Part shown: positions 1 to 64,000 of the stretch, one piece after another
Position numbering within the stretch: position 1 is the stretch's first letter
Layout of the letters: each line of letters starts with the position of its first letter
Source of the DNA: Octopus vulgaris
Taxonomy: Eukaryota
Direction: 5' to 3'
Length of the DNA: 64,000 bases
NCBI GenBank assembly: GCA_951406725.2
Contig: OX597820.1
Coordinates: forward strand, 125,612,001-125,676,000
Notes under the pieces: model-generated
The model's database searches: none
Seen by the model: only the letters and a program-made list of their open reading frames with translations
Told to the model about the DNA's origin: nothing
Translations under genes and position numbers: made by a program

Positions 1-157
1 AGAATTGCTACCACCTAAATACAATTTCTGCGGAGGTCTATTTGTCATTCATTCTTTCGAGTCGACATATTATATGCCCATAGAGTACTGGGGTCGAATC
101 GACTTATCTCCTCACCTAAAATTGCTGGCCTTGTGCCAATATTTGAAACTATTATTA
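1..157 (+). mobile_element. Decayed 3' part of Nin-domain-type tRNA SINE (tail variant B)
   Basis: tttgtcattcattctttcgagtcgac...ctggggtcgaatcgact matches the body of the SINE at 9118. The tail aattgctggccttgtgccaatatttgaaac+(att) matches the copy at 21114. Confidence 0.7.
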
Positions 158-291
158 CGTTGAGTGGGAAACATTTTTCTTTGAATAATTGCGATGAGTG
201 TCAATGTGCTGAATTAAAAAACACAAAAAGTATTGAAAGATGACAAACAATCGGCCCACCGACGGCTATCGAGTTGGCTAGCTAAATTTCT

Positions 292-335
<44 letters not shown>

Positions 336-1569
336 AAGGTCCGTTTCTGCATGCATATATAACTACATAGGAGTGCAGTGGAAAATATTCACAAGAGCAA
401 TGTGACACTACTGTAGTTGGAGTAGGAAAGGAGATGCAAAAGTGCTCAGCCTCATTTTAACGCAGAAATATACTAAATGACTAACACAAGGAAAAAGCAA
501 GTAGAAATTATATCTTTAGAGTACAAGTTAAACGCAACTAAAGCTCGAAGAAGAAGTTCAGTCAAATGGAAACATATAAGTTATAAATGAAGTGTGATAT
601 TTTAGATTATTTTGTCTTTAGATATCCGTACAAAACGTTATAATCATCATGGAATACATTTGATCAGCGTATTTTAGATTTAAAACAACTACAACTATAG
701 CCAAGAGAGAGAAAATTCTTTGTGGAATGTTCCATTCGTATCAACTTGTATACTGATTACTTGAGGTAAGTGATGAAGTACTGAATGGTATAAATCGCTC
801 GGCAAGTGATAGGTAAAAGTTGAGGAGATTCATTTGTTAAAATCAGAAAAAGATATATTTTCATATTCAGGAAAACAATGAGTCTTTCTCTATAACATCT
901 CAGAGAAGAAATTTTGATTAGGTGCTATACCTGAAAGGTTTTCAATTTGCATAACTACAATCAGCGTATCAATGTAAAGAAATTGGGCAATTGCACACAC
1001 TTTGATAATTCAGGTAGTTCCTTATATTTTGAATCATGTATATAAAGAAAGCTAAACACAAGGAAATTTCTATTGTTAAGCAGTGCAATAACAGAAAAAA
1101 AATATAGCGGCTAACATTAACAAACATCAATACGAAATGCGATGAAATTACGATTAATTTAAGGTTGAATTCAATTTTCATGCGTAAGGAGAAAACATCA
1201 TGTCTCCTGATGAAAACAGATTGATTGCAAAAGAATATTTATGTAACTTTAGAACTGATGAACAGAACATGAGTTAACAAGGTTTTCTAAGATAAGTGGA
1301 AATTGATATTTACAAAGAGAATAATAGAGCGAATAGTTTCGCAAGCGTAATTTCAATAATTAGAAGAATAAGTTTGACAACAGCATACAAGTAGAGGGGG
1401 GCAGTTAACATGTTGTGGACCTTAATATAATTTATATGATTCATATAACTTATACGGGCCACTCTATGCTTCATTCAGATGGATAAATATATAGGTGCAT
1501 TTATATACAATTTTTTTATGTGTGTGTGTGTTCATACATTTGCTACTAAAGAGTGAGAGCAAGATATAT

Positions 1570-1613
1570 ATTGATACATACATACATAAATACATACATG
1601 CATACATACATAC

Positions 1614-1652
<39 letters not shown>

Positions 1653-1686
1653 AAGAAAGAGAGAGATGTATATATACACACATATA

Positions 1687-1721
<35 letters not shown>

Positions 1722-1960
1722 TTGTATGTATTCTCAATAATTGTTGAGATATTTCTTCCTCAACAAGAAAGCGTTTGTAGACTTATAACACACAAATAAA
1801 CGTTTAACCCCCGCTGCAATTTTGAACACTCATTCTCACTATTCGATATTAGCATACATACATACATACATGCATACATACATAGATACATACATACATA
1901 CATACATACATACATACATACATACATACATACATACATACATACATACATACATACGTA
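1570..1960. repeat. Compound microsatellite cluster (CATA/TA/GA/TATG)
   Basis: Directly visible tandem 2-4 nt repeats. Confidence 0.95.
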
Positions 1961-2064
1961 TATTTATATGTGTGTGTAGGTATGTATGTATATATGTACG
2001 TATTTATGTATTATATATTATAATTGCTGTGCACCGTGTATGTATACTGACATCGCTCCTTTAC

Positions 2065-2652
2065 GCATGTGAGAAATGGACCATTTACAAACGTCATTGT
2101 AAATGTTCTTGAACGCTACCATCAGAGACTGTTGACTGGACGTTAAAAGCACCAGACACATTGGTGTCGAGGAAACCTAGTATCTTGAGAATTGAGGCGA
2201 TTGTGCACAAGCACCTGTTATGTTGAATTTGACACCTTATTAGATTGAAGAATAGTATGATCACAAAACAGATGCTATATGGGGAACTTGTTAGTGGAAA
2301 GGGGACTCCGGCAGAAACGAAGGCTGCGATTTAAGGAGTGTGTTAAGTCATTAAAGACCTGTTATATGCGGGAAACCGACTGGAAGAGCAATACCTGTCA
2401 TCACAGGTTAAGGAGGATGTTGACACCTTTGAAAATGCACGTATTCTTCATGAAGATTTTAAGCGTGCTACTCTCGTTAGCGCAGTGCTAGCGTAGTGAA
2501 TGGGGAAAGCTTGGTTTTCAAATGTTTGCAGTCGTGTATGATTGTCGAGAACCACCAACAGAGCCGCAAATGCAAAATATAAGTTAGTTCTAAAGCGCAC
2601 AATGTTCCTAAAGGTCAGCAATGGTCTTCCATGGCCACGAGTGGACGGCCAT
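2065..2652 (+). mobile_element. RTE-clade LINE, decayed 3' end of ORF
   Basis: Frameshifted translation RLKNSMITKQMLYGELVSGK..RLRFKECVKSLK..W resembles the RTE C-terminal 'LYGEL..GKR..G..KLRFKD' motif. Confidence 0.7.
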
Positions 2653-3707
2653 CTTGTACATATATTTATATAGATTATTATTGAAGTGCGAGAATGAGTG
2701 CCGAACACTGCATTCGGTGCGAAACGTTGTTTATTCGTGGGTTAACAAGATACCAAGGTTTTCATTAAGAGGAAGAAATATCTCAACAATTATTAAGCAA
2801 TATGGGGTCAAACGTTGTTAGGAAAAACATATGTGTATGTGTGTGTGTTTGTGTGTGTGTACGTGCGTGTGTGTGTGTACATGTGTTGCTCTTAAAACCT
2901 AATAAACGTCCAGTATATATACTGCTAGAAATAGTTCACGAATGTCTTTTACTGTTATGCTCATCTCCCTTTTTCATTAAGTTAATCATGAACGGAAACT
3001 CTTTTTAAAAACAGATACACATGCTTCGGTAATTCAGGGTCAACACCATGCATAAAAACTAATGTATCATCATCTCGGTTTGAATATAAAAGTAAAATCA
3101 AATCTTACTGCCATTCAAGTTAAAATATTCGTCGTAGAGAAAGACAGGAGAAGCTATGTATACAACTGTTGCAAGTTATATACGTTCCATAGAAAATATA
3201 AAGAAACTTAAATTTTATAAGATTAAGGAAATCTTCAGTAAAATTTCACGTACAAAATATGTATTTTCCTTTTCCTTTCTCTACCACTGTACGAATGTAT
3301 TAGCTACTGAGGATAAACGAGTAAGCACAGACTCAGTATCATAGAGAATAGCAGGAGAAGTAAAACTGTACAATGGATGACTGTAGAAATAGTTACAACT
3401 TATATGTAAACTCTGATATCTAAACCCATAATTTGAATAGAGGTGAGGAAACGTTATTTTGTTACTCAAAGAAAAACAAAATAAATTACCTTCGAATACT
3501 TCGAAATTAGTTACGTATTAACCGTATTCCTCTCTGTATTAAGCGCATTCGTCATTGATATATTGTCAATGAATATTGGAGCTGTAGATTGCACAAAACC
3601 TGAAAATAATATAATTTTGTAACGCTTTACTTCAAAATTTTATCTTATTGAAAAGGAGAAAAGATTTATATCTACTTTAATTGCCTTATCTATCTACAAA
3701 TCAGTTG

Positions 3708-3742
<35 letters not shown>

Positions 3743-4394
3743 AATATATATATGTGTGTGTGTGTGTGTGCGGGCGTGTGTGTGTGTGTGTGATATTCGC
3801 GGTAGGGATTAAGATACTTCTGACTCATAATTGAAGTATACTGTATGTGTCTTGAGACTATAATTCTATCTATACGAAGAAGACATCTATTCCATTTATA
3901 TTGCTTATGTATGATTCATACAATTGGTACACCGGAGACCAATATTCACATCTGTGGATAGGATCATCAAATTTCACACATAGAATATACGTTTATAGTA
4001 CTTAGAATTATAATTTAAAATTAAGGTAGATGTTACATTAATTTCGATGCTTCTAATGAAATGGATATTTGCCCAAATGCCTTTAGCATCTTGCAGTCTT
4101 CACTACTCGAATTCAAATTGTGTCTATCTTTTACATGTTAACATAATTTATGTAAAGGTAAAATGTGATCGGAGCTATCTCTTCAAATGGTTATGGATTG
4201 GTGACATCTTTTCTGGGGATGGGGTTTTACGAATGATTTTATCATTACAAAATCACCACCGAATGATGAAACTAGAAAGCACGGCAAACTAGAGCAGCGA
4301 TGAGACATCAACTGAGTAAGCTCAAATATAATGGTTTAAAATAGACACTTGGTGCTTTTACTCGCATAGATTATAAAGACATCTATGTACCTAT

Positions 4395-4530
4395 ACCTGT
4401 GGGGTAAGAAATTGCTTCCACACCACATGGTTCCAGGTCCATTCCCACTGCATACCACCTTTAGAAAGTATCTTCTATTATAGCCTCGGGTCGATAAAAG
4501 CCTTGTGAGTAGATTTGGTCGACGGAAACC
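4395..4530 (+). mobile_element. CORE-type tRNA SINE, 5' half, interrupted by mariner
   Basis: Homologous to the 5' half of the copies at 50415 and 53505 (ccacatggttcc...tatagcctcggg...gacggaaac). Confidence 0.75.
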
Positions 4531-4541
4531 TCTTGGATGTA

Positions 4542-5418
4542 TACGCGGTCTGATCAAGAATTATCCGCATTGTTGCCGTAGTAACAACCCTAAAGCACAC
4601 AGAGTGAAGCCACTTGGAACAGATTCACCACGGACTCTGATGTGCAAATGAATTAAGTTTTAACGTTTTAGCTCGCTTCTCTTTCTACAGCAGTGTATGG
4701 TAAGAAGGTGTGTAACATGTGATCGTCGCATTGACCATATCGAAGAAAGGTGTCATGGCGATACATACGCAGATGCCAGGGCAAAGTTGCAGAAAGAGTA
4801 TAGAGATGAGTGCATGAGCCACACACAAGTGAACAACTGATTCAGATGTTTCCAAGATGGCAGAAAAATGTCAATATTGAATAACCTTGAGGCAGACCCG
4901 GAAACATCAGAGCTTAGGAAAAACAACGCAAATGTGCGCGCAACCTTGTGGGAAAATCGTTAAAACCCCCATCCGTGAGTTATAAGAGGATGTGCAGATT
5001 AGTTTCGGTTCAGTTCAGTCCATTATCATTGAATTTGTTGTATGAGATGACTTTCTGCCAGATTTGTGTCAAAAGAGCTTTCAGCTGACCGAAAAGACAC
5101 TCGGGATTCAGTTGCACAAGATCCCCTTCATTATGTCGTGAACGATGGAAACATTTTGAAAACTTTGCATAGGTCTATGAACAGGTATCACCAAGCTTTT
5201 GTCAAAATTTGATGCAGATGCTCTGCTCAAATTCCTCTGTTATGTTCAATGCAACGATCACACGCTATACACTTTCCATCCGAGGACTACGGTAAACAGC
5301 GGAAGTAAGCGCATGCACAGAAGGTTTCAAGTTCAATCAATGCCAAGCAGCTTTACTCTGCGTGTTTTAGCTTTGTTACAAGGACAACAGTCAGGATACT
5401 TATTGAACAGACCACGTA
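4542..5418 (+). mobile_element. Internally deleted mariner DNA transposon
   Basis: About 70 bp imperfect TIRs (tacgcggtctgatcaag... / ...ttgaacagaccacgta) with TA on both sides. Decayed N-terminal HTH transposase remnants (ECMSHTQV..FRCFQDG, ISFGSVQSII, ARFVSKELS). Confidence 0.85.
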
Positions 5419-8400
5419 TATATATATATGTATATATGTACAATTAGAGTTTATGTAGCCTCATGAAGGGATGGTGTCATCCAAAGTAATACTGGATCAA
5501 TACCTAATATTTGGGGGGAATAGATTTCTTTAAAATAATAGGTATAGATGTATAAAATTAGCATATATTTATATAAAAGAAGAACAAGAAAATGAATATT
5601 GGGAGGTTAATAATTGTTTATTATTAATATCAAATCAAACATCCTCACTTAGAGCTGTTTCAATTAAAGCTCATGGAATTAATTGAATATTAAATTCATA
5701 TGTCCTGAGCATAAAATCTTCAGAGGGGAAAAAACAATGAATTCTTCCACAGACTAAGATGGCGAGCTTTGTACTTTGATGATAAACAAGATACACAAAA
5801 TTTAGCTGTCAATAGAGAAATGGAGAACATATCTAGAATCTTGAAAACCAAGAAAATCCCGCAAACTAACCACCAACTTGATGCATTTGAGCAAGAAATT
5901 TGGACCATCATCAAAAATACTTAATTTATCAAAAACCCACTTAGAAGAAATACATACCAGAGGAAACTGCGTGACCTAAAAACCAAAGATGGAATTATTG
6001 CGCCTTCTGATAAAACTGATAATGAACAATACCTTAGCATAGATACATATCATGGCCTACTAAAAATGAAATCGCAAAAATATACAAAATATTTCACAAA
6101 AATATACTTAAAACAATTAATTTAGATACAAAAAGGGCAATTCTGAATATCGCGTCTGAATTATTCGTACAGATCAGACATCGGATAACACTGAAAGACC
6201 ATAAATATAACCTCGGTAATAATTCTAGATCAATATATCCATACTTATAAAGATCTATCACTCAAAATGCGGTTAGCTGGTTCATTAAAATTCCAAGTAA
6301 GGGCAAACATAAATTCTTAAAAATAGACATTGGCAACTATTATTTTTCTATCGATCTTATCGTATTAAATAGTGCCATTCTTTTTGCAAAGAAACATATT
6401 AACTTTAGCAGAAACGAAATTAATGGTATCCCATAATCAATTATGACAATAAAGTTTGGACAAGAAAGGATACTCTGAATTGCTTTCATATCACAATTGG
6501 TGACGCAGACTCTGCCCAATTGACTGGTTTTGTTGGAATTTATCTTTTGTTCGACCTCCATGATGAATTTCCGGAAATGAGCGGTGGGTTATACAGGGAT
6601 GATGCACTTTTCATCATAAAAAATGCATACGATACCAAATTAGTATTACTTACGAAAAGATTTTACAAATTTTTGAAAAGGCAATGTCTTTCTATCTCTA
6701 TTAAAAAGGATAATCGATTCACTTCTTAGACGTTAATTTCAATCTAACAACCAGATTGCATGAACCTTTTCAAAAATCTAATTCTAATTTAAGCTACATT
6801 AACTTCCAAAGTGATCATCCAAGATCAATTAAATATGCACTAGCTTCCAACATTGGTAACAGACTAACCTATTTATCTTGTAACGAGGAAGTATTTAATA
6901 GACACGTGGATTACTACAACACAGTCCTAGTAAACGCTAGATATAGGGAAGAAAGGAAATACGATCAACCAAACAACATTAATGACAATAAACATTTGAT
7001 ACCACCATAACTAGTAATATAAGTGGAAATAAAAATATAACCAATAATCCACCTATATATAAATCAGCTATTGATAATGGTAAGAAACCCAAAATTATTC
7101 CAAATCAGCCTTATAATAGCAAATATAATAATATAAGGACTGACAATATTAAATTATCTCATAAACCCAAGATAAATAAAAAGAATAATAAACAATCAGT
7201 TCACAATTATAATGATCTCCTCAATTATATAAACATATTGACATGAATAATAAAATCATTACTCTAATGCCAGCACCACTGCTAATTTATATAATGCTCT
7301 GAATAATTACATTAAACTGAATGCTTATTTAATAACCTCTAACAAATCTAAAAAGGGATTTCAAAATACCTATAACTAATAATCACTATGATAAATCTAA
7401 TAAAATTTGGCTAATTATTCCATATGCAATGGAACTTTAAAATAATATTGTTAAATCTATAATTACGAAAATTTGTAAATATTTTAACATTGATAATAGA
7501 TATATTGAAATAATAAACCACAATAATGTCAGGATTGGTTTTAGATTAACTCCTAAGTTATTTACAATTATATCATCAATTAACAACATGAAATTAAATA
7601 ATTTCTTCACCAATAGAAATACCCATGACAATAAATCTAGAAAATCTCCCAAGCTGAAACTATATATCCCAAACTCTAATAACTCTAATAATAATGGACA
7701 CGTAAATCCTAAAGATGGAACCATAATAACCCATATTAACTCCATTCATATGAATTCTTCTAATAGTTACCCACATAACAACATTTATAAAAATTGTCAC
7801 TGTAAATTTAAAACTAATTGTAAATTGAAGAATCCATATAAGAAAAGAAATATAATCTATCATTGCACAGTTATAGCTCAGGGTAAAAAATATTTTATAT
7901 AGGCTCGAATGAAAATAAAGATTCACATGGCCAACCATTTCCATTCTTTTAAAAATAAGCAGAAAAATCAACTCCACCGGATTAAGTCAATTTATACAGG
8001 AATTAAATGATAACATTGAATTGGAAATCATATGTGATATCTTTGCTTCTGCAACGTCTTATCCAATCAAAGGCAACGAAATGCAATCGTTGCATCATGG
8101 AGGCTTTTTTCCTTTTTCTTACTTCTAGGAATACCCTAATTAACTTAAGAACAGAGAAAAGCATTTCTTGTACCCATGCGGGAAAATATGTATTTTCTAA
8201 ATTTAATTGATTTATAACTTATGCCTCTAACTGAAAAATTCCTATGAACTCTTTAATTCATGAACTATGAACACTAATATAACTCCCTTCTACCAAAACG
8301 TTTACTTAACTACGCTACCAATTATGATTATACCTATATCCATTACACCTAAATTTAGAATTATCAATGCACGCATTAACTCAATTAAATAACAACTTTT

Positions 8401-8642
8401 ATATATTCTTCGTAATATCTTACTAACATTTGAACATAGACATCTGGCAACATTAATAACTGATTGACTGTTGTTTTACATATTTGCCTTACACCGATAA
8501 CCACATTTACACAGTAGTTCTGATTTTGACAAGTGGTCTTATATACACTACATAATGTTAGATCACTTGATATTGTACCTGAAAATGTGTGATGTTGCTA
8601 GCCACCATACTTTTTCTGTAAATCACGCTAATAATACTATCT

Positions 8643-8721
<79 letters not shown>

Positions 8722-8731
8722 ATATATATAT

Positions 8732-8829
<98 letters not shown>

Positions 8830-8990
8830 ATATATATATAGATATAGATATATAGATATATATACTATATATGTATGTATATATATGTATATACCGGTGG
8901 CTACTGTTATGTTTGTGTATGTATGTATGTATGCTGAGATTCCAATGTACATGTGTATGTATATGTGTGTGTACATATATATTTATTATT
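8643..8990. repeat. (TA)n/(CA)n compound microsatellite
   Basis: Directly visible. Confidence 0.95.
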
Positions 8991-9117
8991 TTCATAGGTA
9001 AATTAAGAAACCACAAACTTCCAAAACCGTTAAAACAAATATACTTCACTATAAACATTATAGAATATACATAATGATTCAAAATACCATTAACCAATCG
9101 GTATATATTGACCAAAA

Positions 9118-9348
9118 GGCGGCGAGCTGGCAGAAGCGTTAGCACGCCGGACGAAATGCTTAGCGGTATTTCGTCTGCCGTTACGTTGTGAGTTCAAATT
9201 CCGTCGAGGTCGACTTTGCCTTTCATCCTTTCGGGGTCGATAAATTAAGTACCAGTTACGCACTGAGGTCGATGTAATCGACTTAATACCTATGTCTGTC
9301 CTTGTTTGTCCCCTCTGCGTTTAGCCCCTTGTGGGTAATAAAGAAATA
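9118..9348 (+). mobile_element. Full-length tRNA-derived SINE with Nin-type domain (tail variant A)
   Basis: A-box-like gagctggcagaagcgtt and B-box gagttcaaattcc, then gcctttcatcctttcggggtcgataaattaagtaccag. TSD gtat(a/t)tattgaccaaaa at 9101-9117 and 9349-9365. Confidence 0.92.
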
Positions 9349-9414
9349 GTATTTATTGACCAAAATGGATCTATATTATCTTCTTCTGAGGGGTGATGAG
9401 TAGTGAGTGTAAAC

Positions 9415-9455
<41 letters not shown>

Positions 9456-9551
9456 GATTTATGTACCAATGTGCATATATGCATATATGCGTTGATATGT
9501 GTGCACATGTGGGTGTATATATGTGTATAAGTATTTAAGTGTGATTTGTGC

Positions 9552-9582
<31 letters not shown>

Positions 9583-9870
9583 TGGACGTATCGATGAATG
9601 TATGACTGTGTATATATGCATACATATGTGCGTGTATTTGTGTATGCACGAATTTTCTTAACATTATACCTTATAAAGGTATATTTCATTTTTATCCTAC
9701 TTATATTCAAATATCTCTAATTTATTTACTTGTTACCCTAATTCTCTTTACCTATTCTATCTTATCTCCAACCAACCTGCAAACCCCTCGCCCGAACACT
9801 TAAAAGTCATAAACTGTTTCATTCAGGCTGATATAATGAATCCGTAAACATCCAAGGAATATATTTTTTA

Positions 9871-9952
9871 TCCTTTGAAGATATTATGCTCAGGACATAT
9901 GAATTTGATATTTAATTAATTCACAGAGATTTAACTGAAACAGCCTGTAAGT
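9871..9952 (+). ncRNA. Decayed hammerhead-like motif in Penelope pseudo-LTR (inverted copy at ~5645-5727)
   Basis: Left copy on minus reads CTGAAGA..long stem II (gctca/tgagc)..GAAACAGCTCTA. Right copy reads TTGAAGA..GAAACAGCCTGTA. Merged consensus is CUGAAGA..GAAACAGCUGUA. Confidence 0.5.
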
Positions 9953-10000
9953 GACGATGGTTGATTTAACTTACCAATCTCCATTTCTTTTTCTTCTTGT

Positions 10001-10048
<48 letters not shown>

Positions 10049-10254
10049 GAGAAAAATTTAAATTTTGGACATAGAACTACCAAACACTTCGTATCTACAG
10101 CTCGTGAGATAGCTCGTGAGACTCTATACAAAGACAAAAAAGTTTTACCTTCTACGTCACGGAAGTGAGGAAACGTTCGGAAATCGATATTCAAGTTTTA
10201 ACCTATAAAAACCTTAATGAAGAAGGTTGTATCCCTTGAACCAGAGGATAAAAC

Positions 10255-11260
10255 AACCCTTATAGACCCGAAAAAAGCCTAACTAGCAAACGGGGAGCTC
10301 CAATTTTGCAGTAGGTATCGCTTGAAGTGTACACGTTTAGAGAAAACTTCTTTACGACTCTTTAGTATAGTCCTCAAGAATCTTGGCTCCCTCCGTGATG
10401 CAGATTTTACAACGGCCCCTCCCATTAATAAAAGGGCCTGGCGATCTATTATTCCCCCCCCCCGCCTGATATCACATGGGGTTCCTTGATCTTTGAGGGC
10501 TAAACCATGAGGTTTCCTCATTGTAGCTTCACCAGAGAAGGAGGCCCCTCTTCCTTCTTATGCCATCATTATTATTCCTCAGTATATATACACTCGCCTG
10601 CTCAATTTCAGACTTAGCCGGGTTGATAAGACGATATTTGGGGGTAGAAGCAGAATTCAGCTTGTGGTCTTGTAAAGTGATAAAAACAGTTCTCTTGGCC
10701 AAAATCTCTAATCTGTCTGCTAACTGATATATGTTTGGCCTCTCAGTTAGTGTCAATATAAGTGTGTTGGGATTCGAGTCTGTGTTTTTGTGTAATCATT
10801 TAAAAGCCTATCGTAGGTGTATGTGTCTATCATGTATAAATTCTTAGTCGTATACGAGAAGATTAAGGACCTGTTAGAGTTTCTTATTTTTTGTATATCT
10901 TTACTGATTTTACTTTGAAATGAGGAAAAGGACTTACGGAATTTCAGCTTCAGTTTTATGCCCAGTAGGTCCGCTTCGAAGGCATCGATTTCCTGAATCT
11001 TATGTGGAAATTACCTAAACTTTATACCGTACGTATTGATCTCAAAGGGTGGCGTGCTTTGATCACAGAAAATGCCTTCCATCTCATGCACATTATAAGG
11101 TCTATTATTTTCTCTAGTAAGATTTTCGTGTAGACCTCATTGGAAGGTACTGGGATATTTTGTATCGAATATCCTATATAGAAACGTTCCATGTTATCTT
11201 TGGGGTGGCAATTGATAATATGTAAAAGCGTAGGGATCGTTGTAACTATCAAACGCAGAC
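10255..11260 (-). mobile_element. Naiad-like Penelope element, N-terminal/RT part (inverted)
   Basis: GYSIQNIPVPSNEVYTKILLEKIIDLIMCMRWKAF and VFITLQDHK..PKYRLINPAKSEI. Confidence 0.85.
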
Positions 11261-11329
11261 CATGTAGTGGAATTCGTACGACACTCTGTAACCAGATCGA
11301 AGATAGTCACTAAAACATATATAAGAAAG

Positions 11330-11930
11330 GAAGCACACTTAAAAAGATTACAGTTGTAATTATTACAACAAAAAATAGATGTTAGTTTAGATCTGGGCTC
11401 TGGTATATACAGGCCTTATCACAAGCCAAACGAGAGGATGTCTTATATTAGCACAGCCTCCTATCACCACCTTATAATTTTCAAGAACCTAGGGAAAGGT
11501 GTAAGCAAGAGAATCTCGAATCTATCCTGTAGCCAAGATACCTTCGATGCCGCTGCCCCCTACTTCAATGAATTGATTTAAGGACCGCGTCTTCTACGTG
11601 TCTGGCCCTAACACCCGAAAAAAGAAGCGCCGCAGAAACGTCGTTTGGTTTGCTCCATCCTTCTAGCTCAACGTCAAAACTTGTGTGGAAAAGGATTTTC
11701 TTTAGATTAATAGGCAAACATTTCACACATACACATAGATACAGGCAATTAAGAGGCACAAACTAAGAGTCCCCTTCAGTGGAGCACCTAACATAAAAAA
11801 GTATTTTAATAAGCACCTACGATACAAAGAAGGAGGCAGGTTGTTCTTTCAGGGTATAAAATAACTGTCCAGTAGGAGGCCGATGCCTATATGAAGGAGT
11901 CATCAATGAAGCTACAGTGAGACCTAGACC
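11330..11930 (+). mobile_element. Naiad-like Penelope element, thumb/GIY-YIG part
   Basis: DVSLDLGSGIYRPYHKPNE..YISTASYH..RISNLSCSQDTFDAAAPY and GCSF..NNCPVGGRCLYEGVINEATV. Confidence 0.8.
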
Positions 11931-12087
11931 TACTATCTATATTACCAGCTATGTACAGTAATATTAGCAGATTAACCAGATCTCACGCCAGTACAATCAC
12001 TACAGCCAAAGAAGATGACCAGTCCAGGACCAGTGTCATAGAGGCTGTGATTGACGACCTTAGTCTTATGACCACAAATGATGCGCG

Positions 12088-12315
12088 GATGTGTGTGTTG
12101 CTGTCTGTCTTTGTCCCTCCACATCTTCACTTGTCTGATGTTGCTGTGGATACGTCCCCGTAATTTAACGGTTGGGCTAATAAAATCGTTAGAATATTAA
12201 GTAGGCTCACAAATAGTAAGACTTGACGTCGATTCCTAACAAGAAAACTTTTTAAGGTGGGGCTCCAGCAAGGCCGGAGACAAATGACTGAAAGACGTAA
12301 AAGAAATGAAAGAAT
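12088..12315 (+). mobile_element. CORE-type SINE, decayed 3' half
   Basis: tacgtccccgtaatttaacggtt...gctccagcaaggccg..aaatgactgaaa matches the reverse complement of the 50415 and 53505 copies. Confidence 0.7.
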
Positions 12316-14254
12316 ATATGTATTTATATATGCATACACAGATACATATAGACAAACCGACACGTGTACTTACATATATATATATGTTTGTATGCATATG
12401 TGTATGTAAATATATTTTCATACTATATATCTGTGAGTATGTGTGTTTGTGTGTGTGTTTGTGTGTGGATGTTTACTCTGCAGGATATTTTATTTTACTC
12501 CAGACTGTTGGTTGGATATGACAGCACTTTTGATAGCTTCTGACAAAATATTCCCGACATTGGTATGGGGTTGCATAGAGGTGTCACACCATTATTTACT
12601 CAAACAGTCTTTCATGTAAGCATTTTACAGGATTTTTATAAATACTGGTTTATTTATATTTCCGCCTCAGCTTTGGTCATTCTCTCATATGTTTGCGTTA
12701 CTTCTAGACACTGAATTTCACATATTGTTATTTTTCCTTTTAATTTCCTAATTGATGTTAGTTAATTATATTCTCGTTAGATCTTGACATTCAATCGCTT
12801 ACGCTATTTCATTACATTTTCACGCTGTTCATACAGATTATAACCTTGTCTAATTCATTAATGATAAATTCATGGATCGTTACTCTCAGAAATATATCAA
12901 AAACATTGCTACACTCTCAAGTAGATATCTTTCCGGAAATCGCACCAGAACCAGACCAGCAATTCGGGATATGTAGTTGTCCCAGTGATGTTAAACATTT
13001 ATGGCACATGATTCAAACATCTTAAAATATGCTGGAGATGTAAATATATATTTCTATTAATCTCCTTCACGTTTGGCTCGGTGCGCAATGGCTTTCTAAA
13101 ATCACAGGAAATGTTCTCTGATCTTGATATCTCGCCTACTATTAATATGCTGGTTATAGTACTTCACCTATACTTGTTGATATTTTGTGTTAGTTATTCT
13201 CAATTGCTAACCTTTTTTAGTCTGTACAGCTTTTCTCACTTCTTGAGACTCTATAGTAGACACTCCAACAGCAAATGCTTTTCTTGCCATTTTTGTAGAA
13301 TGGGATTTTGTTGCCTTACAATTTATCAATACAAATATGAATGGCATGTAAAATTTGGCAGTGACAATATTTAAATCAATAATCGTCCTTCGTGTCAGGA
13401 GATCAAGTCACGTTCTAGGTATATTTTCCATTTTCATCCAGTTTTTTCCGTGACATACAACTCAGTTCGAATGTTTTATCGGTAAAAGATTCTCGACAAA
13501 AGCCTAATTTGGCAACAAGATTTTTTGAACTTTCTATCAGGCTGTTGTTCTCAATGGTACGTAATCCCTGTCTCATCCGGCTCTCAATCACAACATACCT
13601 CGTGACCATCATAAGCGTAGTGAGAATCACGGATATTAATGATATCTCTACGATAGATCGAAACTGTTTAATTACAATTTTGTACAAAAATTACTTAAAC
13701 TTTCTTTTATTATCTACAGACTACGAGTTTTCGCGGATTTGTCATGGAGTCAATTACTGGAATAATAATGTTGACTCCACAGATTACATACTGACTGGAT
13801 GCGCATGTAGTCTGCGGAACCATCGCTAACAATATACATACTTCATGATTTATCATCGTTGCTGCTAGCTGAATGTCATAATACTTACTGCGCGATGAAT
13901 GAGTCAATTACGTGAGGATCTGCAAAACTATTTTTTACTCTCTCCCTCTGAATATTTATGTTTGTTGGTAATGGGTCTGAAGAAAATTACTTCAAGGAAA
14001 GTTAAAGGTACTGAATTTCACAAAATATAGGGATCCACATATAATACATAGAGAGTTCACAATATTTGATCTGATGAGATTATCCATATAGTTATAAGGC
14101 AAAAGGTTTCTTCATAGGCATTTTGAAATCTAGATACAAAATACAAGGGAGACAACACTAGTAATGTCAATCATCTAAATTAGATTTTAAAATAACGATT
14201 ATGCAAATATGAATGGATTTTGTCGTTAAAGCCGACTAATATAAAAAAATGGTT

Positions 14255-14535
14255 TATTATTTACATTTGATAGTTATTTGTCCTCATCTTATTCTTCGTT
14301 AACACAACATTTCGGCTAATATACCCTCCAGCTTTCATCAGGTGTTTGGGGGAAATTTTGTACCCGGGTTCTCATTCCTAAGGTATTTTTCGATGTTGTT
14401 CCATCATGTTTCTTGTTGGTATCCGAGTGCGTTCTTTTATATGAGTGTCTGTCACCAGCTTTTCTTGAATCACCCATAGTGCTTCACCAGTTGAGACTTT
14501 GGTGAACAGACTTATCACATCTAGACTCACCATAT
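14255..14535 (-). mobile_element. Penelope-type fragment: RT motif fused to pseudo-LTR
   Basis: MVSLDVISLFTKVSTGEAL (Penelope RT SxDVxSLFTKV motif) is followed by a hammerhead-bearing terminal repeat. Confidence 0.75.
14301..14346 (-). ncRNA. Minimal type I hammerhead ribozyme (slightly decayed)
   Basis: Minus strand: AACAC CUGAUGA aagcug-gaggguauau-uagcc GAAA U GUU GUGUU, with a perfect 5-bp stem I. Confidence 0.75.
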
Positions 14536-15773
14536 GTCTTAAATGCTGTATTACTGATGTCATTCTTTATCTCATCCTTGATTTGGAAACGCTATTAGAC
14601 AATGCCGCCGCAAATTTGCAGGTCATCCTATTGAATTGCATTTATTTCACCAAAATCTCCTTCTGTTCCTTTCTGAGTTCTATGTCGTGAATCACGATAT
14701 GCAATGCATTATGAGTGACTCATGATTAATATTTCTACCTTCTTTTCTCTGCAGTTATCGATATCTGGAGTGCTTACCTGACGCCAGTCTAGGATATTTT
14801 TACGTCTTAGACGAAGCTGTTTGTTGCAAACATTCTATGCTCGTTGGCCTATACTTTCAATTCTTTAAGTTGTAGTCCGTTGCGCTTTCTTGGTTTCACC
14901 CCAAAGGATCCACAAATCTTTAATTCTAGAGCTAATTCGTAATTCCTGCTTGCCATAGGACTACTATGATGTCCTTTATCACAGGCATTTTGATGTATTT
15001 CTCCATTAAACTTTCTCCAACATTTCTCCATATATTTAGGGTTTATAATATTGAAGTGTGGAAAAATAAATACTTGGTGAGATTGCAGAAATATACGTAG
15101 TGACAAGATTATGGGATAATCTGTGCAGATACTAATTTATTCTGCTCTTACTAACGGTGAAGCCCTTTCCATGTTGCGTTTGGAATAATCTTTATTTTGC
15201 TACAATATATGAGGTTAATGTGTATTTCCGTCTGCAAATACCATGAATTTTCCTTTAACACATCCCCAAGATAACACAGGGTTTTTTACAAAGTATAGCA
15301 ATTAGTTCTTTCATCGTTGTAGAGTACAAGTAATCCATGTCCTGAAATGAGTATTTCGCGTCGAGAGATTTATGGGAGTGGTGTCAATATAATTGTAGGT
15401 GTGTTTCCAGTACAAATCGGTAGTTTACCACCACGTGAACAAAAAATGGAGAGCATATTAATTACTTTATCTAAATTCAACAGACCTGATATCATATCCT
15501 TTCATTTTGTGTTTATCTTCGCATTGCTGTAAGCTGGGGAACTCGACGTTATATATCACCACTCCAAAGGACATAATTCTTCACTGTCACCAAAATCGCT
15601 TAATCTTACTCACAAAAATTGTAAGATATACGTGAGAGTAAGACAGAAGTCATACATATTTATAGTGGAGGAAATATAACCCGACTGTAGTATGATTATC
15701 TGTCTCCTCGATCTCTACCCACCTGCCTCTCTCTCTTTCACACACACCAAATATGTTATATATATATATATAC

Positions 15774-15821
<48 letters not shown>

Positions 15822-16099
15822 CAGAGAGATGACCTGTAAATGGACATTCATTATGCTAGAAGAAGACCCGCTATATATACATATCTATATATATATATAC
15901 ACACATACATACATGCATAATACATAAATATATGTATGTGTGTGCGCATGTATGTATGTACATACGTGTTTATGGAGATGTGATTGTGTGAGAAATAAAT
16001 ACGTTATACATGCACACAATACATTAATATATATACATATATATAAAGTATATATGTGTATGTGTGTGTGGGAGTGTGGGAGTGAGTGTGTGTGTGTAT

Positions 16100-16142
<43 letters not shown>

Positions 16143-16932
16143 GTGTATTACCTTGCTTTGCTCTCCTGCATTGTTTAACTGCCACCGCGCAGGATCAGAT
16201 CCATGACGGATTTGTGTGATCTTTAGGTGATCTTATCAACAGCAGAATCGATATTGGAGATCGTTATTGGCAAGGCCCCAAAATACGCGAGCCTTGTAAA
16301 TATATAAACATACATACATGCATACACAATCACACGCACAGACACACACACTTATACATACACAATTATGTATCTGTACATATATGCACGTATCTATACG
16401 TGTGAATGTATGTATATGTATGTGTGTGCGTGCGTGTGTCTGTTTGTATGTGTGGATCTGTACGTGTCTGTGCGTTTGTGTGACGTCTGTTAAATTATGC
16501 AATAAATGTGCAATTGTGTGTAAGGAAGCGTGATTTACCATTTCTACAATAATGGTATATTATGGAGGGCTTTCCATATGCAATTTTGTATCTCCTATCA
16601 TTAATGCAAAGTATTATAGACATTCATATATATATATATACATTCTTCAAACCTCAAACATATACATAAAAAACATGCATCTGTCAATCAATCGATTTCT
16701 CTATATCGGTACACATACACACTGAAAAATGTACATTCGTATATGTATGTATGCATGAATGTATATAAGGTAATGAGCAAATGCAAGCAAAAGACAAAAC
16801 CAGATGTTTATGTTTTCTCAACGTTATTAGTGCAAGCCTTGAAAGGTAGGAAGTCAATTACATACTTGGATGTGAATGCATGTGTGTGCGTATGTGTGTG
16901 TATGGATAAGTATACATACATACAAATAGGTA

Positions 16933-16933
16933 A

Positions 16934-16976
<43 letters not shown>

Positions 16977-17072
16977 GATAGACAGGTAAGTAGATAGATA
17001 AATAGATAAATAGATAGCTAGATAGGTAGATAGCTAGATAGATAGATTGATAGGTAGATAGATAGATAGATA
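16933..17072. repeat. (GATA)n array, left of Tx1
   Basis: Directly visible. Confidence 0.95.
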
Positions 17073-19018
17073 AGTTTCTTTATTGGCCACACAGGGCTGC
17101 ACACAGATGGGACCAGTTACAAGGTAGAGCTTTTCTTTTGGGGGATGAAAAAAAGGGGATGGCGTAGGTTTTCGATCAAGAGGGATCGTAAAAGGGAAGA
17201 AAAGAACAAAAAAAAAAAAAATTTATTAAAAAAAATAGAATAAAAAAATAAAAAGAATAAAAGAAAAAAAGAAAGGGAAAGGAACAAAAGAAAAGAGAAA
17301 TGAAAAAAGAAGAAAAAGGGAGAAAAAAAGGGGAAAAGGAAAAAAAAAAGGAACGATCAATACGGATCGTGTATCACAGTGTTATGATATATGGTGTAAA
17401 GGGGAAAGCAAGTAAGGTTTATCCGTGGGAAGAAAAGCCTACGAAAAAGACCACGGTAAACTTGGTCAATATTGTTATATGTTACCACATTTGTTTGCAA
17501 GCGGGTAACCCTCTGTTTTCAATTTCTGGGTTCATAGGATTATGCTCAAGGTGGCTTCGTCATTCATACGTGCCATCCTTGCTACATTCACCCATCTTTT
17601 TTTAAAACATTCGCTAGACAAAACTTGCCTCTCTACTCTCACTATCCTTTTCAAGTGGTACTTGAAGAAGTTGATGAGAGATTGACCAGAGAGGAAATTG
17701 TTTGTCTCCAATCCTTTCAGACGCGTCCACCAGATACATTCTTTCACCATAGCCACAAGGATGATGAAAATAGCTCTTCCTTCCCGTTTGAAGGAAGGAG
17801 GCGTGACAATATTGACGATAGACTCAGCTGATAAACCGACTCGTCCCACATGTGACAGCAGTTGTTCGACACAAGCCCACAGGTCGGAAATTGTTGGACA
17901 CTGCACGAACGCGTGCCGAATGGTTTCGTCGCTCTGACCGCATCTCGGGCAGGTCGGCCCCGTGTTTCTCGAGCCGTGTCTGTAGAGCTTATCCCGAACG
18001 GGTAGCGCTTCTCGGTAACACTGCCAGGCCAGGGATCTCTGGACGTTGTCCATGGGCCCTGGCCCGAAAGTCGTCCTGAACAGGCGGGTCAGGTACTCCT
18101 CGTCGACGTACAGGTTCGCCCCGAGCTCGTCGTCGTACCTCCCCTCCACTAATCCCCTATAGAATGCTTTGGTTGTGTTGAAGTCACTCAAGGTCGACCC
18201 AGGACGGCAGAGTTGCTTAAGAGCAACGCGACACTCGTGGTGCCATTCGCCCTTCCTCGGCCTCTTTTTGATCCACGACTGCAGTTCGGTCATGGAGACG
18301 AGCTGCGGGAAAGCGTGCCTCACAAACGGCGACCACACCTGTTCACCGTCGTCTACATAGAGCCAGAGATGTCGCAGTCTCAGCGCGTGTCTGCGCATCA
18401 TCAACCACGGCATGCCCAGCCCTCCTTTTAACGGGTGTTGACAGCAAATGGATCGCCTGACCATCGGGACGCATCCTTTCCACAAGAAGCGAAAGAGAAT
18501 ACGTTGTAGTTTGGTGATGGTAGGGTCGGGACAAGGTACGACGGTCAGGCGGTAGTAGATGACGGACGCAATGTACGTGTTCGCCACCTCCGCCCGACCT
18601 TTTAGGGACAGTTTCCTCTCGGCCCATTGCCGGGCGAGAGTGACCACCCTTCTCGTTATCTCGTTCCAGTTCTTCTCCACTTGGAGGTCCGGACCAAACC
18701 AGACCCCGAGCAACTGAACCGGGCCGTCGGTCCAGCGTCCCACGACGGAGGCGCTGGTGGACGCCATGGGCTTGCTTCTCCAGGTGCCTAGTCGCAAGCC
18801 CACTGACTTTTCTCGGTTGATTTTCGCTCCTGTCACCGCTTCGTAGTTTTTCAGTGCCTCGCCGACCTGCTCGATGTGCTCGTTGCTAGATACTATGACG
18901 GTGACGTCGTCCGCGTATGCAGACACGCTCGTCCCGCATCCCAGTTCTCGCGGGATGCCCCTCAAAGTTGCCAGCTTCCGCAATAATGGCTCGAGAGTCA
19001 ATACGTATAGAAGCGACG

Positions 19019-19020
<2 letters not shown>
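17073..19020 (-). mobile_element. Young 5'-truncated Tx1/L1-clade non-LTR retrotransposon inside a (GATA)n array
   Basis: Uninterrupted ORF2 segment, pyrimidine-rich 3'UTR on the element strand, and 3' end ...ccaataaagaaactta joined to (tcta)n. GC content is visibly higher than the flanks. Confidence 0.93.
17532..19020 (-). CDS. Tx1/L1 ORF2 fragment: RT motifs through C-terminal zf-RVT/CCHC
   Basis: SSLLYVLTLEPLLRKL, SAYADDVTV, LLGVWFG, LSLKGRA, GGLGMP, CPRC..ETIRHAFVQC. The ORF-track N-terminus (19021-19148) is GATA-repeat and flank read-through. Confidence 0.9.

Positions 19021-19094
<74 letters not shown>
19019..19094. repeat. Pure (GATA)n array, right of Tx1
   Basis: Directly visible. 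Confidence 0.95.
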
Positions 19095-19095
<1 letters not shown>

Positions 19096-19613
19096 CGTTC
19101 ACTTTTTACTATATTCAGTATAGAAAATAAATATGAAATGTTTAACACTAGCTATATAGAATAACTTACTGCCGTAACCGTGTACACTTTGAAGGAGAAC
19201 GGAACTACCTTCCTTAATCCGCGGCAACGAACTCATAATCCCGACGTCTGTCCACTGAAATTACTTTCCAATTTGAATGCCGTCTTATGTCGTGAGAAAC
19301 TCAATGGATGGTTGAAAAATAATTCACAATAAACGTCTTCAAGAGAAGCTTAACTCATAAAATTATTACGCAATCGTTCCTAATACTTCTTCATAGTTTA
19401 CTATGCTCTTGTCTGGCTAACACAGAAATGTATCTAATACGCGGGGAAAAAGTAAATCAATGACAAAATAATAAAGACAAACGCTTATGAGTGAGCCGCT
19501 AGCAACATAGTTATTATGTTCTTGTAAAAACGTATCCGACTTGATGTTACCGACTTGAAGATATTGAACACGGACTCAACTGATTTAAACTAAAAAAAAA
19601 AATATTTAATATT

Positions 19614-19836
19614 TATTCCTTTATTGTCCACAAGGGGCTAAACATAGAGGGGACAAACGAGGACAGACAAACGGATTGAGTCGATTATATCGACCCCAGT
19701 GCGTAACTGGTACTTATTTAATTGACTCCGAAAGGATGAAATGCAAAGTCGACCTCGGTGGAATTCGAACTAGAGAACGTAACGGCAGACGGAAGCGTCT
19801 CGCCCGGCGTGCTAACGTTTCTGCCAGCTCGCCGCC
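19614..19836 (-). mobile_element. Nin-type tRNA SINE (tail variant A), second copy
   Basis: Reverse complement of 9118-9348 with a small internal deletion. Confidence 0.9.
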
Positions 19837-20791
19837 TTTTTAAAATATTATATTTTAATATTGACGACATAGTCTTATAGATTATTATGCGTTCTATAGA
19901 AACCCCACTCTTTGATTTAAATTGAGCTTTGGTAAAAAATTGTTTAAATGCTACAGGAATACTCGATGTAATTATATGCTATGAAGTAGCTGAAAGGAAA
20001 TTTTAATGGTTCTAATTTTGGCTTACACATGGATGGCAAATTAGCTGTGCCTACTTCGCTAGTTATGAATTTAATATTAATTTTATTAACAACTTCAGCT
20101 GACGCAGATTAAAATTTTCCATCGCTAGTTACGTAAATATAACAAAGCATACGCAACTTTATCTATTTAATGAGTTCTATAAGTAGCGCAAAGTAATACC
20201 TAATATATAAATGGATATTTCCGCTACATATTTATTTCATTACTGAAGAACCTAATATAGTTTCTAATACAATAGCCTGTATTATCTAGTCTAAGAGTTC
20301 ATTTACACAGCAACTGTATATGACAACATTCTATTACGTAATTGTTCTTTTAAAGATAACGTACCCTACACATTTGGATCTAATAATATCCACCCATCCC
20401 GTCAATACAATATTATTTACAGGTCTTCGTCTTTAAAAGTAAAAATCAGTATTAGTAAAAGCATTGCGGAACTAACAAGCACAGGGCTTCCTTAGACAAC
20501 AACGTTGTCTATGTATTCTAAAAGGATACTACTACTATGTGACCTTTGTCTGCATTCCAAGTAGTAAAATATTAACAACTCATAAATATATAATCGCCAG
20601 TAAAGTACATATGCAGAACAGACGATTTATGTTCCTTTAACTAGTGAAGCAATACATTAAAATTTATTAATTAAAGGACTTGCACCTGAAGCTGTTTAAA
20701 ACAAAAGCGTTTTAAAAAAACAGTAAGGCACAAACACTGCTTGTTTCAGAAATATGAAGACAATGTAAGTGGACAAGACTTTTGGAAATAC

Positions 20792-21113
<322 letters not shown>

Positions 21114-21310
21114 GGTTTAATATTTTGCCAAAAGGCCAGCAATTTCAGGGGAAGGGTTACGTCAATTATATCGACTCCAATGTTCAATAGGCATTTATTT
21201 TATCAACACCAAATGGATGAAAGGCAAAGTTGACCCCGGCAGAATTTGAACTCATTACCTAAATACAGACGAAATTCAGCGAAGCATTTTACCCGGCAAC
21301 CTAAATTTTC
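21114..21310 (-). mobile_element. Nin-type SINE, tail variant B, decayed
   Basis: ggatgaaaggcaaagttgaccccggcagaatttgaactc is the reverse complement of the SINE body. The tail ggccagcaattt abuts (GAT)n. Confidence 0.78.
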
Positions 21311-24300
21311 TATTGATGCCTTTGAAAATACTATAATATTGAAAAGTATAAACACCTTGTCTAAAATAATCGAACGGAATTTTTTCAGATGCCGACAATT
21401 TCGCCGGTAACTATGGCATATTTCAAAACCAACAAGATGACTGAATACAGCTTTACTGAATACATATATATAACGCCACCTTTCTTTTTACACAAATAAA
21501 TCTTTCAAGATCACTAACATTTTTAATGAGCTATTTACATCTTATAAATATTCATGCATCACCACTTTCTACAACTTTTGCTATATAAGACATTATAACG
21601 CCCTCAGAAGACTCGATAAAAATTGACATGACCACCTTCGTTATTTATTTTGGCGCCAAATGTCTCCTTCGGGCTGCTAAGGTCCTTCAGTCTAACATCC
21701 TCTCCCAGGTTGTAATATAATACATTATCTAATAAACTTGTAAGCGTATATGTACTGGCAATGCATATTCTCAGCTACTTATATGGAAAAACATAACATG
21801 TTGTGTACAATATCAACATTGGAAGAATATATAGTTATACTGCCAGGAGAATTGTTACAAGCAAAGTAGATTGAGGATATTACAATGTCAGAAGTAGAAT
21901 CATGCATAAATGACAGTTAGTGTTCATTTTACTTTGACAATTTACAATATCTTAAATTTTAAGGCCTGTTAACTTGGAACGTTTGTGATGTTTTTGATGT
22001 TTCCTTCAATTCAACCCCACAGCACACACTCACACTTACACACATCCTTACCTTCAAGTGCTTGTACTTCTACATTTCGGGAACTTTTAATTAAATGAGA
22101 TCAATCGACCTGACATGATCCTACGTAGTTATACCCTTTTGTAAAGACCTGTTTTATTTTCTCTTCTTTCTCCGTTGCTCTCCTCACAATGCCTTCTCAT
22201 TCTTCACTTGCTTCATTTGACCTCATAATCACTAACCCCTTTTCCTATCAACTGGGATGACTCCATGAAGAATTTATTCACGCTAAATTCATTTCTTCAC
22301 TCAATATCCTTTTCCTACGCTTCTCACTCTCTCTTGTTGAACTTCTTTTTTAACAATTCTACCACTCCACATTTTTTTTCATTCCTTATACTTTGTACGC
22401 CCCTATTATCCGTTTCTATAATCTTGCTTTCCGGTGAAATCCGGTAAATCATCGAATTTTTCATTCCTCGCAACAATTCAACTCACTGTAATCTATTTTT
22501 TCTAAGACCTTTCACGGCTTACCTTTCGCCAACGCACAAATCTACAAGCCTTCATAAATCCTGGCTTTGATCACAATTGCCGCAGATATTATATAATTAT
22601 AAGATTTCATTCTGTTTCAACTCAGATATCTCGGCGCCTAACAATATACGTTTTGAGTGTTTGTTTAGTTGTTTCTTCAAGAAAATAATACATATCCCTG
22701 CAATAAGTGTATTTTATTAACATTTGTAAATCCAATATCGAAGTATTTCTCATTTCGACATAACAAAACTAAAGCTCGTAAATATTGTAAACCAAAAACA
22801 AATATGTTCATATCATATTTAACTTACACTACTATCTAATATATAAGAAACCCCAGTTGTTGTTTGTAAGGATGGAACATTGACTTGAAAGGCGCTGATA
22901 TTCTTATTTCGAACAGAATTATCTTTAATTCTGTAGGCCTAAAAGATGTACGATTTTTCCTGCATTTTCGCTTTCATGCTTTATGAGTTGAGAACAGAAT
23001 ATAGGAACAGGGAGTAATATTGGCTTCCACACTTGAACAATAATTTTCCAAATCTTGTTATAAATTGTGTACTCTTTAATGTTTTTAGATATCCAGTATA
23101 AACATGTCCAATAAGATTGAATTTGTGAAAGGCATTTCCTGAACAAATCTTGCATTCTGCTTCAAAATATGATATGTTTCTTTGAATTCCGTTTACATCG
23201 TATACTTTTACCTGTATTATAATCTAAGTGATCGCTGGAATTGTCAATGAAGTGTAATAGCAAGCATGTAGTTTGGGAAATTGTATCCCAATTTAGTATT
23301 GTTGTATGTGAAGAAATATTTACAGATTCTGAAGTCAATAAACTTGACTATACCCACACATATTATTGTACCTCCTCCAACAAGTGAAAAATGAAATAGT
23401 TAGATGAGTTCCGTGGTCTTTGCATGAGAGGAATAAAAGCAATTGAAACATAATATTGAAATACGCATAATCATGTGACTTTGAATTCGCACTAACTCGA
23501 TAATTAAGTTCTAGTGCGCAAATCAGGCCTTCTAATGAATCGCCTTGTGATTGAAAGTGTTAAACAGAAACTGTGCAGAAGCTCATAGCATACTCTGTAC
23601 GCGTGTGTGTGTTTATATGTGTTTGTATGTGTGTGTGTGTAGAATTGATGGGTGTGCGCGTGTACATGTATGTATACTTTCGCAAGTACATGTGTTGCAG
23701 TGTGTGTGTGTGTTTGTGTGTGTGTGTGTAAACCTGTCCTTTTACTTAATATACAGCTCTCAAAATTATCTACGAGTTTACGTTGTGCTTCTGATTGAAT
23801 CACTTGCTTTTAGATATTCGAGCGTATTATTATTATTTTTTTTTTATTTCTGTTGATTCTCCTTTGAAGCGTGTAGGATAAAGAACTATGTCATTTTGTT
23901 AATCATAATTGCTCCTCCAGTTCGACCTCTTTCACGCATTCTCTCTCTCTTTCTTTCTCTCTCTCTCTATCTCTCTATCTATCTATCTCTCTATCTATCT
24001 ATCTATCTATCTATCAATCTATTTATCTCTCACGCTCTCTCCCTCTCTCTGTCTCTCTCTCTCGCTTCTTCTCGCTTTTCTCCGCCTTCGGTGCCACTTT
24101 TCCTAAATTCATATTATCTTCCTAACTTGAACCCAGAATATACTCATCCTTAGAGTAACATGCAAACTTTAGTTAAAATAAAGGAAAGCGAAAACTGACA
24201 TCGATATATGCGAGTTAGTCTCAATTTTCAAGCTTTTGCTAATAGTTAAATGTGGCCATGCAGACACCAACATACGCAGATATCATCGAAAACACGCTCC

Positions 24301-24488
24301 ACGGATGGTATTCAGTCGTGGTTGACGAGACTTCAGTGACGCCCCATGCCTGGTCTCATTATTGAATCGCTGAGTTTATTTCTATGGTTTCAGCAATCTA
24401 ATCTCTTCCCAACAATATTTAATGTTACAACATTCAATACGAGATTTATTGCAGAGTTCCGTCTTTACGTACCATGTAGGTAAGTAGA

Positions 24489-25150
<662 letters not shown>

Positions 25151-26432
25151 AGTTAGAAATATTGATACAGAGATAGATTGCAATTTTATTCTATTTTTAG
25201 AAATCGATGCTCAGAGCGAAGGGCTACATTAGAAATAACAACATATACTCACCTATGAACACTGATCTAATAACACTTTCACGTAAAATCACACACATGT
25301 TTGTGTTTGGTGTGTATGTGTGTGTGAATCTGTGCGGTTGCGTGCTTGCTTGTGATAGTGTTTGTGTGTGTATGTGTGTGTGGTTGGGCGTTTGCGTAGG
25401 GGTGGTTGTGTTGCGTTTGTGTGTATGTATGGACACACATATGTGTGTATGTATGTGAGTGGTGTGTTAATATGCGTATGTACGTTCATTTAGAAAAATC
25501 ATTAAATAGCCGCTATTATATTTCTCAAGGGATGAAATAAACAGATAACTGTCTTTACTGTGTAGTATTCCTATCTTCAAAGAACAATAACATAAAGGAG
25601 ATCAGCCACATATTTTACAAAGGTAGCTTTTTTCGTCTCTGTGTACTTTTGAGTATACTATTAATGAAACAGTTCTTTCCTATTCAGCATTGAAACATTT
25701 TCACTGCAGTGTGTAGCATTTTGTGTTGTATAAAATCACTATTAGATAATTCCAACATATTTCTTAGTTCTAATCTTTTTCATTGTCTGTGTTTCTCTGA
25801 GTGTGTATTTCGAAAAGATTAATTTCCAACAAGCATATCCCCGGGATAATCAGGAATACATGCATATAATAATCTCTTTTGCTAAGCGTTTGAATATGTA
25901 CGTAAATTGTTCAAATTACTCATTTAGAGAGTTTCTTTAGACTTTTGTGTTCCACCGATTTCACTTTTCCATAAACCTAAGCCTTCTAATGACCATAGCA
26001 ATAATATTGCCATACGTAGAAAACATGTAGAATTCTTCTGGAGATCATCTGAGCACAGGAACGGCGGAATGATTAATATACACTGTTAGAAACTAAAGCA
26101 AATTATGTACCGCTGTTCGAGTTGAAAAGTAAAATTAGAACTGTATTTATGAAGAAATAGTGCGCTGAGTATAGTTTTTCTTTCTTGTGATGGCAGTTAC
26201 TTCTACCGGGTAACTTTGTTATATAGAACGTAAGCGTTGAGAACACTATATAGTACTAAGCATTTCAAGAAAGTGTGTACCAGCTAAGTTAGTCGTTCTG
26301 GGTGATTGCAAGTAACTTCACAGTGTATATGCACACTCACACCCAACCACACACAAACACGTAATAAATAGATAGATATGTAGGTAGGTAAATAGTTAGA
26401 GAGATAGAGAGACAGACAGATAGGTAAGGAGG

Positions 26433-26496
<64 letters not shown>

Positions 26497-26699
26497 AAGC
26501 GAAAATAACAATACAATTTATTTTAAATCAATAGAATTGTTTCGACACATTCTTACATCTTTAGCACATACGTGAGATACTGTTAAACCTTATCTTAGAT
26601 CCAAGGAGTAAAATGTGCCACCTCATATGATTGTTTAAATATGATGTTCGTCAGATTCTCTTGCCATTTTGCTTCATATTATAATACATCCCTAATGTA

Positions 26700-26975
26700 A
26701 TGCATCCTTCCCAGTTGGTGTTTTCAAAGTGGTTGTCTTAGACTTATATCTCATAAGCCTTAAGCGTCGGAAAACCGGATTTTAAGCCAGTTTCTATGGA
26801 GGAGAATTTACAGAGACTACAAAACTCACGTCTCAGAAGAACGTTTGTCTGATACAGGCTTAATTTCAGCTACGACTGATGCAGGTTTAATTCCAGCTAT
26901 TGCTGGAACTCACAGCTAAGTGGACTGAACGAACGTAAAGTTAAGTATTTTACTCCTTAAAACACAATCCGCTCT
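26700..26975 (-). mobile_element. Decayed SINE, same family as 53078
   Basis: cagctaagtggactgaacgaacgtaaagttaag is a degenerate reverse complement of atttcacgttcttccattctactcac. Confidence 0.45.
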
Positions 26976-27018
26976 ACAACTAGTTTAAGATGCTTAAATA
27001 TTGCTTTAAATTTTTCAG

Positions 27019-27158
27019 CAACATCGTCACCTTCACAGTTGCCATTTTAACATACTTCATGAGGATATTACTTGTGGTGGCGATGTTGGGGATACTGTTT
27101 GACGTAACATTGCTACACTTGTCACAAATTTCTTTTTGTCTGTGGCTCTCCACTGAAG
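27019..27158 (+). CDS. Putative penultimate coding exon, hydrophobic/TM-like (NIVTFTVAILTYFMRILLVVAMLGILFDVTLLHLSQISFCLWLSTE)
   Basis: Acceptor ttttcag| and donor gaag|gtgagg. Only one frame is open, and it ends in phase 1, compatible with the next exon. Confidence 0.6.
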
Positions 27159-28016
27159 GTGAGGTGCTGAATATCCCCATATCTATTATTTGATTCTCAC
27201 TCCAATTTGTGAGACATACAAATGACACAGTGTTCAAATGAATATTTATCAAATAGGACTTTTAGTAATTTGGTCAACTTAGAAATTTATTAAAAGGCAA
27301 AACCAAATTAATACAAAATGTAAAAGCGAAGAAGATATTGAGGAATTACACCGGAACAACTTTTGATTGCAAAACCTGGATATTAAGGAATATAACTTGT
27401 TTATTATTCCGTTTGTAATTGTTAAAATGTGGTGATGAACAACTATTTTCCTAAAATTCTAGGAAATTACCTATTAAGATATACAGTGACTCATCTCAGA
27501 AATTAGCAATACTGCGGTATTACGATTTTGGGTAAACCTTGGACGTAATTGTTGGCATTAAACGTAATTGATGTGCTGAATATTTTCACACATTTTTATC
27601 ATCCTTGTTCTATATGGTACTTTTATATATACTTTCCACTGAATAAATTCTTAATGCATTTCTGAAAGCAACAATAAGGGAAATCATATTTTAAAATATG
27701 CCTAATATACGCACTAAAAGTCAAAATTGGGGATCCAATATTCATAGCAAAAGACTGCAGTCATTAATTGTTATTTTATATGTATATTTCAAGGAAGGCG
27801 GCTTTTGAAGTATATTTATGATTTTATATATATCTAAAATAATAATTGTGAAGATATGGTAAAAACAATACGACTTAGATATGCATGCAAATTCATTAAA
27901 TTGCATATACTATGTACTTTACAAGTGTGAAAGTGGATTGCTAAGCTTCTGAAATGTAAAATATAATTAATACTGTGCAATGTCTGAGTTATTTGTTCTC
28001 CTGTTTCCTTTTCCAG

Positions 28017-29206
28017 GCCTAGAAGACAGTAGTGACGAAGACACTCTGGTTGACTATGAAGATTGTGAGCTGGCGGACAACCAACTGAGTGAAAGCCCGA
28101 GCAGTTGGCATGAAACTTTCAGCGGCGGCGGAATCACGTTCTCCGCGTCATCAAACAGCAGTGAAACCCTCTTCCATCCCATCCCTGCCACCAGCAATGA
28201 CGAGATTCAGACCAACAATTGCATTAAAATCGAAGACAATGACATCAACATTATAGACACAGAAACATTACAAATAAGCATATCTCCCACTGCGACCACA
28301 ACGACCAGCACCGTGAATGACACTAACATATCTAGTAGTACTACTTCGATCAGTACAGCAACATTTTTATTAGAAACAATGTCATCATCATCAGCAGCAA
28401 CATCGCCAGAAGAAGAACCATTAACAGAAGCATCTGCTACAATTACACGCCATAGAAATAGCGATTCTAGTTGGGGATGTAACCATAGTGACTCAAGCTG
28501 TAGCTCCACAGGCAACAGCAATGAATATAATAAGAGCAGCGATAGCAGTAATAATAATAACAACAAAAGAACCAGCAATATTAACAGTAGTAGCAGCAGT
28601 AGTAGCTGTAGCAGTAGTAGTGCTTGGAGAAGACGAAGCAACAGCAATAATAGTACTAATAGCAGCAATAGTAGAATAACGTGCAGAAGTAGAGCAAGGT
28701 CTAGAAGTATAAAGAGTCTATCATCATGTGAAACTGTCTCAAACCGAGCAGAAAGCAATCAGGAATTAGCAGCCAACAACAACAATAGTGAACCCAATGA
28801 TAATGAAAACACAGACACAAATCAAAACACAAGAGAACAAATAGAAGCGTGCAGCCTCCTTTCTTGCAATATACCTGCAGTAAGTGAATCTCATATATGG
28901 AACACTTTGAACGTTGAGCAATCTATCTCGCTAGAACAGAGTGAAACATATTTGGCATCCACAGAATGGCCGTCGGGATCAAAGAGTGAACAGGATATGG
29001 AAAAAGAAAGTTTTCTACAAAAGTCGGATTCATTTGAAAAATTGAACGCTAACAAAGTTGGGGAAACGTCTGCAACTGAAATTGAATCAGACCCTGAACA
29101 AAAAGAAATATTTGTCGATACAATATTAGACCAATCAAACACTTCACCCAAAGCAATGAACATATCCCGACCAGTATTGACATGCGATATTATCGAGCGT
29201 GTTTAA
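28017..29206 (+). CDS. Terminal coding exon of an unidentified gene; ~395 aa Ser/Thr/Asn/acidic low-complexity region
   Basis: Strong polypyrimidine acceptor ttctcctgtttccttttccag|gc, then 1.19 kb open in AT-rich DNA and a TAA stop at 29204-29206. No domain recognised. Confidence 0.75.
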
Positions 29207-29284
29207 GGTCATATATGTATATATAACACATATACACACACACTCATATTTATAGGTAAAAAACATTGATACATATACATACGC

Positions 29285-29315
<31 letters not shown>

Positions 29316-30023
29316 CATTTATGTATATAGATATTTATCTATGTATGTATATATTCGAAACAAGAAAAACAAATTCAGTTCATCTTCCATCGCCAGGTAA
29401 TCTGCTGAGCAAATATAGCGTCCTTGAGTTGGCATGCTAAATAAAACGGTGCTTTTCTTTTTCACTTGAAACTGGCGGTTAATGATAAAATATATCCATA
29501 TAAAAATAAAACACCAACTACGTATGTTCTACCGAAATAAGAACTGTTGAAATTATTCAATCGGAAGATCAATTTCATGAAATTATTGCATATAGGTATT
29601 TTTATTTGAAAAAAATCTCACACAATAAAACATAACGGAATTTGATAATTTTGCAAAATCTAATTTTCCCGCATTTTTTAAAATCATCGAAATTTACATA
29701 ACCAAAAATGCAAACCGCTGGAAATTAATATTTAGAATGCAGGAAAATAGAAGTTATTAAAAAATATTTTTCATAAAATGCTAAAATATTTCGTATATTT
29801 GGATTGTGATTATTACGTTTCGCATTAAAACTCCGTTTGTTTAATATCATATCTCACTACTATAACATTTAGTGTACAACATTCATTATGTAAAAAGGGA
29901 ATATTGAAAGAATATTGTAGTCAATGATTGATATACGTATAAAAATACGAAAAGGCATCAATTTAAAATGTTTTCGCAAAACTTGACTATATACAATGAT
30001 GTAGTCTACGCATTATATATGTT

Positions 30024-30070
<47 letters not shown>

Positions 30071-30294
30071 ATCTTTGTTGGAGCAAATTTTAGGAACAAG
30101 TAATAACGTGTTTCACTATGTCAAATGCAAAACAATATTTTATTGCTCACCAAAATGTCTCATAAGAAATAATATTGACTCTCGACACTCTTTAAATATA
30201 TGAGACCTTTTAAGAATTCTGTCGAAATGCATCACGTAATTACGTGCAGCGTACAACACCCACACGCAATTACACACGCGTACACACACACTGG

Positions 30295-30315
30295 CATACA
30301 TACACACATATATAC

Positions 30316-30346
<31 letters not shown>

Positions 30347-30421
30347 GGTATGTATATATATATATATATACATACATATCTATATATATATATATATATA
30401 TATACATACCTATATATATAT

Positions 30422-30520
<99 letters not shown>

Positions 30521-30530
30521 TGTATATATA
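30295..30530. repeat. (TA)n-rich microsatellite
   Basis: Directly visible. Confidence 0.95.
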
Positions 30531-31739
30531 TACAGGAAATAAACAGGTAACAGCAAGTATTTGGATTCTAAAGCCCCGATTTTTTCCCTATTTCATTCCC
30601 GAATCTCCCAGTTAGTTGACAATGAATACTAATGACTATATAATAGTGAATTGTGATGTGTGTTGGGACCGTACTATTAAATTCATTTTTACTACATTGT
30701 ATAGTCTCTATATATTTAGTTAACCCTTAATCTTTAACTTATCTTTGCACTTTTAGTGTTTATTTATTCCTTATATAATAACTTAGTATTAATTTTTATA
30801 TTTAATTTTGAAGCACTCAAGATAAATTAAATATATGTATCCTTTTATAGTATATTTTTAACATAGCATCGAATGTGTTTTCTGCCTGAAAAATTGCGTC
30901 AAATGAACGAAAGTATTTTTTAGGAAAGCTAATATTTTTTTTTGTAGTTGGGCGCCATAGTGTTTTATTTTTTGCCGTTTTCAGTTTAAGAAACATTAAT
31001 ATGAAACAAATACAATATAAGTTTTGAAAGAGACAGATCATATCGATAATTCATTGACAACAGAATATTGCTATGTGACTGTACTAGTAGTAGTAATATA
31101 TAATAGCTAACAATAGATTCAAATTTGTGAATTAGCATTCTCGTTATGGTACCACAAATCAAATACTGGAACTGCAATATTTATCAAATAATCAATGTTT
31201 CTCCATATTAAAGGAAATTATTCCCTTTTCTTTTTTGTAGCGACAAGGCGAAATTATTGTAAGGTGATATTATAATATAGAAACATAACATACGTAAGTT
31301 TACGAATTATTATTCACAAAACTGAAGATAATATATTTTATTCCAAAACTAGGAAACTGCATGAAGAACTCGGATCTGTGAAAGTTTATGCCTTCCTTTT
31401 TCTATGTTTACCTTATGTAATTCGCTTTTTACTTTATTTAGCCAGCACCGCCTACAAACCACAGCAAGAAATAGAAGACCCACAAAGTAAACTACTGAAA
31501 GAAATATGAGCGTCGGTTTTTTAGGTTTTTATTCTACAAGTATATATTTTTGATGCACTGTAATATATGAATAAATTTGAGTGTTGTCTTAGAAACAATA
31601 CTAAGGAGTCAGTAAAATAGAATTAGTTCAAAATAGTTAAGTTGAAATGCTAATTTCGTGAAGTGAACACTAATTTAAAGTAACTCATTCGATTAGTCGT
31701 TTGAAAATATCATAAATCACTTTTCAGTGATATAATATA

Positions 31740-31880
31740 TTAGGTTGTCCCAAAAGTTCGTAAACACTTGCGAAAATTGAATTTTTACTCGCCAAGTACT
31801 AACAAAAACAACAAAGATTATTCCTCAAGATAAAGGCCGTTATTTTCCAAGACTTTCTACGAACTTTTGGGACAACCTTA
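31740..31880 (-). mobile_element. Mariner-derived MITE (~141 bp)
   Basis: TIRs ttaggttgtcccaaaagttcgta / tacgaacttttgggacaacctta with TA flanks. The minus strand retains the transposase C-terminus ENNGLYLEE*. Confidence 0.85.
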
Positions 31881-31899
31881 TATATTAATATTAGTTAAA

Positions 31900-33050
31900 A
31901 TTTTAATATACATACCTTTTTTCTATACTTTTATCAAACATTATATTAGAGAGATCGTATTTTCTACTATTTAGTTTGTTGACTATTAGTGAGACCCACA
32001 TATCGTGTGTAGGCTCTGCTATATAAAGAGGACATTTGATTTGGTGTTCAAATTTATGTCGTGAAAACGAGGCGTAGTAAGAAAATATTGAAAGACTGGG
32101 CAATGCAGAGTCTTTCTTGGGTTTATTACAATAAAAATCAAGAGACGTGATTGGGGACTGTTGCTAATATGAGTGAGCAGGAATTATTGTATTAGACGAG
32201 AAATAAAACAAATAAAAAGTGCATCTATAAATTAGGGGTAGTTGTGGTTCTTCTAGGACTGTCTCCCACGCGGTTGGATGGGACATTTTGTTTTGTAGTT
32301 TGGCAACGGCGTCACATTTACAGGTATTGAGTGTTAGATTAATTGTATTTCAGCTTCAGGTAGGGTCATTAATATAGTTTACTTCTTGGAGGTTTACGGT
32401 GCATTGTTGTGAGGCAGTACTGAAAATAATATGGATTTGTAGCTGTTACTGGAGGTTAATAGATTTTGTAAGTCTTGTTGTATCTTGGAACAGTGGAATC
32501 CTATCTTTTGTAGCTGTAGCATATACAGATGTTTTAGCTATGATTTCTTAATGTACAAAGCGGGTGTGGTAAAATGTTATATTCTGATATGTCACGAAAT
32601 TAGGGTGTCATCTGTATATTATCAATTTCTATATTCATGTAATGGCTGCAAAACTACATTATAAGGTTAGGATGTGTAGTTGATGAATTGTGTCCACAAA
32701 CAAACGAGTTCTGGGATGTGAGTGATTGCTTGTGCTGTGAGAGTTTACATAGCTTTAGCCAAGAGGGCATGAATGAGAAACGAAGGAGATTCACAGGAGT
32801 AAATATGACATTGTTTGACAAGGAACGCATTAGAATCCAGCGTCGTTGATAAGTAAATGTGTGAGAGGAAACTTTAGATCTAAAAGACGGGATTTCATGA
32901 AGCCTATAAAAGGCGATTTATCGATGAGAAACGTATGTCAGACAATCGAAAGTTTCATTAATCCCTAGGCATTGAGTTCAAGTTTTTAATAGTATGTCAT
33001 TACATAGGAAAACAAGTGTCCTATTGCTGTCACAGAGGCACCCTACTGAT
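31900..33050 (-). mobile_element. Highly decayed Penelope-like fragment (thumb/GIY-YIG)
   Basis: Remnants xLLDLK, Cys-rich C..C segments and IKCPLYIAE. Weak. Confidence 0.4.
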
Positions 33051-34608
33051 TTCTAATCTCAAGGCGAGTATATCATTAACAACAAAGTAAAATATTATTA
33101 TTTCTTTAATGAACATTGAGACTTTAGATATATTTCCGTTTCGGAGAAGTGGACAGACTTTCATGTATTTCCATATATTAGAATAGATCATGGTGTAGAT
33201 AATTTAATGCATATTTTTTCTGTATACATGGTATACATGCAGCGGGATCTAGTATTGTGCTGGTTTGTAGGAATTTGGAGAGTAATTCGGATTTCGAAAG
33301 TTTATATACATTGTATTGAAACAGGCAAAATCGGAAGGAGTGTTGCGAAATTAACTCTGTACGTTTTCGGTGTGAGATCAGAAGCAAAACGGGTAACAAA
33401 GATTTCATTTTAACTGAGCTGTAGCAAAAAGTGTTTCCGTTGGCAAAGCCACAGCAGTTCAAACTTTAATTTTGTATGTAAGTAGTAAACATTATTGAAG
33501 GTTGTGATGAAGGTGGAGGCATTGATATTTGGTTAGTTAAATTCTAGTTGAAATGTGAAACTGCTAAACAAAAACAGTATTTTCTGAAAGTGCTGATGTT
33601 CTTTATGGTGAGTCGTTAAATGACAAAAGTCTTACGAATGGCAAACCGGTCTGTCTCTTTGCAGCAGGTTGGCTGGTGCAAGCTGCACTAAAGTAAGAGA
33701 AGATATCACATTTAGATAAAGTTGCATTAAGATTTCGATAAAGAAATGTCACTTCTCATTACTACATTACAATGGAGGAGTAGAACATTGAGAAAAATGT
33801 ATGAAATGAATCTAATAGTTGTACAAAATAAATACATTACACACATTTGTTGTTATTTAGATCAATTAATTAAATTTTTGTCTACAAAAGATGCTCCATG
33901 AAACGACGCGAACAAGGACGATGATAATGATGACGATGGTGATGATGATGACGTCGATGACGATTTTCATGATTTTGATGATCTAATGATGATGAGGATT
34001 TAGGATTACATATGTTATATTATAGCTTAAGTATATAATACTGGCTTGGTAAACATACCTGCATTTTTTCCTTTTTTTTTCGACTTGTACTAAAACTTTA
34101 TCCAAAATACGAAATCTAAACTAATGCCACACCAACCGCCGAAGAAATAATTTCTGATAATATGTCAGAATTTTTTCTCAATTAAAAAAGACTTTTGTTT
34201 CGCAAGTAGATTTTTCAGTTACTAATAGACTGATATTCAATGTTTTGAACAGGTTCGGGTGTCTCACGAACAGCCGAAAATGAGAAATGGATGGCTATAT
34301 ATCGATAAGCTAGATAATATATTATTGATATTTTTATATCTATAAATTGTCGAATTAGTATTAAATTCCATTTGAAAAAGTTAAATGTGTTTACAAGACG
34401 GTTCTTTCAGAGTTGTTCTCAGGAAAATTATTTCGAGAGAAACGGTCGAAAGATATTTGGATTCATCGATTCTTTGATACCCAATCATAACTGAAGTTGT
34501 AAAATCTTTAGTTCACTGAAAAATATGAATCACATATTGTCAAACACACAAAAACACACACAAGCACACGCACACGCGTACGCGCACGTGTATACCTATA
34601 TATATATA

Positions 34609-34667
<59 letters not shown>

Positions 34668-35312
34668 CTTCCTCTACCAATGTGTAGATATTGATCTCGA
34701 ATTTTAAAAAAACGTACATTTTGAGCATGAAAAGATTTATACTTTATGTAACCAAGAATTCTAGTTCATATAGAAATTAACTAATCAGCATATTATTTCC
34801 CTCTATTAAACGTTAATGGATTTTGCTTTTTCATAGTTTTGTGGTATCCATAGAAATATTATTGTCACTGTCTAAACGGTATTTGTAACACCGTTATCAA
34901 CGTAAGTACATTAACACTAATGGAAAAAAAAACACTATTTTTTTACATATCTTGCTTTTCTATTTCTACCGAACATACAATAACATTTAATTTCTGTACA
35001 TAAGATATCAATTTTAACATCTCTAAAAATTAAACCTTGCACAGTATTAAAGATAAAACTGTTAAAAAAGTAGATGATTTAGAATTACTTGTTATGGACT
35101 TCAGATGGAAATAATAAAGTATATATTAGAACTTGTGTTGTTTCAAAGTCTTGCCGTAAAACATGTTGAAGTTGTCATATATGTAGCTTCAGATAGAAAG
35201 CAAATATTTTGATTTTATAAAAATGAAACAACTTGTCATGCTTGTTTTGAAATTGAACTGTCACAAAACTGATGCAGAACATATAAAATAAAACGATTTT
35301 TTAAACAATGAA

Positions 35313-35314
<2 letters not shown>

Positions 35315-35389
<75 letters not shown>

Positions 35390-35405
35390 AACAACAATAA
35401 TGATA
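35315..35405. repeat. (AAT)n microsatellite
   Basis: Directly visible. Confidence 0.95.
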
Positions 35406-38386
35406 ATTAACATGCAGATGCTTCAATATTTTAATAGTAGAAAAATTGCTGCTTTCTACGGAAATAAATTGTTTCAAAGCAAATACTAACAAAAAATAAA
35501 AGAGCTGCTGTGCTTTAAGACATACACTTCTGTTCAAACACAACAAACATAAATGATCGAAATGGTTGCCTAACTTTCAATTTGGAAAACAAAATCTCTC
35601 TAAGAATGTGTTCTGAAGTGTTCTATATATACACCATTTCTATCAGAAGCTTTGACTTCACCCTTAATGCAACTGTCGAAATCAACATTTTCAATATCTA
35701 ACAGATGAAAGGAACAATTTACGCAGTGATTAAGTTTATGGCGTATGGTATTAATGGATTTCTCACTCCATCTTTCTTATCAAAAACATACCCACCATCG
35801 TTCCGATCCTCTTTGAAATGCGATGTGAATCACTTGAGAAGGAAACCTATCAGTTTGTTATTATTTAACCTAATATGAATTATTGAATTTACACTAAACT
35901 ATATGACCGTAATTATTATCGCACAAGGATAAAAGTATCATTATATGGATTTAAGTACTGATAAAAACAAACGTTTGGTTTACTCAAGAAAGTGCTTTGC
36001 TGGTCATGGGGACAGGTTATTAAAATCAATGTGAAAAACAAGTCATGAAACGTGTTGTTGTCTGCTAAAAAGAATCATATCTCACTCAGCAGGAAATTCT
36101 CTTGTTGGCCACATTCTTCATATCATTTTCATCCTCTTGTATTTCCAATGTGAAAGGTGAACATTTCCTTGTTCCAATAATTAACTCCTAAGGGAAAATA
36201 TTTGCAACACCAGAAAATCAATACATTAAAAGATACATTAATGTATACATACTGGTATTTTTTTTAATAAATTGAACTGAAGGAATTATGAAATATTCTT
36301 TTTTAATATCGATTTTGAAAACCGACGGGTGCAGGAAAAATGTCGATTTCTTGAAATTTTATTTTTGGAGAGCACAGCCAGCTATGATTTTAAGAAGAAA
36401 CTTTTAGAAAATATAGAAAACTATCCATTGAATATTATTTCCAAAATGTGACTCCACAGCCCAGCATTATTCAATTTTTTAATTTTTTTTTTTTCAAACT
36501 AAATTTCAATTTATTTTATATATAATTTTACTAGCTGCCTCTTTTGAAATATATTTTTAAAGTTCAGTTTTCCAGTATTTCGAATCATGTACATTTGCTT
36601 CTAGTTGAAATGTTCGATAAATTATCGCGTATATTCTTTATAGTTTATACTGTTATTATCATTATTGAAAGAGTTCCTCTGAACTTTACTACCACTATTC
36701 AACTGAAACTGTTTATTTCTTTTCAATGAATAATTCTTCGATAGTTTCTACATTTTATTTGTTTTTCATTTACAGATTAATTTGCATGCATGGTTAGGTT
36801 TCAAAAGCTTGTTATATTTGTCTGTCAAATGTTCCATAACAATTGACTGTTTCAATAAGTGCAGCAAAAAATGTTAAAGAAATTTATATTGAAGATTAAG
36901 TATATTACGATAAAATGCATTTGAAGTTATTTGAGGGAAACAAAAACAGATGATATCTTTGAAATATTCTCGAATGTTATAAATTAAATCATGGTGTGTT
37001 ACTAATTTTAATTCTACATATTTTTATTTTAAAAAGGAAATGTTCCTGTTACCTAAATGTAAAAAAAAAATGTCAAATATGAATATATGTGGAATTACAA
37101 ACGATATACATAATCCAGTTGCCACAATTTAAGTCTGCTTCTTTGTTTTTTTATTATAATAATAATAAAGAAAAACAAACGTATTTCTACAAAAGAAAAT
37201 TACATACTTGTATATTATTTATTGTGATATAATTTTCAGTTAATATTGATTGTATTTATTGTTTATGAATAATATTCATGATCATTATTTATTGTAATAT
37301 TTACTTCATATTCTTTGTACTTCATTGTCCATTCCAATTTTTATTTCAAACAGTGCAATTACCTCAAACGCAACAGTTATGTCGGAAAGATTTTAATAAT
37401 TACATGGCATACATTCCATTGTCGTTTTACCATCAGGAAACCATGAAACGGAATTGCGATGAAAAGCATTACATATATTGCTATATTGTCTTCCTTCAAA
37501 CATAGTGTATCCGGGACTATATTAGTTTAAAAAAGAAAAGAATATGGCCTGAGTTATTGCTTATATGATTGCAACATTTTAGGGAATAACCCTCGTTGGA
37601 AGTAATACTTTTCTTTTTAGCATTTATTACCATCATCTTTTCTAATCCTTATCTCGGGTGATATTTCTGGTTATGTACATATAAAGGGACCGGATTCAAG
37701 CACCGAATGATTGTATGTAACATAATTTAGGAACGTTCCTTTCCACTATATAATTGATGTAATCTATATGAAGAGCACATGTAGATGATAACTTAACTTT
37801 TACTGTACCTGCTATTTCTGTTCGTGGCTAAACACAAGTATTCTTTTTACACTAACAAATCATTTGATCGTGAACTGATAACGAATTACACATACAGAAA
37901 ATTTTAATTCGAACAAGTCTGTTCGATAAAAGTATACAACTATTAAAACATAAACATACAACTGTACATGAATGGTTCTGAGATGTACTATATGCTAAAC
38001 TATGTTAACAGTTTAAATAAGCTTGAAAAAGACATTGAGTCCAAGCAACATGAACCGCTTAGTAGAACGCATCCCTGCTCATTTCCACAAACACCATATG
38101 ATCTAGTATCTTATGTCAAAACTCTAACAAGTTATAATCAGTTTGAGATGTCTTCAATGAATTTAAAGATTAGTACATATATTGGCTTCGTATTTCATTG
38201 GTTAGAAGAAAGTTTCATTTTCTTATGTTCTACGGCTAACAAAATAAATATTAGTCTTAATTCACTTTACAATTAAACCATGGGAACCTCTCTAAAGTAC
38301 TCCGTCATACAAATGTTCATCCTAACTATTATTGTTGCTTATCCGCGTAATATTTGTTGTAACTCATTATTCACTACACCTTCTTC

Positions 38387-38444
<58 letters not shown>

Positions 38445-39152
38445 GTAGAAATTCTCGAGCTTAAATATGTCAATACATTATTATCCACGTGATTTGGAAA
38501 ACACGCAATTTAATATACTCAGTTCCTAAATACTGTTCTTAGAATATATAACTTCGTTTTTGCGTCTTCATTGTATTCAATAACTTTTGTAATTTATTGT
38601 TGCGAAATTATAACGTTTAATATTTGAAAGTAAAATTGAATGTCTTTTGGACCTCCTGTGTATCGCTGAAAAAATTATACCCTGGACTTGATTCACCTGT
38701 TGTAAATATGTTTCCGTACGTTTAGCTCTTTCACTCGAGTATAACAAACTGCTATTAATACTGTCATGTATCGCTTTCCTTAAAAGATAAGGCCGCTTCA
38801 CAGCTCCGACTTATACAAATGCAATCTAGAAAATAAATGTAACAACAATTCTGCGATAGAATACGAACTCAATCTTCCTATCAATTAGTAAGCTCTCAAT
38901 TGTTTCTAATGTAGTCCCATATGGTTTGTATTTCGTACCGAATTTATAAAATATGGAAAATCTTGATACTTTTAAAATTTAGAAGACATTCAACAATCTG
39001 AATGATTTCACAAAACGCGTAACAGATATAGATTTGTTAGTTACGAAATATTTTCAGTTCAAGATAAAAATGCTACAAGCAGAATTATAATAGGAACCAG
39101 ATGAAAACTAATAATTAAGTTAATTAGTAAAAGTATCAAAATCTTTAAGCAA

Positions 39153-39212
<60 letters not shown>

Positions 39213-39215
<3 letters not shown>

Positions 39216-40411
39216 GGGTTGGGCAGAATAATGGAAGCACCTAGCATCATAGCATCATAACCTTTGAGCAATTCATTTGAAATATCTATAAAACCGTGAA
39301 AAACTTGTTTATTTTGAGATTTTTTGATTTATTATTAGTGTTTCTGAATATGGTTTGCTAAAATTGCTGTTTCGTTTCAGATATCATCAGAAAAAGGTAA
39401 TTAAAATTCATTAAAATGTTAGATCTATTGGACTTTCAAAGATGTCAAATTGTTGGTGCTCGTATGGCAGGCGCTAGCGTAACAAAAAATCAGCTGAAAT
39501 GTTTGGTGTACTGTTTCGAAAGTAATGACAGCGTTTGAGAATGAGAGAAAAATTTCTTCATCAAATTAAATCTCCGGGACAAAACTAAGACTTTCATATA
39601 GGGACCGTCAAAATCTTACGCGAATTGTTAGAAATGATCACAAAAGTACAGCTTCCAAAATTACTGCGGAGCTTAATAATCACCTCGAAAACCCAGTTTC
39701 CACAAAAATATTTCGCTGAGAGCTGCACAAATCCGGATTTCTCGGCAGGGCTGCAATCAGAAAACCACTACTTTCAAAAACGAACGTTGCAAAGCGTTTA
39801 ATGTTATTTTCTCGGACGAGTCATCGTATACCCAATTTCTGACCACTGGCTGAGTATACGTGTGGAGACAGCCTTTTGACCCAGACTTCCTACTTCCAAC
39901 TGTTCAACATGGATGAGTATCTGTGAGGATCTTGGAAAGCCGGCACACAAATGGTTTCCCTTCATGGCAGAATTAATAGTCAAGACTTTTTAAGCATTGT
40001 ATCTGATAAAATTCACCCTATGTTTGCGGAACTGCTTCCGGATGGAAACGCAATCTTTCATGATGATAATGCACCAATTCATACAGCTAAACATGTTACT
40101 GAATGGAACGAGGAACATTCTAGTGAAGTTGAACAACTTAACTGGCCACCACAGTCTCTAGATCTCTATATTGTTCAACATATTATGGTGCATTTTAGAA
40201 AAAACAAGTAAGGAGTCAATATCCACAGCCATCATCCCTACAAGAACTTGAGCTGAAGAATGGACAAAAATTCCTTTAGAAACAATTCAAACTTTGTACT
40301 AGTCCATACCGCGTAGAATGCAAGCTGTAATTACTGCCAAAGACGGTCCTACCCTATCTTAAAATTAATTTGTTTGAAATTTTAAGGCATCTCCATTATT
40401 TCGTCCAACAC

Positions 40412-40414
<3 letters not shown>
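39213..40414 (+). mobile_element. Tc1-like transposon, near full-length, decayed, inside (TA)n
   Basis: TIRs caggggttgggcagaataatgga / tccattatttcgtccaacacctg with TA flanks. Motifs QIVGARMAGASVT, IFSDES, FHDDNAPIH, WPPQSLDL. Confidence 0.92.
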
Positions 40415-40466
<52 letters not shown>

Positions 40467-42584
40467 TATAGATATATATATGAGCGCGTGTGTGTATAGA
40501 TAGATACATATCACCAAAAATGTCTTAATCCCAATGCTAAACAGATTACAACATTAATATTGTTATGAAGACTTGATCGTTACAGATTATTTGTTTTCTA
40601 CTGCAAATACCAAAGTATAAATATATAGGTTGCTTCGAATGCAAAATATCATTCAGTTGATGTCTCGCGCATGTAGGCGATACATAGAAGATATCATACA
40701 TACAATTCGATATATCTATCTTGTACGTAATTTGATTTCAGACGTCCATAGATTAAAATTGTTTGCTGTAGCAAGGTGATGTCGGAAAAATGACAGCTCT
40801 TCAAATATCAAATTTAACAACAATATTTTTGTAGTTGTCGAAAAAAAAAACTATGGGGTAATACAACAATTGTCATAATTAGTTGCCATAGCCACGTAGT
40901 TAAATAATTATTTTGTCGAAGCGTTATATTCCCGATCACTCGAATATCCCTAGTATATTTTTTTTTGCGTGTTTATTTGTTTGTGCGTTGATGTGGGCGC
41001 ATATGAACGTGCGTTTTTATATCAAATTATTTGCCAGAAAAATTGCCATTAAACTGAAGTTTACTCAAAGTTTTTTCTTGAGTTAATGCCTATAAAATTT
41101 TTATGAGAAGAGGTGTGACACTGACTTAGAAATTTTCGGTTGCTCATAAGAATATGAATATATTATAAAATATTTCAAAGCATGCACATTTAGCGACTCT
41201 TAATACGGAAGTAATGCCGAGTGGATATTTTATGATAATCGTCTGGACTTCAAAGATAAAGTGATAACAGAATTCACAAGAAACACTAACTGAAACAGGT
41301 GCACCTACAGAACTCGAATCTTTTATTAATGTTATTCATATTAAATTCATATTATTTTGGAATCCTTTAGCGAAGAAGATGAATTATTTTCTGGTCATTA
41401 ACAATAGTTTAATAGCACGAATTTGTAGACATCAATAAAATTTGCCCATAATGTGTGAATTTTGCTGATAAACATTTTTGTTTTTATGTTAGTGCTGGAG
41501 AGAAGCAAATGTTAACGATTCTAATATACATTTGTAATCGAAACGACGTGATGTATGTTTCATTTCCTTTGTGTAGCTTGAAACTTACTTATTCATCTCT
41601 AAAATTATGGAACAAATGAAAGATTAATTTCACATATAATGTCTATATATTTACATTAACTAGCATAGAGAAATGAATAATATATATAAATATGTATGTT
41701 TTCTAATGAAGAAATAGGATGCAATACTAAGGAAATGTTGACAATTTATTAGAATATTAAAATTATCAGCATTGTGTCAACAATTGTAAACAATCTCTTA
41801 GCAGATTAATATTTTACCATTTTGACAGATATTCTTGGAAACCAACTTGTGTCTCTAGCATGGAAGTAGAATTTATTTCAATATTTCATGAATAATTCTT
41901 TGTAAAAAAAAATGTCACAAATCATGCTCAAAATACACTTCATTTTCTCATTTTGAAATGTATTACATTTTCAGTAAACAATATTAGACGTTCAGTAACA
42001 TTTCTTTTCATAAGCAGACAGTTTTGAATAAAATCAATATATTTGCTGTTCTATACATGAAATAATCAGGTAATAAATTGTACAAAACATATATGTGTAG
42101 ATGTCAAGAAATTTGTGGGATAACACGCCTGAAAAGAAAATATTTTATCTCAATCAAATGATTGTTTCATTTCCGGGGCCCTTAATGCTTCGTAAAGAAG
42201 CTTTGCGTTCTACGAATCTTAAGAGACCCCAGGAATGAGATTTCTTAAATGCAGCTATATAGATTATTATCAAGGTTTGTATGGATATTGCTTGTAATTG
42301 TTTCGAATAAATTTTGCATTGTGAAAACAGTTTATACATTGTGCATTATATGCTTGAAGATTAAGCGATCTATTTTTCGTATCACGATTTGGTGCATATT
42401 GCACTTATACAATCGTACTATAAATTGTAAACATCGGAATAAAATTTGCGGCAGTTTCTTTTCCAGTAGATTCCCTGTTAATATGTTAGGCGCATTATCT
42501 TTGTATCTATTTATCTATCTATATGTTTACCTATCTTTATATTTGAATTTTTCATTCTTATTACTCCCTTGGTCAAATTCATAA

Positions 42585-45491
42585 GAAATCATTTCACTTT
42601 GACAATATGAGTATTGTGATGACCCAGTGATTACAATTAAGTGTATTTTACCAAGAAGACATGATTGCTTCATTAACAATGAATCAGCAACTTATTGGAA
42701 TTGCACTTAAACAGAAATGGGTTTGCCGTTCATCTTTGTTTTGCTTATTTCATTTTGACAGTCTTGTTTACTTATGAAATACTCGTCTTGAGATTACGTG
42801 TCTAGATTACAAGTAGGAGATTCACAATATTTCTATTATGCTTTGTATGGGTCCTATTCATTTCGTTCTGATATTAATGTACTTAATTACGTTTGTTTTT
42901 ACAGAATACATATTCAACCCGAGCGTCATTTCATCAGGCCAAATTTAGGTGTGACATAGCATTTCTTTACTCTCTCCTACTTATTTTAGTTATGCCTGTA
43001 AGTAAAATAAATAGGATGCCCTTCAGCGAGTATCTCTGCTTCAACATCGAGTATTTATGTTTATTTAATACTTTTTCCTTATCTACGACATGTAATAGTG
43101 AGTAAAAAGAAAGATTACACCACTGAACTTCAGAGGAACGGATAATCTTATGAAGTTTCTCAGACTCACTACAATTTTCTTTCAACAGAGTCTTGCTTAA
43201 TCACTTGGAGAGAAGTCCAGCATTTGCGCACAAACATTACAGAATTCAGTAGGTCCTTTCTGTAAAATTTGCCAAGTATCTGTTAGCAGAGGTTCTTTTC
43301 AGGAGTTTTATACTTTCCTCTTGTACTTTGATGCGTACCAGCTGCGGACATGAACGCTGTAGTTAAGGAAATCGCTATGTGTACATTGCTGGATATTTTA
43401 GCTGCATATCTGCCGCACCACGTCATTTGGAATGTCAACTTAGGTCAGAAACATGCCTATGTAATATATAGTTCCCTAGTGTTTATGCTTGAGCAAGTGT
43501 TGATGTAGATAGAGGGAACACCTCATCAATGAAGCTCTTGATTTTTTTATACCAGTTGTCCTGACGGGAATTGATTTTTAACCGCGTATTCTTTGCCAGT
43601 TCTTCCTACTATCCGATGTAGACTGGTATAAGGATGAAAGCATTGTAATAAATCATGTTATATTAATCATTTGATATTTCACGCTAATAAACTCATAATT
43701 TTTCCTTCTATTGCCATGATACATGCTACCACAGAAACGGAATTTAACCTAATTTTTCTGATTTAGTGTTTCAAAAACTTTTTTCTGGTTAGTTAAAACG
43801 CGGATGTTTACTTGCTCTCCGACAAATTAAGCTTCCTAGAGTACATCTATTTTAGTTTTTATTATCTATCAATATTTGTCTGATTGATATTTCACCATGA
43901 ACACATGGAAACACTGCTATTGATAATATTGCAAGTAATGAAATCAAACTCCAATTATTTTCCGTATTATTTTCGCGACTGTCATACTTGTCAAGTTTGC
44001 TACGTTACGAGTGGCAGTAATTAGCCTACTCTTAAATTATTTACAAGATGTAGAGTTCTCACTGTTTCTGCAAATTCACTCCTGAACGAGAAGTATAATC
44101 TTGTGTCACTAGTTTCTCTCATCAGATTTTGCACTCTTGTTGTAATTGACTCCATTCTTTCTTTGCAAAAAATCACTCACCCATCATCCTCGTTAATCGC
44201 CCTCACTTACGCCATTATATTAAAGAAACAAACTACTTGCTTCAGCATCTTACAAAAAAAGAATTGAATCACGTGCGGTGACTCGCAAAATGTCGACCGA
44301 CTAATCAAAATCATAATGATCGCAACACCGTACATCAGAAAATGATAAAGTTGCCATGATAAATTTTTCACATTGTGCTATGAGCAACCAAGCATGCACA
44401 CCGCAATGCCAGACTCGGTGTTGTCGAAGTATCTCTTCATGGATTCCGTTCTATTACATTTCCCCAAAATTGTTTGACCACTGTAGGAGCATGTGCATCT
44501 TATACAATTTAAGTTTGTGCATTCATCTTCTCCTCTGGATTAAAGATGACGCAAAAGATGTTATAATCCTCCCTCTCCTGCTAAAGGAGCTTTCACACAT
44601 TATGTCTGAATTAGCAGAGTCCACTTCTTTCGACATAACATGTCAGGTTCTGTGGCCTCGGTAAGGTATGTTTGTGCAATACATCTCTCGGGTTTAGCTT
44701 CTAGCGAGTTTGGAGCTGATTAATGAAACCTTTTCGAAATTTACCTCTTCCAGCGAAATGATATATATCTAGACTTTATTTCTTGAAAGTGCACTTTCAA
44801 ATGTTGGGCGTTGGTGAGTCATCACCACAATAAAAATCAATAAGTGTATTTCGTATTTTAATGTTGATATTGGTTGGCGCCCATGTTCTATTATTATCTC
44901 TAGTGATTTAGGTTTTAACATTTTGTGTTTGGGGATTAATTAGCTTTTGATTTCGATATATTCTAAGCTTTCTGATATCTGTTTTGCTCTGTTCAGTGAC
45001 ATTCTTTCTAATTGCTATTTTACACAAGCACATACACACACACACACACACAAATATGTATATATATATATGTGTGTGTGTGTTTATGTATGTGTGTGTG
45101 TGTGTGTGTGTGTGTATTTAGGGAAGCGTATATGTTTGCGGGTTTCTATATGCATACATTATTTACCGACTGACGTGGTTGAATATATTCTTCAGGTAAA
45201 CTTATAGTCACTTGCGAGAACTTGTAGGCTTCATCAGTAATTCAGTTCTCAATTAAACTGAATGCGGGTTTTCTTAGCAATGATGATGACGTCCTAACCT
45301 ACATCTGGAGATAAAATGATTGAAACTTGGTTCTTTAGAATAAAAGGTAAGTCAAAGTATGTGAGATCCAAGGTGCGATAGTAAGGTGAAAATACATTGT
45401 TAATGAAGCAATCATGTCTTCTTGGCAAAATACAGTTAATTTTAGTCGCTGGGTCATCACAATATTCACATTGTCAAAGTGAATGTGGTCT
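42585..45491. mobile_element. ~2.9 kb element bounded by ~95 bp inverted repeats (probable DNA transposon, superfamily uncertain)
   Basis: 42591-42684 is a close reverse complement of 45392-45485. The right end reads ...tggtct|ttaa. Confidence 0.65.
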
Positions 45492-48400
45492 TTAAGAGAA
45501 ATCTTTTGATGAAAACCTAGTTAAAAAATATTAGGTACGAAGATTACTGAGACATAAGTGACGAAAAAATGGCATGTATTGAATTTCAATCAACATATCC
45601 CAGCTATTGTAAAATAAAACTATAAAAAGTTGTATTCAAATGAAAGCTCTCTATGAGAGGCAATATTAAGATGTCGAAGCCAAGCAATGTGGCAATACAA
45701 TACACATATTTAACTGCCATAGCCACGTAATTAAGCTTTATATTATTAATAATTCTTCTAATATGGTGAAAAAAAAGGAAAAAGAAAATTTTGATCCAGG
45801 AAGCTACAAGATGATCTAGGGTAGCATACCTAAAAAAAGTTTAAATAAACTATTCCATAATATATTTTAGTTACCATTTCATACCACTTTTGTGAAATAT
45901 TTAAGCGCCAGTGTAGCCATCTCATACTATGATAAACTACTTTTGAAATATAGAATAAATTGCACTTAATGCAATTAATCCCTCAGAGTTTTAGAAATAC
46001 AATCTCCAACCGGCTGTCTCGGTATCTGCAAATGAACATTGAATGGCATTTAATAATATACCCTGGGTTATGTCATACGTTATTTGTAAATAGATAATTG
46101 GTAGAACTCTTCAAAAAATTCCTTAAGGTCTTTAATTACGTCTCTTTATATTATATGCTCGGTCCTGCACATCGCCTTTGTTCGGCATTGGAAGCTGATA
46201 AAATAAGTAATAGAGAATCACTGGGGGCTGATTATATTAATTATATGCTTCCCACCGACAAATACTTAACTCTTTACCAAAATGTCAATATTTGTATTTA
46301 ATATACTTCAATTTATATCACATATATTGAAAGATATTAAACTCTTTAGGCATATTTATGCTATCCTTGAAAATAATGTATGAATGAGCATTGCAGATGT
46401 TTGTAAATGACTGAATAAATATTTAAGTAAAATACAGGAATCATGTCTTTGACAGCTATTTAACTCTAATATATGGCGCTTAGTAAACTGTTATTTATAA
46501 TAGGGATATATTTATATCTTCGTACATTACTGTTTTCAGAAAAAAATTATATTGCAAATCGTTAATTTCAGTGCAGGTATCCTTAGATTAGGCACGCAAT
46601 TTTATATATTTAAAGAATTACTACGGCATTATCATTCTTAGGAGATATATCTTCATCCCTTCACTTCTTCAAAATAAACCCTCCATTTTAAGCATTCGTG
46701 TACTACAGTTTGTTAACAGGCATGCCGAAGATTATACTTCTCTTCAAACGGAAATATCTCATCATCTGCATGTACCTGTCTACACAATATCTTATAATCA
46801 AAAGTTAGTATAAAATACGATTGTTTCGCTTATGTAAAACTCACATTACCCTTCTCTTAATTCTCGTACATATATTTCAGGCTTTGCCCTTAAGCAAAAT
46901 CTCTTCATTTTCCTATTTATAAATGATATGAAACCTGACTGCTTGATTGCTACACTAGATATCTTCTTTTCTGCCTTTTCATAACCAAACCTTAAATATA
47001 TGTACTATCTCATAGATTTGATACCATTTATCCGTACAAACAACACATGAATCTTAAAACTGCTGCATGCTCCTCCTTGCAGTAATTTTGGAACACCAAT
47101 TCAGAAAACGACTTTGTTAACAGAATTTCTTTTTTATATCTACTTTTGATGAAAATATCCAAGCTGTAGTCCTGTGGCATAATAATCAAAGACAACTAAA
47201 TGAATAATGATATCAATCATGCTAGGCATATTCCATTGGTCTCACAGAACCAAATCCACAATTTCGTAAGTTTCAGGACGATGGTTCATTTTCTGTCTTG
47301 TAATTGGTGACATGAATTACATTATCTGATTTGTTATTACATATTTGAAATATCAATATTTGAATTAATAATAACTTGATTCATATTTTAGGAAACCAAT
47401 GAAAATACAGAGATTCTTGTATTAACTCAGCCCTCGTAAATGTGTCTACTGCTCTAGCAGCAATATATTTAAGGAAGATTTTTCATGATTTCAGTATTTC
47501 TGAGCTAATGTTTCGTCTAAAATAGGATCCTGTTTGAATATTTACATAAATAGAACGCATCATAGGTGCTGATTCTTTTATGGCACAAGGTGCTTGGGCT
47601 TTCAGAATATATAAGTCAGCAGCATTTATTGTTCTGAGACTGCATGCGATTTTTCGATTGAAAGCATTCAGCACTGGGTCAAGAATTTTGACATGGTTAC
47701 ATTTGTTCATATTAGACCGGCAAATATTAGAAAATTGGAAAGTAATATCTGAAAAGATCATTTCACCACTCATTAATAAAACTGGTAACCGTGTAGCTGC
47801 ACTCAGCAGTGAAAGGTAGGAAACGCTTAACTTAATGGTCAGAGCACTCAATCGGTGAGCCGATTGCTGCTCACCTTTTTCTATCTTTCTTTTTTTATTC
47901 ACAAATATATTGCGTTCGAAATCCAGTCTCTTGTCTGTAAAATATCAAGTTTGTTTACAAAATGACGTCACATTTCAAAAGCTATTATCTAGCATTAAAA
48001 TTGTGGGTATTTGTTGTCGGTTAGATTCGCCTGTAGCACGACTCGCTGGGCACGTTTTTCTAAGGGTAAATACCCTAACTTTCACAGCTAAACTGCGTCT
48101 GAAATTTAACTTCTTGTCTGTTATAAATAAATATATAAATGTATATATAAATAAATAAATAAATATATATGTGTGTATGTGTATGTTTGTGACAAACAGG
48201 AAACCAAATTATATGAATTAATTATGTACAGTAAAATTGTAATATAATAAAGTTGGTAACTGGGGTAGAAGAAAACAGAAATGAAATACGAACAAGCAGG
48301 CGAAATTGAGATGAAACAGAAACTAGATAAGAAAGGGATGACTGAACAATCTCACTGTATTCTATCGCTTGTAGGTTGTGAAGGCAACGAACAAAGCATG

Positions 48401-49439
48401 TTCCCTTCTATTTTAGGGTTCAACTCAATAAGCAGAGTTCTGTTTCTTTGCAGGTATATATTGCTATTTCTGCAAAGATGCAAATATGCGTAACAATAAT
48501 GATACAACACCCATTACACAAACAAACAACTGAGAGTCGTTCTAAGGGATACCAGCCCATTGGCACATAATTATTCACTAACTCTAATCTGAAACAACGA
48601 ATATGTCACAGACGGGCAGAATCATCCCAGGATCCCTTTTATCAGTGACAGCGTGTCTGCTGATTTAAACCTTTTAATAATGAACCCAGGAATTAATTTC
48701 GGAGTTTATATAAATGTCAATTTTACTAGCCTTACTTCTATTGTATCTAACCTTGAAGCTACAACATTATTCACTTAGTTAAATCATACCTAGTAGAACG
48801 ACTACCCTCTGGAACGACTCCACGTACCTTTCATAATAAACATCCACTTAGAGAATTTACATGAACATGATGTGAGTAGAATATCTTTGTGTGAGTCTGA
48901 TGGTTTCATAAGAACTGACCTTTCAGATAATTCTATACCAAATGAAGAAAATGTCACAAGAAACAATATTTGTTGGCTTTAAATAATGATGTATATTTTT
49001 ATTTGCTGTAGTATGCATGAGCATACAAAACTTCTGACAAAAGCACAAGTAAATTAGATATTTCAATGGCCAATAGATTAAACATTTCACGTTTACTTAA
49101 ACATAAGCCAACATTCTAAATAACAAGCGCAGAGTAACTGTGCTTAATTTTTACTATAGCATTTTGCAGACAAGACAGAAATTCAATAAACTCTCGATGG
49201 TTTAGCAGAACATTTGAAAGTCACACCATCCATCTTCGGGTAATTCAGTTAGTAATGCCTATGCTATATATTTACATTATTGTTAAATTTAGATTCAATA
49301 GGGTAAGTGGTGTGTCGGAGTGAATCTGAGATAACAAAGGTGAAATTCTGTTATTCATGTTATAACAAATCGAGTAATATACCTGGGTTTTGATGTTAAA
49401 TTGCTTCCCGTAGTGTGGTCCTGTTGCAGGAGCTCTTTG

Positions 49440-50085
49440 TTTTTAGGGGTAGGGACCCACCTGTCAGTTATTGCTTCATGGTCTACTCAGACCAGGACTA
49501 GAGGCATCTGTCAGGTACCAGTTATGACTTAATTAGCAAGTCAGTCAGGCAGATGGTAGTTTGTTAATCAGAAGGACACTCAGTCTAATCGGTGGACAAT
49601 CTTGATTCCGAATCTCTGTTGTCTTGCGGCTACACCCAACTGTGGAAAATGCTTCGGGAGTACACTCTGACGAAAAATTAGAAGTCAAAGCTACTGAGGT
49701 AGTACGATGTAGTCTACAATCTTATCTGCAACAACGTTGGCGCCAAATTGTTTCAGTCATACCGTTCATTTGGATCCAACAGCACCGTGCAGGGGGACCC
49801 GCTGCATCGGGAAGAACCTGTCTTTCATAACCTGCTGCCCAAGTTTGGATCCTATCGAATCCTGTGTAATGAAGAATTAGAAAGGGATAATTCAAACAGC
49901 ACTGATATAGTCAATAAGTGCGGCTGGTGTGAGTCGACTGCTATTTGTGCATCGTACTTTTCAACCAGAAACCACTGTTGCAGCGGGAGCAACTAGTGAG
50001 ACCTTCAACCATACTCAGTGTTGACATATGGTGGCCTCAGAAATATCAAAAGAATAGTAGCGATTAAAGGCAGAGCTGGAACTAA
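49440..50085 (+). mobile_element. Probable RTE LINE 5'UTR plus start of APE domain
   Basis: GC-richer block resembling RTE 5' regions as recalled (gcttcgggagtacac...ttggcgccaaa...gggggacccgctgcat). It ends in agctggaac (SWN, the APE start motif). Confidence 0.45.
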
Positions 50086-50285
50086 CTTGATGCACACGTG
50101 TAATTTACTTCGAAATGCAATTAACCCCTTTACTAGAATTCCTGGTGAGCCTGAATTATAAGTAGTTCTTTCCACTTCACAAATTATAAGTTTTGAATGT
50201 ATGAAAGCCTCGAAGAATATAACGTTACTGGTAATTCGAGTATATCCATAAATGAAATCATTCGTATGATATATGTGTGTGTATT

Positions 50286-50318
<33 letters not shown>

Positions 50319-50414
50319 AATAAATTTGATTCTTGAACCCATTAACAGTAATTTGTCTTTCTATAAATTTTATTAGAGATCATTCAATATTTAACTTCGC
50401 ATTACCATATTATT

Positions 50415-50810
50415 TTTCTTTTAATTGTTTCAGTCATTTGACTGCGGCCATGCTGGAGCACCGCTTTAGTCAAGCAATTCGACCCCGGGACTTATTCTTT
50501 GTAAGCCTAGTACTTATTCTACTGGACACTTTTGCCGAATCGCTAAATTACGGGGACGTAAACACGCCAACATTGGTCGCCAAGCGATGCTGGGCGAGAC
50601 AAACACAGACACACAAACATAATACATATATATATATATATACAAATGTATGACTGGCTTCTTTCAGTTTCCGTCTACCAAATCCACTCACAAGTCTTTG
50701 GTCGGCCCGAGGCTATAGTAGAAGACACTTGCTCAAGGTGACATGCAGTGGGATTGAACCCAGAACCATGTTGTTTGTAAGCAAGCTACTTACCGCACAG
50801 CCACTCTTCC
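50415..50810 (-). mobile_element. Full-length CORE-type tRNA SINE with internal microsatellite
   Basis: Minus strand: gagtggctgtgcggtaag (A box), ggttcaatccc (B box), ccttgagcaagtgtctt (CORE-like). Nearly colinear with the 53505 copy. Confidence 0.9.
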
Positions 50811-53077
50811 TGATGCTTTATAAATATTTTTCTTGTATAAGAACATTGTAACACACAAACTGCAAATATTTATTATGATTGATGTGTTGCTGTGTGCTAT
50901 ATTGCTTCTAAGAATATTAATTCGCTTATTCCATTAATATTAAAAAAGAAACATCTCAAAGAACAAGCATACTGTGGAATTAACCGGTGAATGTGGATCT
51001 TTTGATCAATCAGGCGACGCCCTTCCAATAACTTCCAAGGTATAATTTGATATCAGCTTTAACATTTAACGAGCCCATTAGAGTAATGCACCTATGTAGC
51101 TATGAAAATTTCTCGAGTTTATGAATCAAATATTTTCCTTCTATTTCTTTAACAAAGTCATTAACACCCCTTCTATTTTGCACAAATGATTAGGCATGTA
51201 AGGTGACTGCACTAATATATTTAGTGCAGTTAAACGCTCATTAAACCGTAGTAGGATGCTTAATGACTTGCAAAGTCGTAGAGTAACGAGAGTTTATCAA
51301 CCAGGCGACGCCCCTCCGTGAAATGTGATATCAGCACCAAAATTTAACGCACACATTATAGATATGCGTACTTCTGCGACAATTTCTCTATAATATTTCT
51401 ATGCAATTCGAAATCAGAAATTATGAGCGGGTAATACCTGTTTAGTTTTATTAATTCTTATAATTTTTACTCAGTATGCAGCTGTCAGTAATTTTGGCTG
51501 TGAACCGTTTGTGATAAACAAAATATACATAACTGAAAGCCTGTACTCTTGCAGTTCTAATATATATTTCACTATATAATAACCGTAGGATTATATATTC
51601 AACTTTTAAGAATACAGAATAGAAAATAGTATTATGATACTAACCATTTAGTAATCTTTTGTCATGTTGCATTGTCATTATCATCAGTATCACAAAATAA
51701 ATAAAGCTGATTTATGGTCTGCTTTTAATGACGGGGTGCATACATTCAAATTCAATATCAGAACTAATGAGTGCAGAACTGTCAACACATGTAAATAGTA
51801 AACCAAATGATTTAAAGTTTTTTTTATTTCGAAGTTAAAACATTGATAATTTCTTTAAATATCTAAAATTATTGTGCACTTCCTCCTTAGTTTGTATATA
51901 TCGACAGGGGACGAATAACAGATAGAGCATTGCTAGCGGGTAAAATGATACATTGATATTATAGACGTTCGGACTATAGATTTCACCCTTAAAAATAAAT
52001 TATTTGTTAATATTTACTGATTTGCTTAATGACCAACCGTCAAGAGGTGTCTTCATTTCGGATGCCTACAAAAGGGGTATATGGTCTATGACGTCTCTGT
52101 TTCAGAAACGATTTGCATAATTCATCATACCACACTGTCTCTATATAACTATGTATTTAAAGACAAGCTTCAAATTGGACTGACACCACCTGGATGCAAA
52201 TCCTGTATAAAATTTCGTCATGAATCACATGAATAACTACGAAAATAAATTTTAATTTAAATCCCCGTCGGAGAGAAGACAGAAAAGGAGGACGTCATCC
52301 ACACCACGGTGAATCAGATATCCAATGAAATTGCCTACTACGTGAATAATTCAAGATGACTAAAATTTCTGATCGACAGAGATACGTCATAACTGCTGTA
52401 ACAATATATAACTGGCTGAAGGAATTCATGTCACCTATTCATTAAATGAACCACAGCAGCCTGAAATACATAGCAATAAAACAGAAAATATTGTACTGGA
52501 AGGAATGGTTCGGTCTACATTTATAAAGGGAGCTTAGTGTAACTAAACCTGATATTCCAAATAATAAATATTCATTAATTTTCCATATCAAATTCCAATA
52601 TTCATTTCAGCTACCTATCTAATTTGCACAATAATATTCACCTCCACTACGTATAAACTTTGAGAAACTGGAGAATCTGAATCGTTACTGAAGGACGTAA
52701 ATCTACAGTTACAAAACGGTCTTCTCTCAATGTTATAAATAATTTCTTTTATCGCTTTCATTAATCCAATGTGTTACTCTTGTGTATTCTTAAGTACAAA
52801 CTATGGAAATTATCCGCTGACCTACATTTGAAAAACGAATAGTTGACCTTTACCTATATTTTATAAATATAGATTTAATTTGTTTTCCAATACGTATCAA
52901 CGATCGGACAAGGGACAGCTTTAACAGAATTCATATTTCCAGTATTGGCTCTATTTTGATGGTTGTATGCGATATTCATTTTATAAAGTCGACATTTCTT
53001 GTACATACATATATACACACACACCACACACAATCTCCCTCTCCCCCCACTCTCTCTCTCTCTCACGCATATATAAT

Positions 53078-53255
53078 GCGGGTGTCCGTATCCTAGTGAC
53101 TAAGGAATTGCACACATTATCATTCGATTATACTGTCGATTCCTGGAATGATCGATGTGGGTTTTGTTCTTGAGCAATGCACATCATTTCACGTTCTTCC
53201 ATTCTACTCACTTGGTAACAATAATTAACCCTGCACTGGACTGGCGTTCTGCTCG
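53078..53255 (+). mobile_element. Decayed tRNA SINE, third family (CORE/V- or Meta-like)
   Basis: cctagtgactaagg..tcgattcctgg head, gttcttgagcaa, and aaccctgcactggactggcg. Confidence 0.5.
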
Positions 53256-53504
53256 TTTAATTTAGAGCTATGTTCCAATTAGAATTTGATGAAATGTAAC
53301 TTGATGTAGTGGAGAAATGCATTTTAATATGATATCTGATTTAAAATTTGACCGTGTATACATTTATATGCCAAGATGGTATTTTAAGTGGAAGCTACTA
53401 CAAAGTATCAGAAATCAATTAGAAGCAATCCTCAGAAAAAATAAATTGTATGGAATCGGACCTCATAGTTTCACAACAACTCCACTGTAGCACACACATT
53501 TTCC

Positions 53505-53918
53505 TATACTCTTTACTCTTTTACTTGTTTCAGTCATGTGACTGTGGCCATGCTGGAGCACCGCCTTTAGGCGATCAAATCGGCCCCAGGACTTATTCTT
53601 TGTAAGCCTAGTACTTATTTTATCGGTCTCTTTTTTGCTGAACCACTAAGTTACGGGGATGTAAACACACCAGCATCGGTTGTCAAGCGATGTTCGGGGG
53701 ACAAATACAGACACACAAACACGCACACACATACACATATATATACATATATACAACAGGCTTCTTTTCAGTTTCCGTCTACCAAATCCACTCACAAGAC
53801 TTTGGTCGGTCCGAGCCTATAGTAGAAAACACCTACCCAATGTGCCACGCAGTGGGACCGAACCCGGAACCATGTGGTTCGTAAGCAAGCTACTTACCAC
53901 ACAGCCACTCCTACGCCT
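53505..53918 (-). mobile_element. Full-length CORE-type tRNA SINE
   Basis: Same family as 50415, with tail aagtaaaagagtaaagagta on the minus strand. Confidence 0.9.
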
Positions 53919-55114
53919 TTATGTAGATTGTTTGAAATCAGAAACAGAAATAATAGTCACGCATTTCATTGTGAGACACAAATGAACATTCTTAAGCAGT
54001 TTATTATTTCAATGCAGATTCTAAATACTATCAATTTGCCTTACATGAAGACAATGTTTCAAGTATTTACGTCATGTAGGAACACTGTTGCTTGAAATAT
54101 TGCAGGTTGTTCTCGCTAAGTAACAGTGATAACTTACCATTTTGCATCATCCTTAACTACGCATATGACTTAGCACAGATGACCAATGAACCAAATACAC
54201 ATTTATGAAAATAAACAGGTCAAGACATCATTAAAAGTTATAGATTTTGCTGTTAGAGTTGAGCTATTATTAAATCTAGTCGTAGAAGGTCAATTATCGT
54301 TGCTAAGAGACGAAACTGCAGCATCCCATATACTTTAACATTGCCTAAGTAGGTCTGTTGTTGTTAATTTTAAAAGCGGACTACTGCTATTATTGCCCCT
54401 CTTGGTTTTCTCATTTGCCAATTTCGATTCACCATTTTTTGGGATATTCTCTTTCTCGCAGTTTCTATATGGGTTAAATAGAATCGTTAGTTCTATCATC
54501 AATCACAGAATCCAACGAATGCAACATTTTCTGACTTCTGGTTCCGTATTATTTCTTCTCTGAAACTGAATTTCTCCAAGCGGCATTCTTTTGTTATGGT
54601 AAGCTTCGCTTCTTGTGAAAGTCTAATCTTGTTTTACATACTAGTATTCCATCACTATACGAATTGAAGAGACAGAGGTAGGTTTCACTCTGGTTAGTGT
54701 TTCCTCATTTTTGTTGATAGAATGCGTCCTATTTATAAGGTAAATTACTTTTTCAAGTTTATGGTCCCACATCTCCACTTCCTGTCGTGAACTGGTAACT
54801 TAGATTTCAGTGGAAATATCCGCTTCAGAATCAAAGAGACGAAACAACTATATTGGCTAAATTTATTTATCCATTTTGGCGTTGAGAACGTACAACAATC
54901 ACAAATATACTTTAACCTTGAGATGATATTGAAGGTCATCAAAACGAAGCAGATAATTTTTCAGTTAAGTGAGAATAAATGAGACATACCTCCGGGTAGT
55001 AGAAAGCCGTAAAACCCACAACATTTTGTCTCATTCTAACTGAAGTGCAACAGGTGTGTGTATGTATATATAAGGAAAATAAGACAATGTAGAAACTGTT
55101 AGAATAATTTTACA

Positions 55115-56148
55115 ATGAAATACATTTTGTAAAGTTTAGTTTCGGTTCCAGCGTTTTCGACTTTTTAAACTAAGAGTAAAGCAAGAACAACAATTAAATT
55201 GAAGAAAAGATTAATGAAATGGTTTGTAAATATTTCCATAGTCTTCGAATAGGTAGGATATATTCCATTTTTCTGTCTCTCTCTCTCTCTCTCTTTCTTT
55301 TGTGAAGGCTACTACCAAAGAAATGCTTGATTCTGAAGTTTGATTGTTTAAGCACAGCAGCCGGGGAATGGAGAAGAAGAAGAAAAAGAAGAAGAAGAAG
55401 AAGAAGAAGAAGAAGAAGAAGAAGAAGAAGAAGAAGAAGAAGAAGAAGAAGAAGAAGAAGAAGATACAAAGAAGATGAGGAGAAACAAAGAAGAAAGAGA
55501 AAAGACGAGGATTTACATTTTGCGATAAAATATGATTCTTTTGAATACTTCCACCACAGATGAAACTACAAGCATCTTAGAATAATACCCACGCAAATAT
55601 TGAAAAACAATGTACATATTAAGAAGAGTCGCTACCCATGAATTCATGTAGAGCAGTTCCTACCACTACTGTCACACCCACAATAGGTCCCTTTTAGGTC
55701 ATTTAACCATTAAAGAGGAATCCACGAAAAGCTCTACTATTGCCTGATACTACTCCCGTCGTTTTCTTTGTCTCTTCTTCTTCCTCTTCTTGTTCTTTTC
55801 TTATTTTATCTTATTTTTCTGCTTGTTTTCTTTCTCTTCTTCTTCTTCTTTTCTTTGTTCTTCTCCATCTTTGACAGCTGCTGATGCTGCTTAAACGATA
55901 AAACTTCATAACCAAACTTTTCTCTGTAGCCATAAACATTATTTCTTCAGATCTGCTACTACCTACCAAAGGAAAAGAGATCGACACAGAAAAAAGGAAC
56001 ATCTCCTACCTTTTTGAAGAATATGGAAATATTTACAATACATTTCATTTAATGTTATCTTCAATTAAATAGTTCTCCTTGTTTTCCTCTCAGCTGAAAA
56101 CGTCGGAAAGCCTGAAACCGGTACTGACTTTTTAAAAATGTATTTCAT
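55115..56148. repeat. ~1 kb fold-back element: ~390 bp diverged inverted arms containing (GAA)n/(TTC)n and a hammerhead
   Basis: 55115-55510 aligns by eye to the reverse complement of 55757-56148. Confidence 0.8.
56090..56127 (+). ncRNA. Minimal hammerhead ribozyme, core-mutated
   Basis: UCAG CUGAAAA cgucggaaagccu GAAA CCG GUA CUGA. Stem I is UCAG/CUGA and stem III is the palindrome ACCGGU. Confidence 0.6.
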
Positions 56149-56284
56149 GATAAAGTCAATTTAGCATTTTCCACTTAGTCTGTTTTCCTTATACATATCA
56201 ACTCGTGTGTTACGTTTCAACCTTCTACATACAAACATACACACACACACACACATGTATGCATGTGTGGGTGTATGTATATGC

Positions 56285-56326
<42 letters not shown>

Positions 56327-56338
56327 TGCATATATATA

Positions 56339-56422
<84 letters not shown>
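56285..56422. repeat. (TA)n microsatellite
   Basis: Directly visible. Confidence 0.95.
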
Positions 56423-56426
<4 letters not shown>

Positions 56427-56521
56427 AAACATAAATGTGAAACAAGGTGGAAAAAAGAGTACTCAAATACCAGTGGTAGAGTAATATGCTTTATTTAAAG
56501 CAGCAGAAAATTCAACAAAAT

Positions 56522-56560
56522 CTGTTACTCCGAGTTTCTCGTTGCCGTTCATCAGACAGT
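56522..56560 (-). ncRNA. Minimal type I hammerhead ribozyme, near-intact, in a pseudo-LTR-like repeat abutting (TA)n
   Basis: Minus strand: ACUGU CUGAUGA ACG-GCAA-CGA GAAA CUC-G-GAG UA ACAG. Full core and GUA cleavage triplet present. Confidence 0.82.
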
Positions 56561-58449
56561 TTTTGCTAGAATGGAACCGATATATCAATTTCAATCTAGA
56601 CTCTTACAAATGCTACACCTTTAAAAAAAAAATGGACTTGTTTGATTGGCCCTTTAGAAATAACGGCCAATGTTCGAGCGATAAACAAAAACAGCTCAAA
56701 AATATATGTATATATATATAAAAAATTATAAAAATTATAAAATTCGAGGAAAAAACCTTACATTGAATAAAATACATATTGACGTTAATGAAGAAAATAG
56801 AATTAATGCATAGAAATTATAAATATTACACTGCAATACATATTTACATTAAAGTGTACATATATATATCAACATACACAGAAGGATGTGTGCAAACGCC
56901 ATACATATACAGACGTATAAATATAAATCTAAAATATACACACAAACGCATGCATACATATATGCACGCAATCTATTTCGCACGCAAGTTAAAATCATCG
57001 ATGTAGCGTTTCTCATTTACTGAGTAAAGCTTAAGTAAGGGGGGCGTAAAGTTGTATCAGTATCAGTTAGAGGAAAAAAACGAAAGAAAGGAAGAGAGAG
57101 AAAAAGGAACGAAGAAGGGGAAGAAAAAAAGAAAAAGGAGGGGTGGGGAAAAATACGAAATAAGAAAAATTATGTAACAATCTGTGTAACCGCGTTAGTG
57201 ACATATATGGAGACAAGTATACAAATACACAAGTTCGAATGGATACATACACATACAGTCGTGTATGTGTGTGCTTAAGCACAAACATACGCTCACTTAC
57301 ACATACACAGATACGCATGCTTACAAATACATATCCATGGCTATACACATACTTATATCAAAACTCTAATTTTTGACAACATTGCTTTTTAAAAAAAGGT
57401 GAGTGCAATAATGAAAAAATATACGAAAGACATATAAAAATATAACACCCTATTTTGGATCATCTATAAATTAAAAATCAAGGTAATCCTATACAATACA
57501 ATAACATGAAATAAACAAAGCCGAAAGTTTTTCCTAATGTATATGTAGAAATATAAGACTTTGCTATACGGAATGAAATCTGCATAGCGCGAAACAAATC
57601 TATCGTCGCGTTTACATACTAGTTCAAGCGTCAAAATCAAAATTTCAAAAATCAAAAATACAAAATATATACTCTATCCATATAGAGAACAGTGCGATAC
57701 TGTGTGGTGTTGTGATGTGTGTGTTGTGTATTGTCGTGTGGTGTGATCGTGTGGTGGTGTGGTGTGTGATGTGTGGCATGTTGTGGTGTGGTGGTGTTGG
57801 CGTGTGAGGGATGCGAAGATGAGTAGTGGGTTTGGGGGAGGCCTGGTTCTTTTGTATGTAGGAGTGGGGTGTGGGGCCATGTGGGAGTGGGATATGTGGA
57901 GATGGGGTGGTGTCGGATTGGAATGTATAGTTATGGTGGGGTGGGATTTATACGAGTAGGGTGTGGATGGAGGGGTTAACGATAATCATATGTGTTGCTT
58001 GTAAAATGAACTTGCAAGAGGTTGAGCACTCCACAGACACGTGTTCTCGGGGAGATTCAGCGGGACACAGCGCGCGACAAGGCCGGCTCTTTGAAATACA
58101 GGTACAAGAAGAAACAAGAGTGAGAGAAAGTTGTGGTGAAAGAGTAAAATAGGGTTGGTTATGTTTATTGAATGGAACGGAGTGAACCATATTTCGACAA
58201 ATTGTCCTTCTTCCTGGGTTCTAAATGTAAAATGAATAGAACGTAGTAATACAGAAATTCAAAATATGCGTTCCATTTTAGAAAATATTTGATACACTGT
58301 TAGCTCAAACCACCAACACCACCATTACTACCACATCCAGTGCCCACCAAAATTACGACAGCAATAGTAATAAGAACAACAGTAACAACAACAAAATTAA
58401 GAACAGTATCAAGGCAAATGTGAAATAGCTTGAAAACAACAAGAAATTC

Positions 58450-60860
58450 TACAGGAACAACAAACATGAAAGCTACACGAAAATATTATACTCTCCAGCC
58501 AGCACAACAGTGTTTTCTTCCTCCGGCGCAAGACATAACAGACAACACTTACGTCGCTGCCTTTGTTAATATTGTCCAGTGAATGCAAGAAGAAATCACT
58601 TTCCCAGTGGACAAATTAAAGCAGGCGAAACATGTTGACGAAATAAGGAAGGCAGATTAATTTAACAATCACGACCTCCTTTCAGCAAGAGACAAATGAA
58701 AATATGATTATCACAGGACAATTAGTTTGAAAACACAGAAATTAGAACAGGCGACACAAAATAACATAGAAAATGCCTACAATCTGTCTTTAATATTAAA
58801 GGCAAGTAGCTAAGATAAGAAATTATGGTAAGTTAGAGGTGAGATTCCCTACGCTGAAAAATGTAGAATTGAAGTTCATACCTGACTACCATGGTCGAAA
58901 GTTTTCAAAATCATAATACGGGGCATTACCATAGAATTCACTATTCGCTCTTTAGTGGCATTGGTCCCCTTCGATAGAAAAAAGAAGGTATCATTCTGTA
59001 AATACAAAGGCTTCAGAAACAAAGAGGTCAGGTCAAGGCTTAGAATTACTCATGTAGAGATGATATCAGAGCTAATCAATCAACTAGATATCTCTGATCT
59101 ATATGTGGTCGTTGAGGGCAGAAAACCGATGTGTCACTTACGTGGTGACACAAATCAGCTAAATATGTTTTGCCCAAAACAAAGAAAAGAATAAAAGTAA
59201 CAAGTCCACCAATTCTGTCAAATCTAGTATCATACCAACAGCAATACAATAGGAATCAGGAAGAACCACAACGACAGAATGCAGCTACAGCAACAACAGT
59301 AACTGCAACACTGATTTCAGCAGGCACCAAATCAACAGCAACAATGTCACAAAACGTTGGAAGCAGCAGCAACGAAAACGATAAAAGAAACGCAGCCAAC
59401 AATATCAACAACTGAAAATCCCCAAGCTATAACCGTAAGACAAAATAGAAATGACCATCATGACATTCCCGCCCCTTCACGAATGGGACCCCTTAGACAT
59501 ATTGAGTGGAGAAGTTGACAATGAAGAATGGCAACAGAAAAAGAACAAAATAGTAAAACAGAGCAAATCTCACCAACACAAAACCGGGGACACCTCTGAA
59601 CAACAAACCAACACTACATTCAACAACAACTACGTTACCCTCACCATCACAACTAGCACCTCCATAGACACACAACTAGCACCTCCATAGACACAGTCAA
59701 CAGCACAAACACCGGAAAATACAATCATGATCACATATCGAAAACGACAAAAACCTCATAAATTTTACTGCCATTTACCAAAACAACAAAGCACTAATGG
59801 AACACAGGCACAATCTCAGACATCACTCAGAGTGATATCATCACACCAACAAACCTTAAATAAAAAATAATACAAATAACGTAAAACACATACAACACCA
59901 CAACAATGAAATACCCGGATGAGGAAGAGAATTTTAGAAAAAGCATTAACAAAAGATATCATAAAGAACGGCACGTGGAAACGCTCCCCTCTAACCAGAG
60001 GGACGGGACATTTATCACTTTCATTACACAGTCACTAAAAATAGCTCTTTTCCTCTATTCCTTCTTTCTCACTACATACAATGACCTGACCTGGTGTCGT
60101 TCTGGAAACAGGGCCACATCTCAGTGACTTCAAGTCAGTGAAGATGTCACGGCTCTGAGACCAGACTCTCCAATCGACAAGCATTAATGCCCATTTTCGC
60201 TTGATACGAGATTTACTTATATCTATGTCAATCGAAAAGGGGGGTTGCTGGAAATGTGTTTCTTCGGAAAGGTCATGATCGCAACATAAGGGCCACAATC
60301 CTGGACCCAGAAAATAAGTTGATAGGTCTGGATATGAACAATAGCGATAGTGGTGCTTTCAGACTGGTGGTTTTTATTCTCCAACAGGAGCAGAACAACC
60401 GGTGTTTTTTCAGATGTCTCGAGGTTTTCTGAGAACGTCTTGACAGGATTTCTGACGTGTTCCGACTGAATTTCCCAAATGTGCCAGTTTTGGGGATAGA
60501 TAAACAGCATCTAGTCATCAAGGTCGTATTTAGATACTTTCGCATGACAAACTTGGTTGACAGCCTTTTGGCAAATATATATCGCAAGTGGCAATAGAAC
60601 GGTAGAATTCCGAATTCTATGAGTCGAATAGCGTTGACATTGTTAAGAAAGAAACTAAACGAGAGCGATGAAATAGAAAAACTTTAGGCCCATAATGCTG
60701 TTGAATACAGATTTACAGATTTTAGAAAACGGGGAGGTAATAAGCTTTGCAAACCTATGCAGATATTTTGAAGTGTATGGCTTGTTCCGATTGGATTTCC
60801 AGAATGTGCCCAATGGGGATGGACGAACTGCATCTAGTCATCAAGGTCGTATTTAGATGG
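58450..60860 (+). mobile_element. Old, deleted Tx1/L1-clade LINE (ORF1 knuckle, APE and RT remnants)
   Basis: VVVEGRKPMCHLRGDTNQLNMFCP (decayed CCHC); SETRL and LDPENKLIGLD..FRLVVFYSP (APE); NGRIPNSM..LTLLRK..NFRPIMLLNTDLQIL (RT). Confidence 0.75.
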
Positions 60861-61339
60861 AGTAAATTGTAGATCAGTAGATGAGAATATGGATTTCCAC
60901 TTTTTAAATCGTTAGCTACACAGATCACATGAAATGCCTTCTACTGGAAGATGAACGCGTCACTCGCCGCGTACCAAACTTACAGAGACCAGATTAGAGT
61001 ATCAGTTAAGCGAGCATTGACGGGGTGGATTAGTATCTGCTTGGTTTAGTAAGGTTATAGCAATAGAAAGAAACAGAACAGATGGAAAGTTAGCTAGAAA
61101 TTTAGAAGAAACGCTTAAGAAACAAATCGCAACCGACGCGCTGGTGGGGTGAATGACCCAGGACCAGCTTTTCACCACTAAAGATGGAGGATGTCATGTG
61201 AGATCTAAGGAGTGAACTCTAAGAAAGGAGGGAACGAAATCTGCTCGACAGGCTCGAGTGACAGCGGTGCAAAGTGGAAACAAATACAGAATTCGGTCGT
61301 CGGTGGACCAACATGGGCGCACGGTACTCGAGCCCGAGC

Positions 61340-62880
61340 AGATGTGTGCGGCATTTTATCAGCCAGGCATAACGTGTACTTCCTGTTTCTATTGAAGTAC
61401 AGTTTACATTAATCCAGGGTCTTCCACTTTATGTTGTACTCGGTGATGCTTTCGTTCAAAGACCAAGGTGTTTGGCCAGGGTTTTGGCGTTTCATCTTTC
61501 CGGGATGTTAAAGGAGGATTTGTGGTTGCTAAAGCGGAGTCTTCAGTTGCTCTTACATAATTTCGTACATTTGTTTGCCCATTTAGTCCAGTGGCTATTA
61601 TGTCTACCTCATATACAACGGTCTCTTTGTTACAGTGGCCGTTCAGTGGACATGTGTTAACCCTACATAAGCATCTATTTGTACGGGGGAAGTGCTTATC
61701 AACTAAGCTGAGAAAAAACTTACTCGGATTTTAACATTTAAAGGGAAGGGCAGTGTGAACCAGAACACTTTCTGATGTCGCTTTCTGTTGGAGGGGTTAG
61801 GTTCTGGCGTATAGCAAATCCTATCCTAGAAACCGCTGGCAGCTGGAGCCTCATTGTAGTGCGAGAAGGAAGCATCAAAAATCCTTTTTCTGGAAGATAA
61901 GCCTGAGATTCTTCTGCTGGCGCCCTTTACCAGGTTCTTTAAAACTATGCCTGGGTAACAGGAACGTGTTTTAAGGTATCTCGTTTGGTTTCCTCAAGGG
62001 TCTATAGTCACCAAACTCAAAGTCCAGAATCACATGAAGGAAATCCAGCGTTTTCCGGTCGTTTTTTATCGTGACCGTTCTAAGCCTAGTGTGGCCGTTT
62101 GCTCCTCCTTTTGATATTGCCAGCGCGTCATCCCTGTAGAAGACCAACCTAGTTGAAGGGAAATATATTATTAACAACATGTAGGATGAAGAAACCGATA
62201 AGGACACACACGACAGCATTGTCGAAAGTTCCCATTGCCACGTCGAAGCAGCCTTCTGGTAAGTTCATTTGGCCCAGGCTGACCACTTGCTGAAGAGTAG
62301 GTTCCTTCTGACATGCATGATAATGCATATGTCCTTGTGACTTACTTCATTGTAGGCCCTAGTGAAGGCCAGTACCGTAGAAAGGAGCTCCCTTGATATA
62401 GATGAGTAGAAATCCACTATATAATCTTATGTAAATCTAGTTCTACACCTTCCGTTATTGGTTTCAAATCATGTAATGGCCTCGTTAGTGTTACGCCATA
62501 GGACGATGTCAAAGGCGTTTCGTTTCTAACGCCGTTGCTGATCTACCTGATAAGCCGTTTGCTAACCTGTCCGATTTTAGATTTCACAAGGTTTATCGGC
62601 CTGCATTTGGGGTTAGAGACGAAGTTGGGTTTATTATCTTTGATCATTGTGAAGGCGTCTTTCTTTGCAAGTATCTCTCCCCTATATCTATGGCCTCATG
62701 GTTGATACTGTGATAAATCCGAGGGGTATCCCTCCTGTATGTTAGGGTAATGCTGTTGTTAAGAATCTCTGCGAATGTGTTTTTGCTTACTCTATTAAAA
62801 CTTTCAGAATTATCAGAGAATAGAATGGTCTTATCTGAAGATCTAAGTCTACTGGAATCTGCTATGGGACGATTTTGTGC
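61340..62880 (-). mobile_element. Naiad-like Penelope element, decayed
   Basis: AFTMIKDNKPNFVSNPKCRPINL, FDVAMGTFD, FYRDDALAI, YRPLRKPNE, CRVNTCPLNGHCNKETVVYEV, TLCLADK. Confidence 0.85.
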
Positions 62881-64000
62881 TTTTATAAACTTATCACTTA
62901 TTTGTGTTTTCTAAAAATGCATGGACACTTTTAGTGCAGTTGTACCTCATCTCAACGCCATTTATATTGCAGAATTTATAATACTTTCATGAAAATATTT
63001 AAACATCATTTAAAATGTAAGAAGCTTTATAATATATAATACGATGTTATATAACGACAAACATAAAGCTAAAAGGCATCCAATTCTTTTTATTGCAAGA
63101 TAGATTCTATGATATCTAAATCCAACTTGTTTCGTGCAAGGCATCCAATTACGCTGCTTAGATTACATATTATTGCGATCTGAACCTAAGTTTATGTTTT
63201 ATCAATTGGAAATTTATAGCATTGTCCAAAGCATTTTCTCACATATGTACATATTGAATATCGGTGCTTCTACATCGAAATTTATCACGTCGTAATTATT
63301 GTGTTTTATGTAAGTACAGATGGTATTGTTGCAAAATTCTCAATGCAAAACAGCAAAACTGTAATATACGTGAGTATTAGATACGTCCTCAATTTTTCTG
63401 AGAAAAATATGTATAGTTTGGTGACTTTACATTTTGATAAACCTCTACAATATATGACGTAAACATTGCCAAATGACATATCTTCAAATATTTATGCTAT
63501 TAACCGTATTTAATAGATAGATTCAAAGAGATCTTCCATCATATAACATATGACATATAACATATGAAACCGAATATGTTTCCTCTCACATGAAGTGGGT
63601 AAGGTTTTGGTCGTTAAAGATTTTGCTTTAATACCCTTCTTTCCGGATATCGCCGGTACTTTCATAGCAGAAACCTTCACAGGATGCTGTCATACATAAA
63701 GATACTATTGGTGATGGACGAATTAATACTCAATACATCAGTTGCTGAGTTTGCGTTTCCAAAAGAGTAAATTAGATTTTGCATATTACAATCTGTGGAT
63801 TTTTGTATAGTTACTAATTGCTTCACGCTCCCTGTTATGCAAACGATGGAAGATAAGACGTAGAATGACAAAAATAAACAAAATTATATCAAATCACATT
63901 CATGTATGACTAATACTCGACGTTTAATTCCAAGTAAATTCTACAACTGGATGGAGAAGTTACTCATATCTCTATCCAGTTATCGTACACAGTCCATAAT

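Follow-up and report, generated by a model that had tools for sequence, protein, structure and literature searches.

Does a LINE that sits in the middle of a (GATA)n microsatellite owe its position to chance, or does it belong to a family that inserts into this repeat? The question is raised by a copy at 17073..19021 on the minus strand of the window, a stretch of 64,000 nucleotides of Octopus vulgaris DNA that was analysed as a whole. The copy is flanked on both sides by GATA arrays, and the features of the locus are as follows, in window coordinates.

16926..17072, no strand: imperfect (GATA)n array, period 4, 36.8 copies, 81% matches; the downstream half of the target, reading (TATC)n on the sense strand of the element
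17073..19021, minus strand: 5'-truncated LINE copy of about 1.95 kb, the 3' third of the 6,074-bp element; it matches the full-length copy L088 from about position 4208
17073..17531, minus strand: 3' UTR of 459 nt with a U-rich tract (A-rich on the plus strand at 17200-17351) and the fixed terminus ...gaaacT
17079..17084, minus strand: AATAAA, 6 nt ahead of the repeat junction, with no poly(A) after it
17532..19021, minus strand: C-terminal part of ORF2, free of stops for 495 codons from 19019 up to the stop at 17532-17534
17877..18035, minus strand: zf-RVT zinc-binding domain (PF13966), aa 329-381, E 2.2e-9
18705..19019, minus strand: C-terminal end of the reverse transcriptase domain (PF00078, RVT_1), aa 1-105, E 1.5e-7
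19019..19021, minus strand: TCT microhomology at the 5' truncation, which fits the commonest junction phase (array ending in TATCT)
19019..19095, no strand: perfect (AGAT)19 array, the upstream half of the target

The original prediction, made from the letters of the window, placed both junctions in GATA arrays, and this was confirmed by the imperfect array on one side and the perfect one on the other. The 3' end of the window copy (sense ...gccAATAAAgaaacT) stops at 17073 and joins TATCTATC directly without poly(A), as had been read at first, and the ORF2 stretch of about 1.5 kb that had been described as free of stops was recovered as the 495 codons with their RVT_1 and zf-RVT matches. The microhomology at the truncation had been given as tctc. 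In sibling copies, the sequence spanning the truncation point is ...CCCCCTCTCGTCG, so that only TCT (3 nt) is shared between array and element. The element had also been called young, which holds for the recently active family but less well for the window copy, which is 96-97% identical to its best relatives and is therefore a moderately young member of an older subfamily ending gaaacT.

Elsewhere in the window, a degraded, distantly related element of the same LINE group was observed on the plus strand at about 59600-61400, with a 72% DNA match at 60584-60723 and with remnants of an ORF1 tail and of an endonuclease-like region recognized by eye. TATC/GATA arrays free of insertions were present at 23940-24063, 24756-25178, and 26364-26496, and perfect runs numbered 40 per 200 kb, so that the target is far from saturated. 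Contig depth was very high beside the element at 16400-16510, 16622-16843, and 19508-19700; these stretches are probably other high-copy repeats of a SINE-like kind.

The preference for (TATC)n proposed from this single copy was found throughout the genome. The 3' ends were counted by an exact 21-nt terminal motif, for which the reversed control gave 0, and 9,350 exact termini were obtained. The bases that came next were TATCT in 8,021 of them (86%), TATCTATCTATCT in 5,638, TAT[A/G/T]TAT in 253, and TATTATT in 19, and 14% of the ends had no TATCT after the terminus. Poly(A) was present at none of the 3' junctions examined. Repeat coverage in 20 evenly spread 10-kb stretches of the genome, which served as the background, was 2.45% for (TA)n, 1.08% for (AC)n, 0.86% for GATA, 0.67% for (CATA)n, and 0.49% for (TAA)n. 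(TA)n is three times commoner than GATA, yet it received less than 3% of the element 3' ends, and with (AC)n also commoner than GATA, the commonest repeats are thus avoided. The text of PMC4494074 recognizes such a preference when a single repeat type occurs in more than 20% of the flanks; the corresponding shares here were 86% of the 3' ends and 65-90% of the 5' junctions, in samples drawn from best-scoring or exact-motif lists in which old diverged copies are under-sampled. Our results showed that the octopus genome carries a large, recently active LINE family of the L1/Tx1 type that inserts mostly into (TATC)n/(GATA)n in one orientation. Two single observations are recorded here. The region C1:1-5.04 Mb held 55 element ends against about 17 expected from the genome mean, and at L159 (C1:10.528 Mb) the 3' end joined an array in the opposite (GATA) orientation.

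Whether the repeat is a target or a tail of the element was judged at the 5' junctions. A junction was scored as a match when the 40 nt upstream contained at least 3 TATC units; counted on a single strand, this occurs at 0.54% of positions in the 20 evenly spread 10-kb stretches and at 0.56% of positions in the window. (TATC)n adjoined the 5' junction in 24 of the 29 best relatives of the window copy, and of the remaining five, two were inverted, one was rearranged, and two lay in compound arrays. In a young sample of 40 copies, taken at roughly even steps from 150 endonuclease matches, (TATC)n was present at the 5' junction in 36. The script-scored part of this sample gave 35/38 overall and 20/23 among truncated copies, with no GATA-orientation array at the 5' side in any of the 38; L103 (a miss) and L122 (a match), which the script dropped as duplicates, were read separately. 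The position-ordered sample, which was scored by eye and included old copies, consisted of 40 of 44 consecutive motif matches at C1 6.7-16 Mb (four were skipped, two of them inside loci already taken). In this sample, 26 copies adjoined (TATC)n, 7 had compound or nearby arrays, and 7 had no TATC array at the 5' side. The 5' flanks are therefore not random and the repeat is not confined to the 3' ends, since 36/40 and 26/40 stand against 0.54%, and in this respect the original prediction held.

The copies outside the preferred repeat were also informative. The off-target set of 36 loci (L246-L281) was selected for the lack of TATC at the 3' end. Several of these copies were flanked at both ends by (TA)n or (TTA)n, and L275 and L280 had clear duplications beginning TAT, of 13-17 bp and 13-16 bp, respectively. 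Duplications of about 6-9 bp were seen at L147 and L170, and an empty tandem duplicate beside L146 already holds TATCTATCT. Contigs of four public runs stop at the locus arrays, so that the filled and the empty states are both unbridged in them. Arrays at independent 5' truncations, together with off-target copies that lack TATC and in some cases carry duplications, show that the repeat is the target and not a tail; (TATC)n is there before the insertion, and the element has no obligatory tail. The preference is not absolute. Off-target insertions into (TA)n, (TATG)n, and (TTA)n mostly belonged to older copies (70-93% identity), a hint that subfamilies active earlier had a looser choice of site that depended on TAT.

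An element-encoded (TATC)n tail, with the 5' arrays being assembly artefacts or the tails of neighbours, is very unlikely as an explanation. It could account for the copies that sit behind the 3' end of another copy (L060, L065, L084, L108) and for L181, where the 3' array is long but the 5' flank is a different minisatellite; most 5' arrays, however, run out into unique sequence, and the 3' runs of some copies are as short as TATCT or TATCTAT (L023, L024, L152, L170) or absent. Even harder to credit is that insertion was nearly random, and that selection merely retained the copies in arrays or the arrays expanded once the element was in place. Older copies (70-90% identity) were indeed more often without arrays or in (TA)n. 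Selection, however, would not explain why the copies share an orientation and a 3' phase or why they avoid (TA)n and (AC)n, the commoner arrays, and the youngest copies (98-99.7%) were the most specific, with long arrays already at many truncation points. Insertion into pre-existing (TATC)n remains the reading that we follow below.

A natural full-length copy, L088, was recovered, with a length of 6,074 bp and two ORFs. ORF1 is about 524 aa long and contains one CCHC knuckle, visible as C-X2-C-X4-H-X4-C, which the Pfam zf-CCHC model matched below its cut-off (E 0.27). ORF2 is intact with 1145 aa and consists of an N-terminal APE endonuclease, a central reverse transcriptase, and a C-terminal zinc domain (Pfam PF03372, PF00078, PF13966). 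The best solved relatives of the endonuclease were L1-EN and its loop variants (E 2e-9 to 3e-8), and the catalytic motifs are present; a single-sequence prediction of its fold reached a pLDDT of 34 and was unusable. By the APE-RT-zinc layout and these top structures, the element is an APE-type non-LTR retrotransposon of the L1/Tx1 group. A CCHC zinc knuckle in ORF1 is a feature of the Tx1 clade, and the domain layout makes membership in this clade probable.

Recent activity, which the original prediction had assumed, was evident in the protein and in the DNA. The 240-aa endonuclease was identical (100%) in all of the best 150 of 10,153 candidates, the full 1149-codon frame was kept in 28 of the first 50 endonuclease matches listed, and the youngest subfamily, which ends gaaacA, was mostly 98-99.7% identical to L088. 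The marks of retrotransposition were all present, namely the fixed 3' end, 5' truncation, 5' inversions (L004, L010, L166), and target duplications that vary from at most 5 bp to 13-17 bp. The closest named proteins among the matches listed came from Argonauta (69% over the RT region) and a cuttlefish (54%). An older TATC-targeting subfamily (L149, L150, L160) retained ORF2 at about 94%, with ORF1 and the 5' UTR far more diverged (59-78%), which suggests that its 5' half was replaced or is fast-evolving. A G directly before the element start was seen in 5 of 26 distinct full-length 5' junctions (L041, L047, L049, L050, L058) and is possibly a reverse-transcribed cap.

The geometry of the junctions was then compared between the two ends. 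The 3' junction had a single phase (TATC...). Among 63 truncated 5' junctions, 42 were clean, and in the remaining 21 the array was missing or the junction was rearranged or held extra bases. The phase in which the array ends in TATCT fitted 30 of the 42 clean junctions (null 40%, p 4e-5), the 15 junctions without microhomology were distributed 0/9/4/2 over the four phases (p 0.003), and microhomology was mildly raised (27/42 vs 43%, p 0.004), in tests of phase and microhomology that treat the copies as independent and use one reference copy. Target duplications were assessed in 93 copies, of which 45 were uninformative, 44 allowed less than 9 bp (some of them because the junction was rearranged or held extra bases), and 4 were marked as non-periodic, three of these being real with 9, 14, and 14 bp. 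A single fixed duplication length was ruled out, as many young copies allow at most 5-6 bp and others 9-17 bp. On the GATA strand, a nick at ATA/G and a nick at AT/A both fit the junctions, and the junction T may stem from the RNA or from the target.

The preference for the target, its orientation, the fixed phase at the 3' end, the varying duplications, and the intact copies were all observed. We infer insertion by target-primed reverse transcription, in which the predicted endonuclease is probably the main determinant of the target and short RNA-primer pairing a helper. By analogy with established LINE biology, the APE endonuclease would place its nick in the GATA strand at a constant phase, and reverse transcription would be primed from this nick at the fixed 3' end of the element. 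A few bases of pairing between RNA and primer probably help, which would explain the missing poly(A), and the second-strand cut would be looser, favouring the position after TATCT. Since repeat remains on either side of each insertion, the same arrays are hit more than once and head-to-tail clusters arise, as in the tandem cluster at L082-L085.

A second young family, which has 1145-aa frames, was found in the same genome in a search with an Argonauta protein. Its ORF2 is 72% identical to that of the TATC family (75% at the DNA level). It had 201 exact ends, 181 of them followed by RATTATT, and its 5' junctions showed (TTA)n in 16 of 20 copies (13 directly, 3 imperfect or close) over a background of 0.35%. 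Loci of this TTA family (L206-L245, e.g. C4:93.80-93.83 Mb, C47, C50) include head-to-tail arrays with a period of about 5.87 kb. Several older decayed relatives among the matches listed also end in (ATT)n. In the RT tree, the TATC clade and the TTA clade each had a support of 100, an older clade that includes five copies ending in ATT had 97, and the grouping of the TATC and TTA clades had 35; because the order of the clades is so weakly supported, TTA is rated only as the likely ancestral target. TAT is present at the 3' junction in both targets.

Between the two families, the endonuclease domains were 58-73% identical per 60-aa window, and three surface stretches outside the hairpin loop were clearly different. 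The hairpin loop itself differed by one residue (WSNRIGSSRSYLDR in the TATC family vs WTNRIGSSRSYLDR in the TTA family), although passages of PMC1950540 describe this loop as shaping nicking in L1-EN. Since the loop is near-identical despite the different targets, the contribution of the endonuclease must come from loops elsewhere or be less than was supposed.

This loop is also one of the points that speak for the RNA, rather than the endonuclease, picking the repeat, which we consider unlikely. A loosely specific enzyme would then nick near TAT/ATA, and only primers that pair with the RNA end would be used. The usual spacing from AAUAAA to the end of a transcript is 10-30 nt. With AATAAA 6 nt ahead of the junction, transcripts would be cut 10-30 nt past AAUAAA inside the array of the donor and end in a few UAUC (or AUU) units, and the target would be inherited through flanking DNA. 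The absence of poly(A) at every 3' junction examined agrees with this, as does the filled site of L146, which has one TATC unit more than a 9-bp duplication of the adjacent empty tandem duplicate would give; in addition, pairing between RNA and target is named as a possible further requirement in passages of PMC1950540. Pairing at the 3' end leaves the biased phase of the 5' junctions unexplained, however, and it sits poorly with the lack of a TATC unit in off-target copies from (TA)n, (TTA)n, or unique DNA (though these were selected so), with the differences elsewhere in the endonuclease domains, and with only 19 of 9,350 TATC-family ends lying in TTA. Contigs of four presumed RNA runs continued into GATA repeats, and no poly(T) loose end was present among the matches listed; contigs cannot show transcript ends. 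The stronger form, in which the identity of the target is written in an RNA 3' end copied from the flanking repeat of the donor and not in the endonuclease, so that a stray insertion could found a family with a new target, is doubtful. If true, it would account for two families that differ in target, TATC and TTA, yet have almost the same hairpin loop, and it would offer a programmable LINE. The endonuclease as main determinant, helped by pairing, is the reading that we prefer.

The targeting mechanism of microsatellite LINEs is "not well understood" in the words of a 2013 review (PMC3812793). Two young families with intact proteins, 72% identical and inserting into different repeats of one genome, would allow a direct test of target choice and switching. 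The octopus family is not a new category of element, and its value lies mainly in this TATC/TTA target-switch pair. With more than 9,000 copies, mostly inside GATA repeats, it also breaks up at least 9,000 GATA arrays, a point of importance for microsatellite markers and assembly in octopods.

Among the protein matches listed, the named ones were unannotated proteins of Argonauta, Acanthosepion, Paramuricea, and Holothuria, and no entry named Kibi, Koshi, or Keno was among them. Dong belongs to the R4 clade and carries a restriction-like endonuclease. Its target is given as (TAA)n (PMC3812793), the same repeat class as that of the octopus TTA family, which would be a convergent use of one target; Dong-R4 is listed as active in an octopus in PMC13282606, where 13 recently active L1-Tx1 families of an octopus are also listed without their targets. 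The microsatellite targets of LINEs listed in PMC3812793 are ACAY, AC, TC, TTC, and TAA, the running text of PMC4494074 has no word starting with TATC or GATA, and no LINE targeting (TATC)n was found in the literature searched, whose reach did not extend to Repbase. The original prediction of a (TATC)n-specific family is supported. Tx1 families specific for the tetranucleotides (TTCC)n and (TTTC)n have, however, already been described in crocodilians, so that only the unit (TATC)n looks new.

Human L1 shares with the octopus element the APE-RT-zinc layout of ORF2, an endonuclease match (E 2e-8), 5' truncation, 5' inversion, and variable duplications. It differs in having a poly(A) tail and a weak preference for TTAAAA, as summarized in PMC3812793, and the octopus ORF1 has a CCHC knuckle. 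Waldo and Mino, which target (ACAY)n and (AC)n in the account of PMC3812793 and belong to the R1 clade by the title of its reference 54, are likewise APE-type LINEs on a tetra- or dinucleotide repeat; their clade and targets are different, and the octopus ORF2 has an L1-like endonuclease and zf-RVT. Closer in target class are the crocodilian families Tx1-1/5/6_Crp, Tx1-1_Gav, and Tx1-2/3/5/8_AMi, for which the text of PMC4494074 gives (TTCC)n or (TTTC)n. They share the preference for a tetranucleotide microsatellite with the octopus family, which has a different unit, is very young, and retains many intact frames. Kibi and Koshi, Tx1-clade LINEs of teleosts that target (TC)n and (TTC)n as described in PMC4494074 and PMC3812793, also are APE-type LINEs inside a microsatellite with a pyrimidine-rich sense strand. 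Likened to them by target and domain layout, the octopus family differs in its cephalopod host and its at least 9,350 copies; it works like Kibi and Koshi but is neither, since its target is (TATC)n and not (TC)n or (TTC)n.
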